Source: Pirellulales bacterium
Lineage (GTDB): Bacteria; Planctomycetota; Planctomycetia; Pirellulales; JACPPG01
Assembly (NCBI GenBank): GCA_036499395.1
Contig: DASYDW010000123.1
Coordinates: forward strand, 59,144-123,143
Length of the DNA stretch: 64,000 bases
Direction: 5' to 3'
Both the position numbers and the translations under genes were made by a program. How positions within the stretch are numbered: the first letter of the stretch is position 1; each line of letters begins with the position of its first letter. Of the stretch, positions 1 to 64,000 are shown in pieces. The notes under the pieces are model-generated. The model saw only the letters and a list, made by a program, of their open reading frames with translations, searched no databases and had not been told where the DNA came from.

Positions 1-843
1 GATACGCCACTCTCGGATGTGGCCGATTTCTTCGCCGCGAAGTTCGACATCAACGTGCAACTCGACACTAAAGGTCTGGCTGACTCGGCGGTCGATTCCG
101 CAGCTCCGGTAACGATCTCGCTCCGCAAGCCGATTTCGTTCGCGTCGGCACTACGGCTGATTCTAAACGACTTTGACCTGACATTCGTTGTCCAAAACGA
201 GGTTCTGAAGATCACAAGCAATGAAATAGCGGGGGAATTCCTAACGACTGAGGTTTACTTTGTCGGTGATCTCGTCAAAACCGTTTGGCCGAAGACCCCG
301 CAATTCTACGGGTTGATGAACACGATCTCGTCGACCATTCAGCCAGATTCGTGGGACGACAGTGGCGGACCTGGCAGCATGGAGCCGTTTCACAATGAGT
401 TCTTGGTTATCGCTCAGACACAAGCTGTACACGAAGAATTGGAAAAACTGTTGCGCGATGCACGCGCACAGATTAAGGCTCATTCCACTGGTACGGAGCC
501 GCTCGGACCGAACGAAATGCGGCCGCTGATATATTGGGTTCCGGCGGGTTCCGGCGAGCAAATGGCTGCGGCAATACGTAAGGTATTTTCACCCGCGACG
601 TGGAAGGAGAACGGCGGCTGCGGAGAAATACGTGTTGTGCGCGCTGCGATTAGCGACGGTGAAAACCTACACGACAGTCTATTCGTACTTCAAACGGAAG
701 ACGTGCACGAACCGCTTACTGAGCTTTTGCGGATTTGGCAGTTTCGCCGACCATTAGTCATCGGAGGTGGCTCGACTGGTTCGCCAAAGGACGCGGGGGC
801 AACGAACACGCCTACGCGCGAGAATGCTGCGCCTGGCAAGTAA
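1..843 (+). CDS. Hypothetical protein, 5'-truncated by the window edge, with a secretin/STN-like short domain pattern
   Basis: Frame 1 is open from nt 1 (DTPLSDVADFFAAKFDINVQLD...), stop at 841-843. The motifs TPLSDV-x-DF...F-x-INV and VYFVGDLV...IQPDSWDDSGGPGS...LVIAQTQAVHEELEKLL resemble the repeated secretin-N-like module common in planctomycete envelope proteins. Confidence 0.5.
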   Translation, partial: DTPLSDVADFFAAKFDINVQLDTKGLADSAVDSAAPVTISLRKPISFASALRLILNDFDLTFVVQNEVLKITSNEIAGEFLTTEVYFVGDLVKTVWPKTPQFYGLMNTISSTIQPDSWDDSGGPGSMEPFHNEFLVIAQTQAVHEELEKLLRDARAQIKAHSTGTEPLGPNEMRPLIYWVPAGSGEQMAAAIRKVFSPATWKENGGCGEIRVVRAAISDGENLHDSLFVLQTEDVHEPLTELLRIWQFRRPLVIGGGSTGSPKDAGATNTPTRENAAPGK

Positions 844-927
844 CCAGGAAGGCGTGAGAAACGAGAAGTTCGCAGACCGCGCCGCGCCAAACTCACGCAC
901 TAGAGTCGCGGGGTGGTGCAGTTTCCC

Positions 928-1218
928 CTACTCCGCGATCGCTTCTTTGACCGTCTGGACGAAGTGCGGCGTTTTGGCCGAGGCGGTGAGTTCGGCCGCC
1001 TTCTTGTCGGCCGCCTTGCGCTCGCTGTAATCGAACAGGGCGACCCGCTTCATCGACTGGTTAAAGACGCCCCAGAAGGCCTTCAGGCGGACGTCCTTGG
1101 CGGCCTTGGCACGGCTCTTGCGCTTGGCCGGAACCTTCTTTGCCGGCTTGCCATCGGCAGCCTCGGCGGCTTCGGCCTCTTTACGCAATTCTTTTCGATT
1201 GACGATCTTACGAGCCAT
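928..1218 (-). CDS. Small Lys/Ala-rich basic protein, function unknown
   Basis: ATG at 1218 gives MARKIVNRKELRKEAEAAEAADGKPAKKVPAKRKSRAKAAKD... (96 aa): a Lys/Ala-rich tail followed by a more ordered C-terminal half. The ORF-track start at 1278 adds an implausible Arg/Gly leader. Confidence 0.45.
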   Translation of the reverse strand: MARKIVNRKELRKEAEAAEAADGKPAKKVPAKRKSRAKAAKDVRLKAFWGVFNQSMKRVALFDYSERKAADKKAAELTASAKTPHFVQTVKEAIAE

Positions 1219-1368
1219 GGCATGCTTCCCGCGCGTCGATTCCCCGGAGCGATCCGCCCGGCCGCTGATCCCCACCACCGAGGGGGAACTTGGGCGCCCA
1301 TTGCCACCATAATAACCGATTCAGCCCCGACCGACTAGCGGAACCGCGGGAGTTGGGAAGCCCACGCG

Positions 1369-2283
1369 TCAGTCGTCGATGCGTCCTGGCCGGCCGTCGA
1401 GACCACCGGACGCCTCGAACAGCATCAGGGCCTGACGTACGGGGCCCACGTCGTGGACCCGGATGATCTGCACACCCTGTTGGGCAAGCGCCAGGGCCAC
1501 GCCGATCGTCCCTGGCGTGCGGTCGACTTCCTTGTCGTGGATCACCTTGCCGATGAATCCTTTGCGCGAATGCCCGACCAGTACCGGCTGTCCCAGCTCG
1601 TGCAGTCCTCGGCAGGCGGCCAGCAGGGTCAGGCTGTGTTGGTGCGTTTTGCCGAATCCGATGCCGGGATCGAGGGCGAGTCTGTCGCGCTCGATGCCGG
1701 CCACGAGCAGCGCGTCGCGCCGCTCGCGCAAATAGGCGAAGACTTCGGCCACGACGTCATCGTAGCGCGGGTCGAGTTGCATGGTTTGCGGGGTGCCGCG
1801 CATGTGCATCGCGCACAAACCGGCCTTCGTCTCGAGCGCCACTTCAATCATCGCCGGATCGCCGGTGAGGGCCGTGATGTCGTTGATCACTTCGGCTCCG
1901 GCGGCAACTGCCTCGCGCGCCACCGCGGCTTTCCAGGTGTCGATCGAAATCGGCACGCGCGTCGCCTCGGCCACGGCCTGGACGACAGGCAGGACGCGTT
2001 GCAATTCCGCGCGTGCCTCGACCACATCGGCGAACGGGCGCGCGCTTTCGCCACCGATATCCAACAAATCGGCCCCCTCGGCCACTAGCCGTAGCGCTTG
2101 ATCGACGGCCGCTTTCGTTTCCGCGAAACGTCCGCCGTCCGAGAAACTATCCGGCGTGACGTTGATGATGCCCATCACGAGCGGGCGAAGCGGCAAGGCG
2201 AGCGAGCGCGTCTTCAATTGCCAGGCGCGGGCGCGGCCAGGAATCTGGCCGGGATAGACAAGTGGTGCCTCGACGTTCATCAC
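1369..2283 (-). CDS. folP: Dihydropteroate synthase
   Basis: Hallmark GIINVTPDSFSDGG, plus DIGGESARP and pterin-binding family features over the full length. GTG at 2283 or ATG at 2280. Confidence 0.9.
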   Translation of the reverse strand: MMNVEAPLVYPGQIPGRARAWQLKTRSLALPLRPLVMGIINVTPDSFSDGGRFAETKAAVDQALRLVAEGADLLDIGGESARPFADVVEARAELQRVLPVVQAVAEATRVPISIDTWKAAVAREAVAAGAEVINDITALTGDPAMIEVALETKAGLCAMHMRGTPQTMQLDPRYDDVVAEVFAYLRERRDALLVAGIERDRLALDPGIGFGKTHQHSLTLLAACRGLHELGQPVLVGHSRKGFIGKVIHDKEVDRTPGTIGVALALAQQGVQIIRVHDVGPVRQALMLFEASGGLDGRPGRIDD

Positions 2284-2290
2284 GCCGAGC

Positions 2291-2860
2291 TTACCACGGG
2301 GTCTCCATCATGGAAACGATCTGATAGGACAGCTTGGTCACCACGTCTTGTTGCGCCGTGGCCACGGATTGGCCGACTTCCGGCACCAGGTCCGCCGTCT
2401 GGCTGATATTGGCCACGGTGCCTGGGAGCGGGACCTTCTGCGATTGGGCAAGCAGCGCTCCCTGCCGATCGAGCCACGTGACCTCGATGAAGAATTCGAC
2501 CTGCGATTCGCGCGGCTCGTCGGTCGGTGCCTCGACGATGATCCGCTTTACTTCGTTCAAAATGCGCCCCGAGAGGACGCTGTCGGCATTGGGATTGTTA
2601 ACGACTTTGTAGTTCGTCCGCTTTTCAATCTCCTTGCAGACCGATTCGGTCAACTGCTCGGCCAGCCCCTTGCGGTAGCTGTCGGACTGAAACATGGGGA
2701 CGTAAACCGTCTGAATGTCGGCGGGAAAGAGGGAGTCAGCGCCGAATCGATATTGCGCGCAACCCACGGTCACGACCGCCAGCGACACCGCGAGCAGGAG
2801 CGTGCCGAGAGCGGATCGCCCCCAGCTTCTGCCTCGCCAGGATGTATCAAGCGCGTTCAT
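2291..2860 (-). CDS. LptE-like LPS-assembly lipoprotein (putative)
   Basis: Internal ATG at 2860 gives a signal peptide with lipobox (LAVVTVGC). About 190 aa, with the pattern IQTVYVPMFQSDSYRKGLAEQLTESVCKEIEKRTNYKVVNNPNADSVLSGRI typical of LptE/RlpB. The start overlaps the upstream stop as ATGA (2857-2860). Confidence 0.5.
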   Translation of the reverse strand: MNALDTSWRGRSWGRSALGTLLLAVSLAVVTVGCAQYRFGADSLFPADIQTVYVPMFQSDSYRKGLAEQLTESVCKEIEKRTNYKVVNNPNADSVLSGRILNEVKRIIVEAPTDEPRESQVEFFIEVTWLDRQGALLAQSQKVPLPGTVANISQTADLVPEVGQSVATAQQDVVTKLSYQIVSMMETPW

Positions 2861-4317
2861 CGCTGATCCTGCGGTTGACGAGCTACGGCGGGTGCTTGTG
2901 GCGCGCCCGGCGGCGGAGTCAGTTGCGGTCCGGCGAAGATCGGCGAATCTTGCGGCGCTGTCGGCCCAGCCGGCGCGCCAGGCTGCAGAGGCACACCCGG
3001 TGCCCCCGGCGGCAATTGCGGCGCGCGGCGGAACTTGCTGGCGATCCACTCGATCTCGTTCTTCGAATCAGGCGGCTTGTCCTTGATCGAATCCATGTTC
3101 GCCTTGGCGAGGTCGGCGAACCGGCTTTGCGGATATTGCTTTACCACCTCGGCGTAGTAAAAGCGGGCCGCGTAGTAGTGCCGGCTGTTTTGATAGAACT
3201 GACCCAGCGAATAATCGCGCTCGGCCATTTGTGCTTCGATTGTCTTCAGGGCTTGCGCGATATTTTCACGCTCGTTCGGCATCTGCGCGACGAATTGCGT
3301 TTGCAAGGTCTGCGCCAGCTTCCTCGCCTCGAGCAGCGGCCGCGCATCGTAATGCGGCCCTTGATAGGAGCGCAGCTTGGCTTGCATGCCCAACAGGTGC
3401 GCCTGCGGCTGGAACTCGCTTTGCGGGAATTCGGTCCGCATCAGGTCGTAGTGATAGGCCGCGTCTTCCCAGCGACCATTCAAGAACAAGGTGTTGGCCG
3501 TGGCCATCGTGGCATCGTCAGCCAGTGGTCCGGTGGGGTCATCCATGCGGATGCTCTCGTAAATCGCCACGGTATTGGAGATGGTGTCCCAGACCGGCAT
3601 CGACTTGTCTTTGAAATTCAAACCACGAACGGGATCGTCCTTGCTGCGCTGTTCCCAATAGCGGCCGATGGCGAAGCGGCGCTTGATGATGACGTCCAGA
3701 TGGCGCGAGTTCTCGTACTTCTTCAGCAGCTTGTGGTAGGCGTCGCTCGCCTTGGGGTAGTGGTTCAACTGAAAGTGGGACTCGCCCAGCATGAACAGGG
3801 CGTCTTCTTGCAAGCTGGAATCGGGCCAGCGGTACGAGGCAACCTTGTATTCGTCGACGGCCTTTTCGTAATCTCCTTCGCGGAAATACAGATCGGCCAT
3901 GTTGTAACTATGCCGGGCGATCGCCTCGTTCGGGCCGCGGCCGATCATTTTCTTGAAGCCAGAGGAAAATTTCTTCGGCGACGCGGCCTCTTGAACGCGT
4001 TCCCAAGTCGACGGCTTCTTTTCGTCGGGATCGAGCAGGTCCGGATCGACCGAGGAGGGATCGAACCGGTAAGGATCGTTCGCCGTGCTCGTCGAAACCG
4101 GTGTGGCCGAGGCCAGGTTGCCCGTGGCCGGACTCGCGCCCGGAGTCGCCGGCGCACCTGGCGACGTCGACCCTGCCGACGAGGCGGCGATGGCTGTCGA
4201 ATAGGGCGTGAGGGGGCCTTCGACCGAAGCGATCTGCTTCGAGCCGGTGCAGCCTGCCGCGGCGCACAACGCCGCCGCGAGCAGTCTCATCAGGTGCTTA
4301 CCGAAAACCGCGCGCAT
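2857..4317 (-). CDS. BamD/YfiO-like TPR outer-membrane lipoprotein with Pro/Ala/Ser-rich linker and Pro-rich C-terminal tail
   Basis: ATG at 4317 gives MRAVFGKHLMRLLAAALCAAAGC (lipoprotein signal). TPR-like core (YFREGDYEKAVDEYKVASYRWPDSSLQEDALFMLGESHFQLNHYPKASDAYHKLLKKY). The C-terminus is PPGAPGVPLQPGAPAGP-rich. Confidence 0.6.
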   Translation of the reverse strand: MRAVFGKHLMRLLAAALCAAAGCTGSKQIASVEGPLTPYSTAIAASSAGSTSPGAPATPGASPATGNLASATPVSTSTANDPYRFDPSSVDPDLLDPDEKKPSTWERVQEAASPKKFSSGFKKMIGRGPNEAIARHSYNMADLYFREGDYEKAVDEYKVASYRWPDSSLQEDALFMLGESHFQLNHYPKASDAYHKLLKKYENSRHLDVIIKRRFAIGRYWEQRSKDDPVRGLNFKDKSMPVWDTISNTVAIYESIRMDDPTGPLADDATMATANTLFLNGRWEDAAYHYDLMRTEFPQSEFQPQAHLLGMQAKLRSYQGPHYDARPLLEARKLAQTLQTQFVAQMPNERENIAQALKTIEAQMAERDYSLGQFYQNSRHYYAARFYYAEVVKQYPQSRFADLAKANMDSIKDKPPDSKNEIEWIASKFRRAPQLPPGAPGVPLQPGAPAGPTAPQDSPIFAGPQLTPPPGAPQAPAVARQPQDQR

Positions 4318-4337
4318 GCCAACTTCCGTGTTCGCTG

Positions 4338-5096
4338 CTAACTCGCCTTCGTTTTCAGGTAACCGTGCATGCGCAATTTGCGCCCCAGAAGATTGCACAG
4401 GTACTGATTCATCAATCCACGTAACTCGCCGCTGATCGATCGTTCGAGCACGATCGTGCCAGCCATCTCTTCGTTCGACTCGGAAAGCGCTAGCAAGGCA
4501 CTGATTCCCTGCGCGCTGACCGAAACGATCTGTCGTTTGCCGCGTCGGCAAGCTTCGCAAAGCACGCCTCCGGCCAGTTGACCAAATGCCACGCGGCCTC
4601 GTGCCGCGAGGTCCTTTCCGCACTCCGCGCACTGCGCGAGCGCGGGCTGATGCCCGAGCATGCGTAGCGCATTCAATTCAAAACGCAACAAGACGACATC
4701 CACAGGCGCGTGCCCTTCCATCAGCCGCACAAGCGTATTGTCAGCGGCGTCGAAAAGGTCGGGATGTGGATCGGCGTCGTCAGTGAGCTCGTTCAATAAC
4801 TCAGCGACGTAGTAGCCCGCGTATAGACTTGATAGGTCGCGGTTTGCCGGCCGATAGCGTCGCTCCAGCTTCGCCTCGGTCAGCAAATCGAGGGCTTCGG
4901 ACGATTTGCGGAGGAAGACTAGCCGACATAACGACAGCAGGTCAAGGGCAGACTCAAACGGACCCTTGGGCCGGCGAGCCCCCTTGGCCAAGCCACGTAT
5001 CTTGCCGAAATCGCGGGTAAACAGCGTCACGACGCTGCTTGTCTCGCTGAACTCAACAGCCCGTAATACCAGGGCCAGCGTCTTTTCGGCCGCCAT
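4338..5096 (-). CDS. recO: DNA repair protein RecO
   Basis: N-terminal OB-fold pattern LALVLRAVEFSETSSVVTLFTRDFGKIRGLAKGARRPK and a C-terminal Cys pair region CAECG...CEAC, typical of RecO. 252 aa. Confidence 0.85.
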   Translation of the reverse strand: MAAEKTLALVLRAVEFSETSSVVTLFTRDFGKIRGLAKGARRPKGPFESALDLLSLCRLVFLRKSSEALDLLTEAKLERRYRPANRDLSSLYAGYYVAELLNELTDDADPHPDLFDAADNTLVRLMEGHAPVDVVLLRFELNALRMLGHQPALAQCAECGKDLAARGRVAFGQLAGGVLCEACRRGKRQIVSVSAQGISALLALSESNEEMAGTIVLERSISGELRGLMNQYLCNLLGRKLRMHGYLKTKAS

Positions 5097-5114
5097 AAGG
5101 GCTTACACGTTCTC

Positions 5115-6401
5115 TCACGCGCGCGAGGGATTCAAGACCTCGAGGCGCACGCGCTCGATACGCCGCCGGGTGACGTCAATCACGGTCAGGCGAACATCGT
5201 CGACAGTCATCGATTCGTTCACCGTCGGAATATGTCCCAGATGGCTGAAGACGAAGCCACCTATGGTGTCGAAATCGCCGTCCTCGGGCAGGTGCGTCCC
5301 CAGCCGCTCGTTGACTTCGTCGATGCGAACGCGGGCCTGCACTTCGGCCGTGTTGTCGTCGATGCTTTTGATGCCTTCGACCAGGTCCTCGTCATATTCG
5401 TCGACGATCTCGCCCACGATTTCCTCGAGCACGTCCTCGATCGTGACCAGGCCCGACACGCCGCCAAACTCGTCCAGCACCACGGCCATATGGTTGCGGT
5501 TCTGCTGGAACTCTTGCAACAGCTCGTCGAGGCGTTTTGTCTCGGGGACGAACAAGGCCGGACGTAATAAGCTGCTGACATTCGGGGTTCGCTCGGCCGG
5601 CGCCTTCATCAGTTCCGGCAGCAGGTCCTTCATGTGCAGGATGCCGATGATGTCGTCCCGGTTCTTGTCGTACACCGGAATTCGCGTGTGTCCTGAGGTG
5701 ATGACGAATTTTACGACCTCGTCGAGCGACAAGCTGACGCGCATCGACAGCATATATGTGCGCGGCGTCATAACCTGCGCGACCTCGGCATCGCCGAGTT
5801 GAATCACGCCTTCGATCATCTCGCGCGCATCGTCCTCGAGTGATCCTTCGCGACTTGACTCACCCAGCATGCCGCGCGACTCGCCGTCCGACGAGGGTTC
5901 GCCAAGCGCCGCTGGGGTCTGGCCGGCAGCCATTTGCCCCAAGAGCTCGAATCGTTGCGCGGCGATCACCAGCGGCGCCAACAGTCGGCTTACCGCACGC
6001 CACACGGCCCAGGTCGCGGTGATGAACGAGGGACCGAACAGTCGGACCAGCGCGGCCGGAATCCACACATTCGCCATCAACACGGCCAACCCGCCCACGG
6101 CCGCGATCAGGCCGAATTGCGATAAGACGCTCCACTCCTTCACGGCCGGGAGCGACATCAAAAATTCGGCCGTCGCGGCCAGCAACACAGCGGTGGCCAG
6201 CACCTGCAAGCATTCCGCGCCGAGCGCCACTTGTCGCTGGCCGGCCAGGATTTCGCGTACGAGATCGTCCGCGCGGCGGCGCCGACACGCATCTTCAAGC
6301 TCGTCGCGCGATAAATCGCGCAAGACGTGGCCGGCGGTAGCCGCGATCGAGGCGACCAGCAAGCTGGCGACGGCCCACACAATCATGCTGCCCGCGATCA
6401 A
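5115..6401 (-). CDS. CNNM/DUF21-CBS-CorC_HlyC family membrane protein (hemolysin/CorC family)
   Basis: N-terminal TM helices, a CBS pair (VMTPRTYMLSM...IPVYDKNRDDIIGILHMKDLL) and a C-terminal CorC_HlyC domain (FDTIGGFVFSHLGHIP). TTG at 6401 overlaps the ybeY stop; alternative ATG at 6386. Confidence 0.85.
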   Translation of the reverse strand: MIAGSMIVWAVASLLVASIAATAGHVLRDLSRDELEDACRRRRADDLVREILAGQRQVALGAECLQVLATAVLLAATAEFLMSLPAVKEWSVLSQFGLIAAVGGLAVLMANVWIPAALVRLFGPSFITATWAVWRAVSRLLAPLVIAAQRFELLGQMAAGQTPAALGEPSSDGESRGMLGESSREGSLEDDAREMIEGVIQLGDAEVAQVMTPRTYMLSMRVSLSLDEVVKFVITSGHTRIPVYDKNRDDIIGILHMKDLLPELMKAPAERTPNVSSLLRPALFVPETKRLDELLQEFQQNRNHMAVVLDEFGGVSGLVTIEDVLEEIVGEIVDEYDEDLVEGIKSIDDNTAEVQARVRIDEVNERLGTHLPEDGDFDTIGGFVFSHLGHIPTVNESMTVDDVRLTVIDVTRRRIERVRLEVLNPSRA

Positions 6402-6871
6402 GACTGGTTTCCTTTCCCGACCAATTGTCCTTGTGCCATGGTGCCTACGCTCAGGTCGAACCGGGCTAGGTATCGTGTCTCGGCTTCGCGCATGAGGCCG
6501 GCGTCGGCGGGCGACTTGTCGTCGTATCCAACCAGATGCAGCCCGCCATGAATGACATACAGCAAGAGTTCGTCGTCGGGCCGCCAGCCGTATCGCGGGG
6601 CGCTGGCCGTGGCCGTATCGGCGCTGACGACGATTTCGCCGTCGAGCCCCGCGGACGACTCTTCGAGCACGAAGCTCAACACATCCGTGGGATAGTCATG
6701 CTGCAGAAAGCGGCGGTTCAAATCGTGAATCGCCGGGTCGTCCACGATCGCCACGCTGATCGTGGCACGTGCAAAGCCGGCGTCGGCTAGAATCGCGGAC
6801 AGGGCCGCGCGCAGACGCGGCTCGTCGACCGCCATGCGGTGCTGCTCATTGTTGATGTCAATTTGAATCAC
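6398..6871 (-). CDS. ybeY: rRNA maturation endoribonuclease YbeY
   Basis: Zinc-binding signature HGGLHLVGYDD. 157 aa, in the conserved position between the HD-7TM and CorC genes. Confidence 0.9.
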   Translation of the reverse strand: MIQIDINNEQHRMAVDEPRLRAALSAILADAGFARATISVAIVDDPAIHDLNRRFLQHDYPTDVLSFVLEESSAGLDGEIVVSADTATASAPRYGWRPDDELLLYVIHGGLHLVGYDDKSPADAGLMREAETRYLARFDLSVGTMAQGQLVGKGNQS

Positions 6872-6945
6872 GGTCCGACAGCGATCGTGGTGTCAGGGTC
6901 GAGGTGTCAGCGGGTCGAAGCGAGGGCGGCCTGGGTCGACGTGCC

Positions 6946-8595
6946 TCAGGCCGTTCGCTGGTCGGGATATTTGACACGACCATGGTATACGGCTGTGAGC
7001 GATTTTATCAAACTGTCGCGGACAACGCGGAGTTGCTTCAGCGTCAGCCCACATTCGTCGAATTGTCCGTCCAGTAGCCGCTTCATGGCGATGTCCTCGA
7101 CCAGCCCTTCGATGCGGGCTGGCGTCGGTTCGACCAGCGCCCGGGCCGCGCTTTCCACGGCATCGGCCAGCATCAGCACGGCCGTCTCACGCGTTTGTGG
7201 CTTCGGACCGGGATAGCGGAACGCCTCTTCATGGACCGATCCGCCATTCGGATTGGTTTCGTTCTGCTGGCTGGCACGGCGATAGAAATACTCGACCAGC
7301 GTCGTGCCGTGATGCTGCTCGATGAAATCGATCACTGGCTCAGGCAAATGATGTTGCCGGGCCAGGTCGGCGCCATCCTTGACGTGGGCGATGATGATCA
7401 GCGTGCTCATGGCCGGCACCAGCGAATCATGGCGATTCGAGGCGGCACTTTGATTCTCAACGAAATAGTCGGGCTTCAACATCTTGCCCACGTCGTGGAA
7501 GTACGCTCCCACGCGCACCAGCAGCCGGCGGGCGCCGATCGCTTCGGCCGCGGCCTCGGCGATCGAGGCCACGTTGATCGAGTGGTTGTAGGTGCCTGGC
7601 GCTCGGCGCACGAGCTCTTGTAAGAGCGGGTGCGAGGCGTCACCCAGTTCGAGCAGACTGATGTCGGTCAGCACGCCGAAGACCGATTCGATCGAAGGCA
7701 GCAAACCGGTGACGAAGAAGCCCGCGGCAAAGGCCCACAGCCCATTCCGCATAGCCAGCTCCCACAGCGGACTCCCGAGCGGTTGGCCTTCCAAGAGGCC
7801 GGTGATGAGTGACAAGCCGAAGGTCGCGACGCCGGTGAAAAAGCCAACTTTGATTAGCTTGCTACGACTGCGGATACGACCCAACAGCAGAATTGCCGTG
7901 GCCGTGGCACCGACCAAGACGACAAACTCACCCAGGCCATAACCGCAGACCAGCCCCAAAAAGATCAATAGCGACGTTGAGAGCAGCAGCGAGAGTTCTC
8001 GCTTATAAGCAATGCCGCAGGTCATGCCGAAGATCAAGACCGGTACGATCTCGGCCCGCCAAGGATAAGGCCAGGCCCAACATGCCAGCGCCGCCGACAC
8101 CACGATCAAGGTCAGCAGCGTGGCGAACCGGCGCACGTCTTTCAGCAGCCGCCGGTCCTGGTGATAGATGAAGTACCCGCACAGCGCATACAGCGCGAAG
8201 ATCATGCCGAATGTGGCCAGCGAACGGACGACACCGTGCATGTGCGAAGTTAAGCCGACTTCATGCGCATGATCCCGCTCGAGCAGTTGGATCATTTCCG
8301 GCGTCAACGGCTCGCCGGCATGTACCAACTCGTTGGCCGTCGATTGCGGGTCGTCGTCGACCGGAATCACGAGCGAGATATCCTCGCTCAGCACGTCGCC
8401 GACGCGATAGACGAACGGCGGTTCCCAGGCCTTGGTCACCGCCCACAGGACTATGGCCGCGACCACGCACATGCCGACGCGCATGAGAACATCGAGCCGC
8501 TGTGCTTGCGTCCAAAAGCGGGCGATACGGCCGGGCGGAGGTCGAAAGGACACAACCCGGGACGAACGCGTATTTTTCTTCGAGCCGATCGACAT
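6946..8595 (-). CDS. 7TM receptor with intracellular HD hydrolase domain (PgpH/YqfF-like phosphohydrolase)
   Basis: Multi-TM central region followed by the HD domain HSINVASIAEAAAEAIGA...GAYFHDVGK. Sits in the conserved neighbourhood between phoH and ybeY. Confidence 0.85.
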   Translation of the reverse strand: MSIGSKKNTRSSRVVSFRPPPGRIARFWTQAQRLDVLMRVGMCVVAAIVLWAVTKAWEPPFVYRVGDVLSEDISLVIPVDDDPQSTANELVHAGEPLTPEMIQLLERDHAHEVGLTSHMHGVVRSLATFGMIFALYALCGYFIYHQDRRLLKDVRRFATLLTLIVVSAALACWAWPYPWRAEIVPVLIFGMTCGIAYKRELSLLLSTSLLIFLGLVCGYGLGEFVVLVGATATAILLLGRIRSRSKLIKVGFFTGVATFGLSLITGLLEGQPLGSPLWELAMRNGLWAFAAGFFVTGLLPSIESVFGVLTDISLLELGDASHPLLQELVRRAPGTYNHSINVASIAEAAAEAIGARRLLVRVGAYFHDVGKMLKPDYFVENQSAASNRHDSLVPAMSTLIIIAHVKDGADLARQHHLPEPVIDFIEQHHGTTLVEYFYRRASQQNETNPNGGSVHEEAFRYPGPKPQTRETAVLMLADAVESAARALVEPTPARIEGLVEDIAMKRLLDGQFDECGLTLKQLRVVRDSLIKSLTAVYHGRVKYPDQRTA

Positions 8596-8604
8596 GGTAG
8601 AGGG

Positions 8605-9558
8605 TTAGGCGGTCGTACTGCGCCGCTTGGGCCCTTCCTCGTAGGCGCGCACAATATCCTGCACCAGGCGATGGCGCACGATATCCGCATTGCTCAGGCT
8701 GACTTGGGCCAACCCCTTGATCCGCCGCAGTCGTCGCTGCGCGTCGACCAGTCCGCTGGTCGCGTGGGGAGGCAAATCGATTTGCGTGGTATCGCCAGAG
8801 ACGACGATCTTCGATCCTCGTCCCATGCGCGTGAGAAACATCTTCATCTGCGCAACGGTCGTATTCTGTGCTTCATCCAGGATGATGAACGCCTCGTTCA
8901 ACGTCCGGCCGCGCATATAGGCCAGCGGAATGACTTCGATCAGATCCTGGTCCGTGTAACGGCGGATCTGGTCGACGTCCATCATCTCGCGCAACGCATC
9001 CAACAAGGGTCGCAAGTAAGGATTGATCTTGGCCTGCAAGTCACCCGGCAAATAGCCCAGGCTTTCGCCCGCTTCGACCGCGGGCCTTACGAGCACGATT
9101 TTGCGGATTCGCTCCTGCTTTAACGCGGCCACTGCCATGGCCACGGCCAGGTAAGTTTTTCCAGTGCCGGCCGGGCCTGAACAGAAGACAATGTCGTGCT
9201 CGGCGATGGTCTTTACATAGTTCGCCTGCCCAGGCGTACGCGGCACGATCTTGCGCCCCGCGTTCAAAACTTCGATCGCGGGCGTCGCGCCGGCTGCGTG
9301 GCCGGTCACGTCCGACAAGATGTGCGAGACCTGGTCGGCCTCGAGCGTCCCTTGACGATGCACCAGTGCCTTCAATTGCTCAAGAACCTCGGTGGCGCGA
9401 GCCACGGCATTGTCCGAGCCTTGAATGTGGATTTGGTCGTCGCGCGCCGAAATGTCCACGGCCAGAGCATCCCGAATCTTCCGCAGGTGCTGGTCGCGAG
9501 TGCCGAAAAGCGAAAGCAGAGCTTTCGCGTCGACCACCGAGATGGTTGCTTCTGTCAT
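8605..9558 (-). CDS. phoH: PhoH-like ATPase
   Basis: Walker A GPAGTGKTYLAVAMAV plus PhoH family motifs (LGYLPGDLQAKINPYLRPLLDAL, ILDEAQNTT). 317 aa. Confidence 0.9.
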   Translation of the reverse strand: MTEATISVVDAKALLSLFGTRDQHLRKIRDALAVDISARDDQIHIQGSDNAVARATEVLEQLKALVHRQGTLEADQVSHILSDVTGHAAGATPAIEVLNAGRKIVPRTPGQANYVKTIAEHDIVFCSGPAGTGKTYLAVAMAVAALKQERIRKIVLVRPAVEAGESLGYLPGDLQAKINPYLRPLLDALREMMDVDQIRRYTDQDLIEVIPLAYMRGRTLNEAFIILDEAQNTTVAQMKMFLTRMGRGSKIVVSGDTTQIDLPPHATSGLVDAQRRLRRIKGLAQVSLSNADIVRHRLVQDIVRAYEEGPKRRSTTA

Positions 9559-9791
9559 TCAGAGTGTGCCACGGCCGTCAACGACCGGAGCAACCGGAAA
9601 GGAACTTGTCCTCAGCTATTTTATAACTCACAGCCGGCCAGGGCGCACAGCCTCGGTCCGACCTCATGACACAAGTCATTATTTCCGCATGCTTTACGTC
9701 AAACACGATTTGCCGGGTGAGGCCCCTTCAACCGGTAAAGACCGTCCGCAAAAGCATGCGACCCAAGATCCATCATACGCACAAGCAGCGT

Positions 9792-10667
9792 TCAGAGCAG
9801 GTAATGCCACCAAAAGTACGCGACCGGGGCGCCGACGAGAATCGAATCTAGCAAATCGAGCACGCCGCCAAAGCCGGGCATCCAATCGCTCGAATCTTTC
9901 CGCCCCAGATCGCGTTTGAGCAATGACTCGGCCAGGTCGCCGATCGTGCCCGCCACGCCGACGGTCAGGCCAAACCCCAGCCACTGCCACGGGGCGACGG
10001 CGGGCGGGCTGACACGACTCATCGCGGGCCAAAGCACCGTTAGTGACAGCCAGGCCCCGAAGATGGCAAACACCACGCCGCCGAAGCCCCCTTCGATCGT
10101 CTTGCCAGGGCTTAAGCGCGGAGCGAGCTTGTGCCGGCCGATCAGTCGCCCCACGGTGTACGCCCCGATGTCGCACAGCTTCACGACCAAAATTAGCGAA
10201 GCGATCGCCGCCAACCCCCAATCCCCCTGAGGTCCGGCAAAGCGCATTTGAACGGCGAAACTCAACAACAGCCCGATATAGACCAGTCCCAGTGCCTCGA
10301 GGGCTAATCGTTCGGTCTGCCGCGCCGGCTCACGATAGCGAACCACTTCCACCACCAGTGCCGCGATCATGATGCCCGCTAGCGCGAGCGCCGGCCAGGT
10401 CCAGGTCTCGAGTGCGAACTTCGGCATCAACTGGGGAGCCCAGTTCGACGCCACGATCGCGACGTTTCCCAGATAGATCACCGCGCCCAGCGCTGAAGGC
10501 GCGCGCGCCGCGAGCATGCGCGAAAGCTCGTCGGTAGCCAAAAAAGCGATCAGCAGCGCCAGCGGCAACAGCCACACGCCAGGAGTCGACGCTTGCGCAT
10601 CCAACCAGCAAAGCCCGGCTAGCAGAACCGAAAACAGAACGCCGAGCGTGATTCTCCAGCGCAGCAT
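9792..10667 (-). CDS. cdsA: Phosphatidate cytidylyltransferase (CDP-diglyceride synthase)
   Basis: Polytopic membrane protein with the C-terminal CTP-transferase signature region SLLKRDLGRKDSSDWMPGFGGVLDLLDS. Start uncertain: ATG at 10667 (MLRWRITLG...) is preferred over the track start at 10817. Confidence 0.8.
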   Translation of the reverse strand: MLRWRITLGVLFSVLLAGLCWLDAQASTPGVWLLPLALLIAFLATDELSRMLAARAPSALGAVIYLGNVAIVASNWAPQLMPKFALETWTWPALALAGIMIAALVVEVVRYREPARQTERLALEALGLVYIGLLLSFAVQMRFAGPQGDWGLAAIASLILVVKLCDIGAYTVGRLIGRHKLAPRLSPGKTIEGGFGGVVFAIFGAWLSLTVLWPAMSRVSPPAVAPWQWLGFGLTVGVAGTIGDLAESLLKRDLGRKDSSDWMPGFGGVLDLLDSILVGAPVAYFWWHYLL

Positions 10668-10930
10668 AACGTCGCATACCGTCAAACAGGGTGTTACCGC
10701 GAAACGACCATGATAGAGAGCAGCGACCTCGCTGACGAATCCCCAGGTTCGTGTTCTGTGCTCGGGGTAAGCGGAAATTGCTCGGCTGACGACGGCTAAT
10801 TTGGCCGCAAATCGCACCTGACGGTGCCGGCGCGCAGCACGGCGGGCCCCTTTTCGCCCCTGGCAGACCGCGTTATGATCGGCGGTTTCCCAAGGTCCAA
10901 CACCCCTCGATACCGGGAGACGTGAACCAA

Positions 10931-11584
10931 ATGGCCAACGAAACCAACGTTACCTGGCACGAACACAGCGTTAGCCGCGACGAGCGCGAGAAGCTCAACG
11001 GCAATAAGGGGTGCGTGATCTGGTTCACGGGCCTAAGCGCCTGCGGCAAGAGCACGGTCGCCAACCTGGTCGACCACAAGCTGCACGCCCGCGGTGTCCG
11101 CAGCTATGTATTGGACGGCGACAACGTCCGCCACGGCCTGAACGCCGGGCCCGGCATGCTCAAGGAACGGCACGGCGAAGAATTCGCCAAGCGGTTCGGC
11201 CTGGGCTTTTCGGCCCAGGACCGGGAAGAGAACATCCGCCGCATCGGCGCCGTGGCCAAGCTATTCGCCGAGGCGGGCACGGTCGGCCTGACGGCGTTCA
11301 TCAGCCCCTACCGCCGCGATCGCGACGCCGTGCGCGCTAGCATGCGGCCGGGCGACTTCATCGAGATCTTCGTCGATGCCCCGATCGAGGTTTGCGAAGC
11401 ACGCGATCCGAAGGGCTTGTACAAGAAGGCCCGCGCCGGCGAGCTAAAGGGCTTCACCGGGATCGACGATCCCTACGAAGCACCGGAAAGCCCCGAGTTG
11501 ACCTTGAACGCCGGCAAGAAAGACGCCGAGACGTTGGCCAACGAGGTGATCACTTACCTCGAGAAGTCCGGCAAGCTCTGCTAG
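10931..11584 (+). CDS. cysC: Adenylyl-sulfate (APS) kinase
   Basis: VIWFTGLSACGKSTVA P-loop and FISPYRRDR. From ATG 10931 the N-terminus (MANETNVTWHEHSVSRDEREKLNG) aligns with the classical CysC N-terminus. The track start at 10922 is GTG. Confidence 0.9.
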   Translation: MANETNVTWHEHSVSRDEREKLNGNKGCVIWFTGLSACGKSTVANLVDHKLHARGVRSYVLDGDNVRHGLNAGPGMLKERHGEEFAKRFGLGFSAQDREENIRRIGAVAKLFAEAGTVGLTAFISPYRRDRDAVRASMRPGDFIEIFVDAPIEVCEARDPKGLYKKARAGELKGFTGIDDPYEAPESPELTLNAGKKDAETLANEVITYLEKSGKLC

Positions 11585-11673
11585 ACGGGCTCTATGCTAA
11601 GCGGGATCTGCTAAACGGCGATTACTCGCCGCTATTGTTAGAGCAGCGCCGATAACAGAATTGCGCGCGGTGC

Positions 11674-11704
11674 CCTGCTTATCCGCCACAGGCGGATAAG
11701 CAGG
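11674..11704. terminator. Perfect 14-bp stem / 3-nt loop hairpin between convergent cysC and cphA (putative bidirectional terminator or REP-like hairpin)
   Basis: CCTGCTTATCCGCC-aca-GGCGGATAAGCAGG read directly from the sequence. No flanking U-run, so classical intrinsic termination is not certain. Confidence 0.5.
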
Positions 11705-11730
11705 CGCTCTCCCCTGTGCGGCGAATAACC

Positions 11731-14454
11731 CTAGACCGCCTTCGGATTCCCAGCCGTGTAACCGGTGGCGCCGGTGTTCATCGCCAGGGTCGGCGAAGAG
11801 ACGTTGTCCGCCTCGTCCTCGAGCGACTCACCGCTGGTGCTGGTCAGCGCGGGATGATTGGCCAGATAGTCGCGGACGAAGTCCAACGTGTCTTCGATAA
11901 CGTCGGCTTGCAGCAGTAGCAGATCGCCAGGGCGCAGGGCATCGAGCGCCGCTTCAACGGCGTTGCTCGCTCCCTGATGGTCCGTGATTTCCTTGACGCG
12001 GGGTCCAGCCGAAAGCCCTTCTCGCAACAGCTGCATGATCTCGCCGTCAGCGCGGCCGCGTTTGTATTGATCCTCATACAAGATCACGCGATCGAACGCT
12101 TCGGCAATGATTTGACCCTGGCGCACCATGTCGCAATCGCGGCGATCGCCGGCCGCCGAGTAAACCACCGAGCGGCGCTCGTGCGGGAACGTGCCGATCG
12201 CCTCGATCAAGGCGGACAACGCCGATACATTGTGACCGTAGTCCATAATCACGGTCGCTCCGCCCACCGACAAGACATTGAACCGTCCCGGCACCATGTC
12301 GGATTCGCTGCTGAAGCTCTGCAAGCCGGCGATGATGTCGGCGAACGAGATGCCCAATCCCCAGGCGGCAGCGGCCGAGGCGAGCGCGTTTTCGGTCATA
12401 AAGGCGACGCGACCCTGTCGCGTGATCGGAATGTCTACGACCGGGACCTGGCAGTGAATCACATCTCCGGTGGCCAGAATCAGTTGCTTGTCTTTGACAT
12501 ACGCCAGACGACCGCCCGCCTGGCGATGCTGCTGCATCACGGGGTGCTGGTCGTCTTGTGCGAAGAAGATCACGGAACCACGGCAATGCGCCGCCATGCC
12601 GGCCGTGTATTGATCGTCGGCCTTGAGGACCGCAAAACCTTTCGGCGGAACGACGTCCACCGCAGTTCGCTTGACCAGGGCCATATCTTCGAGCGTGTTG
12701 ATGTCCGACAGCCCTAGATGGTCTCCTTCGCCGATGTTCGTGACGACGGCCACGTCGCATTGGTCGAAGCCCAATCCTTCGCGAAGCACGCCGCCGCGGG
12801 CGATTTCCAGCACGGCCGCGTCGACCTTCGGGTTCACAAGCACGGTGCGAGCGCTTTGCGGTCCGCTGCAGTCGCCGGTTTCGATCCGGCGGCGATCGAT
12901 ATAGATCCCCTCGGTGCAGGTCATACCGACGTGCCGGCCGAGCGACATCAGGATGTGCGCGATGCAGCGTGTCGTCGTGGTTTTGCCGTTGGTCCCCGTG
13001 ACGGCCACGATCGGGATACGGCCGTTATCACCTGGTGAGAACAGTGTCGAAACGATGGCATCGCCGACCGGTCGGGCCCGGCCCGACGAGGGCTCGATAT
13101 GCATCCGCAGACCAGGACCTGCGTTGACTTCGACAATTACGCCGCCCTGTTCTTCGAGCGGCCGGCCGACATCCGACGCCACGACGTCGATCCCGGCGAT
13201 ATCCAGCCCCACGACGCGCGCCGCCTCGATCGCGCGAGCCGCGACTTGCGGATGCACGTGGTCCGTGACGTCCGCCGCGGTCCCTCCCGTGCTAAGGTTC
13301 GCATTACGGCGAATCAGCACACGCGCACCTTGCGGCGGAATGCAGTCGGGCGTAAAGCCTTGTTCGGAGATCACCGACATGGCGATTGTATCGATACGGA
13401 TCTTGCTGAGCGCGGTTGCGTGATCGTCACCACGTTTCGGATTCGTGTTTTCGATCTCGACCAACTGTGCGACCGTATGAACGCCATCTCCCACGACCTG
13501 GGCCGCTTCGCGACGGGCGGCGGCAATCAGCTTGCCGCCGATGACGAGCAATCGGTAATCGTCGCCGGGCGCAAAACTCTCGACCAGCACGGTCGATTCC
13601 TCGGCCCGGGCGTCTGCGTACGCCTTCAACACTTGTTCGCGGGTGGTGAGATTCGTGATGACGCCTCGCCCCTGATTTCCGTACTGCGGTTTGACGACCA
13701 CGGCCCCGCCAATTTCCTGGGCCGCCCGCCAGGCATCCTCGGCGTCTTCGACAGGGCGACCGGCGGGAGCAGGCACGCCCACGGTGCGCAACAGGCGACG
13801 GGTCAGTTCCTTGTCCTGGGCAATGGTTTCGGCGATGGCGCTGGTTTGATCGGTTTCGGCCGTCCATACGCGGCGCGACTTGGCACCCCAGCCCAATTGC
13901 ACCAGGCTGGCACTGTTCAAGCGGTGCGTGGGAATACCACGGGCGTGCGCCGCATCGACGATCGAACGGGTGCTCGGACCGAGTTGTACTTCGTGCAGCA
14001 GCGACCGGAGTTGCGTCACCTGGGCATTCACGTCAAACGTATGATCGTGTACCGCGGCGAGGAACAGCCGCTGCGCCGCGTCGAGCGCCGATCGGCCGAC
14101 GGCCTCTTCGCGATAGCGGACGATGACGCGATAAACGCCCGGTTCGCCGGTTTCGCGCGCCTTGCCGAAGCCCACCTCGGAGCCGGCGAGACATTGCAAT
14201 TCAATGCAGATGTGCTCGAGGACGTGCGCGGGATAGGTTCCCTCGCGCAGACGCTGAAAGAATCCGCCCCGTTCACCAATGCTGCAACGATGCTCTACCA
14301 GCGACGGCAGCCAGCTCATCAACCGATCGTTGAAGCCAGGTAGCGAGTCGGAAGGCGAATCCTTGAAAGGCCCCAGGTCGACAATGGCTTCGAGCACGGG
14401 GAACGATGCCCAAATGTTCGGACCTCGCAGTGCCAACACCTTGCGGAATTCCAT
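11731..14454 (-). CDS. cphA: Cyanophycin synthetase
   Basis: Characteristic N-terminus MEFRKVLALRGPNIWASFPVLEAIVDLG, a central ATP-grasp region and a Mur-ligase-like domain with P-loop VAVTGTNGKTTTTR. 907 aa. Confidence 0.9.
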   Translation of the reverse strand: MEFRKVLALRGPNIWASFPVLEAIVDLGPFKDSPSDSLPGFNDRLMSWLPSLVEHRCSIGERGGFFQRLREGTYPAHVLEHICIELQCLAGSEVGFGKARETGEPGVYRVIVRYREEAVGRSALDAAQRLFLAAVHDHTFDVNAQVTQLRSLLHEVQLGPSTRSIVDAAHARGIPTHRLNSASLVQLGWGAKSRRVWTAETDQTSAIAETIAQDKELTRRLLRTVGVPAPAGRPVEDAEDAWRAAQEIGGAVVVKPQYGNQGRGVITNLTTREQVLKAYADARAEESTVLVESFAPGDDYRLLVIGGKLIAAARREAAQVVGDGVHTVAQLVEIENTNPKRGDDHATALSKIRIDTIAMSVISEQGFTPDCIPPQGARVLIRRNANLSTGGTAADVTDHVHPQVAARAIEAARVVGLDIAGIDVVASDVGRPLEEQGGVIVEVNAGPGLRMHIEPSSGRARPVGDAIVSTLFSPGDNGRIPIVAVTGTNGKTTTTRCIAHILMSLGRHVGMTCTEGIYIDRRRIETGDCSGPQSARTVLVNPKVDAAVLEIARGGVLREGLGFDQCDVAVVTNIGEGDHLGLSDINTLEDMALVKRTAVDVVPPKGFAVLKADDQYTAGMAAHCRGSVIFFAQDDQHPVMQQHRQAGGRLAYVKDKQLILATGDVIHCQVPVVDIPITRQGRVAFMTENALASAAAAWGLGISFADIIAGLQSFSSESDMVPGRFNVLSVGGATVIMDYGHNVSALSALIEAIGTFPHERRSVVYSAAGDRRDCDMVRQGQIIAEAFDRVILYEDQYKRGRADGEIMQLLREGLSAGPRVKEITDHQGASNAVEAALDALRPGDLLLLQADVIEDTLDFVRDYLANHPALTSTSGESLEDEADNVSSPTLAMNTGATGYTAGNPKAV

Positions 14455-15040
14455 AACTCGCGTTCAGCCTTTCATCTGCTGTGGCAGGCGATCGAATCGC
14501 GCTGGAGTATGCAGCGCGTCAGTGATCGAAACCGGATTCGTCAATATTGGGGAGTGGTTGCTGGCAGTAGCTCGGCGTCCGAGCCGTCTGCTCAACGGTG
14601 GGATATTAACGCAAACGTCGTGATACTCTAAAGACGTCTTCTGGGAGCGAGCTAAGCGACCGCGCGAGTTCGCTGCTTGCTTTCGACCTTTGGGGTAGTG
14701 CGCAAAACTGACTTGCGGTGGGCTGTCGGCGTGTCAGACCGGCGACAGCAGTAGGGTAGGCATGCTACCCACAATCCTATCGCTAGGAGCGAGGCGAAAG
14801 CAAGAATCTCCCCGGCAAAAGCAAATAGGGCAAGCCGGATCAGAAAATCCGGGGGAATGTGATTGCCATAACCACCCCAGTTTGACAAGCATCAGCCGGT
14901 TCCGATCCGAGGATTACGGTTGGCCCGACATTGAGAGCTCCCGCTGCCCAGATGTCCTGTTACGTCGGCGGAAACCGCCGTTAAGCCTTGCCGGAGAACG
15001 GCTTCGCACCAGGATTCGCCTCTGACGAGGCTCCCGTCAT

Positions 15041-15709
15041 TTAAGCCGGATCTTCCGGCGTGAAGCCCATGATGATGTCAAACCGGGCCGCCAGCTCGCC
15101 GATCTTCGAATTCGGAATCGCGGCGAAATCGACGGTCACCGAGTCGCGTGCTTGCGGATCGCGAATGCTGCGATACACGCCGTCACGCTCGTTGCCCGGC
15201 GCCCCCTGGATGTAGCACTGGGTCGTGAACTTGTCGCGCCCTTTGGTTTTTACCGCGAAGTGAATGTGCGGCGTGCGACCGGGATAGGCAACGGGCTTGA
15301 TCGTGCGGAAATAGTATTCGCCGGTCGAACCAGTGAGGAATCGGCCAAAGCCTTGGAAGTTCGCGTCGCGGCCGTCGCGGTTTCCGCTGCGCGAGTGGAT
15401 GTAGGCGCCATGTCCGTCGACCTGCCAGATCTCGACCAGGGCATTGCGCAGCGGTTCGCCCCGCGCGTCCAGGATGCGACCGCTCAAATGCGTGATCTCG
15501 CCAATGGCGGGCGTAATATCGTCGTTGACGATCAGCAGGTCATTATCGGTATCGAGCGGCAACTTGTCGGGATAGAACGGGCCCTCGGTCTGCCGCGGCG
15601 TCTGCACCAGGTCCTCCGCGAAGGCGCCGCGCACCGTGAAAGCCGCGGCGCTTGCCGCCGCGCTTCCAAGAAACCGTCGACGCGACACCTGCATAGGTAG
15701 TTGGAACAT
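15041..15709 (-). CDS. Intradiol ring-cleavage dioxygenase-like protein with Tat signal
   Basis: Twin-arginine leader VSRRRFLGSAAASAAAFTV. Core similar to the protocatechuate dioxygenase beta-subunit family (EGPFYP...GRILDARGEPLRNALVEIWQVDGHGAYIH...YPGRTPHIHFAV). Confidence 0.65.
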   Translation of the reverse strand: MFQLPMQVSRRRFLGSAAASAAAFTVRGAFAEDLVQTPRQTEGPFYPDKLPLDTDNDLLIVNDDITPAIGEITHLSGRILDARGEPLRNALVEIWQVDGHGAYIHSRSGNRDGRDANFQGFGRFLTGSTGEYYFRTIKPVAYPGRTPHIHFAVKTKGRDKFTTQCYIQGAPGNERDGVYRSIRDPQARDSVTVDFAAIPNSKIGELAARFDIIMGFTPEDPA

Positions 15710-16528
15710 GATTGATTACTCCGATGACTTCTTTTTCGGTGTGGCCCGCGGAACGCGGCAGCGATCAACTCGTCGACGAGGAGCAACTGGTGGTTGACCG
15801 CTGGATTATACCGCACCGCGACAGCTTAAAATGGGTCAGGCGGGCGGGAACTCGAATGGTTAACTCGGCACGATTTTTGGCTATCGTTCGGCAAAGGGTC
15901 AGCGTTATGCGGCGGAGCTGGATTGTCCTTGTTGCGCTGCCCGGCATCGTCGGTTGCCCCCCGTGACTCCCGGCCATGACCGCCTTTCGCCGTACCGCCC
16001 AGCCGGTCACCTATCCTGCGCGCGACGACTAACTTCCGGGGTATCTCTACACGCCAGCAGGCGATGGCCCGGCCCCGGCCGTGATCTGGAATCACCGCAG
16101 CAGAAAGGGATCGTGAGCCCAACCGGAACTGGCCCAGTTTTACGTCGCTCAGGACTTGTCTCCTTCGTTCCCCTGCGGCACGATCATGGCCCGTTCCCGG
16201 GCCGTTACATTGCCGACCTTCAGAATAAGTCGCGAGCCGCGGCAGAATCCGCCGCCGAGATCGCAGGAAAATCCGTCACCCTGCACAAAGCGAACCCGAA
16301 CTTCTCAGCGAATCCTGGGCATTCCGCCGCTACTTTCCCTCTCCTAAAGGGTTAAATCGGTTTGCGGGACTTGTAGCTGACGATTAAAATCGAGGTTCCT
16401 TTCTGTTCTTTCTGGGCGGATTGATACCGGACTTCGCGGGACCGGTGTCGGATGACAATTCTTGCGCAACTGCGCGCTTTCTGCCCTAAATGACTGCTGA
16501 TTTTCCTGTTACGGAGTGAAGCCTGTCT

Positions 16529-17815
16529 ATGAGCCGTGATTCTGTCGAACCTCGTGACACTTGGAAGGCCGTACGCCCCTATCTGCTCGCCGCGGCTGGG
16601 CTGATTGTCGCCACGCTCGTTCGCATGGCGCTCGATCCGATCCTCGGCGATCGGCAGGCGTTCATGACCTATATGGCGACGCTGATCGGTACCGCGTGGC
16701 TGGGGGGTGTCGGCCCGGCGCTGATGGTTTTGATACTTAGTTTGCCGATGGCCACGTTTTTTTTCATGGAGCCGCGGTACAACGTCCTGCTGCTGGATGG
16801 CTACAATTTTATTGCCGTCGGCGCCTATGTCCTCTTAGGATGCCCCATCGTGGCGCTGGGCGGAAGATTCTGGCGCGCACGGCAAGAGGCCCGGCGCAAT
16901 GAAGAGCTGTACGGCACGCAAGCCCAGGAGTTGGCCGCCGAACGCAAGCGGTTGAATCAGGAACTCGGCTCGTTGACCGACCAATTGCGCGACGTGGATC
17001 GTCGCCGCGAAGATTTCCTCGGGTTGCTGGCCGATGAGTTGCGACGACCGTTGATTCCCATCGCTAGCGCCGCGTCGTTCCACGGCATCGCGGCCACCGC
17101 TTCCGAAATGGAATCGGCCATGGACGTCGTCAAGCAAGAGACGTGCCAGTTGGGACGCCTGATCGACGATCTGCTGGATGCCTTTCGCCATAGTCAGGCG
17201 GGAATTCAATTGGTGAAGCGCAAAGTCGACCTGGTGGATATCGCGACTCGGGCTGCCAGCAGCGTGCGCTCGTTGGCGGCGCAATCCGGACGAGAATTGA
17301 ATATCTCGCTGGCAAAAAATCCCGTGCTGATCGACGGAGATGCGACGCGGCTCGAACGCGTTACTTTTAACTTGCTGAACAGCGCGATTCGCTCGACCAA
17401 TCCCGGCGGTCAGATCTGGCTGACGGTGCAAGAGCGCGAAGGAGTCGCGACGCTCAAGGTTAAGGATACCGGCGCCGGCCTTACGCCCGAGGCATTGGCC
17501 CGCGTCTTCCAGGCCGGCAACGTCCTGGGGGCCTCGACTTCTCGCGAGCGAGGCGGAAGCCGCATCAGCATGACAGCCGTGAAGCCCATCGTTGAGTTGC
17601 ACGGTGGAATGATTACCGCGCACAGCGACGGCCCAGGACAGGGATGCGAATTTGTCGTGCGGTTGCCGCTGGTGGGCACGTCGCTGCCGGTGGATAACAC
17701 GGCGCGAACGCACACTTCGCCGAACGATATCGATCAAAACGGCACGCCGTCACTCCCGGCCGAACTTCCGGATACGGTCGTGGATCCCGTCCGCCGCGAG
17801 CAGCGGGACGCCTGA
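16529..17815 (+). CDS. Sensor histidine kinase (DUF4118-like membrane domain, HisKA, HATPase_c), no adjacent response regulator
   Basis: Four N-terminal TM helices resembling the KdpD-type DUF4118 domain, a coiled coil, an H-box-like region (DFLGLLADELRRPL) and an ATPase domain (VKDTGAGLTPE, GGSRISMTAVKPIVELHGG). Confidence 0.8.
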   Translation: MSRDSVEPRDTWKAVRPYLLAAAGLIVATLVRMALDPILGDRQAFMTYMATLIGTAWLGGVGPALMVLILSLPMATFFFMEPRYNVLLLDGYNFIAVGAYVLLGCPIVALGGRFWRARQEARRNEELYGTQAQELAAERKRLNQELGSLTDQLRDVDRRREDFLGLLADELRRPLIPIASAASFHGIAATASEMESAMDVVKQETCQLGRLIDDLLDAFRHSQAGIQLVKRKVDLVDIATRAASSVRSLAAQSGRELNISLAKNPVLIDGDATRLERVTFNLLNSAIRSTNPGGQIWLTVQEREGVATLKVKDTGAGLTPEALARVFQAGNVLGASTSRERGGSRISMTAVKPIVELHGGMITAHSDGPGQGCEFVVRLPLVGTSLPVDNTARTHTSPNDIDQNGTPSLPAELPDTVVDPVRREQRDA

Positions 17816-17834
17816 TGGATTCGGTCGGTCGCAA

Positions 17835-18698
17835 TCAGTTGACGCGCGCCAGCTTCTCGGGATTGCGAATCGCGTAGCAGTGCGCGATCCGCCCGTCGAC
17901 CAGGTCCAACGTCACGACCGTGACGGGCTGGCCGGCTAGGGAGATAATGATTCCCGGCTGCCCATTCACGCGAGCACGCTTGATCGTCGCCTCGGGCGGC
18001 ATCTTCTTGGTGATTCCCACGAAAAATCGTGCGACGTTCAGGGCGCCGCTGACCGGCGCTCGCGCGGCCGTCGCCTTGCCCCCCCCGTCGCTATAGACCA
18101 CGGCGTCGTCGGCCAGCAGTTGCAGCAAATCGGCCAGATCGCCGCTCGTGCAGGCCTGCAAGAAGGCACTCGTCATTCGCTCGGCTTCCGCCGGGTCGGG
18201 CTCGAAGCGCGGACGGTGCTCTTGGATCGCCTGCTCGGCACGATGCACCAACTGCCGGCAGTTGGGCGTCGACTTTTCCAAGATCGCGCCGATTTCGTCG
18301 TAACCGTAATCGAAAACTTTTCGCAGCAGAAAGGCCGCACGCTCAACCGGCGTCAGACTTTCCAGCACCAGCAGAAATGCCATTGAGATCGAGTCGACGG
18401 TCTCCAGCCGTTCTACCGGATCGGCGCCGGCTGATTCGATGATTGGCTCCGGCAGCCACGGACCAATGTAGGTCGCCTTGCGCATATCGATCGCGCGTCG
18501 CTGGTCGATGCATAACCGCGCCACGATCGAGCTTAAATAAGCCGCCGCTGATTGCACATCGTCGCGATCCTCGCGATTCCAGCGCAAGAACGCCTCTTGC
18601 AAAACATCGTCCACGTCGGAACGCGAACCCAGCATGCGATAAGCAAAGCGTTCGAGCCGGGGGCGCTGTTCCTCGAAGATCGCATCATGCTCGGCCAT
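17835..18698 (-). CDS. ECF sigma factor, group ECF41 (SigJ-like, fused SnoaL-like C-terminal regulatory domain)
   Basis: Sigma-2 and sigma-4 regions plus a C-terminal extension of about 100 aa. Carries the three ECF41 signature motifs WLPEP (GPWLPEP), DGGGK (YSDGGGKATAA) and NPDKL-like (IRNPEKLARV). No anti-sigma gene is adjacent. Start taken at ATG 18698 (MAEHD...). Confidence 0.85.
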   Translation of the reverse strand: MAEHDAIFEEQRPRLERFAYRMLGSRSDVDDVLQEAFLRWNREDRDDVQSAAAYLSSIVARLCIDQRRAIDMRKATYIGPWLPEPIIESAGADPVERLETVDSISMAFLLVLESLTPVERAAFLLRKVFDYGYDEIGAILEKSTPNCRQLVHRAEQAIQEHRPRFEPDPAEAERMTSAFLQACTSGDLADLLQLLADDAVVYSDGGGKATAARAPVSGALNVARFFVGITKKMPPEATIKRARVNGQPGIIISLAGQPVTVVTLDLVDGRIAHCYAIRNPEKLARVN

Positions 18699-20097
18699 AT
18701 AGCACGCTTTCTCGGTCGTCGACGCTGCCACTGTTGGTGCTGATATTGTCGCCGCTGCTGCGGTTGTGCGACCGCAAGGATTCGAGCGCTTGTTGCGCTG
18801 CTGAAACGGCGCTCGCCGCCGAGGCGTCTGCCAGCATACCTTCGGTGCCCACCCAATCCCCGGCCAGAAACACGTTGCGAATCTCGGCGGAATTGACGCT
18901 CGGCCGTCCGGCCAGTCCGCCGTCGGACGCGAGCGGAATGGCGTGCGAGACTATCATTCTGGGCAGAAGTCGCCGCGCGACAACATGCGAGCGCCAGCCC
19001 GGCTGCAATTGATCGAGGAACGATTCGAGTTCAGCGCCCACCGCTTCCGGCGCCTCGTCTCGATCATGCCGCAAATACTTCATCAGGTGCAAGACGTGTA
19101 CACCGTCCGGACCCAGTCGTGCTGCGGCAGAATGGACCGAATAATACATCGGACGATCCAGCCCCAACGCAAAGCGATCGCGCGGACGCGGCAATCGATC
19201 GAGCGCCACGTCCAGGCAGGCGGCCGACACTGCGACGCGCTGGGCCATCCAGCGAACAAGAAATGAGTCAGCGGAGCGATCGAGCAATCGGCAGGCAGCA
19301 TCCGGCTCGACTGCCAGAATGACCGTGCGGCCGCGAATTGTTTCACCGCCTGACAATCGCACCAGCAGCCCGTCGGGAGTGGTATCGGTCGAATCAGCGC
19401 GAGAACTGGTGCGCAGCGTCGCTCCATTTTCGATGGCCGTTTGCCGGAGCCCTGCGACGATCGTCTGCCAACCGCCGTCCAGGTACAGGACGTTGCCGGT
19501 GAGCGCTAATCGGAGTTGATCGATCGCGGCGCCCGCCGAAAGGCGGTCGACATCATCGACGTAGGTCGCGACGCGCACCAGCGAGGCGATAAATGACGCC
19601 AGATTGCCCCGGCCAAACGCTTGTTCGATCCAAGCGCGCGTTGTCGTGCCATCAAGTTGCCGGGCATCGACATTCTTGATCGTCACGAAAAACCGTGTCA
19701 TGCGCCGTTTTTCAGAAAACGTCAGTAACTGCGAGGAAAACAGCGCGAGCAGATTCGTGGGAAGCCGATAGCTGGTATCACGCTGCAACAGCAATGGCCT
19801 TCCCTGGCTGGGAAAATGCCCCGCGAACGGAATCTGCATTTCCCTAAGCAGCCGGCACGCATGTCCGCCGGCATACAAGGCGTGCGCCCCGAGATTGAAC
19901 TGCACGTTCTTGATTTGATTCGTGGCCGCGCGACCGCCGGCATGCCCCGCTTGTTCCACGATTTGCACCGATCGCCCAGCCCGCGCCACCACGGCCGCGG
20001 CCATCAGGCCGGCCAGCCCCGCCCCGACGACAATCACGTCGGTTTCCTGTGGGGCAGAATGAGGGGTAACAGCGTCGCGACTGTTCATGACGGGCAC
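18685..20097 (-). CDS. FAD/NAD(P)-dependent oxidoreductase (phytoene desaturase / amine oxidase-like)
   Basis: Dinucleotide-binding motif DVIVVGAGLAGLMAAAVVARAG and C-terminal FLAGDW. Immediately upstream of the ECF41 sigma gene, overlapping it by about 14 nt. GTG at 20097 or ATG at 20088. Confidence 0.8.
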   Translation of the reverse strand: MPVMNSRDAVTPHSAPQETDVIVVGAGLAGLMAAAVVARAGRSVQIVEQAGHAGGRAATNQIKNVQFNLGAHALYAGGHACRLLREMQIPFAGHFPSQGRPLLLQRDTSYRLPTNLLALFSSQLLTFSEKRRMTRFFVTIKNVDARQLDGTTTRAWIEQAFGRGNLASFIASLVRVATYVDDVDRLSAGAAIDQLRLALTGNVLYLDGGWQTIVAGLRQTAIENGATLRTSSRADSTDTTPDGLLVRLSGGETIRGRTVILAVEPDAACRLLDRSADSFLVRWMAQRVAVSAACLDVALDRLPRPRDRFALGLDRPMYYSVHSAAARLGPDGVHVLHLMKYLRHDRDEAPEAVGAELESFLDQLQPGWRSHVVARRLLPRMIVSHAIPLASDGGLAGRPSVNSAEIRNVFLAGDWVGTEGMLADASAASAVSAAQQALESLRSHNRSSGDNISTNSGSVDDRESVLYGRA

Positions 20098-20133
20098 TCC
20101 TGTCTGGTAACGATTTACCTGTTCAGAAGTGTA

Positions 20134-20160
20134 GACGGATCAGAGCGGCGAAATGTGACA
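20134..20160 (-). promoter_or_regulatory. ECF41-type promoter (TGTCACA-n16-CGTC) upstream of the oxidoreductase-sigma operon
   Basis: The minus strand reads TGTCACA-tttcgccgctctgatc-CGTC with an exact 16-nt spacer. The -10 element ends about 37 nt upstream of the oxidoreductase start. It matches, as I recall it, the consensus published for ECF41 target promoters. Confidence 0.7.
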
Positions 20161-20312
20161 GCTTTCGGAAAACCGTGGGGGAAAGCGCCCAGCGGACAAG
20201 AGTTCGACGCAATGTCCAGAACCGGTCGGCGCATAAAAAACGGGCCTGAGGGTCCCTGGTCAGGAACCGACAGGCCCGTTAATGGTAACTGGCCCTGAGC
20301 GACACACACCAC

Positions 20313-20885
20313 CTACCGAGCCTGAGCCGCTTCTCGCTTCCGCTTTCGCTGGTTGCCGCGGTGGGGAATGCCTGGCTCCTCGTCTTCGTCCGACTGAGGA
20401 TGCTCAGCATCCAGGTTGATACGCTCGGCCAACTGCGTCAGCTTCTTATCGGTGGCGGCCTCCTCGTCGAGAGTCTGCTGCAACAAATCCCTGGCGTCTG
20501 TTTCGCCGAGCAATTCCGCATACGTTCGCACGCAGCCGTAGCCGGCGATTTCGTAGTGCTCGACGCGTTGGGCCGCCGCGATTAGACCCGCGTCCAGGAC
20601 CTCGGGCTCGGCATCCTCGGCGATCAATTCCTTCCCTTCCTCGATCAATCCTTCCATCGCCTTGCACTTCTTCGCTCGCGGTTTTTGATCGAGCAACTCG
20701 AAGACGCGTTCCAGGCGCTCGGCATGCCCCTTGGTCTGCTCGAGATGATCGAGAAAACCTTGCTGCAGATCCTCTGCCGTGGCGGCCTTCGCCATTTTCG
20801 GCAGCGCCTTGATCAATTGCTTCTCGGCGCTATACAGGTCTTTCAACTCCTCAAGGAAGAGTTCTTTGAGCGTTGCCATTTTCAT
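20313..20885 (-). CDS. Ferritin-like DUF892 (YciE/YciF family) stress protein
   Basis: MKMATLKELFLEELKDLYSAEKQLIKALPKMAKAA...HLEQTKGHAERLERVF is the typical YciE/YciF N-terminus. ATG at 20885 is preferred over the track start at 20933. Confidence 0.8.
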   Translation of the reverse strand: MKMATLKELFLEELKDLYSAEKQLIKALPKMAKAATAEDLQQGFLDHLEQTKGHAERLERVFELLDQKPRAKKCKAMEGLIEEGKELIAEDAEPEVLDAGLIAAAQRVEHYEIAGYGCVRTYAELLGETDARDLLQQTLDEEAATDKKLTQLAERINLDAEHPQSDEDEEPGIPHRGNQRKRKREAAQAR

Positions 20886-20979
20886 AGATGATCCGTCCTC
20901 CCACCTTCCACGACGACTCCGTTTGCGAAGCACCCCGGCGTGGTTAAAGTTTATTTTGCATACCTCCCTCGGGCACGCC

Positions 20980-21261
20980 TTAACTCAATCGACGCATAAT
21001 TCGCATGATGAGCGCGAAAAAGAAGCCGACCCCTGCTGCGATCGCAATGGCTTGAAAGGGATTCGACCGAATCGAATCCCGGGCGGATTCCGCCATATCA
21101 TCGATCTGGCTGCGTCCCGATTCCATGACGTCGTAAACCTGTTCGCGAACTCCCTCCAGAACTTCCCGTCCGGCGTTAGCCGCATCGCGGGAAACCGTTC
21201 GAGCGGCATGCCGACCATTCGAGGCCGCGGTCCGGGCGTGTCGTTTAGCATTAGTGGGCAT
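20980..21261 (-). CDS. DUF883 (ElaB/YqjD/YgaM-like) tail-anchored membrane protein
   Basis: 93 aa with a soluble helical N-part and the conserved C-terminus NPFQAIAIAAGVGFFFALIM, typical of ElaB-family ribosome-associated membrane anchors. Confidence 0.7.
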   Translation of the reverse strand: MPTNAKRHARTAASNGRHAARTVSRDAANAGREVLEGVREQVYDVMESGRSQIDDMAESARDSIRSNPFQAIAIAAGVGFFFALIMRIMRRLS

Positions 21262-21314
21262 CGGATAACTCCGTTTTTAAATTGGTTAAAAGTTCCTTGA
21301 ACTGCGGCAGCGTC

Positions 21315-21497
21315 TTAGGACTTCCGGTTGGCTTGCTTGACGCCCTCTTGCACATTCTTCACGACCTTCTCAACGCCCTGCTTCACTTTGCCGGCGGCTT
21401 GGTCGATCTGACCTTCGCGGCGCAGCTTGTTGTTGTCCGTAATGGCACCAGCGGCTTCCTTGACGCGCCCTTTTAACTCTTCAGCTTTACCAGCCAT
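21315..21497 (-). CDS. CsbD-family general stress protein
   Basis: 60 aa. GKAEELKGRVKEAAGAITDNNKLRREGQIDQAAGKVKQ matches the CsbD/YjbJ repeat pattern. Confidence 0.8.
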   Translation of the reverse strand: MAGKAEELKGRVKEAAGAITDNNKLRREGQIDQAAGKVKQGVEKVVKNVQEGVKQANRKS

Positions 21498-21795
21498 GAC
21501 AGTAACTCCTCGCTAAAAGTGTTTGATTCGTGCCGCGTCTAAAACCGACGCTCGATGTCGATTACGGCAATGCAAGTCACGTGCCACGAGGAATTCGTGG
21601 TCGCCAATCGCCGGATTTCCCACAATATCCCGCTAAAACGACTGACTGTTGGCCGCTGAACAGCCACGACGGTCCTCGCCCATCCGACGGTTCTTGTCGT
21701 GCCCCGGTGGTGCCAGCATGGTGTATGCTGGTCACGCAAGCTGAATGCCACGTCGCTTGTGACGAGCCCGCAAACCGCATCCTGCGATTCAGACG

Positions 21796-22602
21796 ATGAA
21801 CCCTCGCCTGCACGTCATTCTGGCCATACTGATTAGCCTGAGTTCCGCGCGGCCGACGATGGCCGATGATCCGCCTAAGGTGACGGAACTGCCGCTGATC
21901 GCTAAGCAATCTCTCTCGTTTGCCTCGCAGCACGTGCAAGGCCTGGCGGTCTCGGCCGAGCATTATTGGATTTCGAGCGTCGATCGAGGCGCCAAACGCG
22001 GCCTGGTTTTTCGCGTCGAACGCAGCACGGGCAACGTCACCGCCCAGCGCGAGCTGTCGTTCGGTGCGCAGTTTCATCCAGGCGGTATCGACGTGGTCGA
22101 CGGCGCGCTTTGGGTTCCGGTTGCGGAATACCGTCCGCGATCCAGCACGACGATTGCAAAGCTCGATCCGACCACGCTCGAGACCCTGGCTTCGTTCACG
22201 ATCGACGACCACATTGGCTGCCTGACCGTCGTCGCTCCCGACGAAATCGTAGCCGCGAATTGGGACGCAAGAACTTTTTATCGGCTCAGCCTGATTGGCA
22301 AACGGCTGGGCGAATCGGCCAATCCGCGCGCTGCCGCGTACCAGGACCTGAAAACCGATGGAGATTTGATCCTGGCCAGTGGCACCGAGAAGCGCCCCGG
22401 CATGTCGCCTGTGCCGGTCGTCGATCGTTTGAACGCGACGACGCTGGCTCTGGTGTCACGATGGCAGCCGCAGGGAACATTGCAAACCGGCGGCAGTAAT
22501 TTCTGCCGCGAGGGGTGCGCGCTGTTCCGCGGCGAGATTTATTTGATGCCCGAGGACGGACCCCACACGACGATCTATCGATTCGCGAAGCCGCGCGACT
22601 AG
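21796..22602 (+). CDS. Hypothetical secreted protein (possible beta-propeller-like fold)
   Basis: Signal peptide MNPRLHVILAILISLSSARPTMA. Coding-like composition over 268 aa. I recognise no family motif with confidence. Confidence 0.5.
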   Translation: MNPRLHVILAILISLSSARPTMADDPPKVTELPLIAKQSLSFASQHVQGLAVSAEHYWISSVDRGAKRGLVFRVERSTGNVTAQRELSFGAQFHPGGIDVVDGALWVPVAEYRPRSSTTIAKLDPTTLETLASFTIDDHIGCLTVVAPDEIVAANWDARTFYRLSLIGKRLGESANPRAAAYQDLKTDGDLILASGTEKRPGMSPVPVVDRLNATTLALVSRWQPQGTLQTGGSNFCREGCALFRGEIYLMPEDGPHTTIYRFAKPRD

Positions 22603-22635
22603 GCGCGCCAACGCTATTCTTGCGAGCCACGACCG

Positions 22636-23802
22636 ATGATTCTGCACATCGACATGGATGCCTTCTACGCCTCGGTCGAGGAGCGCGAGAATCCAGAGTT
22701 GGTTGGCAAGCCGGTCATCGTCGGCGGCAAGCCGGAAACGCGCGGGGTCGTGGCCGCCGCGAATTACGAAGCGCGCCGCTTCGGCGTGCATAGCGCCATT
22801 TCGGCGGCCGCGGCGCGACGGCTCTGCCCGCAGGCGATCGTGTTACCCCCGCGGATGGACTTTTACGCGGGCATCGCGCGACAGATTCGCGCGATTTTCG
22901 CGCGCTACACACCGTTGGTCGAACCCCTATCGCTGGACGAAGCCTTCTTGGACACCGGCGGCAGCGAACATCTGTTCGGCAAGGCCGAGGTGATCGGTCG
23001 GCGCATCAAAGACGAGATTCGCAACGAGCTTCGACTCGTGGCCTCGGTCGGCGTGGCTCCTAATAAGTTTCTGGCCAAGATCGCCAGCGACCTCGAAAAG
23101 CCAGACGGCATGGTCGTCGTCGTGCCGGGCAAGGAGCAACAATTCCTCGATCCCCTGCCGATCGGTCGCCTGTGGGGTGTCGGCCGAGTGACGGGCAGCG
23201 TTTTCGAGCGCCTGGGGATTGCGACCATCGGTCAGCTTCGCGCTCTGCCCCAGGAATCGTTGCAAGATCTGGCCGGCCGCGTCGGTGTGCGTCTGTGGGA
23301 ATTGGCGCACGGCATCGACGATCGCAAGGTGATTCCGGATCGCGACGCCAAGACCATCTCGCACGAATCGACATTCGCCAGCGACATCACCGATCAGGAA
23401 ATGCTGCGTGCGTGGCTATTGGACTTGACCGAGCAGGTCGGCCGTCGGCTGCGCCGGCACGAACTCTCGGGGCGTACGGTCCACCTCAAGATTCGCCTGG
23501 CGGATTTCCAGACGGTGACCCGCGCACGGACACTGCCTCGCCCCACGAATGTCACGCAAGAGTTGTGGGAAGCTTCGGCCGAATTGCTCACTCGCTATGC
23601 CGAGGGCAAGAAGTTGTCCGTCCGGCTGTTAGGCATGGGGGTCAGCGGTTTGCAATCCGATCCCCGCTTGCAGCAGCAGCTCTTCGACAACGAAGATCAT
23701 CAAAAGCAGGGTCAGCTCGACGCCGTGGCCGATGCGATCCAGAATCGATTCGGCGGCGCCGCCATCCGCCGCGGTAGCCGGCTATTCCGCGATAATGCCT
23801 GA
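22636..23802 (+). CDS. dinB: DNA polymerase IV (Y-family)
   Basis: MILHIDMDAFYASVEERENPEL, SLDEAFLD and the little-finger region. 388 aa. Confidence 0.9.
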   Translation: MILHIDMDAFYASVEERENPELVGKPVIVGGKPETRGVVAAANYEARRFGVHSAISAAAARRLCPQAIVLPPRMDFYAGIARQIRAIFARYTPLVEPLSLDEAFLDTGGSEHLFGKAEVIGRRIKDEIRNELRLVASVGVAPNKFLAKIASDLEKPDGMVVVVPGKEQQFLDPLPIGRLWGVGRVTGSVFERLGIATIGQLRALPQESLQDLAGRVGVRLWELAHGIDDRKVIPDRDAKTISHESTFASDITDQEMLRAWLLDLTEQVGRRLRRHELSGRTVHLKIRLADFQTVTRARTLPRPTNVTQELWEASAELLTRYAEGKKLSVRLLGMGVSGLQSDPRLQQQLFDNEDHQKQGQLDAVADAIQNRFGGAAIRRGSRLFRDNA

Positions 23803-23851
23803 TCGCATCACGCTCGGTCCTCAGTGATCACCTCGCCGCTTATCATGAGAG

Positions 23852-24490
23852 ATGGCACACTGGGAGTCCCGAGCCGTCATCCTCGCGACAGTTTCTGCGA
23901 AAACCTTCGTGAAAAAGAAAGCATCTCCTCCACGGCCAACGCGAACGAAGAAGTTGCGCCGTGCTTTCTTCGCTCGGCCGGCGATCGACGTCGCCCAGGA
24001 CTTGATTGGAAAGATCCTCGTGCGCCGCATCGGCGACGTCGAGCTTCGCGCGCGGATCGTCGAAACCGAGGCCTATCTCGGGCCGCACGATCTCGCCTCG
24101 CACTCTTCGAAAGGGCGCACCAAGCGGACCGAAATCATGTTCGGCCCACCCGGCTTCGCCTACGTCTACCTGATCTACGGCATCCACGACATGCTGAACG
24201 TCGTGGTTGGTAAGAAGGGCGATGCGCAGGCCGTGCTGTTGCGCGGCGCCGAACCGCTAGGCGATTGGGACGCCCACATCATCGGACCCGGCCGGCTGGC
24301 TCGTGGTCTGCAAGTCACCCGCGTGCATAACGGCCTGGACCTGACCGGGAACGAGCTGTTCTTCGTCGACACTCCACTGGATCGCCCCCCGCTTCGTAGC
24401 ACAAAACGGATTGGCGTCGACTACGCCGGCGTGTGGAAGGACGAGCTGCTGCGCTTCGTCGACGCCAATTGCCGGGCCCTGCGGCGGTAA
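23852..24490 (+). CDS. mpg: DNA-3-methyladenine glycosylase (Mpg/AAG family)
   Basis: FFARPAIDVAQDLIGKILV...IVETEAYLGPHDLASHSSKGRTKRTEIMFGPPGFAYVYLIYGIHDMLNVV is the AAG-family core. Has an N-terminal extension of about 35 aa. Confidence 0.85.
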   Translation: MAHWESRAVILATVSAKTFVKKKASPPRPTRTKKLRRAFFARPAIDVAQDLIGKILVRRIGDVELRARIVETEAYLGPHDLASHSSKGRTKRTEIMFGPPGFAYVYLIYGIHDMLNVVVGKKGDAQAVLLRGAEPLGDWDAHIIGPGRLARGLQVTRVHNGLDLTGNELFFVDTPLDRPPLRSTKRIGVDYAGVWKDELLRFVDANCRALRR

Positions 24491-24962
24491 AAAGCGATCG
24501 CCTCCCAGGTGTCGTGTTTCGACGGCTGTCACAGTCCTTCAAGTTCTGTCCCGTGCCTCGTGAAACTCATCACGAAGTGCGATGCGACGTTTTGTCGCAG
24601 CAATGCCCCTTTTCACACGTCGCTACGGGTAAAAGCACCGCCGACTGCGACAAGACGACGCACCTGAAGCGGCCATCGCATACGACAGAATGTCGCTGGA
24701 TACACGGCATTCTTTCGGGATTAAGATGGAACCCGAAGGACGTCGAAAGGTGATGAAGAGTCGCCGCTACGGTGTGTTAACTGCACCGTATAATTCACCG
24801 GTAAGGAAGGGAACATTCCGTTGGTCGCGACGATAGTTCTTCTTTCCTCGTCCGGAACAAAGTGCCGTTTCAAGCGATTCGAAAGTGATCTTCGAAACGA
24901 GTAGACCGACGTTCAAGAAACTCGACTGAATACTTTGAACCGTCGTCTCTCAGGGAGGCGTT

Positions 24963-25481
24963 ATGTGCGCCAAGAAAGTCTTGTTGACCTCGGCAGTCTT
25001 CTGCTTGTTGGGTGTCGTTTCGAGTTCCGCGATCGCGCAGCGTACTGCGGCAATGCCAACGGTCTCGCCGCGAAAAGCGCCGACTTCGCGGGACAAGTAC
25101 TTTCTGGCCGCCGCCGAGGTGTACGACGAGCTGGCCGCGGAACATGCCCGACTGGCCGAACTTTATCGCGCATTGCCCGATCGTGATAAGGCCGTGAAAG
25201 CGCACGCGGCTTCGGTGCGCACCGAGGTTCAATTCGCGCAGCGCAATTATCGCTTAATCAGCGAAGAGGCGCGACGCGATGCCGAGATCTCGCAACGCCT
25301 GAAAGAGATTGCCGACCGCGAAGCGGTATTGCTTGAGAAGATCAACAAGCTATCGCCGCCAGTTGCTGTGCCGGCGCCACGGCCTCAGCGCGCCACCAGC
25401 GTTTTTGTCGAACGCGAGCAGGGGGGCACGCGCATTCCGCAGTCGTATTACACCTCCGGCGAAGGACACTTCATCGACTGA
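24963..25481 (+). CDS. Secreted helical protein of unknown function ending in SYYTSGEGHFID (paralog of 28766..29407)
   Basis: Signal peptide MCAKKVLLTSAVFCLLGVVSSSAIA. Helical Ala/Arg/Glu-rich body. Shares the RDKY-type N-terminal motif and the C-terminal tail with the 28766 gene. Confidence 0.6.
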   Translation: MCAKKVLLTSAVFCLLGVVSSSAIAQRTAAMPTVSPRKAPTSRDKYFLAAAEVYDELAAEHARLAELYRALPDRDKAVKAHAASVRTEVQFAQRNYRLISEEARRDAEISQRLKEIADREAVLLEKINKLSPPVAVPAPRPQRATSVFVEREQGGTRIPQSYYTSGEGHFID

Positions 25482-25522
25482 TCGCAAGCGCGAATGCGCT
25501 ATGTAATTGCCAAACGAGAAAG

Positions 25523-25560
25523 AAGGCCGCATTGGTCCGCGAAGACTTGGCGGCCTTTTT
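25523..25560 (+). terminator. Putative intrinsic terminator after the 24963 gene
   Basis: AAGGCCGC...(19-nt loop)...GCGGCCTT followed by TTT. The long loop lowers confidence. Confidence 0.4.
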
Positions 25561-25655
25561 GCTGCGCACTCGTCCACGCGGCCCCCGTTGATCGCATACG
25601 CAGCTTTTCGCGCGCACGCGGCAGGGATAACCGTTAGCAGTGACACAGGCAACGG

Positions 25656-27617
25656 TTAGAACTCGACCTGGAACCGCATTCCGTAGATATCAAACGGCGC
25701 GGATCCATTGAATACCACCGCATTGGGCGTGCCGGGCAACGCTACGTTGTTTCGATAGACCGGCATGCTGTGAATCCAGTTGAATTGCAATCGGGTGTAC
25801 CGATTCCACCACCAGTTTATGCCCACCGTGCTCTCGTTGACTGAGCCGTAATTCGGGTTTTGCGGGGCCGTACCATTGGCGACGATCTGTTGATTCGCCG
25901 GAAGCAGATTCGCACAGTCCAAGTCGAGATAAGACCAGCGCGCCGCGACCTGCCACGCTCCCCAGCCGCCAAATCCTTTCCCTTTTCCCAGCCCGAAGAA
26001 GTCGCTGTAGGGGACGACGTTGTAGTCGAGTACGCCGGCTTGCTTGTTGTACGCGGCGCTCTCGCCCGTCAGGAAATAGCCGCACTGCGCGTAAGCACCC
26101 GGCAGATAAATCGGCGGGCCCCCTAATTGATCGAGCACATAGAACAGGAATTCGCTCTGGCAGCTCGCCGCGCCGGCGTTGGCGGCTAGCTCGGTGTGGT
26201 AGTACTGATAACTGCTCGCCAGAATGCGCCCGGTGCTGACGACTGGAGGTGTCCCGGCCGCCGTCGCGCCGCCACCACTAGCATCACCGACAAAGAACTC
26301 GGGGAGCGGCTGCGAGATGAACGTGTGGGCGAACGGGCCTGATCCGCCGATCGAACCGCCGGTAAACCCACCGCCGGCGTGCAATAGGTAGCGCCCTTCG
26401 GACGGCTCGTCGTAATACAATAGGTGCGTGGCGCGAATCGCGCCGGACACGCTGCCATTGTCTCCCAATTGCTCGGCGAAACGGCTGTCACCGATGTCGC
26501 CGAATTGCGTGTTCGCGCCGCCCGCGAAATTGGGATTCCAGAACGTGAAGCCGGTGCCAAACACGCTGTAGGCCCAGGTCGTACGTTGACTGTCGCTCAT
26601 GTTGTACGCCATCACGCCGACGCGGCGGAAGGGATCAAGCGCCTGAAACGGCAACGATCGCTCCATGAATTCCAGATGGCGAACGCTCGTCCAAGCGTCC
26701 ATCGTCGTCGGCTGGCGAAACTGCCCAATGCGGATCGTGCCGAGCACCGGCAGGTTTTGTTGTTCACCCCACGTATCGAAGAAGCTGGGACGTCCGGCTG
26801 TCGCGAAATCTACTTCTAAGCTGTAGCCCGTGAAGTCGCTAACCTTGCCGACCGCCGCCAAACGCGTACGGCGAAAGCCGATGCCATTCTGAATGTTGCC
26901 CAGGTCGTCCTTGCTACCATCGGACTGGCTGAAGAAGCCTTGATCGAGTTGAAAGAAACCAGTGAGCTGAATGAAGGGGAGCTTCGGCGGGGTGCTGGCG
27001 AATTTCTCCAGCCGACCAAGCCGGCCTTCTACCTGCTCCAAATACTTATCGAGATTACCCGGTTGCTCCGGATCGTAGAGCGGCTTCTGCGCAAGCGCCG
27101 CCGCACGAACGACACCGGGCGGAACATCGGGGCCTAACACGGCGCTCGCCACCGAGACAGGCTGTGGCCCGACAGCAGGATTCACTGCCGGCGCCGGCTG
27201 CGGTGTCCAAATGGGCTCGGGCGCAGCCGTGGGTAGCGACGTGCCCGACAGGATGGGCAAGCCGGCCACGATCGTCGGCGACGATTGCCGCGTCGCCATA
27301 TCGCCGAACGGCGTGACGCGCGTTGTGTCGAGATAGGGAGATACGATGCTGGGTGGGGGGGCGAGGGCCGCGGATGGACCAGGGGGCGTCGTGCCGATGG
27401 CGACGGGCGCGGGGAGCGAAGCAACGCTCGCTGGCAGCTGGGTTACACCAGCGACCATGTCAGGCTGGGCCGGACCGGCGGCGATCGGCAGAGCGTTCGG
27501 TGTGCCAGATTGTGCCGCGGCCATGCGCGCATTGATGCCGGATGCCGCCACCAGCAGCAACATCGCTAGGAGCGCAATCGAATTGCGCTTCAGGGAACGC
27601 GAACAGAACAAAGGCAT
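25656..27617 (-). CDS. Porin-like outer-membrane beta-barrel (OprO/OprP-like) with an N-terminal Pro/Ala-rich extension of about 200 aa
   Basis: ATG at 27617 gives a signal peptide (MPLFCSRSLKRNSIALLAMLLLVAASG). Short coiled coil LDKYLEQVEGRLGRLEK, then FIQLTGFFQLDQGFF...IGFRRTRLAAVGKVSDFTGYSLEVDFA. Alternating beta-strand pattern. The C-terminus ...YGMRFQVEF ends in Phe. Confidence 0.6.
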   Translation of the reverse strand: MPLFCSRSLKRNSIALLAMLLLVAASGINARMAAAQSGTPNALPIAAGPAQPDMVAGVTQLPASVASLPAPVAIGTTPPGPSAALAPPPSIVSPYLDTTRVTPFGDMATRQSSPTIVAGLPILSGTSLPTAAPEPIWTPQPAPAVNPAVGPQPVSVASAVLGPDVPPGVVRAAALAQKPLYDPEQPGNLDKYLEQVEGRLGRLEKFASTPPKLPFIQLTGFFQLDQGFFSQSDGSKDDLGNIQNGIGFRRTRLAAVGKVSDFTGYSLEVDFATAGRPSFFDTWGEQQNLPVLGTIRIGQFRQPTTMDAWTSVRHLEFMERSLPFQALDPFRRVGVMAYNMSDSQRTTWAYSVFGTGFTFWNPNFAGGANTQFGDIGDSRFAEQLGDNGSVSGAIRATHLLYYDEPSEGRYLLHAGGGFTGGSIGGSGPFAHTFISQPLPEFFVGDASGGGATAAGTPPVVSTGRILASSYQYYHTELAANAGAASCQSEFLFYVLDQLGGPPIYLPGAYAQCGYFLTGESAAYNKQAGVLDYNVVPYSDFFGLGKGKGFGGWGAWQVAARWSYLDLDCANLLPANQQIVANGTAPQNPNYGSVNESTVGINWWWNRYTRLQFNWIHSMPVYRNNVALPGTPNAVVFNGSAPFDIYGMRFQVEF

Positions 27618-28138
27618 CAAGGCAATCTCTTCGAGTTCCTTCGGGCGATCCGCCCCCGACGCAGGTCGAAACTGGACCATCTCGCGCTGCGACTTTTTGT
27701 CACACCCCACTCGGCCTATCGTCATGGAGCCGGACGCCGCTAAAGACGGAATAACCGTTGCGGGCGGATTCCGGCTCCCAGGAAGAAACATCGAAAAAGT
27801 GGGAAGCGTAATTAAGGAAGAACGTTCCGAAATCGCCGCCGCCACCGGCAAACTCACGTCATTCGCCGCAAACTAACGGTTGCAGTGCTGGCAGTCATCC
27901 CGTGCTGTCGTCGCTTGTGCAGGTTTGAATGCGGAACTCCGAGCATGCGCGCTGCCGCGGCCGCGCGCTGGAATGAGCATGACGCCTGTGAAACTGCTCC
28001 GCGTGCAGCGATTGAAAGGATCCGCTATCGGCACGAGATCGACGAAGCGCGCGAAATCGCAGAATTACTGGCGCCGCGACTGCCGAAACCTTGAGCGTGG
28101 GCATTACTCACTTCGGGCCATCGCCGCACGGGACATCC

Positions 28139-28606
28139 ATGCGATCCGTCACGACTTGCTGCGTTCTAGCGTTCCTGCTGACTTCTCCTGCGCTGGCCGT
28201 CGCTGCCGATCGCACTTGTGACAAATGCGGGTGCCACGCCTGCTGCAAACGAGTCTGCGTTTGCAAGCCGATCGAGAAGGAAATCACCAAAACCTGCTGG
28301 GATGTCAAATGCGAAGACGTATGCGTGCCCGGTTGCAGTGAACTGTGCGGGGAATGTTGCAAAGAGGACGAGTGCGGCAAATGGACCTTCGGTATCTGGA
28401 AGCCCGGATGCGCCAAGATCAAGACCCGGCACATCCCCGTTAAGAAGGAAGTCACACGCAAGGTCCCGAGCTTCGTGTGGGTCGTCGAATACCGCTGCCC
28501 GAATTGCTGTCAGAACTCCGGCAAAGCGGCCGCCGATGACACGGCCCAGGCGCATCAGGAGCCACCACGCGAATTGGCCGAATTGGAATCGAGTCGGACG
28601 CGATAG
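28139..28606 (+). CDS. Cys-rich secreted protein (19 Cys in about 100 aa), function unknown
   Basis: ATG at 28139 gives a signal peptide MRSVTTCCVLAFLLTSPALAVA. Mature part: DRTCDKCGCHACCKRVCVCKPIEKEITKTCWDVKCEDVCVPGCSELCGECCKEDECGKW...VPSFVWVVEYRCPNCCQN. Confidence 0.6.
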   Translation: MRSVTTCCVLAFLLTSPALAVAADRTCDKCGCHACCKRVCVCKPIEKEITKTCWDVKCEDVCVPGCSELCGECCKEDECGKWTFGIWKPGCAKIKTRHIPVKKEVTRKVPSFVWVVEYRCPNCCQNSGKAAADDTAQAHQEPPRELAELESSRTR

Positions 28607-28765
28607 CCATACCCCCCGCGTGACGACGTTCGGTACTACCGGCAGTTGCCTGCACCGCGTCAGGGGCGGAGAATTAGGCGTCGACGGTGTAGTGGTACGT
28701 CGAGGGTCGAACCGGAATCAATCGCCCCGCTCCCTCACCGAATACCTCTGCTTAGGATATCAACC

Positions 28766-29407
28766 ATGAAGCGTAAGATTTTGCAGGCGACCACGGCCGT
28801 GGCAGTTGCCGTCTCGTGCTCGGCCGCGGCCTATCAACAGCAGCCGGCGAAGACACAGACGCAGCCCTCGGCGCCGGCAAAGACTTCGAGCGCCCCCGCG
28901 GCGAAAACGCCGACTACCGCCGCCGCGAAGACGCCGGCCGCGGCCCCGACGGATGACAAGGCTGCCGCCATGCGCGACTCGAAGTACCACCTGGCAATGG
29001 CCAAGGCGCACAACACGCACGCAAACGACCATATTCGCCTGCTGCACAAGTATGCCGCCGTGCATCAAACCGTCCCGCCCGACGTGTTGCAGGACCACGC
29101 GGAATCGGCGCAATTTCATCTGCAAAAGGCCCGGGCTTCTTACGCGAAGTTGCGCGAGACGTCCCAGGGTCAGCAGGATATCACCAAGCAGCTCGACACG
29201 ATCGACGCTCGCCTCGCCAAGCTGAACGACATGATGACCAAGCTACAATCGCAAAACGCAGAGTCGAAGGCGATCATGGCACACACAGCCGCGATCACGG
29301 CGCAAATGGCGGCCAATCATCAGGACAGCGAGGACGTGGACCGGAACTTCTACAACATGGATTCCTCGTCGTACTACACCGAGGGACTGGGCCATTTCAC
29401 CGATTGA
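28766..29407 (+). CDS. Secreted His/Met-rich helical protein ending in SYYTEGLGHFTD (paralog of 24963..25481)
   Basis: ATG at 28766 gives a signal peptide MKRKILQATTAVAVAVSCSAAA. Low-complexity PAKT repeats, then a helical body (RDSKYHLAMAKAHNTHANDHIRLLHKYAAVHQ...) and the shared C-terminal tail. Confidence 0.6.
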   Translation: MKRKILQATTAVAVAVSCSAAAYQQQPAKTQTQPSAPAKTSSAPAAKTPTTAAAKTPAAAPTDDKAAAMRDSKYHLAMAKAHNTHANDHIRLLHKYAAVHQTVPPDVLQDHAESAQFHLQKARASYAKLRETSQGQQDITKQLDTIDARLAKLNDMMTKLQSQNAESKAIMAHTAAITAQMAANHQDSEDVDRNFYNMDSSSYYTEGLGHFTD

Positions 29408-29439
29408 TGCTCGCCTCGCGTGAGCCCTTAAAAAACAAC

Positions 29440-29487
29440 AGCCGTGTTCATTAGCCTGGCGGCCAACGAACACGGCTTTTTGTTTTT
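29440..29487. terminator. Bidirectional intrinsic terminator between convergent genes
   Basis: 10-bp stem AGCCGTGTTC / GAACACGGCT with an 18-nt loop. Followed by TTTTGTTTTT and preceded by AAAAAACAACA, which gives a U-run on both strands. Confidence 0.55.
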
Positions 29488-29553
29488 CGCGATGGCGTTT
29501 CCGCCTCGCGATTCCGCTACCACATCGGGATAGCGTGGGCGTTATTTGTCAGA

Positions 29554-29979
29554 CTACTGGACGCTGCCACCGGTGTACGGGGCGTAGTCGGCATTGATCT
29601 TCGAGCCGGCGTAACGAATCGAGCGATTCGAACCGTAAGCGCCCGGCGCCCGATTCAGGCGCGGATAGTAACCACTGTTCCCCTGATTGCCAGGGTTGTA
29701 CGAATAGCGGCGCACCGGCTGGCTGGCAGTCTGGTTACCGGCGAACATGCCGGCGCTGTACGGAACCCACGCGTTGTTCTGCCACACGAGCCAGTTGTTC
29801 TGCGCGGTGTAGAACCACCAATGGCCGTTGTGCCGTTGCACGCGCGAATCTTGCGCGCCTGCGTGGTGCTGCGCCGCAGCGGCCTGATCGCCGGTGCTCT
29901 TCTGATCATCGGCGGCACTGACCGTCGATGCCACAACCAACAAGGCTGCAAACGCTGACAAACGAAGTAGGGCATGCAT
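29554..29979 (-). CDS. Small secreted Trp/Asn/Gly/Tyr-rich protein, function unknown
   Basis: ATG at 29979 gives a signal peptide MHALLRLSAFAALLVVASTVSA. Contains RHNGHWWFYTAQNNWLVWQNNAWVPY and a Gly/Asn/Tyr-rich tail. Confidence 0.5.
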   Translation of the reverse strand: MHALLRLSAFAALLVVASTVSAADDQKSTGDQAAAAQHHAGAQDSRVQRHNGHWWFYTAQNNWLVWQNNAWVPYSAGMFAGNQTASQPVRRYSYNPGNQGNSGYYPRLNRAPGAYGSNRSIRYAGSKINADYAPYTGGSVQ

Positions 29980-30371
29980 GATAGAGACCTCCAACTACAT
30001 TGCTCGGAGAAGGCATGCCTGCCTTTCCGAAGGGGCTTGAACACCGCGAACCGTAAGCCGCCTGATTTACAATTCGCGGTTGTGCGATTGCTCAATTATA
30101 GGCTTTCCCCAACCGTCGCAAACGGCGCCTTCGCCATAAAACGCGCCGTACCGACAGAGTTACCGAAAAGTAAGTGAACTTTTTCACGAAGCCCCAACCC
30201 GCGGTAGTCGAGTGGCCAACAGGCATGCGAATCGATGCCCCGAGCGGGGTAATATCACTACGGATTGAACCGGGAATAGGGTCAGCACATTCGTATCGAT
30301 GATGCGTCATCGGTACAACGCGAAGTGGACACTCGCCGCCGCAACACCCAGACGAGAAGCGGATGGACCGT

Positions 30372-32750
30372 CTACCGGGCGGAAGCCGTCGTTGCGGGAA
30401 GTTCGGCCGGCTCGCGTTTCGGGCTTCGCGGCGGATCGTCGCGGGGCGTGATCAACTTCAACAGCAGCGGCAGAATCACGAGGTTTCCCAGCATGCCGCC
30501 GATCATGGCCAGGCTCACTAGCACACCGAAATAAATCGTCGGGATGAACTGGCTCAAACAGAGCGCCGTAAACCCGACGATCAGCGCGAGCGTCGAAAAT
30601 ACCACAGCCCGCCCGACGCTGTTGTGGACCGAGCGCAGGGCCTGGTCGATCGATTGTCCTTGGGCGCGGAACATGCGAAATGCCGTGATGTAGTGAGCTG
30701 AGGAATCGACCGCCAGTCCCATCGAGACAGCGGCGATCATCGCTCCCCCCATGTTGATCTTCAGCCCCAGCCATCCCAGCAGGCCCGTAACGACCATGAT
30801 CGGCAGAGCATTGGGAATCAATGTAATCAGCGCCACGGGAACGCTGCGGAAAGCGATCAACATCATCAGAAAGATTCCGCTGGTCGACAAAATGAACGTC
30901 AACCATTGATCGCCCAACATGCTTTCGATCAACCGCGTCAGCAACACGTAGAATCCGGTCACCTGGGCGGCGGGAAACTCCTCGCGACTGATCGTCGTGA
31001 CTTGCTGGATCAACTGTTCTTTCTCGGCCGAGCCTTGCCGCTCTTGCGACCGCAGCATGATCCGCACGAACTCGCGATCGTCGTCCTGGGGGTCATGGCC
31101 GTGCAGTAGCGCCACGATCGGCATCATCTTTTTCAACGGGGCCAGCGTCGCGCCGAGCTGCGTCGAATCGACTTTGCGTCCCGGCTGCAGGGCATCCAAT
31201 GCGTCCACCACGCTCAGCACCTTGGTCAGTGCGGGCTGACTTTCGCCTTGCGCGTCCTTGGTCAGGCATTCGCTGCGCAAACGCTCTTCCAGACGTCGCA
31301 CGTGCGGCACGAACTGCGGATCATTTTCGGCCGGCACCGGCACGATCAAATCCCAAACGCCGGCGCCTCCCAACTTCGATTCCACGAAATCGTAGGCGTG
31401 TACGATGGGGCTCGAACGGCGGAAATTTTTCGTAAAGTCGCTCTCCACCTCGAGCCAGAACGTTCCAAACAGTGGCGGACCCGTTACGGCCACGACGATC
31501 GTGGCCAAAAGCAACGGGCGGCGCTCGATCAACGACGACAACCATCGCAGGCTGAGATCGAGATGCCCTTCGCCCCACGCCCGTTTCGGATCCGCGTCGA
31601 TTCTTCCGGCCAGCGACAATCCTGGCACCAGCATCATGATCACGAGCAGCGTCAGCACGGCGGCAATCGACATCATCAGGCCGAAATCATGCACCGGCCC
31701 CACGCGAGAGACCATCAGCGAGCCGAAGCCGGCCGTATCCGTGATGCACGCCCAGAAAATCGGTCCCGCCAGCGCGCCGCCGGCCACGATCATTGCTTCG
31801 CGCGGCAGAAAGCCTTCGTCGCGCAGCTCGCGATAGCCGATCACGATGTGTACGACCGTGGCGATCGCGATCACGGCCACGACGGCCCACAACATCGAGC
31901 TCACCATGCTCATGCGGAAGCCGCCGCCGACCAATAGCCCTTCGGTCAGCATCAACGTCGAGAAGACCACTGCCATTGGCACGATCACCCAGCGAATGCT
32001 GCGAAAGCAGAAGACGATCGTCAGAGATAAGAGGATTGTCGACGCGATGCCCAACCGTTCGCCGTCCTCGTCCAAATAACGAAACCCGTCTACGACCATG
32101 ACCGGTTCGCCCGTCAGTACGCCGCCGGGCGTCACGGCATCGATGGCCTCGCGCAGGCGGTCGACGGTTTCCCAGCGCTCGATCTTCGATTCGCTCTCAG
32201 GCTTGAACACGCACACCACGGCCGCGGTACGCCGATCGGCACTAACGGTATATCCCTCGGAAAGCTTGAGAAATGCTTCACGCTGCGACGCAATGGGCCA
32301 GAGAAGCAATTGCGTCCCCAAGGGGCTGCGTGTCAGGCTCAACACGCTGGCAATCCCTTCGACCTCGGCCAGTCCTTGGCTCAGCTTTTCCAAGCGCGCC
32401 AGCCCGGCGGCGGTGAGCAGATCAGGGTCGTCGTAAGCGGCCAGCGCCACTTCGTTACCACCAAAAGTGCGCTGCAATTTGTGATAAGGAGCCAGGATCG
32501 GATCGTCGGGCGCGAACATGTTTTCGACCGAGCGGTCGTAGCTCAACCGCTGCGCCGGAAACCAGGCGATCACCGTCAGCAACAGCCCCAGCCCCAACAG
32601 CGGCCAGCGACGCGCGACCAGCCATTGCGCCAGGCGGCCGCCGATTGTTTGCGTCAGGTGCGCAGGAATCGGCGCGCCATCGACCACGATCTCGGCCTCG
32701 GAAGGGCCGGATGCAGAGGGCTCGGTTGCGTCGCCGGTTGACGAATCCAT
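30372..32750 (-). CDS. MMPL/RND-superfamily exporter (HpnN-like lipid transporter family)
   Basis: Two bundles of about six TM helices each, separated by large periplasmic loops. Typical MMPL patterns (GFGSLMVSRVGPVHDFGLMMSIAAV; MGLAVDSSAHYI). ATG at 32750 is preferred over TTG at 32792. Confidence 0.8.
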   Translation of the reverse strand: MDSSTGDATEPSASGPSEAEIVVDGAPIPAHLTQTIGGRLAQWLVARRWPLLGLGLLLTVIAWFPAQRLSYDRSVENMFAPDDPILAPYHKLQRTFGGNEVALAAYDDPDLLTAAGLARLEKLSQGLAEVEGIASVLSLTRSPLGTQLLLWPIASQREAFLKLSEGYTVSADRRTAAVVCVFKPESESKIERWETVDRLREAIDAVTPGGVLTGEPVMVVDGFRYLDEDGERLGIASTILLSLTIVFCFRSIRWVIVPMAVVFSTLMLTEGLLVGGGFRMSMVSSMLWAVVAVIAIATVVHIVIGYRELRDEGFLPREAMIVAGGALAGPIFWACITDTAGFGSLMVSRVGPVHDFGLMMSIAAVLTLLVIMMLVPGLSLAGRIDADPKRAWGEGHLDLSLRWLSSLIERRPLLLATIVVAVTGPPLFGTFWLEVESDFTKNFRRSSPIVHAYDFVESKLGGAGVWDLIVPVPAENDPQFVPHVRRLEERLRSECLTKDAQGESQPALTKVLSVVDALDALQPGRKVDSTQLGATLAPLKKMMPIVALLHGHDPQDDDREFVRIMLRSQERQGSAEKEQLIQQVTTISREEFPAAQVTGFYVLLTRLIESMLGDQWLTFILSTSGIFLMMLIAFRSVPVALITLIPNALPIMVVTGLLGWLGLKINMGGAMIAAVSMGLAVDSSAHYITAFRMFRAQGQSIDQALRSVHNSVGRAVVFSTLALIVGFTALCLSQFIPTIYFGVLVSLAMIGGMLGNLVILPLLLKLITPRDDPPRSPKREPAELPATTASAR

Positions 32751-32850
32751 CGTGACTTCAAAAGCGGCAAAGGGGGGCGTGATTGGGGTCAATCATGCCA
32801 GGAGAGGGGCCCTGCCTGCAAGCGCTGTGTATAGTTGTCGCTATCCAGCA

Positions 32851-32874
32851 TTGTGGTGCAGGCGTCTCGCCTGC
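32851..32874. repeat. REP-like palindromic element, copy 1 (TTGTGGTGCAGGCGTCTCGCCTGC)
   Basis: Contains its own hairpin GCAGGCG-tct-CGCCTGC. An inverted copy lies at 33117-33140 (22 of 24 nt identical). Confidence 0.6.
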
Positions 32875-33116
32875 CCGTATTTATCGCAAGCCGTCCACCT
32901 ATCAAATGGCGCCAACGATCAGACGTCGCGAATCGCTCCGACAGGTCTGACCTATGCGAGAAGTCGAATTCCTCGAGCCCGGCAAATTACCATTCGTCGA
33001 GATCGCTTCGCGCGAAGAAATGCCACACCTGTATAAGGACGGGACAATCTATTTCGTCACGAAGTGCGCGCGTGCGAAAGACCGTGAAGGGAGGCGAGGT
33101 GGATAGATGTTAGATT

Positions 33117-33140
33117 GCAGGCGGGACGCTTGCACCACAA
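33117..33140. repeat. REP-like palindromic element, copy 2 (inverted orientation)
   Basis: GCAGGCGGGACGCTTGCACCACAA is the reverse complement of copy 1 with 2 mismatches. It produces the spurious MQAGRLHH peptide at the start of the ORF-track entry 33115. Confidence 0.6.
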
Positions 33141-33228
33141 CAAGAAAAAGCGAGTCTGCCTTTCTCTCATTCGTGTGATTCGTGGTTGTCCTCTTCGAAA
33201 GACTTTCTTTCTTCGCGATCTGCAAGTC

Positions 33229-34536
33229 ATGCCCGTAGACACGCCACGACTGGTTCGAGACGCTGCCACCGATCGCTGGTTGGTGATACTGCTGATGCTG
33301 TTCGCGGTACTGGTCCGAGCGCCGGTTGCGGCGCACAACATCCAGTCGTTGCGGGCCGATGTCGACAATTACCACGAATTGGCCTGGAACCTGATTGAGC
33401 GTGGGACATTTGGCCAGCAGCACAGCGGACCATCGGCCTACCGCCCTCCGCTGTACCCGGTCTTGCTGGCGCCATTGTTGCGTGACGTGTATTACGATTT
33501 CACGGGCGTGGTCGCGATGCACGTCGCGCTCGGTCTGGTTACGGTATGGCTGACCGCCGTCGTGGGCGCGCAGTGGGGGCTAGGGCGCTGGCGCTTCTTG
33601 GCCGCGGCGCTCGTGGCCTGCGACCCCATTCTCTTAAAACAATCGACCGTCTTCATGACCGAGACGTTGGCCACGGCGCTGGCAGCGCTCGCGATGGCTG
33701 CGCTAACGACGGTCATCAAGCGGCCAACGATCGTGCGGGCGCTCGATGCCGGCTTTGTGCTGGGGCTGTGTGTTCTGTGCAGGCCGACGTTTTTGGTTTT
33801 TGCCATCGCCGCTTTGCCGGCTCTCTGCTGGTTACTTCCGCAGGGCAAGGCGCGGCGAAAAATCATGGTGATCACGGTCGCGGCGCTCGCGATGACGTTG
33901 GCGCCGTGGACCGTGCGCAATTGGATCGAGTTCGGACGCCCCATCGTCACCACGACTCATGGCGGCTTTACTTTGGCGCTGGCCAATAATCGGGCGTTCT
34001 ATGACCACCTGCGCAAGGCGCCCCATGAACCGTGGGACGCCGAGAGTTCTGGCTGGGCGGGGACCATCCTGCAGTACCCTCATGCGCAGCAGGAGGAGCT
34101 GGAGAATAATCGTGAGAGTTACGCGCTCGCGTGGCAAACGATGCGCGACGAGCCGCGCATGTTTCTGCGCGCTTGCGTGTATCGCCTGTCGCGGTTCTGG
34201 GGGGTGTTGCCGCTAGCGCTGCCACAGCAGACGCCGCGCGAGCGCATGTCGCGCTACGCCATTGCGGTGTTTTACAGCGTTGAGCTAAGCCTCGCACTCT
34301 TGGGTGCCTGGCGCTTGCGCCGGGATCTGCTGGCGAGCCCGTGGCTTTTTGCCCTGCTGCTAGCGGTCAGTTTTACGCTCGTACACACTTTTTACTGGAC
34401 CGACATGCGCATGCGCGCCCCGGTCGTGCCGGCGGTCGCCTTGGCAGCCGCCGTCGGGGCAGCCGTTTTGCGCCGCCGAAAGGGAGAGCGCAAGGCTTCG
34501 TCTGATAAGGACTTGCGGACGTCGTCTTCGGTCTGA
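33229..34536 (+). CDS. GT39/ArnT-like (GT-C fold) membrane glycosyltransferase
   Basis: Polytopic membrane protein. N-terminal loop with DVDNYHELAWNLIERGTFG...AYRPPLYPVLLAP, typical of the PMT/ArnT family. ATG at 33229 lies downstream of the REP element. Confidence 0.7.
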   Translation: MPVDTPRLVRDAATDRWLVILLMLFAVLVRAPVAAHNIQSLRADVDNYHELAWNLIERGTFGQQHSGPSAYRPPLYPVLLAPLLRDVYYDFTGVVAMHVALGLVTVWLTAVVGAQWGLGRWRFLAAALVACDPILLKQSTVFMTETLATALAALAMAALTTVIKRPTIVRALDAGFVLGLCVLCRPTFLVFAIAALPALCWLLPQGKARRKIMVITVAALAMTLAPWTVRNWIEFGRPIVTTTHGGFTLALANNRAFYDHLRKAPHEPWDAESSGWAGTILQYPHAQQEELENNRESYALAWQTMRDEPRMFLRACVYRLSRFWGVLPLALPQQTPRERMSRYAIAVFYSVELSLALLGAWRLRRDLLASPWLFALLLAVSFTLVHTFYWTDMRMRAPVVPAVALAAAVGAAVLRRRKGERKASSDKDLRTSSSV

Positions 34537-34814
34537 AATTGCCTTTGACCGGGCGCGGCGGAAGCCCCTATAATCCGCCCCTCTACTTTTCCGGAAGTTC
34601 ACGTCTCGTAAGAAGTTTCGTTCAGTTTCGCGCGATTCAAATCGTCGCGTGAAGTTGAGAGTCGCGCGCTGGCGTTCGCCTGGCGCGCGGCGAGGTTGCA
34701 ACTCTGCTGACAATTTCCGCCTTCACCTCATCGCCGAGCTTACGCTGCGCGCGACGCGGATGCGTTGCGTGCGCTGTCGTTGCGCGCCTGGCGCGCGTTC
34801 TCGCGACGCTCGCT

Positions 34815-37800
34815 TTGATGCTCGTAGCACTCGCGGACATTGCGCACGCGGCAGGCGACGTCGATCTTCCACCGCCCGATCCGGCCGCCACGATTCGCGT
34901 CGATGCCGATTCCGCGGATCATTGGCAACAAGGCTCGCACGAAGTGTGGGTCATGCACGGGCATTGCGTCGTCGCGCAAGGATCAACGCGCGCCACCGGC
35001 AACGAAGCGGTCGTGTGGATCAAGCGCGACGAAGAAACTGCCGAACCGACCAACCGCGTGATCGCCTATCTGGCCGGCGAAGTGGTCGTCGACTCTGGCG
35101 GCGCCGCGCCTGGGACCGACGGCAAACCAGCCAATGGCTTCGTTGATCAGGATTGGCTCGGCGAATTCGAATCCACCGGTCCCGTCACGATGAGCGTCAC
35201 CAATCCGGGTGGCGAGCCATTGGTCAAACCGGCGCTGTATCGTCGAGCGCTCGCGCGTCGCAACGGGCAGGATGATTCAAATATCCAGCAAGCTCAGTCG
35301 AGCATGCCTGGCGGCTTCAGCACGACCACGCCGGGCCAGACCGGCTTCACATCCAATCAGCCGGTGTACGTTGCACAGAATGTGCTACCTGGCGATCCTC
35401 CCGCCCCCGGTCCCGGTGTTCCCGCGCCTGGATTGCGCCGCATCCAATTCTTCCCACGCAGCCGCGTTCTGTACGACGCTCGCGCCGAAACGAATCCCGA
35501 GCGCAACGAGACCGTCATCCAGATGCGCAAGGGCGTAAACATCATCATCGACAATCTGCCGAATTTCGGTGCGCTGGATATCTCGGCCGACAACATCGTG
35601 ATTTGGACCTTGGGCACCGTCTCGACCAACGGCGAGAACATGCAGCCCGAGAACGTGCCGCTGGAAATCTACATGGAAGGGAACATCGTGTTCCGCCAGG
35701 GGCAGCGCACGATCTACGCCCAGCGGATGTATTACGACGTCCGCAACCAGGTTGGCACGGTGCTCTCGGCCGAGATCCTGTCGCCGGTGCCGAAGTTCGC
35801 GGGCAATATGCGTCTGAAGGCAGACATCCTGCAGCAGACCGGTCCCGGGCGCTTCGTCGCCACGAATGCTTACTTCACGAGCAGCCGTCTGGCCTTGCCC
35901 GGTTACCGCTTGCAAGCCAAGAGCATGTTGTTCGAAGACAATCAGGTGCCGGTTGTCGATCCATTCACCAAGCAGCCGCAGGTGGATCCGGCCACCGGCG
36001 AGGCCGTCACGCAGAGCGACCGCACGGTCACCAGCCGTAGCAACCTGATCTATATAGAAAATGTGCCGGTGTTCTATTGGCCCGTCATTAAAAATGACGT
36101 CGAACAGTCGAACTTCTATATCCGCCAGGCGCGATTCAAGAGCGATCACATCTTCGGTCAGCAGTTCCTTATTGATTGGGACGCCTACCAGGTTTTCGGG
36201 CTGAAGCGGCTGCCGGGCACGGATTGGACGTTCAGCACCGATTACTTCACCGCGCGCGGCCCGGCGGCGGGCACCGCCTATCGTTGGCGCGGGTCCGAAT
36301 TGTTCGGCCTCGAAGGTCCCTACAACGGTTTCATCGATGCCTGGGGCATTCACGACCACGGCGTCGATACGCTGGGCAGCGATCGTATGAATTTGCTGCC
36401 GGAGCCCGATCGCGACAATCGCTACAAGATCCTGGGGCGACATCGCCAGTATCTGAATAACAATTTCCAACTGACCGGCGAATTCGGTCTGATCTCGGAT
36501 CGCAACTTCCTCGAACAGTACTTCGAGCGCGAATGGGACCAGAGCAAAGATTACGACACCGACCTGATGCTCAAGCAGTACCGGGGCAACTCGACCTGGG
36601 ACATCATGGGCAGTGCCCGTGTCAACGACTGGTTCACGCAGACGCAATGGTTGCCGCGGCTGGATCATTACCTGATCGGCCAGGACGTGCTCGACGACCG
36701 GCTCACCTGGTACGAGCACTCGAGCCTGGGCTATGCCAATATGTTGATCGCGGCGCGGCCGACCGATCCCAGTGAAATCGCCAAGTTCAATTGGTTGCCG
36801 TGGGAAGCGAACGTTCACGGAGGGCGTTACTTCACGACTCAAGAAATCGATTTCCCCTTCGACGTGGGGGCGGTGAACTTCGTCCCTTATGCGTTGGGGC
36901 AGTTGGCTCACTGGGATGAAACGCTGCAGGGTCCGCAGAACTTCCGCGAACCTGACGGCGCTATGAATCGCGCGTACGGCCAGTTCGGTGTGCGCGCGAC
37001 GCTGCCGTTCTGGAGCGTCGACCCGACGATTCAAAGCTCGTTATTTAACGTGAACGGCATCGCCCACAAGGCACTGTTGGACGTCGACGCTTCGTGGGCC
37101 GGCGCCACGCAGGACTTCCAGAACCTGCCGCTGTACGATCCGATCGACGACGACAATATCGAAGCCTTCAACCGCCGCTTTGCCGTCAATACGTTTAACT
37201 CGAATGTCGTTCCGGCCCAGTGGGATCCGCGGTATTACGCGTTGCGCTACGGCCTGGCCAGCGACGTGACTTCGCAATCTCCGGAAATCGCGGGCAACAT
37301 GACCGCTATCCGGTTGGGATTGAAGCAGCGCTGGCAGACCAAACGCGGCCTACCGGGAAATCAGCACATTATTGATTTGATCTCGTTCAACCTTTCGACC
37401 AATATTTTCCCGCAGGCCAATCGCGACGATTTCGGCCAGGTCGTCGGCCTGACGCAGTACGACTTTACCTGGCATGTCGGCGACCGCGTGACATTGCTCT
37501 CGGATGGAATTTTCGACTTCTTCAACGGTGGACAGCGGATCGCCACGATAGGCGGTTTCATCAATCGGCCGCCGCGCGCTAGCGTTTACGTGGGCTTCCG
37601 CTCGATCAATGGCCCAGACATCGCCAATGCATACACGCCGGTGAATAGCGAAGTGCTGATTGCGTCGTATAGTTACCGCATGAGCGAAAAATGGATCTCG
37701 TCAGCCGGCGGTACGGTGGACGTAGCCCACAACGGCAACATCGGCGAGCAGTTCATGCTGACGCGCGTCGGCGAGTCGTTCTTGATGAGCGTCGGCGGCA

Positions 37801-37928
37801 ACGTCGATGCCAGCAAGAAAAACTACGGTCTCAGCGTGATGGTCGAACCGCGCTTCATGCCGCGCAACACGCTCGGCCGCGTCGGCGGCGCACAAATCCC
37901 GCTGGCGGGCGCGAACGGTTTGGAATAG
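34815..37928 (+). CDS. LptD/OstA-like LPS-assembly outer-membrane protein (N-terminus unresolved)
   Basis: OstA-like N-domain (IRVDADSADHWQQGSHEVWVMHGHCVVAQGSTRATGNEAVVWIKRD...VIAYLAGEVVVD) followed by a beta-barrel-like region of about 800 aa. The first canonical start is TTG 34815 / ATG 34818, which leaves too short a signal peptide (see findings). Confidence 0.65.
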   Translation: MMLVALADIAHAAGDVDLPPPDPAATIRVDADSADHWQQGSHEVWVMHGHCVVAQGSTRATGNEAVVWIKRDEETAEPTNRVIAYLAGEVVVDSGGAAPGTDGKPANGFVDQDWLGEFESTGPVTMSVTNPGGEPLVKPALYRRALARRNGQDDSNIQQAQSSMPGGFSTTTPGQTGFTSNQPVYVAQNVLPGDPPAPGPGVPAPGLRRIQFFPRSRVLYDARAETNPERNETVIQMRKGVNIIIDNLPNFGALDISADNIVIWTLGTVSTNGENMQPENVPLEIYMEGNIVFRQGQRTIYAQRMYYDVRNQVGTVLSAEILSPVPKFAGNMRLKADILQQTGPGRFVATNAYFTSSRLALPGYRLQAKSMLFEDNQVPVVDPFTKQPQVDPATGEAVTQSDRTVTSRSNLIYIENVPVFYWPVIKNDVEQSNFYIRQARFKSDHIFGQQFLIDWDAYQVFGLKRLPGTDWTFSTDYFTARGPAAGTAYRWRGSELFGLEGPYNGFIDAWGIHDHGVDTLGSDRMNLLPEPDRDNRYKILGRHRQYLNNNFQLTGEFGLISDRNFLEQYFEREWDQSKDYDTDLMLKQYRGNSTWDIMGSARVNDWFTQTQWLPRLDHYLIGQDVLDDRLTWYEHSSLGYANMLIAARPTDPSEIAKFNWLPWEANVHGGRYFTTQEIDFPFDVGAVNFVPYALGQLAHWDETLQGPQNFREPDGAMNRAYGQFGVRATLPFWSVDPTIQSSLFNVNGIAHKALLDVDASWAGATQDFQNLPLYDPIDDDNIEAFNRRFAVNTFNSNVVPAQWDPRYYALRYGLASDVTSQSPEIAGNMTAIRLGLKQRWQTKRGLPGNQHIIDLISFNLSTNIFPQANRDDFGQVVGLTQYDFTWHVGDRVTLLSDGIFDFFNGGQRIATIGGFINRPPRASVYVGFRSINGPDIANAYTPVNSEVLIASYSYRMSEKWISSAGGTVDVAHNGNIGEQFMLTRVGESFLMSVGGNVDASKKNYGLSVMVEPRFMPRNTLGRVGGAQIPLAGANGLE

Positions 37929-37944
37929 CAAGGGGGATCGACCG

Positions 37945-38328
37945 ATGGCAAAACGCGAACCCGCCGCCGGATCGTGGATTCGAAAATTCCGCTGCGCATT
38001 CCGTGGCGTCAAGCTGGGCGTGCGCGGCGAGAGCAGCTTCTTCGTCCATTTCTTCATGGCCGCGGCCGTGCTGGCGGCGGCACTCGCGCTGCAAGCGACA
38101 CTCGTCGAGTGGTGCCTGTTACTGCTGTGCGTCGCGGCGGTGCTGACTGCCGAGATGATCAACTCGGCCCTTGAACGGCTGGCCTTGGCCATCGACCAGC
38201 GCCCCAATCCCCACATTCGCGACGCGCTCGATATCGGCTCGGGCGCTGTTCTCGTGGCATCGATCGGGGCCGCGATCGTCGGCATCGTGATCTTCTTGAA
38301 CCGCCTGGTGATCACCATGAACTGGTGA
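37945..38328 (+). CDS. dgkA: Diacylglycerol kinase (prokaryotic DgkA family)
   Basis: 127 aa with three TM helices. Motifs RKFRCAFRGVKLGVRGESSF and AEMINSALERLA are typical of DAGK_prokar. Confidence 0.85.
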   Translation: MAKREPAAGSWIRKFRCAFRGVKLGVRGESSFFVHFFMAAAVLAAALALQATLVEWCLLLLCVAAVLTAEMINSALERLALAIDQRPNPHIRDALDIGSGAVLVASIGAAIVGIVIFLNRLVITMNW

Positions 38329-38360
38329 GCGTGCCGCTTCGCCGTGCTACAATCGCGCGG

Positions 38361-39800
38361 ATGAAAAACTCGTTACGCCCGCGCCGCGTTGAGCGTCTCA
38401 TTTGCTTGCGATGCGATTTTTATATCCTGCTCGCAACGTCGCTCGCTACTCTCTGCGCCCATTCGAATGCCGTGGCCTCTGCGGCTGATGACACGAAGAC
38501 ATGGCAGGCCGGCATCGCTCGGGTCGTCATTACGCCCGAGCATCCTATGTGGCTGGCCGGCTACGGCGGGCGCAATCGGCCAGCCGAGGGAAAGGAACAC
38601 GACCTGTGGGTCAAGGTCCTCGCGCTGGAAGATGCCTCGGGCCGTCGCGCGGTTTTGATCACCAGTGACCTGCTGGGCTATTCACGCGTGATGTTCGAAT
38701 CGATCCGAACGGCGCTCAAAGAGCGGTGCGATCTCGATCCGGCGCAGGTCATGCTCACCGCGTCGCATACGCACAGCGGCCCTGTCGTGCGCGAGTCACT
38801 GCTGGATTACTACCCGCTCGACGATGCAGAAATGGCGCTGGTCGAAACGTATTCGCAAAAGCTCGAACAACAAATCGTCGACACGGTATCCGCGGCGATC
38901 AAGGATCTGAAGCCGGCCACGCTCGAAGCGCGGCGCGGGACTGCGACATTTGCCGTCAACCGGCGCGCGAATCGCGAGCCAGAAGTGGCCGACCGTTTGG
39001 CCCGCGGCGAGTTGCTCGCCGGACGTGTCGATCACGACGTGCCCGTACTGACGGTGCGGAACACGGCAGGCGAATTGCAAGCGATCGTCTTTGGCTACGC
39101 GTGCCACAACACCACGCTCGACTGGTATCGCTGGTGCGGCGACTTCGCCGGCTTTGCCCAGGAGAAACTCGAGGCCGCGCATCCCGGCGTGACGGCCATG
39201 TTCTACACTGGTTGCGGCGCGGATCAGAATCCCCTACCGCGGCGCACCGTGGACCTGTGCCGTAAATATGGACAGTTGCTGGCCACTGGCGTCGAAGAAG
39301 CACTGACCGGCTCATCACGCGAACTCGCGCCGACGCTCAAGACCGCGCTGTCCGAAATACCGCTCAAGTTCGAGCGCAACAGTACGCAGGAAGAGATCGA
39401 TCGCTACGCAACAGCCGACGGCATCCGCGGACGCTGGGCGCGGCGCTTGCTCGCGAGGCAACAAGCGGGCGAGAAGTTTTCGCAATCAGTTCCGTACACG
39501 ATTCAAGTCTGGCGGCTGGGAGACCAACTGTGGATCAGCCTCGCCGGCGAAGTCGTGGTCGATTATGCGTTGCGTTTCAAGCGCGACTACGGCGATCAAA
39601 TCTGGGTCACTTCATACGCGCATGATTTGCTGGCCTATATCCCCTCGCGCCGCGTCTGGGACGAAGGGGGCTACGAAGGTGGCTCGCTGTACGAATACGG
39701 CCTGCCCGCCGAACGCTGGGCCGATGATGTCGAGGACCGCATCACCCTGGCCGTCGAGAGTCTAGTGCAACAGACGAGTGAATCTCGCAATCGCGAATAA
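38361..39800 (+). CDS. Neutral/alkaline ceramidase N-terminal-domain-like secreted hydrolase (paralog of 55403..56782)
   Basis: Signal peptide, then WQAGIARVVITPEHPMWLAGYGGRNRPAEGKEHDLWVKVLALEDASGRRAVLITSDLLG...ASHTHSGP. Collinear similarity to the 55403 gene. A GTG at 38325 would overlap the dgkA stop. Confidence 0.6.
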   Translation: MKNSLRPRRVERLICLRCDFYILLATSLATLCAHSNAVASAADDTKTWQAGIARVVITPEHPMWLAGYGGRNRPAEGKEHDLWVKVLALEDASGRRAVLITSDLLGYSRVMFESIRTALKERCDLDPAQVMLTASHTHSGPVVRESLLDYYPLDDAEMALVETYSQKLEQQIVDTVSAAIKDLKPATLEARRGTATFAVNRRANREPEVADRLARGELLAGRVDHDVPVLTVRNTAGELQAIVFGYACHNTTLDWYRWCGDFAGFAQEKLEAAHPGVTAMFYTGCGADQNPLPRRTVDLCRKYGQLLATGVEEALTGSSRELAPTLKTALSEIPLKFERNSTQEEIDRYATADGIRGRWARRLLARQQAGEKFSQSVPYTIQVWRLGDQLWISLAGEVVVDYALRFKRDYGDQIWVTSYAHDLLAYIPSRRVWDEGGYEGGSLYEYGLPAERWADDVEDRITLAVESLVQQTSESRNRE

Positions 39801-39842
39801 CACGGGCGGCTGGAATTTGATCCTCTGCAATGTCGCGGCCTG

Positions 39843-40256
39843 TTACATCAACTGCGACGGCGCGTATTGCCCGACTTCGATGTGATGGCCGTCCGGGTCG
39901 CGGAAAAAAATCTGCTGGCGTCCCGTTTGCGCGACCGTATTCTTGCGAAACGGGATGCCCTGTTCCTCCAGGCGATGCTCGACCGTCGCCAGGTCATCGA
40001 CCTCGAAGGCTAAATGCCCTTCGCGCGTCTGGATCGGTCCCTCGGGGTCGGGAATGGATTCGTTGACGATCAAATGAATTTGCAATCCGTAGTTGAACAA
40101 CCAGGCGCCGGCGAAATCGAAATTCGGGCGAACGATCTCTTGAAAGCCCAGCACATCCCGATAGAAGGCCTTGCTCTGGTCAAGATGCTTGGTCAATCGG
40201 CCGACGTGGTTCAACGAGCGGATCGGCAGGGCGACAGTCATCGGGGCCTCGGGCAA
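39843..40256 (-). CDS. VOC/glyoxalase family protein
   Basis: LNHVGRLTKHLDQSKAFYRDVLGF...HLAFEVDDL...FFRDPDGHHIEV, the glyoxalase/bleomycin-resistance fold pattern. 137 aa. Confidence 0.8.
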   Translation of the reverse strand: MPEAPMTVALPIRSLNHVGRLTKHLDQSKAFYRDVLGFQEIVRPNFDFAGAWLFNYGLQIHLIVNESIPDPEGPIQTREGHLAFEVDDLATVEHRLEEQGIPFRKNTVAQTGRQQIFFRDPDGHHIEVGQYAPSQLM

Positions 40257-40523
40257 TGCGTCAGGGGTTGGCGGTTATTGGTGGCCGGTGATTGGCGCGC
40301 GGGCGCCGCCGACGACCTTGCAGCGCAATATAGCCAGCCGCGATCCCCCCTGCGAGCACGCCGAGAGGGCTGCTATCAACCCGGCGGCGCGACCTCGGAA
40401 GGGCGGCAAAGCCAGTCAGATGGCCAGAGGTGCCGATTTTCTCGTCTGTACCGATAATTCCGCCGATAAGACCCCAAGGCTACCGAAATCGATTCATCGA
40501 ATTCTTGAGGGGGGATTCGTGCA

Positions 40524-41225
40524 ATGAAGCGTGTACTGCTGGGCTTTAGCCTGGTGTGCCTGTCATTGGGCGCGCCGGGATGTTGTTGTTGGCAAGGGAG
40601 CGGTTGGTCGCCGTGTGCTTGGCCCGGCTGTGGCTGGGGCGACTCCTGCGGCGGTGGTGATTGTGGTGGCGGTGGGTGCGGTGGCGGGTGTGGCGGAAAA
40701 GGGGGCTGCGGCGAGATTTATTGGGGCGATTGGTGTACCGGCAACCCGCATTGCTCGACCTGCGATGGTTGCGGCAACTGGGTCGGACCTCCTTCGCCCG
40801 GTGGCAACGGACTCGGTCCCGACACGTATTCACGCGCTCATCCTTATGGCAATCAGGTCGTGCGCAGCGGTCCGCCGCGCAGCCAGAGCCAAATGCAGAT
40901 GCAGTCGCAGATGGCGCGCCGTTCGCCGCCACCTGAGTATGCTCCGAAAATGGTCAAGCGCGGCCCACGTTCATACAACGGCCAACCCCGCATGCAAGGC
41001 CAACCGCAATATGCACAGCGCGGTCCGGTGCAGGAATACGAAGGCGCGATTCAGCATCTCGGCACGACCGATCGCCTGGTCAAGCCGGCGACGCTGCCCG
41101 GTCGCAGTTCGTCGAGCGTGAGTTCCGTAGCTCGCCGCGACGAGCCGACGTTGGCCGAGCCGCAGCTCGACGATGTCGAGCAGCCGCAAGTGCGCCGCAC
41201 TTCGCAACGTACCTACGTACGTTAA
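40524..41225 (+). CDS. Cys/Gly-rich secreted protein with Gln/Pro-rich tail, function unknown
   Basis: Signal peptide MKRVLLGFSLVCLSLGAPG, then CCCWQGSGWSPCAWPGCGWGDSCGGGDCGGGGCGGGCGGKGGCGEIYWGDWCTGNPHCSTCDGCGNW, followed by QSQMQMQSQM and PRMQGQPQYAQ low complexity. Confidence 0.55.
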   Translation: MKRVLLGFSLVCLSLGAPGCCCWQGSGWSPCAWPGCGWGDSCGGGDCGGGGCGGGCGGKGGCGEIYWGDWCTGNPHCSTCDGCGNWVGPPSPGGNGLGPDTYSRAHPYGNQVVRSGPPRSQSQMQMQSQMARRSPPPEYAPKMVKRGPRSYNGQPRMQGQPQYAQRGPVQEYEGAIQHLGTTDRLVKPATLPGRSSSSVSSVARRDEPTLAEPQLDDVEQPQVRRTSQRTYVR

Positions 41226-41412
41226 ACGTAGCGGCGGGCCACGGCCTGCACGTGTTCGATATTAATCGCATACGATCTGTCGCCGAGTCAGCAGGTAGCA
41301 CCGGGGAGTGCTACACTGCTGACCCGGCGATTTGCTTTGACGTTTCGGTCGCGTACACTGAGCCGCAATCGCCTCGCACGATTCGCCCACTCTGGCTCCA
41401 GTGGTACACGTC

Positions 41413-43110
41413 ATGGGTAAAAGCGGTATCCAGGCCTTTCTCGATATGCTCGCCGACCTCGGCGTGAAATATCTCTTCGGCAACCCCGGCACGACCGAGC
41501 TGCCGCTGTCTGACGCCCTGGTTGACGACCGGCGCATCCAATACATCCTCGGCCTGCAAGAAGTGCCTGTCGTCGCGATGGCCGACGGCTACGCCCAGGC
41601 CTCGCGATCGCTGGGCGTCGTCAACCTGCACATCAGTTGCGGGCTGGGGAACGCGATGGGCATGCTCTACAACGCCTATCGCGCCGGCACGCCGCTGTTG
41701 GTCACGGCCGGGCAGCAGGACCGCCGCTTGATGTTCGAAGAGCCGATCCTGTGGTCCGACATGGTGCGCGTCGCCGAACCGTGGATGAAGTGGGCCGCCG
41801 AAGTCCATCGCGTCGAAGACCTGCCGATCGCGATTCGCCGCGCCGCGCAGGCCGCGCTAACGCCTCCTACGGGACCGGTCTTTCTCTCGCTGCCGATGGA
41901 CTTGCAAAGCGAAATCGCCGAGCTGGACCTGACCAAGGCCAAGCGGCTGGACGTCCGCGTGCGTCCGCCGGTGGCTGCTCTGCGGCAGGCTGCCGAGGTC
42001 TTAGGCACGGCGCACAATCCCGCCATCCTCGTCGGTAGCCGTACAACCGAAGCCGACGCCGTGGCTGAGTTGGTCGCCGTGGCCGAGCGCATTGGTGCGC
42101 CCGTGATTTCCGAATCGGGTACGACGCACGGCCGCTTAGGTTTCCCGGCGGATCACCCGTTGTCGGCCCCTGGGTTGCCGATCTGGTCTCCCGAAGTTCG
42201 CGCGCGGCTGGCCGACCACGACGTGATCCTGGTCGCCGGTATGGACCTGTTGCGGTTGTATGTCTACTTCGAGCCTGCGCGGGCGATTCCCGAGCATGTG
42301 AAAATCGTCCACATCGATCAGGACCCGTGGCAAATCGGCAAGAATTATCCCGTCGAAGTGGGGCTGGTCGGCGACTTGAAAGTCGGCCTCGCCGAATTGG
42401 CCGAGCTTTTGCAAAAGGGTATGACCGCGCCCCAGCACGAAGCAGCCAAGAAACGTGCCGCAACAATTGCCGACACGCACGGACGCGCCCGCGCGGCGCT
42501 CATCGAAGAAGCCAAGGGGCAACGTGCGCTGCGACCGCTGACACCGCTGACCTTGATGTCCAGCGTGGCGCGCGTCTTGCCGCCCAATGCCGCGGTGGTC
42601 GAAGAAGCTGTCACCACTACCGGCACGTACCTCGAGCGATTGGCGGCACTCAAGAATACGACGGGCTACTTCGGACATCGCGGTTGGGCCCTGGGATGGG
42701 GCCTGGGATGCGCGATGGGAGTGCAACTCGCGTGGCCCGAGCGTCCGGTGCTCGCGCTATTGGGCGAAGGGGCTTCAATGTATGGCATTCAAGGATTATG
42801 GACGGCCGCCCGCTATAAGCTGCCCGTGACATTCGTCATTTGCAACAACGCGCAATATCAAATTCTGAAAGTCGGCGCCGCACAAATCGGTCTGCCGGCG
42901 GCGCGCAGCGGACGTTTCGAAGGGATGGATATTGCCGAACCCGAAATTGATTTCGTCAGCCTGGCGCAATCACTCGGCGTGCCGGCGATGCGCATCACGG
43001 ATCCCGACGAACTCGAATCGCGGCTGAAGGAATCATTCGCCACCGACGGGCCGCGGCTGTTCGACGTGCCCATTCAACGCGGCAGCCCACCGCGACTGAA
43101 CTATGGCTAG
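41413..43110 (+). CDS. Thiamine-diphosphate-dependent enzyme (benzoylformate decarboxylase / acetolactate synthase-like)
   Basis: N-terminal Pyr domain FGNPGTTELPL and a C-terminal PP domain with GEGASMYGIQGLWTAARYKLPVTFVICNN. ATG at 41413; the track start GTG at 41401 is also possible. Confidence 0.8.
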   Translation: MGKSGIQAFLDMLADLGVKYLFGNPGTTELPLSDALVDDRRIQYILGLQEVPVVAMADGYAQASRSLGVVNLHISCGLGNAMGMLYNAYRAGTPLLVTAGQQDRRLMFEEPILWSDMVRVAEPWMKWAAEVHRVEDLPIAIRRAAQAALTPPTGPVFLSLPMDLQSEIAELDLTKAKRLDVRVRPPVAALRQAAEVLGTAHNPAILVGSRTTEADAVAELVAVAERIGAPVISESGTTHGRLGFPADHPLSAPGLPIWSPEVRARLADHDVILVAGMDLLRLYVYFEPARAIPEHVKIVHIDQDPWQIGKNYPVEVGLVGDLKVGLAELAELLQKGMTAPQHEAAKKRAATIADTHGRARAALIEEAKGQRALRPLTPLTLMSSVARVLPPNAAVVEEAVTTTGTYLERLAALKNTTGYFGHRGWALGWGLGCAMGVQLAWPERPVLALLGEGASMYGIQGLWTAARYKLPVTFVICNNAQYQILKVGAAQIGLPAARSGRFEGMDIAEPEIDFVSLAQSLGVPAMRITDPDELESRLKESFATDGPRLFDVPIQRGSPPRLNYG

Positions 43111-43142
43111 TCCGCCCGCGCGAACAAACGCGAGGCCGCGAA

Positions 43143-43703
43143 CTAGGGATGCGGATTGATCGGCGTCGTGGGAACGACTGTCGAAGGGCGCGTCGAAGCC
43201 GAGTCGATCAACCCGATTAGCGCCGGTACCGCGGATGCCGCCGCCGGACCGACCTGACCGAGAGCGCGAGCGGCCGCCTGGCGAACGTCATCGTCCGGAT
43301 CATCCAGCCGCGCAACGAGCGCCGGTACCGCTTCCTTCGCCTCGGGACCGATGCGCGCCAATGCTCGTGCCGCCTCGGCGCGAACGCGCGGATTAGGATC
43401 GTTCAGTGTCGAGATCAATGTCGGCACGGCGTTTTCGCCAATCCGTCCCAGGGCATCGACGGCCGTTTCCTTGATTCCCCAGGGCCGATACAGATTCGGC
43501 ATCAAGCCGGGCTGCGGAGCCAATAGATTCTGCCGCGGCGCTTCGGCCACGGCCTGCATCTGCCGCATTTCGTCCGAGGTCGGCTTTCCCTTGTCCGAAG
43601 TTGCTTTGCCGCAACCGCCGGCCAGCAGGACCAGCATCGTTGCGGTCACGAGCATGCTTGGCGCCCAGGGTCGTTTTACTCGAAGCGTGTTTGCGTTGGT
43701 CAT
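43143..43703 (-). CDS. HEAT-repeat lipoprotein
   Basis: ATG at 43703 gives a lipoprotein signal (MLVLLAGGC). PBS-lyase-type HEAT repeats (DPNPRVRAEAARALARIGPEAKEAVPALVARLDDPDDDVRQAAARALGQVGP). Confidence 0.7.
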   Translation of the reverse strand: MTNANTLRVKRPWAPSMLVTATMLVLLAGGCGKATSDKGKPTSDEMRQMQAVAEAPRQNLLAPQPGLMPNLYRPWGIKETAVDALGRIGENAVPTLISTLNDPNPRVRAEAARALARIGPEAKEAVPALVARLDDPDDDVRQAAARALGQVGPAAASAVPALIGLIDSASTRPSTVVPTTPINPHP

Positions 43704-43857
43704 AGGTCGGCTCTTTCCACGCCCGGGGCGGGTTGTCCCGCCCGTGGCTGGCAAATTATGATGGGTCTGTCGATCCCCCGCTTTCCTTCCCGCGCCCCTC
43801 CCCCTGCGTCAGGCGGCACTCAGGCGCACGAGCATCAGCGTTCGAGGACCCACGGTC

Positions 43858-45243
43858 GTGAAAATCTGCTTAAAGCTTACCATCTGTTTTACGCTAGTTC
43901 TCGGGGCCGCGCAGACCGCATTTTCTGCGGAAAAAGCCGCAAATCCAGGGCCGGATCAGGGTCCGTTGCACACCTACGTCAAGCAGGCCGACGACAGCTT
44001 TAAGTGGGAAAAACGCCAGGAAGGAAAGGTCGGCAAAGCCACTTGGGTCGAACTGATTCTCACCTCGCAACATTGGAAGGACACGCACTGGAAGCATCAG
44101 TTGTTCGTCATCAAGCCCAGCGAGGTGGAAAATCCCGGCCAGGCGATTTTGCTGATCGACGGTGGCGCCTGGAAAGACGAGTTGGCCAATGCTCCAGAGA
44201 GCGACAAGCCCGGCAAGCTGCCCCAAGAGGCGGCTCTCCTGGCCCAGGTCGCAGAACGTGTGAAATCCCCGGTCGCCGTGCTGAAGCAGGTGCCGAATCA
44301 ACCGATCTTCGACGGACTGACCGAAGACGGCGCGATCTCTTACACGTTCGAACAATTCCTCAATACGCGCGATGGCACCTGGCCACTGTTGTTGCCGATG
44401 GTAAAAAGCGCCGTGCGCGGCATGGACGCGGTACAGCAGTTTGCCAAACAAGACTGGTCGCTCGACGTCAAGAACTTTACGCTCACCGGCGCTTCGAAGC
44501 GAGGCTGGACGACGTGGCTGACCGCTTCGGTCGATCCTCGGGTGAATGCCTTTGCGCCGATGGTGATCGACACGCTAAACATGAGCGCCCAGATGAAGTT
44601 GCAAATCGACAGCTTCGGCGAGTTTTCCGAACAGATCCAGGACTACACCAAGCGCGGGATTCAGCAGCAGGGTGCGAGCGAAGCCGGCCAGCTGTTGGAA
44701 AAGATCGTCGACCCCTACTCGTATCGCAGTTTGTTGACGCAGCCGAAGGTGATCTTGCTGGGCACCAACGATCGCTACTGGCCGCTCGAGGCGTTGAACT
44801 TGTACTGGCCCGACCTGAGTGGCGAGAAGCACATCCTATATGTTCCCAACAACGGTCACGGCCTGAATGATTTCACGCGCATCATCGGCACGGTCTCGGC
44901 TCTGCATCGCCAGGCCGCTGGTGGCAAGAAGATCGCCAAGCTCTCTTGGCAACTGACAGATGACAACGACCACCTGACGCTCAGCGTCACGGCGAATGAA
45001 AAGCCGAGTAAGGTTTCGGCCTGGCTCGCCACGTCCGAGTCGCGCGATTTCCGCGACTCGAAATGGGCAAGCCAACCCACGACCGAGGTCGACGGCGCCT
45101 ATCGCTACGAATTGCCCCGGCCGAAGAGTGGCTACGCGGCGATCTTCGGCGAAGCGGTTTTCGACGCCGACGCGCAGCCCTATTTCTTATCAACGAACGT
45201 GAAGGTCATCAAAGCCAAAGACGGCGACGACGTCGCGCGCTAA
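43858..45243 (+). CDS. PhoPQ-activated pathogenicity-related (PqaA-type) protein family, putative secreted alpha/beta hydrolase
   Basis: GTG start with a signal peptide. LHTYVKQADDSFKWEK...WVELILTSQHWKDTHWKHQLFVIKP...LLIDGG and GASKRGWTTWL resemble the PhoPQ_related family as I recall it. Confidence 0.65.
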   Translation: MKICLKLTICFTLVLGAAQTAFSAEKAANPGPDQGPLHTYVKQADDSFKWEKRQEGKVGKATWVELILTSQHWKDTHWKHQLFVIKPSEVENPGQAILLIDGGAWKDELANAPESDKPGKLPQEAALLAQVAERVKSPVAVLKQVPNQPIFDGLTEDGAISYTFEQFLNTRDGTWPLLLPMVKSAVRGMDAVQQFAKQDWSLDVKNFTLTGASKRGWTTWLTASVDPRVNAFAPMVIDTLNMSAQMKLQIDSFGEFSEQIQDYTKRGIQQQGASEAGQLLEKIVDPYSYRSLLTQPKVILLGTNDRYWPLEALNLYWPDLSGEKHILYVPNNGHGLNDFTRIIGTVSALHRQAAGGKKIAKLSWQLTDDNDHLTLSVTANEKPSKVSAWLATSESRDFRDSKWASQPTTEVDGAYRYELPRPKSGYAAIFGEAVFDADAQPYFLSTNVKVIKAKDGDDVAR

Positions 45244-45254
45244 CGCGGCAGCCG

Positions 45255-46280
45255 CTACGACAGGGAGTTCGGCGCATCGAGGCGCTCTTCGATGCACAGG
45301 GCACGGCGCCCTTTGAAGGCTCCTGGCCGGGCGTGAAATCGCGGGATACCGTCGACCGAAACCACCAGCGGACTTTGTACACCGGTGTCGGTCGTGATGA
45401 TGTCCCCCACGCGCAAGTCCGCCAGCTCGCGGGCCGTGACTCGAACGGTTGCCAACTCGGCGACCAATTCCACGGTGCCGGGCATGCACGAGCCTGACAT
45501 CGACGGCGCGGCATGCGAAGGTCCGGCGAGCGGAGCGCCGGCGGGGTTTCCCAGCAATCGATCGCGCCATTTCTCCAACGATCTCGAAGGAATGCAAAAT
45601 CGCACGGGGCCGGTCGCGTCGGCGATCGTCAATTCGCATTCCACCACGACGACCAGTTCGCTGGCGGCGGCGATCGTCGTTACGGTTGGTTGAGTCTCGA
45701 TCTTGGACAATTCAAACGTCAGAGGCGCTACGTCGCGCCAGCCGCGTGATAGCGCGTCATTCCACGGTGTAATGACGCGCGATGCGAGCCGTCGCTCGAT
45801 ATCCGTCAGCGGGCGATCGGGCGGTGGCGATGCATCATGGCCGCCTCCCAGCAATCGATCGATGATCGGAAACATGACACGCGGGCTGATTTCCAGCCCC
45901 ACGTTCGCCCCGAATTCGTCCGCCCTGATCACGCCGAAACAGGTCGGCTTCTCCAGACGGCGTATGAACTCGGCGCAGGTTACCTGATCGACGCGCGTGA
46001 TATGCATCTTCACGGCACTGCGAACCAGCACCGAAAGCGCCGCGGAAAAATCGCGAGCCACGGGTGCGTGCAACGATTCGAGCGCACGTAATACGGCCGG
46101 ACCGATCCGCTCGGCATAATGAAAATCGAGCGACGCCGGGGACCTGCCTGCGCTATCGCCGCGCCGCAATGCCGCCGCTTGGCCCGCCGGAGGCGCGACC
46201 CTACCTGCCGAAGGCTGAACACTGCCCAACAGGCTTGCGACTTCCGCCTGGCTGAGATTCTCCCCACCCACTTCGTTCAC
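45255..46280 (-). CDS. fliM: Flagellar motor switch protein FliM
   Basis: N-terminal CheY-P binding motif LSQAEVASLL, a FliM middle domain (FPIIDRLLGGG...LTDIERRL) and a C-terminal SpoA/FliN-like domain (LRVGDIITTD...VSVDGIPRFHARPG). GTG start. Confidence 0.8.
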   Translation of the reverse strand: MNEVGGENLSQAEVASLLGSVQPSAGRVAPPAGQAAALRRGDSAGRSPASLDFHYAERIGPAVLRALESLHAPVARDFSAALSVLVRSAVKMHITRVDQVTCAEFIRRLEKPTCFGVIRADEFGANVGLEISPRVMFPIIDRLLGGGHDASPPPDRPLTDIERRLASRVITPWNDALSRGWRDVAPLTFELSKIETQPTVTTIAAASELVVVVECELTIADATGPVRFCIPSRSLEKWRDRLLGNPAGAPLAGPSHAAPSMSGSCMPGTVELVAELATVRVTARELADLRVGDIITTDTGVQSPLVVSVDGIPRFHARPGAFKGRRALCIEERLDAPNSLS

Positions 46281-46340
46281 TCCTTGAAACCGTGGTGGTT
46301 AGCGCTGCGAAGCGCTACGACTTGCGGTGCGACGCGCGGG

Positions 46341-47615
46341 TCATTCCCTGACCTGGCCGCTGCCGAACACGACGTATTTGTAGCTGGTCAATTCTTTCAC
46401 GCCGCACGGACCGCGGGCGTGCAATTTGTCGGTGCTGATGCCGATCTCGGCCCCCAGCCCGAATTGGAACCCGTCGTTAAATCGCGTGCTGGCGTTCACC
46501 ATCACGGCCGCGCTATCGACCGCCGCGGTGAAGCGCCGGGCCGCGTCCAGCTCGCGCGTTACGATCGCGTCGGTATGCTTCGAGCCGTAACGATTGATGT
46601 GCTCGATCGCCTCGTCCAAAGTGTCGACGACACAAACCGAAATGATCGGGCCGAGATATTCCGCCGCATAGTCGGCCGGGGTTGCCTCGCTGGCACTAGC
46701 AATCCGATCACGCGTGCGCTCGTCGCCGCGAATCTCGATTCCGTGCGCGGTCAACTGCTGAGCAGCGGCGGGCAAGAACTTTTCGGCAACGCCCGCATGT
46801 ACCAATAGTGATTCCAGCGCGTTGCACACTCCCATCCGCTGACACTTGCCATTGATCAAGATTCGCTCGGCCATCTCCAGATCGGCCGAGGCATCGACAT
46901 ATAAATGGCAATTGCCCGTAAAATGCTTGATTACGGGCATCTTGGCATCGGCCACGACGCGACGAATCAGCCCTTCGCCGCCGCGCGGGATGGCAACGCT
47001 GATGTATTCATCAAGCGCCAGAAAGTGTCCCACGGCTTCTCGATCCGTGGTCGAAACGAGTTGCACGGCATCGGCCGGCAACCCAACGTCGGCGGCCGCT
47101 TCGCTCAACAGGTTGGCGATCGCGCGGTTCGAATTCGCGGCCTCTTTACCGCCGCGCAGGATCACGGCGTTGCCGCTCTTCACGCAAATCGCTGCCGCGT
47201 CGGCAGTGACGTTGGGGCGCGATTCGTAAATAAAGAACACGACGCCTAGCGGCACGCGCACCTTGAGAACTTCCAAACCATTCGGACGAATGCTCGACTC
47301 GATCACTTCGCCAATCGGTTCCGGCAGCGCCGCAACTTCCTCAAGACCCACGGCCATCGATTCGATCGTCTTTGGCGACAGCTTTAACCGGTCGACCTGG
47401 GCCGGGCTCAAACCAAAGCTGGGAGCCGCTGCCAGGTCCAAGGCGTTCGCCGCGGCCAACGTCTTGCCGCGCGTTCGCAGTAGCTCGGCCGCACGTCGCA
47501 GCCATAGCTGCTTGGCCTCGCCCGAGACCACCGCCAGTTGCTGGCTGGCCGCGAGCGCGCGACGGGCCACGTCGAGCGTGTAGGTGCGCAAGTCTAAGCG
47601 TTCAGCGGTGGCCAT
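46341..47615 (-). CDS. proA: Gamma-glutamyl phosphate reductase
   Basis: Full-length aldehyde-dehydrogenase-fold ProA pattern ([62 protein letters not shown]). 424 aa. Confidence 0.9.
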
Positions 47616-47994
47616 GGGGAAAGTCGCCTAAGTCACTGCGAGAAAAGAGGTTCCGGCCGCAGTTCCGTGCCGCCCAAAAGGCCAGAATCCACCCAGCAAG
47701 TATCGCCCAATACAGGACTTGAGTCAACGTCGACTCACCTGGGCTAGCGAGGCGATTTCACGGCGAAAGGTTCGTTAAATGGCGTCGAAATTCGTGCTGG
47801 CGCGACGACTACAAACTCGGCGAAAAGGCGCCGAGACAGTTTGCCGAGACAGAAGTCAGGGGGGCAGGTTTCCCTGATCTTTACCTGGATGGGGGTGTGG
47901 GCTACGATCCCCGCCCGGCAAATACATCTGCGAAGGCGCGATCGCTGTCCCCGGCGCGAGGCAGACGAATCGCTTGCACTCATTCTGGTGACCG

Positions 47995-49476
47995 ATGCAT
48001 GTGTGGCTAGAGACCGTAATTCGTGCCCTGCGACGGCCGGCAGTCGTGATGAGTCTGTTCGCCGCGTTATTGGCAACGCAGATTGTCCCGTTCTGGGCAC
48101 CCACGCCTGATGGCGCTGGCTATCTGTCGATCGCGCGCAGTATTGCGCATGGCGGCCCGGTCGAAAACATGGGCTCGCCCAAGTTGCACTACGCCCCCGG
48201 CTATCCGCTCTTGATCAGCCCTGCCTTCTGGTTCGGCGATCGCCCGTTCTTGCTCCTGCAGGTTTTGCAGTGGCTATGGGCCGTGGCATTCATGTTGGAA
48301 GTCTATCGTTGGGCGCAGCGCTGGATGGCTGGCAGCGAGCTCTGGATCACGGCGCTGACGATGTCGAATGTCAGCCTCTGGATCCACGCCCGCACGACGA
48401 TCAGCGAGATGCCCTTCATGGCCTTGTTGGTGTGGACGGCCAATGCCATGGATCGATTGTCCGAAGAGAAAACGCCGCGCGGCGCCGCGTACTGGTCGCT
48501 TTTAATTGCTGCGCTGACCGTGGCATTAAGTATGATCCGGCCGGTGGGCATTTTGGTTTTGACCGGATATGCGGTCGTCGTCTTCCTCAAGTTGCGCCGC
48601 GGCGAGATGTCCTGGCGGCGCGCGATCGGGACCATGTTCGCGATCGGAACGCCTGCGGCGGTGGCAATCATGGCGCTGTTGGTCTACGAAGCGCGGAACG
48701 CGGCCGCGACCGGCGTCCGTGGCGATCCCACCTATTTGCACGAATTTCGAGCAGACGATATGCCGCTGCCGGTGCAATTGCTGGAAGGAGTTCGCGTGCG
48801 CGCGAGCGAAGTCGGTCGGCTACTCGTCCCCGGCATGAACAAGTCGTATGCCAAGCCGTTCACGTGGCTGAACGCCAACATGCTGATCTACATCCCGCTC
48901 TTTTTCACGATGGCTTGGGCGTGGTGGAACGTGGCGGGCGAAAGCGGCAATACCTTGTTGTTCATGTTGCCGTGTTATCTGGCGTTGTACATCGTCTATC
49001 CTTCAGACCAGGGAACGCGCTACCTGTTGCCGCTGCTGCCAGTGCTGGTCGCCTGCTTGTGGTGGTTCGTGTGGTATCAAACGCGGCACCGCACGCAGAT
49101 CCTGACAGCCTTGGTCGTGGCGCACCTGCTCGTGGCCTTCGGCTACAGCACCCATTCCACGTTGCGGCTGGCGCGGCTCAACGACGAGTGGCGGACGATC
49201 GATTCATTCGCCTCGATCATGAACCGTGACACGCGCCCCTCGGTTTGCTGGAACGCCCCCTTCGGCATTCGCGAGTTGGAAATGGTCGCCACCGACCGGT
49301 GGTGTGCCGAATTGCGCGGCGCGGATACGGCTGTGCCCCCAGAAGCCGGTTGGATCGTCACGGCCGCGGACTCGCCCAATTGCCCGGGCTTCGTCGAGCG
49401 TGCTCGCGAGGGGGACCTGAAGTTGCTCGCGCGGGTGCAGCACGTTTCGCAGTTTCGCAGCAAATCGCCACGTTAA
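47995..49476 (+). CDS. Polytopic membrane protein, putative GT-C fold glycosyltransferase (ArnT/PMT-like)
   Basis: More than 10 predicted TM helices. The N-terminal loop PDGAGYLSIARSIAHGG...HYAPGYPLLISP resembles GT-C family motifs. No finer assignment is possible. Confidence 0.55.
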   Translation: MHVWLETVIRALRRPAVVMSLFAALLATQIVPFWAPTPDGAGYLSIARSIAHGGPVENMGSPKLHYAPGYPLLISPAFWFGDRPFLLLQVLQWLWAVAFMLEVYRWAQRWMAGSELWITALTMSNVSLWIHARTTISEMPFMALLVWTANAMDRLSEEKTPRGAAYWSLLIAALTVALSMIRPVGILVLTGYAVVVFLKLRRGEMSWRRAIGTMFAIGTPAAVAIMALLVYEARNAAATGVRGDPTYLHEFRADDMPLPVQLLEGVRVRASEVGRLLVPGMNKSYAKPFTWLNANMLIYIPLFFTMAWAWWNVAGESGNTLLFMLPCYLALYIVYPSDQGTRYLLPLLPVLVACLWWFVWYQTRHRTQILTALVVAHLLVAFGYSTHSTLRLARLNDEWRTIDSFASIMNRDTRPSVCWNAPFGIRELEMVATDRWCAELRGADTAVPPEAGWIVTAADSPNCPGFVERAREGDLKLLARVQHVSQFRSKSPR

Positions 49477-49616
49477 GACGCGAGATTGGCAACCGCCACC
49501 GGGCCGGCGAATTTGAATTCGTCCGCCGGTCGTGTTATCTCTAAGGGCTGTTTCCTGCCCGCGCTGCACGCCCACAAAAGCGGCGCGACCTCTCGCCCCC
49601 GACTGCGCGTGGTGCG

Positions 49617-51002
49617 ATGTTAACATTTGCCGATAGCGCCGGACGACTTGCTCGCCGCGGATTCTTGCGCGCGGGCGCATTGTCACTCGGCGGATTATCG
49701 CTGCCTGGCTTGTTAGCGCATGCCGCGGCTGACCCGCAACGCTTGCTCACGGGCCGGTCGGTCATCTTTCTGTTCTTGCACGGCGGACCGAGCCAGTTCG
49801 AAACGTTCGACCCCAAGATGTCCGCGCCGGCCGAGATCCGTTCGACGACGGGCGAGATTCCGACCGCGATCCCCGGTCTGACGTTCGGCTCGTCGTTCCC
49901 GAAGCTCGCGCAGCTCGCCGATCGCCTGACGATCGTGCGCTCGTTCACAACCGGCGACGCACGTCACGACATCAAACCGATCGTCAGCCGGCACACTGGA
50001 GGCGCGAATCTCAGCTCTTACTATGCCCGCGTCGCTGGTGCTACCGACCCCACGAGCGGCATGCCGCGCACGGCGCTCTTGTTCCCGCGTGCCGTCAATA
50101 CAAGTGCCGGTCCCGAGCAGACGCAATTCGGGCGCTTCGATTCGACGGGCGCCCTCGGTTCCGGCTGCGCCCCGTTCGTCCCCGGCGCCGGCGGCGATCT
50201 GCAGCGCGACATGCAGCTCAACTTGTCCATCGATCGACTCGATGACCGCCGGGCATTGCTTGGCGAACTTGATCGCGTTCGCTGGCTGTTCGACGCGACT
50301 GGCCAGGCCGGCTCGCTCGACAAGCTGCGCGAGCAGGCCTTCAGCAGCGTGCTCAACGGGGTGTCGAAAGCTTTTGACCTGGCGCGCGAAGAACCTCGCG
50401 TCATCGAACGATACGACACAGCCCCGTTGGTCCAGCCCGACCAGATCGATCGCAAGTGGAAGAATTACGAACACTACTGCGACAATGCCAAGTCGCTGGG
50501 CAAGCTGCTGCTACTGGCGCGTCGGCTGTGCGAGGCGGGGGCCGGTTTTGTCACGGTGACCACCAATTTCGTATGGGACATGCACGCCGACGTCAACAAC
50601 GCCCATTGCGCCGAAGGAATGCGTTACATGGGCCCGCCACTCGATCACGCCGTGTCCGCGCTCGTCGAGGATCTTCACCAGCGTGGGCTCAGCGACCGCA
50701 TTCTGCTGGTCTGTTGCGGTGAAATGGGGCGCACGCCCAGGCTGAACGCCCACGGCGGCCGCGACCACTGGGGCAACCTGGCCCCGCTACTACTGGCCGG
50801 TGGCGGATTGCGGATGGGACAAGTGATCGGGCAGTCGACCCGCGACGGCAGTCAGCCGCTGACCGAACCGATCAAGATTCCGAACCTCGTGGCCACGATT
50901 CTCGAGCGGCTCGTCGATCCGGCCGAACTACGACTCGTGCGCGGCATGCCGAACGAAGTGGTGCAAGCCGCCACGGCCGCGCCGATTCCCGGCCTGCTGT
51001 AA
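49617..51002 (+). CDS. DUF1501 domain protein (sulfatase-fold, Tat signal)
   Basis: Tat leader ARRGFLRAGALSLGG and the hallmark VIFLFLHGGPSQFETFDPK, plus GEMGRTPRLN...GRDHW. Confidence 0.85.
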   Translation: MLTFADSAGRLARRGFLRAGALSLGGLSLPGLLAHAAADPQRLLTGRSVIFLFLHGGPSQFETFDPKMSAPAEIRSTTGEIPTAIPGLTFGSSFPKLAQLADRLTIVRSFTTGDARHDIKPIVSRHTGGANLSSYYARVAGATDPTSGMPRTALLFPRAVNTSAGPEQTQFGRFDSTGALGSGCAPFVPGAGGDLQRDMQLNLSIDRLDDRRALLGELDRVRWLFDATGQAGSLDKLREQAFSSVLNGVSKAFDLAREEPRVIERYDTAPLVQPDQIDRKWKNYEHYCDNAKSLGKLLLLARRLCEAGAGFVTVTTNFVWDMHADVNNAHCAEGMRYMGPPLDHAVSALVEDLHQRGLSDRILLVCCGEMGRTPRLNAHGGRDHWGNLAPLLLAGGGLRMGQVIGQSTRDGSQPLTEPIKIPNLVATILERLVDPAELRLVRGMPNEVVQAATAAPIPGLL

Positions 51003-51048
51003 TCGATTGACTTTCTTTCCGAGGATCGCGGTACCGGCGTGTCGCCTG

Positions 51049-52035
51049 CTACGCCCGATCAAACGGAAAGGCGATCACCTCTGCAATCGTGCGTGCGCCC
51101 GTCGCCAGCATCATGACGCGATCGAAACCGAGCGCCACGCCGCAGGCTGCGGGCAGACCATAATCCATCGCCGCTAGTAGCCGGCTTTCCTCGGGCAGTG
51201 TCGGTTTGCCATCGGCGGCGCGGTTTTCGTTGTTCTCACGATTCCGTGCGCGCAGCACGGCCGGATCGAGCAACTCGTGATAACCGTTCGCCAACTCCAC
51301 GCCACGCACGTAAAGCTCAAAGCGTTCGGCCACCGCCGGCGGGCCGGGTCGCACGATCGCCAGTGCCGCCTGCGTCGGCGGATAGTCGTGCAGAATCACG
51401 GGCGTCTCAAAACCTAATCGTGGTTCCACAAGTGAAACCAATAGCAGATCGAGCCACGCATCACGATCGGTCGCGTCAAGACTTTCCGGCGCCGAGATTC
51501 CCTGCTGCCGAACGGCTGCGCGCAGTTCGTCCGGGGTCGCCGCATGCGGATCGATGCCGACAAACTTTTCGAACGCCGCTTGATAAGTCAGCAATTCCGC
51601 CGGCGGCGTGTCGAGCATCGCGTGGCAAAGATCATCCAGGAATTGCATGCCCACGTGCATTGAGTCTCCGCGGCGATACCATTCGACGATCGTGAACTCG
51701 GAATTATGCCGATCCCCGATTTCCTCACGGCGAAAGGCACGCGTCACCTGATAGATCGCCTCGCCCCCGGCGGCCAGCAGTCGCTTCATGCCGAACTCTG
51801 GGGACGTCTGCAGCCAATACTTCTTAATCGCCCGCCCGTCGGCATCCCCTGCGACAGGAACACAAAAGGGATCAAGAAAACGATCCACAACCGTATCGGC
51901 CGACAGAATCGGCGTCTCGACTTCGAGAAATCCGTTCTTTGCAAAGAACTCGCGCAGGCGGGCCAACAGAGCCGCGCGACGGCGCAATATCTCCCAGTTC
52001 GCTGTCGGGCGCCAATCTTCGCGGTTTTCACTCAT
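51049..52035 (-). CDS. epmA: EF-P--(R)-beta-lysine ligase (EpmA/PoxA/GenX)
   Basis: LysRS class II catalytic-core paralog without an anticodon domain: LRRRAALLARLREFFAKNGFLEVETPILS, EFTIVEWYR, GVALGFDRVMML. 328 aa. Confidence 0.85.
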   Translation of the reverse strand: MSENREDWRPTANWEILRRRAALLARLREFFAKNGFLEVETPILSADTVVDRFLDPFCVPVAGDADGRAIKKYWLQTSPEFGMKRLLAAGGEAIYQVTRAFRREEIGDRHNSEFTIVEWYRRGDSMHVGMQFLDDLCHAMLDTPPAELLTYQAAFEKFVGIDPHAATPDELRAAVRQQGISAPESLDATDRDAWLDLLLVSLVEPRLGFETPVILHDYPPTQAALAIVRPGPPAVAERFELYVRGVELANGYHELLDPAVLRARNRENNENRAADGKPTLPEESRLLAAMDYGLPAACGVALGFDRVMMLATGARTIAEVIAFPFDRA

Positions 52036-52868
52036 CGTGCGGGCTCACTCTCGGTGAACTTCCCGCGGTCATCGACTTCGAACACGCGCTCGATCGACGG
52101 CGATCCGTACTCGGCACCGCCGGTCAGCACGCGAATATTCGGCGCCGGCCGGGCTTCGCCTCGCCCATGCGTGTGGCCGCATAGGACGATCAGTTCGCGC
52201 GCCGGGAAATCGCGCATGACTAACAACAACGCGTCCCCCATCGCCTGCGACGTGAAATGCGGCAGCCATTCGTCGTTCGAGATTTCCCCCTGGTGCCAAC
52301 ACGACTCACGAAATGGTGGTACGTGCGTTACCAACACGACGCGGGTAAATCGCTCGAGCGCCGTCGGCAGGACGTCGCGAATATGAGCAGCTGCGGCATC
52401 TGCCTCGGCCATTAGTAGCGGCCAGCGGGCTTCCTTGCTCATCGAAGCGAATTCCGCGATCAGTCGGTAATCGTTCATCATCACGAGCGACCGCTCATAG
52501 TCCCCCAGTCGCGCGTCGGCCCAACCGTCGTGGCCAACGAGTCCCGTATCGGGCGCCAGGGGAATCGGATCCGCGCTGCTGAGCCAGACCAGTCGTGGCT
52601 CGCGCCGGCAAAGGTCCGTCACCGCAGCCCGTACTCCCGCGATCGAGCCGTGGTAAAAATCGTGGTTGCCGAGCACGAAATAAATCGGGCCGCGCAACCG
52701 GCCAGCAATCCACTCGAGATAATCCACGAGATTTTGCGATTCGGCGATGTCGCCGCTAATCAGAACCGCATCGGCGCGGACCGCCGCGACGCGCGTCAGA
52801 TACCCGTCGACGGCGTCGCCCGACAAAAAGTTCAGGTGCAGGTCCGTAAGCCAGGCAATGCGTGTCAT
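52032..52868 (-). CDS. Calcineurin-like metallophosphoesterase
   Basis: Motifs WLTDLHLN, SGDIAES, GNHDFY and CGHTHG in canonical order. The stop overlaps the epmA start as ATGA. ATG at 52868; GTG at 52901 is also possible. Confidence 0.75.
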   Translation of the reverse strand: MTRIAWLTDLHLNFLSGDAVDGYLTRVAAVRADAVLISGDIAESQNLVDYLEWIAGRLRGPIYFVLGNHDFYHGSIAGVRAAVTDLCRREPRLVWLSSADPIPLAPDTGLVGHDGWADARLGDYERSLVMMNDYRLIAEFASMSKEARWPLLMAEADAAAAHIRDVLPTALERFTRVVLVTHVPPFRESCWHQGEISNDEWLPHFTSQAMGDALLLVMRDFPARELIVLCGHTHGRGEARPAPNIRVLTGGAEYGSPSIERVFEVDDRGKFTESEPAR

Positions 52869-52884
52869 GCGAATTCCCGGCCGC

Positions 52885-53649
52885 TTAGGCCGCACCCACA
52901 CTTTGCAGCGCTACGCCCACCGCATAGCTCAGCGCGGCCGTTACGCCGCCGATGACCAGCGTCTCGAACCCGGCGCGAACGACCGGTTCGTCAAGGACCA
53001 GTCCGCGCGCGATGCCTACGCCCAGAAACGCCACGCCGGTCGCCGCGGCGCTTGTGCCGAAGATGGCCGCGGGGCTGCCGCCGATACCCAATAAAAATGG
53101 CAACAGCGGCGTCAACCCCACGACGACAAACGAGACAAAGGTCGACGCCGCCGCGCGCAGCGCGCTCGGTGACTCGAGCCGTAGCCCCAATTCTTCGGTC
53201 AGCATCGTATCGACCCATCGCTGCCGATCGGTCGTGATCACCGAAACGATTTCGTCAAGGATGCGTCCTTCGAAACCCTTGGCGGCGAAAATTTGGCGTA
53301 CCTCTTCGCGCTCGCCGTCGGGCACCTGCTCGACGTGCATCTCCTCGATGCGCCGCGCGCGATCGACAAGCTGGCGATCTGTTTTGGTGCTCAAGTAGTT
53401 GCCGGCCGCCATGCTGAAACCATCGGCCAACAAGTTGGCAACTCCCAGCACGATCGCCACGCCACTGGGCAGCCCCGCTCCGGCAACACCCGCAACCACG
53501 GCGAACGTCGTCACGGTACCGTCCATGGCGCCCAGGACAAAGTCGCGCAGATAGCTGTGCTCGGTCGCGGATCGCAAGCGGCGCCGGATCGCCGCCGGCG
53601 TATGCTCGGCATCGAGTGGATCGGCGCGTCGCGCCTTCAGAAAGCTCAT
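52885..53649 (-). CDS. VIT1/CCC1-family iron/manganese transporter
   Basis: [28 protein letters not shown] and a five-TM layout typical of the VIT family. ATG at 53649 is preferred over the track start at 53730. Confidence 0.8.
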
Positions 53650-53668
53650 GGTGTACTCGGCGCTTGCG

Positions 53669-54592
53669 CTACGCGATGGCAGTTTTGCTTGATTCCCCAG
53701 GCAGCTCGCGGACATAGCGCGGAACTGCATAACCCGGCAGGCGCGCTGTGAGCTGTGCCATCAATTCACGTCCACGCGACACAGGAACCTCGAAATGCGC
53801 GCCGCCGGCCACCGGATCGAGTTGGTGCAAGTAGTAAGGCATCACGCGCAGATCAACGAGTCGCTCGCACAACGCGGCCAGCGCCTCGACTGAATCATTG
53901 ACGCCGCGCAGTAGCACGGCCTGGTTCAATACGACAATGCCCGCGTCAACAAGCTGCCCAAAGGCAGCGGCCACGGCGTCGTCCAGCTCTGCGGAGTGGT
54001 TTGCATGTACGACGACGATTGGCGTCAGGCGGGTGCCGGTGAGCCAGTTCAACAACTCGCTGCACACGCGGCCGGGAATCATGATCGGCAGTCGGGTGTG
54101 AATGCGCAGCCGCCGCAGATGCGGGATTGCGGCCAACCGCTCGGCCAGGCGCGCCAGAAAATCGTCGACCATCACCAGCGGATCGCCGCCAGAGAGCAGC
54201 ACCTCGTGCAGGGAGGAATCTTCTTCGATCGCGCGGAAGGCCGGCTCCCACGCCGATAGCGATTTGGGCGCTTCCTGATAAGGAAAGTGCCGACGAAAGC
54301 AGTAACGGCAATGCACAGCACAGGCGCCGGTCGTGATCAACAAGGCCCGGCCTGGATATTTTTGTAACAAGCCCGGCGTTCTTTGAGCCGCTCGATCATC
54401 GACCGGATCGGTCGAGAAGCCCGGCACGATTTCCTGCTCAGCCAGCACCGGCAAAACCTGGCGCAAGAGTGGGTCGTGGGGATCACCCGGCCGGATGCGC
54501 GACAGGAACTCGCGCGGCACGAACAAGGGAAAATCGCCCGCCGCGGCCAGGGCTTGCGCGGCGAAATCGGCTGGTAAGTCGAGTAACCGCAC
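53669..54592 (-). CDS. epmB: EF-P beta-lysylation protein EpmB (lysine 2,3-aminomutase, radical SAM); true start probably further upstream
   Basis: Radical-SAM CxxxCxxC as [11 protein letters not shown], plus the KamA family pattern ([30 protein letters not shown]). The first canonical start is GTG 54592, but homology continues upstream (see findings). Confidence 0.85.
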
Positions 54593-54799
54593 CAGCTCGT
54601 GCGGGTCGCGTACCGCCTGCCGCAGCTCGCGCCGCCAACATGGCTCGGCCGGGGGGGAGTTGGGGCGGACAGAATCGGTCTGGATCGCTAAAATGGTCGT
54701 TTACCTTTTATGAACCAAGCCTGCTCGGGGGAGCTTTCCTCGCCCAGGCAATCGTAGCATACCCCCCCACCCATTCGCGACAAGACAGGACGATTCACC

Positions 54800-55369
54800 G
54801 TGGCCAGCTATTCCACCAGCGACTTCAAGAAGGGCCTGAAGATCCAGATCGACGGCGATCCCTACATCATGGTCGAATGCAACTTCGTCAAGCCGGGCAA
54901 GGGAAACGCCCTGTACAAGTGCAAGATGAAGAACCTGGTCCGCAACTCGATGCTCGAGCGCACCTACAAGGGGGGCGATTCGCTCGAGGCGGCCGACGTC
55001 ACCGAGATCGACGGTCAGTATCTTTACCGTCAGGGTGAGAATTTCGTCTTCATGGACAACACCACGTACGAGCAGTATGAGTTGACCGCCGCTCAGGTCG
55101 ATGACACGTGGAAGTGGATCAAGGAAGGGATGATTTGCCGGATGGTGTTGTTCAACAATAATCCCATCACCGTCACGCCCCCGAACCACGTCGTGCTGAA
55201 AGTCGAATACGCCGAGCCGGCCGTCCGCGGTAACACGGCCACGAACTTGACGAAGCCGGTGAAGCTGGAAACCGGCGCCGAGATTCTGGTCCCCGCCTTC
55301 GTCGAGCAGGACTCGTTCATCAAGATCGACACCCGCACGGGCGAATACCTGGAGCGGGCCAAGGAGTAG
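54800..55369 (+). CDS. efp: Elongation factor P
   Basis: MASYSTSDFKKGLKIQIDGDPYIMVECNFVKPGKGNALYKCKMKN, with the modifiable Lys at position 34 in the KPGKG loop. 189 aa. Confidence 0.95.
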   Translation: MASYSTSDFKKGLKIQIDGDPYIMVECNFVKPGKGNALYKCKMKNLVRNSMLERTYKGGDSLEAADVTEIDGQYLYRQGENFVFMDNTTYEQYELTAAQVDDTWKWIKEGMICRMVLFNNNPITVTPPNHVVLKVEYAEPAVRGNTATNLTKPVKLETGAEILVPAFVEQDSFIKIDTRTGEYLERAKE

Positions 55370-55402
55370 CACGACGCGCGCGGTTTCCGCTGCGATCGAT
55401 CC

Positions 55403-56782
55403 CTACGGCTTAGTCGCCACCTGCTTGCGCACTTCGCGGATAATGGACTCTTCGACCTCGGGGGCCCAGGAGGTCGGTAGGCCGTAGAAGATCATCGCGC
55501 TCGCGCCCTCGTAACCCCCTTCGGTGAGCACCCGGCGCGAAGGGATGTAGGCCATCACGTCATTCGTATAGCCAGCGACCCACACGCGCTCGTTGGGCAA
55601 TTCTGCCTTGAGTCGCAGCGCATAGTCGACAACGACTTCGCCCCCTAACGTGATCATCACGGGACCGTCCCCCAGGCGCCAAACCTCGATCGGATAGGGA
55701 TACGTCGGACTCAGCGGCTGACCGCCGTCGATCTGCGCCAGTAATAGCTTGGCACGCGCCGCCTGGTACTTGTCCGACGATGCCGCCTGCGTTTTCAACT
55801 CCTCGTTCGTAGGTAATGTCGCGAACGGCAGGTCGATCTCGTCATACGAGGTGTGCAACCGGCCAGCGACGGGAGTGAGTTCACCGGCCAGCACCTGATC
55901 GACCGCATCACTCATCTTCTGGCCATATTTTTCGGCCAGCTCCACGGTGCGGCGCGGCAGCGGGTTTTGATCCGCCCCACAGCCGGCCCAGAACATGGCG
56001 ACCGTACCGGGGTGTTCGCGCTCAAGATCAATTTGCGCAAAGCCCGGCCAATCTCCGGTCCACTGATAGAACGACAGGGCCGTGGCGTGACAGGCGTAGC
56101 CAAAGACGACGGTCTTCAATTTTCCCGCCATGTCTTTCACAGCCAGCACCGGCACATCGTGATCCACCGGCCCTTTCAGTTTCCCTTCGGCTGCCAGTTT
56201 TGGCACCTCAGGCTCGAGATTCGTCCGCCGGTTGACGGCAAAGGTCGCGTTGCCATCCGCCCACGCGAGCGTTGCCGGGGCGAGATTCTTGATCGCCTCG
56301 CCGACCACCGCGATCACCTTGGCTTGCAGACCCGCGGTGTACTCGTCGATCAGCCGGGATTGTTGCTCGTCCAGGAAATACATGGCGCGCAGGTTGTGTC
56401 CTACCACCGGTCCGGTGTGGGTGTGCGAGCAATTGATCGCGACTTGCGATTTTTTTAATCCGTACTTCGTTTCCAATTCACCACGGATCGCCAGCGACAA
56501 CACTCGATCGATGCCGACCAGGTCGAGCGTTACCAACACCGCGCGCCCTCCGGTCGCATCTTCCAGCACCAGTGCCTTGGCCCACAGGTCGTGCAGCTTC
56601 CCCTCGGCGGCGTGGTCACGGCTCGAATAGCCGCTCATCCACATGGGGCGCTCGGGCGTGATGACCGTTTTGGCCACGCCGGCTTTCCAGGCAACAGGAT
56701 CAGTCGCCAAAACATCCGCGGACGGCGCCGCCAACGCGACGATGGCAGCCATGAACGAGAGGTGTGCGATCGAGAATCTCAT
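55403..56782 (-). CDS. Neutral/alkaline ceramidase N-terminal-domain-like secreted hydrolase (paralog of 38361..39800)
   Basis: Signal peptide, then WKAGVAKTVITPERPMWMSGYSSRDHAAEGKLHDLWAKALVLEDATGGRAVLVTLDLVG...CSHTHTGP. Collinear with the 38361 gene along the whole length. Confidence 0.6.
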   Translation of the reverse strand: MRFSIAHLSFMAAIVALAAPSADVLATDPVAWKAGVAKTVITPERPMWMSGYSSRDHAAEGKLHDLWAKALVLEDATGGRAVLVTLDLVGIDRVLSLAIRGELETKYGLKKSQVAINCSHTHTGPVVGHNLRAMYFLDEQQSRLIDEYTAGLQAKVIAVVGEAIKNLAPATLAWADGNATFAVNRRTNLEPEVPKLAAEGKLKGPVDHDVPVLAVKDMAGKLKTVVFGYACHATALSFYQWTGDWPGFAQIDLEREHPGTVAMFWAGCGADQNPLPRRTVELAEKYGQKMSDAVDQVLAGELTPVAGRLHTSYDEIDLPFATLPTNEELKTQAASSDKYQAARAKLLLAQIDGGQPLSPTYPYPIEVWRLGDGPVMITLGGEVVVDYALRLKAELPNERVWVAGYTNDVMAYIPSRRVLTEGGYEGASAMIFYGLPTSWAPEVEESIIREVRKQVATKP

Positions 56783-57104
56783 GCGACAGCTCCGAGCAAA
56801 AAATGCGGGGCGCGGAATGCGAAGGACCGAGAGAGACGCGTGGCGTCGGTGGCAGGTTGCCCGATGTTAGACCCCGCGTTCCGCACCGGCAAGCTTCCGC
56901 ACAGTGGACAGAAACGTTTACCTCCGTTCGCACAGTGAGTTTTCCACGGCGATTGTGCGGCGGAATTGCTAGCGCGCTAACTCGCTCGCTTGCAATGCGC
57001 CGGAATCTCGGCTACTTGTGGTGGTTCGCGATACGGAAATCAATGCATGCGCCGGCGGCCCTTTCTATGCGAGGCTCGCCGTCGGCTTACCAAGGCAAGA
57101 GCAC

Positions 57105-57494
57105 ATGGCAACAGAAGCAGCGGATAAAACAGCGGCGAAGCGGATCCTGATCGTCGACGACGATGCCGAAATCGTGGAATCGATCCGCCTGGCGCTCGAA
57201 GCCCGCGGCTATAAGATCTTGGTCGCGCGCGACGGCAACCAGGGGTTGGCGATGGCCGAGCGCGAGGATCCCGATCTGTTGATTCTGGACATGATGATGC
57301 CCAAGCGCAGCGGCTTTCTGGTGCTGGAGAAGCTGCGCCGCACGCGTCCCGTGCCGATGCGGGTCATCATGATCACGGCCAACGAAGGCAGCCGGCACAA
57401 GGCTTACGCCGAGATGTTGGGGGTCGACGACTATATCCGCAAGCCGTTCGCCATGGATCGGCTGATGGAAAGTGTCGCCAAGCTGCTGGCCTAA
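57105..57494 (+). CDS. Single-domain response regulator (REC only, CheY-like)
   Basis: KRILIVDDDAEIVESI...DLLILDMMMPKRSGF...ITANE...KPF, with the canonical DD/D/T/K receiver residues. ATG at 57105. Confidence 0.85.
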   Translation: MATEAADKTAAKRILIVDDDAEIVESIRLALEARGYKILVARDGNQGLAMAEREDPDLLILDMMMPKRSGFLVLEKLRRTRPVPMRVIMITANEGSRHKAYAEMLGVDDYIRKPFAMDRLMESVAKLLA

Positions 57495-57649
57495 GCCCGG
57501 TCGTTGGATCGATTTCTCCCGCCTGTCTGTTCTGCGCGCGTTTTGGCTGCGACACTGTTCGCGCAGCGCGTGCTATCATAGACCCGCCGATGCGAGCGGC
57601 TTGTACCTCGCACTTCTCGGCAGCGCGCCCCCGATCAGGAGATTTCGCG

Positions 57650-58411
57650 ATGCAACTGGGACTTGTCACTTACATGTGGGGCGCGGAATGGGACCTCCCC
57701 ACGCTGATCAAGAATTGCCAGTTGACCGGTTTTCGCGGCGTCGAGCTGCGGACGACCCACAAGCATGGCGTCGAGCCGGCGCTCTCGGCTGACCAGCGGC
57801 GCGAAGTGAATAAGCAATTCACCGACAGCGGCGTCGAACTCGTCGGGCTCGGCACGACCTGCGATTTTCACTCACCCGACGCTGCCGAGCTGAAGAAGCA
57901 AATCGAAGAAGCGAAGTCGTTCATCAAGCTCAGTCACGATTGCGGTGGCACGGGCATCAAGGTCCGCCCGAACGGTCTTCCGAAAGAAGTCCCCGTCGCC
58001 CAGACGCTCGAACAGATCGGCCGCTCGCTGGCCGAACTGGCCGCCTTCGGCGAAGGATATGGGCAAGTCATCAGACTCGAAGTGCATGGCCGCGGCACGG
58101 ACGAGCTGCCGCGCGTAAAAGCGATCATGGACGCCGCCACGCATCCCGGGGCGGTCGTCTGCTGGAATTGCAATCAAACCGATCTATCGGGCGCGGGGCT
58201 GGTCGATAACTTCAATCTCGTGAAGGATCGCCTCGGCACGATCCACATTCACGATCTCATCAGCACCTATCCCTGGCAGCAGCTGTTCGGCCTGCTGAAC
58301 GGCGCCAACTTCACCGGCTGGACCTTGGTCGAAGAAGGGGACAAGACGGCCGACCCAGTGCGTGTGATGAAGTACTATCGGCTGCTCTGGGAACGAATGA
58401 CCGCGAAGTAG
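57650..58411 (+). CDS. Sugar phosphate isomerase/epimerase (xylose isomerase-like TIM barrel)
   Basis: About 250 aa. GFRGVELR, GIKVRPNG, RLEVHG and IHIHD resemble the AP endonuclease 2 / xylose-isomerase-like TIM barrel family. ATG at 57650. Confidence 0.7.
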   Translation: MQLGLVTYMWGAEWDLPTLIKNCQLTGFRGVELRTTHKHGVEPALSADQRREVNKQFTDSGVELVGLGTTCDFHSPDAAELKKQIEEAKSFIKLSHDCGGTGIKVRPNGLPKEVPVAQTLEQIGRSLAELAAFGEGYGQVIRLEVHGRGTDELPRVKAIMDAATHPGAVVCWNCNQTDLSGAGLVDNFNLVKDRLGTIHIHDLISTYPWQQLFGLLNGANFTGWTLVEEGDKTADPVRVMKYYRLLWERMTAK

Positions 58412-58469
58412 GGCCCATCTCAATAGTGCCCATCGCGTGGCGAAGTAATACTGACCTGCCCAGCGCGTC

Positions 58470-59324
58470 TTACTTCGAGGCCACGACGCGATGAAAGTGC
58501 AACCGCACTTCGCGATCGACGACGCGGCGCACTCCTTCTACCAGGCAGTTCGGCTCGTTATCTTCCTGCCCGACGCGGATGATGTCGTCCAGCGGCATGC
58601 CCGGCGGCACCGTGAAGGTCGATTGATGGATGATCTGGTTGCCGGCGTCCAGGTCAGGCACGATGAAGTGGCACGTCGCTCCGTAGGTCAGCATGCGGCT
58701 GGCATACGCCTCGTGATACGGGCGGATGCCTGGAAAGCTCGGCAGCAGACCGTGGTGCAGGTTGATAATGCGGCCGCCGGCATACTTCCAACAGCTCGAC
58801 GGCGGCAGCACTCGCATATAACGGGCCAGGACCAGGTAATCGATCCCGTATTCATCGCACAAGCCAACCATCCGCTCGTCGTCGGCGGCGCCCTTCTCGT
58901 CCCCGATCTGATGCCAGTCAATGCCGAACTGTTCCGCCAGCGAGCGGCAGTTCGGCCGGTTGCCCAGCATGAGCGCCGCGTCGGCCTTGATCCGGCCATC
59001 GCGCACCGCGCGCAGCAGGGCCAGGGCCGGCTCGTGCCGTAATGTCGTGCAGATTGCCAGCCGCGGCCGGCCGGCACGCTCCTCAGGGGACCAGACGCGA
59101 ATCGAAAGCCCGGTGCGAGACCCGATTTCCTGCATCGCCTCGCGCAATGCTGACAGCCGGTCGGCGGCCAATTCCAAACGCAAGAGCATGGCGAAGACGC
59201 GTTCTTCGTCGTGATCGTACATCTGGATCTCGGCGATGTTTGCACCCTGACCGGTGACGTAATGCACGATGGGGTCGGCCAGGCCGCAATTGTCGGGACC
59301 GACGGCGGTGATATGTACCTGCAT
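58470..59324 (-). CDS. purU: Formyltetrahydrofolate deformylase
   Basis: N-terminal ACT domain (MQVHITAVGPDNCGLADPIVHYV) and a formyltransferase core (IINLHHGLLPSFPGIRPYHEAY). ATG at 59324. Confidence 0.85.
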   Translation of the reverse strand: MQVHITAVGPDNCGLADPIVHYVTGQGANIAEIQMYDHDEERVFAMLLRLELAADRLSALREAMQEIGSRTGLSIRVWSPEERAGRPRLAICTTLRHEPALALLRAVRDGRIKADAALMLGNRPNCRSLAEQFGIDWHQIGDEKGAADDERMVGLCDEYGIDYLVLARYMRVLPPSSCWKYAGGRIINLHHGLLPSFPGIRPYHEAYASRMLTYGATCHFIVPDLDAGNQIIHQSTFTVPPGMPLDDIIRVGQEDNEPNCLVEGVRRVVDREVRLHFHRVVASK

Positions 59325-60181
59325 AAGCGGAAAGCGATCAAAGGCTGGAGGGATCCGTCCGAAGGGCGCGGGCAAGTGCGTTCTATGCCGCGCAAATTCA
59401 GGACCGGGGGCGTGGCCAAAGGGGCACGCAAGCTTAGCACCCGGTCCGGCCAGGGGCGACTGGTGGCAGGTGCCGGAAGAATCGGCCCGCCCGGGGGCGC
59501 TGACGGAATGATTGAACGCCGGACCGCTTGATGCTCATTCGCCCGGGCTCAATCCCTCGCGCGCTGGCGGTGGCAAGATGTAACGGTCCGCCAATCCCTA
59601 GGGGATCGCCAGCAGGCAATCTCTTCCGCGTGTAGCGATTAGTTGGAGCCGCGCGAGCCGGGCGTCGAGAATAGCCATATCGGCCGTGGCACGGGGGCAT
59701 GTGCGCGATCGATCCGCAGGCGGCGGTTGACTACGGCTGGCTTGTCTTGAGGCTGGCGCGATGAAGCAGGCGCCGGCGACATGTCTCGGTCCATCCTTAG
59801 ACCTCACGTTTCGTGGTTGCTCGCGCGAAGAATCGTCGCAACACGATAGTCGCCAGGCGACGTCCGCTGCAAGCGAAGTTTGACAATGGGCCGCGACGTC
59901 CATTTACGCAAGGCCATTGCTGGCAGCGAAGACCGACGGAGATCAACGCCATCGTTCGACGCGATGCCGGTCCGGCCGCTTATGTTCCCCGCCCAAAAAC
60001 GATCCTGCCCGAAATCCCCGTAACAAACACGTCGATTCCACGCTAGCAAGAGAGCTGGACGAACGCGTGGCGATGAAATGCACGCCCGCGATGCGTTGTC
60101 GAGTCGCCCGCGCACGTTGGACTCTGGCATTTTGCTATTGCAAAGTTGACATGGCCCCCGTTTTGCCTAGGTGATACATTC

Positions 60182-61273
60182 ATGCGGCCTCATTTTTCGT
60201 CTGGTGATTCCACACGCCCCTCCGCCCCGCAGAATTCTATGCCCAGTGTCGCTACGACCGTGGCCCGCCCACGCACGCTGCCACCCACGTCGACGGTGCC
60301 ACCTGCGTCGACATTGCCAGCACCCCAGACCATCGCGCTCGCGCGTCCGACGACGGCGGCCGGAAATCATGTTGTGTGGACCTATGTCGTGGGGGTCGGC
60401 TCATATCACGCATTGGCCCTGCTGGCCCTTTCGCCCTGGTTTTTCAGTTGGACGGGCGTAGCACTGGCATTCGCCGGCTTGTATGTGTTTGGAACGTTGG
60501 GAATCAATCTCTGCTTTCACCGGTTGCTGACGCATCGCAGCTTCGAATGCCCCAAGTGGCTCGAGCATGCGTTCTCGGTACTCGGAGTCTGCTGCTTACA
60601 GGATTCGCCGACACGGTGGGTGATCGCGCATCGCATTCACCACCAGCACTCGGACGATCAGCCTGATCCGCATTCTCCGCTGGTGAATTTCCTGTGGGGG
60701 CACATGGGCTGGCTGTTTATCGAGAATCACGCGACGAAATCGGCGGGTGCCTGCGATCGCTATGCCCGCGACATATTGCGAGATCCGTTCTACATGCGGT
60801 TCGAGCGCAACTTTTTCTGGCTGTGGGTCAACCTGATACAGGCCGGACTGTTCTACCTGGCCGGTTGCACCATAGGATGGGCAACGACCGGTAGTCTCGC
60901 GGCGGCGACGCAATTTGGCGCGAGCGTGCTGGTGTGGGGCGTGTTCGTCCGCACCGTGGCCGTCTGGCACATCACCTGGAGCGTGAATTCGTTGACGCAC
61001 CTTTGGGGTTACCGGACCTACGAGACGGGCGAAAACAGCCGCAACAACTGGCTCGTGGCACTGATCTCGAACGGCGAAGGATGGCATAACAACCATCACG
61101 CCGACCAACGCAGCGCCGCGCACGGCCATCGCTGGTGGGAAGTGGACGTCACGTACCTGACGATTTGCCTGCTCAAGGCAGTGGGCCTGGCGCACAATTG
61201 CATCGGGCCGAATCAGCGCCTGCTCGACGGCGCCTCGCTGGGTGACACGCCGGCCGATATCGCGGTCGACTAA
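60182..61273 (+). CDS. Acyl-CoA/acyl-lipid delta-9-type fatty acid desaturase
   Basis: Three His boxes in canonical order: HRLLTHRSF, HRIHHQHSD and GEGWHNNHHA. Four TM helices. The Pro/Thr/Ala-rich N-terminus makes the start uncertain (ATG at 60182, track start at 60146). Confidence 0.85.
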   Translation: MRPHFSSGDSTRPSAPQNSMPSVATTVARPRTLPPTSTVPPASTLPAPQTIALARPTTAAGNHVVWTYVVGVGSYHALALLALSPWFFSWTGVALAFAGLYVFGTLGINLCFHRLLTHRSFECPKWLEHAFSVLGVCCLQDSPTRWVIAHRIHHQHSDDQPDPHSPLVNFLWGHMGWLFIENHATKSAGACDRYARDILRDPFYMRFERNFFWLWVNLIQAGLFYLAGCTIGWATTGSLAAATQFGASVLVWGVFVRTVAVWHITWSVNSLTHLWGYRTYETGENSRNNWLVALISNGEGWHNNHHADQRSAAHGHRWWEVDVTYLTICLLKAVGLAHNCIGPNQRLLDGASLGDTPADIAVD

Positions 61274-61486
61274 AGCTCGGCCGGAAAAGCCTCGGGGACC
61301 AGCGCGGGCTGACTCGCCTGCCGCGCGTCGCGCTTTCGACCGCCAGGGGCCGCGCGGATCTCCTAGCCGGTTCGGACCGGTTTTGTTACTCTAAACGCGC
61401 TGGCCGGTGGCCCTGGCGCGTACTCGATTGGCGGGGTCTGAACCGGCGTTTTTTTCACCCGGTCGAGAACCCACCAAGGCCCGCGA

Positions 61487-61930
61487 ATGGAAACGATCGC
61501 CAAGCGCAAGATTCGCCGCGAAGAACTGCCGGCAGGGGAATGCCTTTGTGACCATTGCCCGGCCAAGTGCTGCAAGTACCTGGCAGCGCCGATCGACGCC
61601 CCCGAGACGCAGCAAGATTTCGATTACATCCGTTGGTACCTGTTGCACAACGACGCGACGGTATTCGTCGAAGACGGCAGTTGGTACCTGTTGATTTACT
61701 CTCAGTGCCGGCACTTGCGCCCTGATAATCGTTGCGGCATTTACGAGACGCGGCCGCAGATCTGCCGCGATTACACGACCGACAATTGCGAATACGAAGA
61801 CGACTGGGTGTACGAGAAGTACTTCGAAACGCCCGAACAGGTCGAAGAATACGTCGACGCCGTGCTGCCTCGCGAGAAGGGGCATAGCTTCCGTAGCCGC
61901 CGGCCGACGCTGTTGCCGATCATCGGCTGA
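61487..61930 (+). CDS. YkgJ-family Cys-cluster protein (putative Zn/Fe-chelating domain)
   Basis: CDHCPAKCCKY near the N-terminus and CRHLRPDNRCGIYETRPQICRDY later, the CxxCxxxCC ... CxIYxxRPxxCRxY pattern of the family. Confidence 0.75.
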   Translation: METIAKRKIRREELPAGECLCDHCPAKCCKYLAAPIDAPETQQDFDYIRWYLLHNDATVFVEDGSWYLLIYSQCRHLRPDNRCGIYETRPQICRDYTTDNCEYEDDWVYEKYFETPEQVEEYVDAVLPREKGHSFRSRRPTLLPIIG

Positions 61931-62040
61931 TCGAACCTGCCAGCGCTTGGTCGGTGCCGTTTATCAATGATTGTTTGTCGTGCCCGCGCCGGCTGATCGT
62001 AGACCGGCTTCGAGTTCGGCCCCGCCAGGATCAATCTGCT

Positions 62041-63402
62041 TTGAACCGTCCGACACGCATCGAACCGCGCACGCTGAAGGGGTTTCGCGACTACTTGCCC
62101 GCAACGATGATCCCGCGCGAGCGGATCATCGAGGTTGCACGACGCGTGTACCGGTCATACGGGTTCAGCCCGATCGATACGCCGGCGCTTGAGTACCTGG
62201 AAATCCTGACGGGCAAGGGGAGCGACGAAACCGACAAGCAGCTTTATCGCTTTCAGGATCCGGGCGAGCGGTGGGTCGGCATGCGCTTCGACCTGACGGT
62301 GCCTCTGGCCCGCTTCGTGGCGCAGCATGCCGGCGAGCTGGGCATGCCGTTTAAGCGCTATCATATCGCCACCGTATGGCGCGGCGAGAACACGCAGCAT
62401 GGTCGCTACCGCGAGTTCATGCAGTGCGATTTCGATACTATCGGCACGCACAGCGTCGTCGCGGATATCGAAACCCTGCTCGTCATGCACGACCTGCTGC
62501 GGGAGATCGGCTTCGAAGATTTCAAGATTCACATCAACAACCGGCAGGTGCTGCGCGGCTTGCTCGAACGGGCTGGCCTGACTGAACAATCGGTCGCCGT
62601 GCTGCGCGCGATCGACAAGCTGGCGAAAATCGGTCCGCAAAAAGTAGTCGAAGAGATCACGGCCACGGCCGGTGCGACGGAAGCCCAAGCGCGACAAGTC
62701 GTGCAGATGGCCGAACTGCAAGGACCAAACGATCAAGTGCTGGCCGCTCTGGCCCCGCTAGTGGCGGGGAGTGAAATTGGCCAGGCCGGCGCCGATCGAC
62801 TGGCGGAGCTTCTCGCCGCGGCCACGGCCGCTGGTGTGCCCGAGCATCGCCTGAAGTTCGACGTGTCGATTGCTCGTGGACTCGATTACTACACGGGCGT
62901 CGTCTTCGAGACGTTCCTCGACCGCTTGCCGAAACTTGGCAGCGTCTGCTCGGGCGGGCGGTACGACAACCTGGCCGAGCTATATACCAGCCAGGAATTG
63001 CCAGGCGTCGGCGCTAGTTTGGGCCTCGACCGCCTACTAGCAGGCATGGAAGAACTGGAGATGATTCCACGGGTTTCGACCCCGGCCGAAATCTTCATCC
63101 CACTCTTCGATGCCAAGCTGCTCGACAAGTATCTGGCGCTAGCCGCAAAATTGCGTCGCGCCGACTTCGGCGTCGAGCTCTATCCCGAGGCCAAGAAGCT
63201 GGGCCAGCAACTGAAATATGCTGACCGTCGCGGCTTTCGCGTGGCACTCGTACTGGGTGAGAATGAATTGGCCGAGAACGTTTGCCAGGTTAAGCTGCTC
63301 TCGACGGGCGGCATGACCACAGCCTCACTGGCTAACGACGCCGCCGAGCTGATCGCCGAACTACGGCGACTCTTGCTGGCGAATGAAACGTCGGGCAATT
63401 GA
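62041..63402 (+). CDS. hisS: Histidine--tRNA ligase
   Basis: GFRDYLP, class II motifs (YRFQDPGERWVGMRFDLTVPLAR, FKRYHIATVWRGENTQHGRYREFMQCDFD, GGRYDNL) and a C-terminal anticodon-binding domain. In-frame TTG at 62041 gives a normal N-terminus; the track start at 61954 adds 29 atypical residues. Confidence 0.9.
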   Translation: MNRPTRIEPRTLKGFRDYLPATMIPRERIIEVARRVYRSYGFSPIDTPALEYLEILTGKGSDETDKQLYRFQDPGERWVGMRFDLTVPLARFVAQHAGELGMPFKRYHIATVWRGENTQHGRYREFMQCDFDTIGTHSVVADIETLLVMHDLLREIGFEDFKIHINNRQVLRGLLERAGLTEQSVAVLRAIDKLAKIGPQKVVEEITATAGATEAQARQVVQMAELQGPNDQVLAALAPLVAGSEIGQAGADRLAELLAAATAAGVPEHRLKFDVSIARGLDYYTGVVFETFLDRLPKLGSVCSGGRYDNLAELYTSQELPGVGASLGLDRLLAGMEELEMIPRVSTPAEIFIPLFDAKLLDKYLALAAKLRRADFGVELYPEAKKLGQQLKYADRRGFRVALVLGENELAENVCQVKLLSTGGMTTASLANDAAELIAELRRLLLANETSGN

Positions 63403-63440
63403 TCGGTGAGCGTCGCTTGTAGAATGCGCGGGAACTCGTC

Positions 63441-63546
63441 CGCAGATTTCGCAGATAGACGCAGATTAAAGGAATGAAATCTCGAATCGAGATCGGTGGG
63501 TTCGTGTTCCGCTGCCGTCGTTTCGAAAAACCTGCGTGCATCTGCG
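63441..63546. repeat. CGCAGAT heptamer cluster: three direct copies at 9-10 nt spacing plus one inverted copy
   Basis: CGCAGAT at 63441, 63450 and 63460, with ATCTGCG at 63540-63546. Lies in the lower-GC hisS / HYExAFE intergenic region. Resembles a dispersed repeat family that gives ICVxLRNLR-type artefact ORFs (as in track entry 63332..63625). Confidence 0.4.
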
Positions 63547-63607
63547 GATAACCAGCTTTAACGAACTCCTCGCGGTTCGTGAACTGCTTCCCTAAAGTGT
63601 TAGCACG

Positions 63608-64000
63608 ATGAATCGAGATAACCACTACGAAGCCGCCTTCGAAGAGTACTTGCGGGCCCGGCAGGTACCCTACGTCGCCGTCGACGAAGGGCGCCGCAGC
63701 TTGATGGCGGATACGTCGTTGAAGAGCCTCGATTTCATCGTCTCATCCTCCTCGGGCAACTCTTGGCTGGTCGACGTAAAAGGGCGCCGATTTCCCTCCG
63801 GCGAGCAAAAGCAGTACTGGAAAAACTGGTCGACGCGCGACGACCTGACCAGCCTGTCCCGCTGGGAAACTCTGTTCGGCGACCGGTTTGCGGCGCTATT
63901 TGTGTTTGCTTACAATATTCATGGTGACCGCTCGCCCTTGCCGCGCGAGAAGCTGTTCGAGCACCAGGGAGCCCTGTATGGCTTCCTGGCCATTCGGCTC
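63608..64000 (+). CDS. HYExAFE-family protein (PD-(D/E)XK-like), 3'-truncated by the window edge
   Basis: ATG at 63608 gives MNRDNHYEAAFEEYLRARQVPYVAVDEGRRS...LDFIVSSSSGNSWLVDVKGRRF..., open to the window end. It carries the HYExAFE motif and a D...(D/E)xK arrangement. Missing from the ORF track because no stop is reached. Confidence 0.7.
   Translation, partial: MNRDNHYEAAFEEYLRARQVPYVAVDEGRRSLMADTSLKSLDFIVSSSSGNSWLVDVKGRRFPSGEQKQYWKNWSTRDDLTSLSRWETLFGDRFAALFVFAYNIHGDRSPLPREKLFEHQGALYGFLAIRL

Follow-up and report, generated by a model that had tools for sequence, protein, structure and literature searches.

The window analysed here, a stretch of 64,000 nucleotides from a Pirellulales bacterium, holds the gene of EF-P, efp, together with those of two of the enzymes that modify its product. 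On the minus strand the order is epmB, VIT1, a metallophosphoesterase gene (MPE) and epmA, with efp divergent from epmB (Table 1). Read directly on the DNA, the TAG of epmB is followed after 19 nt by the ATG of VIT1, and the TAA of VIT1 after 16 nt by the ATG of MPE, start codons that are backed both by the lengths of the homologues and by their alignments; the stop codon of MPE then overlaps the start codon of epmA as ATGA, in the junction sequence CGATGAGT. A previous sequence-only reading had proposed these gene calls, gap sizes and overlap, as well as Lys34 of EF-P in KPGKG, and all are confirmed by profile searches and by the DNA itself. It had also seen no epmC-like gene, which holds among the ten annotated genes between 47995 and 58411.

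Table 1. Features of the efp-epm locus (positions in the window)
Feature	Position	Strand	Supporting match or description
epmA	51049..52035	-	TIGR00462, 345.1 bits (cutoff 286.9); NF006828, 332 (cutoff 264)
MPE	52032..52868	-	PF00149, 45 bits
VIT1	52885..53649	-	PF01988, 198.5 bits; 254 aa; VIT1/CCC1 family
epmB	53669..54592 from the canonical GTG; coding extension to 54700	-	TIGR03821, 418.3 bits (cutoff 369.3)
efp/epmB divergent spacer	54593..54799	.	207 nt, counted to the canonical epmB GTG
efp	54800..55369	+	TIGR00038, 239.7 bits (cutoff 185.8); three EF-P Pfam domains

The substrate of the modification enzymes is an EF-P of the Lys34 (KPGKG) type, the lysine being placed in the loop FVKPGKG. 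Translated from its GTG start, EpmB covers positions 17-321 of the TIGR03821 profile and contains the radical-SAM motif CAVHCRYC; it is predicted to be a lysine 2,3-aminomutase which, judging from its homologues, would convert L-lysine into (R)-beta-lysine. EpmA matches the GenX/PoxA structures 3g1z and 3a5z over its full length (E ~1e-82). This paralogue of the LysRS catalytic core is the putative EF-P-(R)-beta-lysine ligase, and would use ATP to join (R)-beta-lysine to Lys34 of EF-P. We are dealing with an ordinary EpmAB-type EF-P beta-lysylation locus of Pirellulales, with two further genes that are probably passengers.

The start of epmB deserves some attention. While its first canonical start codon is the GTG at 54592, the 36 codons upstream of it, which encode the N-terminus, are conserved, and conserved coding extends up to an ACG (54700-54698) and an ATT (54694-54692), immediately after a TAA (54703-54701). 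At the ACG position, the relatives L163, L165 and L166 have ATG, L161 has ACG as in the window, and L162 has ACC. Two blocks of the spacer are invariant in an alignment of six relatives. The first, GTCCTGTCTTG, at about 54791-54781 on the minus strand, is, when read on the plus strand, the AGGA-containing leader of efp; the second, TATGCTACG, at about 54761-54753, is possibly a -10 element, in the arrangement TTGTCG-16-TATGCT. A consensus promoter scan of the spacer returned a single plus-strand site, at 54666-54694, and nothing above threshold on the minus strand, and a promoter placed in this spacer is one that we infer. Along the unit itself the same scan, a weak instrument that covers planctomycete promoters poorly, gave no minus-strand site resembling a sigma-70 promoter. 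Terminator-like matches in the unit fall only within coding sequence and are fewer than in shuffled sequence, GC and GC3 are even throughout, and an Rfam search of the locus gave no family match and no RNA element. Co-expression of the four genes, as put forward earlier, still appears likely from their tight spacing: epmB, VIT1, MPE and epmA would most likely share a single mRNA, issued from the spacer common to efp.

What, then, are VIT1 and MPE doing there? VIT1 is matched over its full length by the EgVIT1 structure 6iu3 (1.6e-30, residues 31-250) and, as in EgVIT1/CCC1, its domain is complete, including the cytoplasmic metal-binding region between transmembrane helices. Unlike bacterial MbfA, it has no N-terminal ferritin-like (erythrin) domain, only some 33 residues preceding the VIT1 domain, and no Pfam family besides PF01988 was found in it. 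Proteins of the VIT1/CCC1 family, in plants, in yeast and in the case of EgVIT1, move Fe2+/Mn2+ out of the cytosol. The second hypothesis of the sequence-only reading, that VIT1 would supply or buffer metal for the radical-SAM EpmB, here taken as iron for its [4Fe-4S] cluster, has in its favour the position of VIT1 19 nt behind epmB, a gene that it again follows in L021, L092 and L105. The hypothesis does not survive comparison, and we consider it very improbable indeed: VIT1 is present in only two of 80 epmB-anchored loci, it is missing from L166, a locus whose EF-P is 95% identical to that of the window, and of four orthologues sampled, at 62-68% identity, three lie in unrelated ion-transport contexts, the neighbours of such orthologues (62-66% identity) being RNase III/TetR, a Na/Ca exchanger, or Usp with a P-type ATPase (L169). 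Moreover, since the family exports Fe2+/Mn2+ from the cytosol, its activity would lower rather than raise the iron available to EpmB. VIT1 thus appears to be a dispensable and variable passenger gene of the epm locus.

The phosphoesterase is a more difficult case. Its catalytic motifs (D9xH11, G39D40, G67N68H69D70, H182 and G231H232xH234) are invariant in 24 homologues, and it has the complete set of metal-binding and catalytic motifs of the metallophosphoesterase superfamily, which includes the class III phosphodiesterases GpdQ and Icc-CpdA, the sequence match to GpdQ being weak (1.8e-4). An AF2 model (pLDDT 93.4) displays the MPE sandwich fold, and its matches among known structures (PptH, purple acid phosphatases, ADPRibase-Mn and LpxH) are those of a generic MPE fold, with TM at most 0.62 and identity at most 17%. 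No family-level match to a named family was obtained, TIGR03729 for instance scoring 26.5 bits for a cutoff of 148; the GDxxDRG motif of ApaH is absent. The subfamily has an invariant block of its own, C190-W191..G194..S197.D199.W201.P203-H204-F205, besides a helical insert spanning roughly residues 129-173. The sequence opens straight with beta-strand 1 and its DxH motif and has no signal peptide, and the protein is predicted to be a cytoplasmic two-metal phosphoesterase of a widely conserved subfamily.

Gene order in the relatives is what gives sense to this assembly. The five closest loci, L161-L165, located on four contigs and with an EF-P 92-94% identical to that of the window, all read epmB-Usp-VIT1-MPE-epmA, in L161-L164 (EF-P 94% identical) with the flanks of the window and in L165 (92%) with different ones; in L166 epmB is followed after 88 nt by MPE and then epmA, with neither Usp nor VIT1. 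Whether the two embedded genes recur between epmB and epmA therefore receives a divided answer: MPE is there in all six closest loci, L161-L166, while Usp and VIT1 vary, VIT1 being gone from the last of them. Further away we find epmB-Usp-VIT1-PQQ-MPE-epmA in L170, Usp-PQQ-M50-MPE in L013, and PQQ-M50-MPE in L001 and L008, where no epm gene lies within 10 kb. Wherever its members occur their order is constant: tandem Usp, VIT1, a secreted PQQ-like propeller, an M50 peptidase, MPE. Among the 80 epmB-anchored loci epmA<efp< divergent from epmB> is the common arrangement, and the widespread layout extends it to epmA<efp<epmB>[cassette]>MPE. The interval from epmB to MPE is, as the relatives show, a cassette of variable content whose gene order does not change, closed by MPE, the member that persists most.

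It might be thought that Usp, VIT1 and MPE make up a small separate module concerned with stress, metals or nucleotides, co-regulated with EF-P modification, both answering stress or growth rate, and having no share in EF-P chemistry; VIT1 could for example set cytosolic Fe2+/Mn2+ for the two-metal MPE, with Usp as a nucleotide-binding regulator. The recurrence of the order Usp-VIT1-MPE in L009, L161-L165 and L170, the tandem Usp right behind epmB in L096, L098, L135, L137 and L160, and the pairing of Usp with VIT1 beside a P-type ATPase in L169 would fit such a module. Its members are nevertheless met singly (the window has no Usp, nor have L021 and L092, and L166 has MPE alone), PQQ-MPE replaces the trio in many loci, and no MPE lies close to the VIT1 orthologues found elsewhere, all of which makes the module rather unlikely.

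The stronger claim is that MPE would be a lineage-specific accessory enzyme of EF-P modification in Pirellulales, either clearing a nucleotide by-product or mis-activated adenylate left by EpmA (of the Ap4A or alpha-lysyl-AMP type), or adding or removing a phosphate-linked group, planctomycete EF-P then being modified beyond beta-lysine. The part of this proposal that stood is that MPE is a recurrent neighbour of the epm genes across Pirellulales. Of the 23 informative species loci of the Pirellulales type, those with 5 kb or more of flank upstream, about 12 have MPE adjoining epmB or epmA, although the loci are not phylogenetically independent. The local arrangements number at least six, many of them with gaps of 8-60 nt, and 4 of 14 epmB-anchored loci with an EF-P at least 60% identical show the same adjacency. 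Its retention throughout the window's clade and the ATGA coupling to epmA, shared by the window and L163/L164, go in the same direction, as do its intact catalytic motifs and cytoplasmic nature. The linkage is not trivial, and the persistence of MPE at the locus could reflect selection for co-expression. The top structural neighbour, PptH (6unc), strips a protein modification, a weak argument at TM 0.62, and LysU, of the LysRS family, makes Ap4A (PMC9437257).

Yet the synthesis of Ap4A is attributed, in the papers found, to LysU and not to EpmA/PoxA, the enzyme lacks the ApaH motif, and nothing in the known pathway is an obvious substrate for phosphoester hydrolysis; nor did our literature search retrieve a paper tying EpmB to a metallophosphoesterase. 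The same family, at 48-59% identity, is found with no epm neighbour outside the order, in eight other lineages or more, among them Chloroflexota, Acidobacteriota, Myxococcota, Gemmatales, Phycisphaerae, Omnitrophota and Nitrospirota, being coupled in Anaerolineae to a low-molecular-weight tyrosine phosphatase gene, and it is unlinked to epm in eleven species loci of Pirellulales whose flanks are long. Of the epmB loci where EF-P is less than 60% identical or missing from the contig, one of 28 has MPE, that one, L089, being a truncated contig with no efp. A control is provided by the cassette itself: the PQQ-like propeller adjoins MPE in 15 species loci, epmB in 13, and the membrane M50 peptidase is linked to it about as often as the epm genes. 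As a secreted propeller cannot reach cytoplasmic EF-P, an adjacency about as frequent as that of epmB weakens the case for a pathway role, which we hold to be improbable.

We are left with what the sequence-only reading had kept as its fallback, operon hitch-hiking, which gives the best fit. As a whole, the reading that we favour, with reasonable though far from complete confidence, is an EpmAB-type locus where VIT1 and MPE are passengers left from a larger, variable operon; gene order suggests leftovers rather than additional steps of the modification pathway. Among Pirellulales, epmB stands at the head of a longer operon with the cassette Usp, VIT1, PQQ-like propeller, M50, MPE as its tail, of which lineages have dropped different members, the window retaining VIT1 and MPE. 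Locus L021, epmA<efp<epmB>VIT1>MPE><Cer, is exactly one inversion away from the window order: a single inversion of efp-epmB-VIT1-MPE, between epmA and the ceramidase gene, would have set epmA directly behind MPE, the junction being then compacted to ATGA. The MPE-epmA junction would thus be a derived feature, product of the inversion, which weakens the case for MPE in the pathway, and epmA would be left dependent on read-through, with a translation presumably coupled to that of MPE through the overlap. VIT1, as an exporter of Fe2+/Mn2+, and MPE are probably co-expressed passengers for stress, metal or nucleotide housekeeping, and probably not steps in EF-P modification.

It remains to place this locus among known systems. 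In enterobacteria efp lies beside epmB and diverges from it, as in the window. The EF-P of Escherichia coli and Salmonella (efp, epmB/yjeK, epmA/yjeA/poxA/genX, epmC/yfcM) has the same Lys34 in KPGKG, and the window's EpmB and EpmA reach equivalog scores, EpmA aligning in full with the GenX structures. Unlike in these organisms, epmA probably belongs here to the transcription unit of epmB, with two unrelated genes in between, epmC is lacking among the ten annotated neighbours, and the start codon of epmB has a non-canonical position. Closer to our case, Brewer and Wagner (2024; PMC11388002) report that the class Planctomycetes acquired the Lys-EpmAB-type EF-P by horizontal transfer and that efp is flanked by epmB in most species; the window has the same lineage, EF-P type and efp-epmB adjacency. 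In the passages of the paper covered by term searches there is no mention of a cassette following epmB (Usp, VIT1, PQQ-like propeller, M50, MPE), nor of the relocation of epmA behind MPE, both of which are seen in the present loci, and the literature searched gave no EF-P modification mass for any planctomycete. The same source describes earP-efp loci that cluster with the dTDP-rhamnose synthesis genes rfbB, rfbC and rfbD and move with them as a unit. There, as in the window, further genes accompany that of an EF-P modification enzyme; the rfb genes, however, make the donor substrate, so that the functional link is clear, whereas VIT1 and MPE, variably present, have no evident place in the synthesis or transfer of beta-lysine.

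The core of the locus is the known EpmAB system (table below). The product of epmA exceeds both equivalog cutoffs of the GenX/PoxA family, the EF-P-(R)-beta-lysine ligases; 328 residues long, it matches only positions 167-484 of the LysRS model, that is, the catalytic core without the anticodon-binding domain, and its residues 6-328 align end to end with the GenX/PoxA structures 3g1z and 3a5z (E ~1e-82). It is the predicted ligase of (R)-beta-lysine onto Lys34 of EF-P. EpmB is likewise above its equivalog cutoff and has the radical-SAM motif CxxxCxxC, and EF-P, an equivalog whose domain I loop (KPGKG) has a lysine at its tip, is of the Lys34 (EpmAB) type. Ten genes lie between 47995 and 58411, and in an HMM scan none of them matched an EpmC/YfcM-like family. 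The DUF1501 and ceramidase-like genes that flank the unit are of kinds typical of Planctomycetota.

Features of the locus and of its surroundings in the window (MPE, metallophosphoesterase; VIT1, VIT1/CCC1-family Fe2+/Mn2+ transporter)
Feature	Position	Strand	Evidence or remark
second ceramidase-like paralogue	38418-39743	+	50% identical to the 55403-56782 gene
DUF1501 gene	49617-51002	+	flank of unit
epmA	51049-52035	-	TIGR00462 345.1 bits (cutoff 286.9); NF006828 332.2 (cutoff 264)
MPE	52032-52868	-	PF00149 45 bits (cutoff 21.5)
VIT1/CCC1 transporter	52885-53649	-	PF01988 198.5 bits (cutoff 28.1)
epmB	53669-54592 (from GTG)	-	TIGR03821 418.3 bits (cutoff 369.3); CAVHCRYC
conserved N-terminal epmB codons	54592-54703	-	36 codons, upstream of the first canonical start
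spacer with two invariant blocks	~54753-54791		GTCCTGTCTTG and TATGCTACG
efp	54800-55369	+	TIGR00038 239.7 bits (cutoff 185.8); VKPGKG with Lys34
secreted ceramidase-like gene	55403-56782	-	flank of unit
xylose-isomerase-like TIM-barrel gene	57590-58411	+	

The sequence-only reading had described a tight minus-strand unit divergent from efp, and its gene calls and junctions are borne out by the ORF listing, the HMM scans and the DNA itself: 19 nt separate epmB from VIT1, 16 nt separate VIT1 from MPE, and MPE and epmA overlap by 4 nt in an ATGA, the internal start codons behind these gaps being backed by homologue lengths and alignments. A consensus promoter and terminator scan of 50800-55600, which has little power for planctomycetes, found nothing in the gaps; its terminator-like matches all lie within coding sequence and are fewer than in shuffled sequence. 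An Rfam scan of 50900-55500 (E up to 1) returned one chance-level match, and no riboswitch ahead of VIT1. GC and GC3 are uniform over the unit, and for this reason the idea that VIT1 or MPE was recently acquired was rejected. In the spacer between epmB and efp the two blocks GTCCTGTCTTG and TATGCTACG are invariant in six relatives; on the plus strand the former is efp's AGGA-containing leader, and the pair may make up a candidate epmB promoter, TTGTCG-16-TATGCT, which scores 8/12 and stays below the scan threshold.

The beginning of epmB deserves a remark of its own. Read from the GTG at 54592, the protein covers profile positions 17-321 of TIGR03821. The 36 conserved codons upstream of this start, just preceded by a TAA (54703-54701), contain no ATG, GTG or TTG. 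Where the window has ACG (54700-54698), the related locus L161 also has ACG, L162 has ACC, and L163, L165 and L166 have ATG; two codons further on, the ATT at 54694-54692 is kept in the window, L161, L162 and L163, and is ATC in L165 and L166. These alignments suggest that epmB either starts at a non-canonical codon (AUU or ACG) or is truncated at its N-terminus, and a real feature is probable since three independent assemblies agree. If true, a deliberate AUU or ACG start would link epmB expression to initiation fidelity.

Relatives were found through the closest MPEs, and their contigs were fetched and compared by tblastn; MPE homologues are many, the named matches being Pirellulales or Planctomycetia. 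Four loci with EF-P at 94% identity and window-like flanks (L161-L164) read epmB-Usp-VIT1-MPE-epmA, where Usp denotes a tandem universal stress protein (~300 aa). The flanks of L163 and L164 carry the response regulator, ceramidase, DUF1501 and ORF493 genes, and L161 and L162, with shorter coverage, show subsets of these. The same gene order stands between different flanks in L165 (EF-P 92% identity). In L166 (EF-P 95%), by contrast, neither Usp nor VIT1 is present, MPE following epmB after 88 nt and epmA coming next; response regulator and ceramidase are placed there as in the window, and the downstream side differs (NRPS genes). Usp lies between epmB and VIT1 in L161-L165, L170 and L009; the window's 64 kb hold no Usp homologue, a clean 19-nt gap standing instead at 53650-53668. 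Thus, within one tight clade, the interval from epmB to MPE contains Usp and VIT1, VIT1 alone, or nothing, and the MPE-epmA succession is constant. Synteny had been proposed as a check: MPE does stay between epmB and epmA throughout L161-L166, but VIT1 does not, as L166 demonstrates. The ATGA coupling is common to the window and L163/L164 only, gaps of ~10 to 150 nt being found in L165, L166 and L170. In the ENA contigs L161, L162 and L166, genes such as VIT1, epmA, epmB and DUF1501 are broken into frame-shifted pieces, most likely through assembly error rather than as pseudogenes; gene presence was therefore judged by tblastn, not by gene calls.

A wider scan, one genome per species, gave 80 MPE-anchored loci with 10-kb flanks, which we searched with the window's proteins and whose ORFs we clustered. 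Single-linkage clustering put some antisense ORFs together with others (clusters c0 and c1), and the counts given here therefore rest on the tblastn searches. Orthologues of the MPE with 48-59% identity exist outside Pirellulales in Chloroflexota, Acidobacteriota, Myxococcota (Sorangium), Gemmatales, Phycisphaerae, Omnitrophota, Nitrospirota, Gemmatimonadota and others, and the 10-kb flanks of these loci contain no epm gene. Among Pirellulales-type loci MPE adjoins epmB or epmA in 14 species loci, 12 of them with an upstream flank of 5 kb or more, and lies far from any epm gene in 11 further long-flank loci, so that about half are linked; linked and unlinked loci are intermixed within this clade in a neighbour-joining tree. 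Most often the genes run epmA<efp<|epmB>[X]>MPE, with X being nothing, VIT1, Usp and VIT1, or a secreted PQQ-like beta-propeller. MPE has the propeller next to it in 15 loci, at least as often as it has epmB (13), and L001 and L008 have propeller, M50 peptidase and MPE in succession without epm genes. One Pirellulaceae locus (L043, 10001-11645) carries the MPE gene as a tandem duplicate, with 52% and 49% identity to that of the window.

Anchoring on epmB instead (80 metagenome loci, EpmB 53-70% identical) shows efp divergent from epmB in most cases, with epmA beyond efp in many. Where EF-P was planctomycete-type (60% identity or more) and the downstream flank reached 2.5 kb or more, MPE was present in 4 of 14 loci, and any of Usp, VIT1, propeller or MPE in 9/25 such loci with at least 1 kb downstream; where EF-P was below 60% or missing from the contig, MPE was seen once in 28 (L089, a truncated contig without efp). 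In the remaining epmB loci the downstream gene is highly variable. Three marine loci of this set (L122, L133, L153) show ceramidase>MPE> beside epmA, across the cluster from epmB's downstream side. VIT1 occurs in 2/80 of the epmB-anchored loci. Of the four VIT1 orthologues looked up (62-68% identity), a single one is epm-linked, that of L170, the fullest unit seen (epmB-Usp-VIT1-PQQ-MPE-epmA); the three others sit in unrelated ion-transport settings, with RNase III/TetR and MgtE nearby, a Na/Ca exchanger, or Usp and a P-type ATPase. Neither MPE nor VIT1 co-localises with epmA or epmB across independent EpmAB lineages, as would be expected of a dedicated accessory gene.

Other genes recur in this neighbourhood. 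The ceramidase-like gene, of which the window has a second paralogue, recurs beside the MPE/epm block of Pirellulales loci (L004, L008, L021, L024, L089, L122, L133, L153, L162-L166). A diaminopimelate decarboxylase-like gene, so labelled by sequence resemblance, stands 2-3 kb downstream of MPE in L012, L018, L020 and L026, and also appears in L017 and L036, within the extended efp/epm neighbourhood of one Pirellulales subgroup; none is present in the window. Diaminopimelate decarboxylase catalyses the last step of lysine synthesis, and lysine is the substrate of EpmB. Orthologues of the TIM-barrel gene lie just downstream of MPE or epmB in many Pirellulales loci, namely L012, L017, L018, L020, L022, L026, L028, L046, L094, L100, L101 and L128, so that the whole neighbourhood is a conserved syntenic block reaching beyond epmB-MPE.

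How may this arrangement have come about? Wherever the variable genes between epmB and the end of MPE occur, their order is constant (Usp, VIT1, PQQ, M50, MPE), and the simplest reading would be that an ancestral operon, longer and beginning with epmB, lost different members in different lineages. The window order, epmA<MPE<VIT1<epmB<efp><ceramidase, is exactly one inversion away from that of L021, epmA<efp<epmB>VIT1>MPE><ceramidase. A single inversion of the efp..MPE segment would convert the one into the other and also explain why the ceramidase gene abuts efp, and a second, involving the whole block, would yield the arrangement of L165. After the first event epmA would have found itself behind MPE, reliant on read-through, and the junction would have been compacted later. 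From a single inversion it follows that being embedded between epmB and epmA would be a derived state. Of the products of these genes, Usp and the phosphoesterase are cytoplasmic, the exporter and the protease are membrane proteins and the propeller is secreted, a set that has no coherent link with EF-P chemistry. We therefore consider it probable that VIT1 and MPE are hitch-hikers in a decaying, rearranged operon; this had been kept as a fallback in the sequence-only reading, and it fits best, given the variable cassette and the inversion.

An alternative is that MPE would be a true fourth component of EF-P modification in Pirellulales, where EF-P would be matured unlike in the E. coli paradigm. 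One task of the enzyme might be to remove what the LysRS-like EpmA leaves behind, be it a nucleotide by-product or a mis-activated adenylate; another might be to install or remove a phosphate-linked decoration. Such a role keeps in its favour that MPE persists beside epm genes across Pirellulales, and is weakened by the unlinked loci, by a propeller adjacency that is as frequent, by the near absence of linkage where EF-P is distant or missing and by its absence from the MPE loci scanned outside Pirellulales; we hold it to be quite improbable.

The protein itself belongs to the calcineurin-like superfamily, with its PF00149 match, the motifs DxH / GD / GNH[DE] / H / GHxH, invariant in 24 homologues, and an AF2 model (pLDDT 93.4) the matches of which are MPE folds. 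It lacks a signal peptide and contains a helical insert, together with a CW..G..S.DEW.PHF block peculiar to the subfamily. It falls in none of the named subfamilies considered (TIGR03729 acc_ester, GpdQ/Icc-CpdA, LpxH, ApaH): NCBIfam gave only TIGR03729, at a sub-threshold 26.5 bits vs 148.25, the PDB profile search weak matches to GpdQ (1.8e-4 over 43 residues) and Lmo2642, and Foldseek against the PDB the generic folds of PptH, purple acid phosphatases, ADPRibase-Mn, LpxH and Mre11. Clearance by MPE of Ap4A made by EpmA survives solely within the improbable reading above, as the papers found report Ap4A synthesis for LysU only and the ApaH motif is absent (motif II is GDIAES vs GDxxDRG in ApaH). 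LpxH, suggested by an N-terminal likeness seen by eye, was discarded as well: there is no LpxH HMM match, the TM score against the model is 0.39-0.46, and the family is present in Chloroflexota, which are mostly without lipid A. A sphingolipid pair with the ceramidase was considered, in view of the frequent adjacency of the two genes and of the MPE fold of acid sphingomyelinase (Foldseek rank 50); it was dismissed, the ceramidase-like protein having a signal peptide and MPE none. In a set that is mostly Anaerolineae (L047, L048, L051, L052, L064, L067, L075, L080), a low-molecular-weight protein tyrosine phosphatase gene directly precedes the MPE orthologue, often overlapping it, the two being part of a conserved block of bactofilin, HEAT-repeat protein, an unknown gene, this phosphatase and MPE, over ~2.5 kb upstream of MPE. 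MPE genes of other phyla often have a Ser/Thr kinase gene as their neighbour (L049, L057, L058, L068). The phosphatase and kinase neighbours hint at a signalling-related role for the family.

It is worth emphasizing that, if a single inversion left epmA, a gene of an essential pathway, to rely on an unrelated gene upstream and coupled its translation to that gene, then tight spacing alone is weak evidence for shared function; the locus would be a worked example of this. EF-P modification varies with the bacterial lineage, be it beta-lysine, rhamnose or 5-aminopentanol. For half of all EF-Ps the modification is not known, according to PMC11388002, so that a lineage-specific extra enzyme, if true, would be a real addition. 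The same source describes the Lys-EpmAB-type EF-P as acquired by the class Planctomycetes through horizontal transfer, with efp flanked by epmB in most species (PMC11388002), and a 2026 review names EpmA, EpmB and EpmC, and no others, for this pathway (PMC12856214). Our literature search found no paper in which a metallophosphoesterase is brought together with EpmB, or a universal stress protein with EF-P and EpmB. As for the transporter, the sequence-only reading had proposed that it may supply or buffer metal for the radical-SAM EpmB. Members of the VIT1 family move Fe2+/Mn2+ out of the cytosol, a direction that speaks against supply to the EpmB cluster, and with its rarity beside epmB this leaves the idea unsupported; reading VIT1 as a passenger spares effort on it. 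The protein is a plain member of its family, covering positions 1-213 of 214 of the PF01988 profile and aligning end to end with EgVIT1 (6iu3, 1.6e-30). It differs from the MbfA-type exporters, which have a ferritin-like/erythrin N-terminal domain, in that only 33 residues precede its transporter domain, with no second Pfam match.
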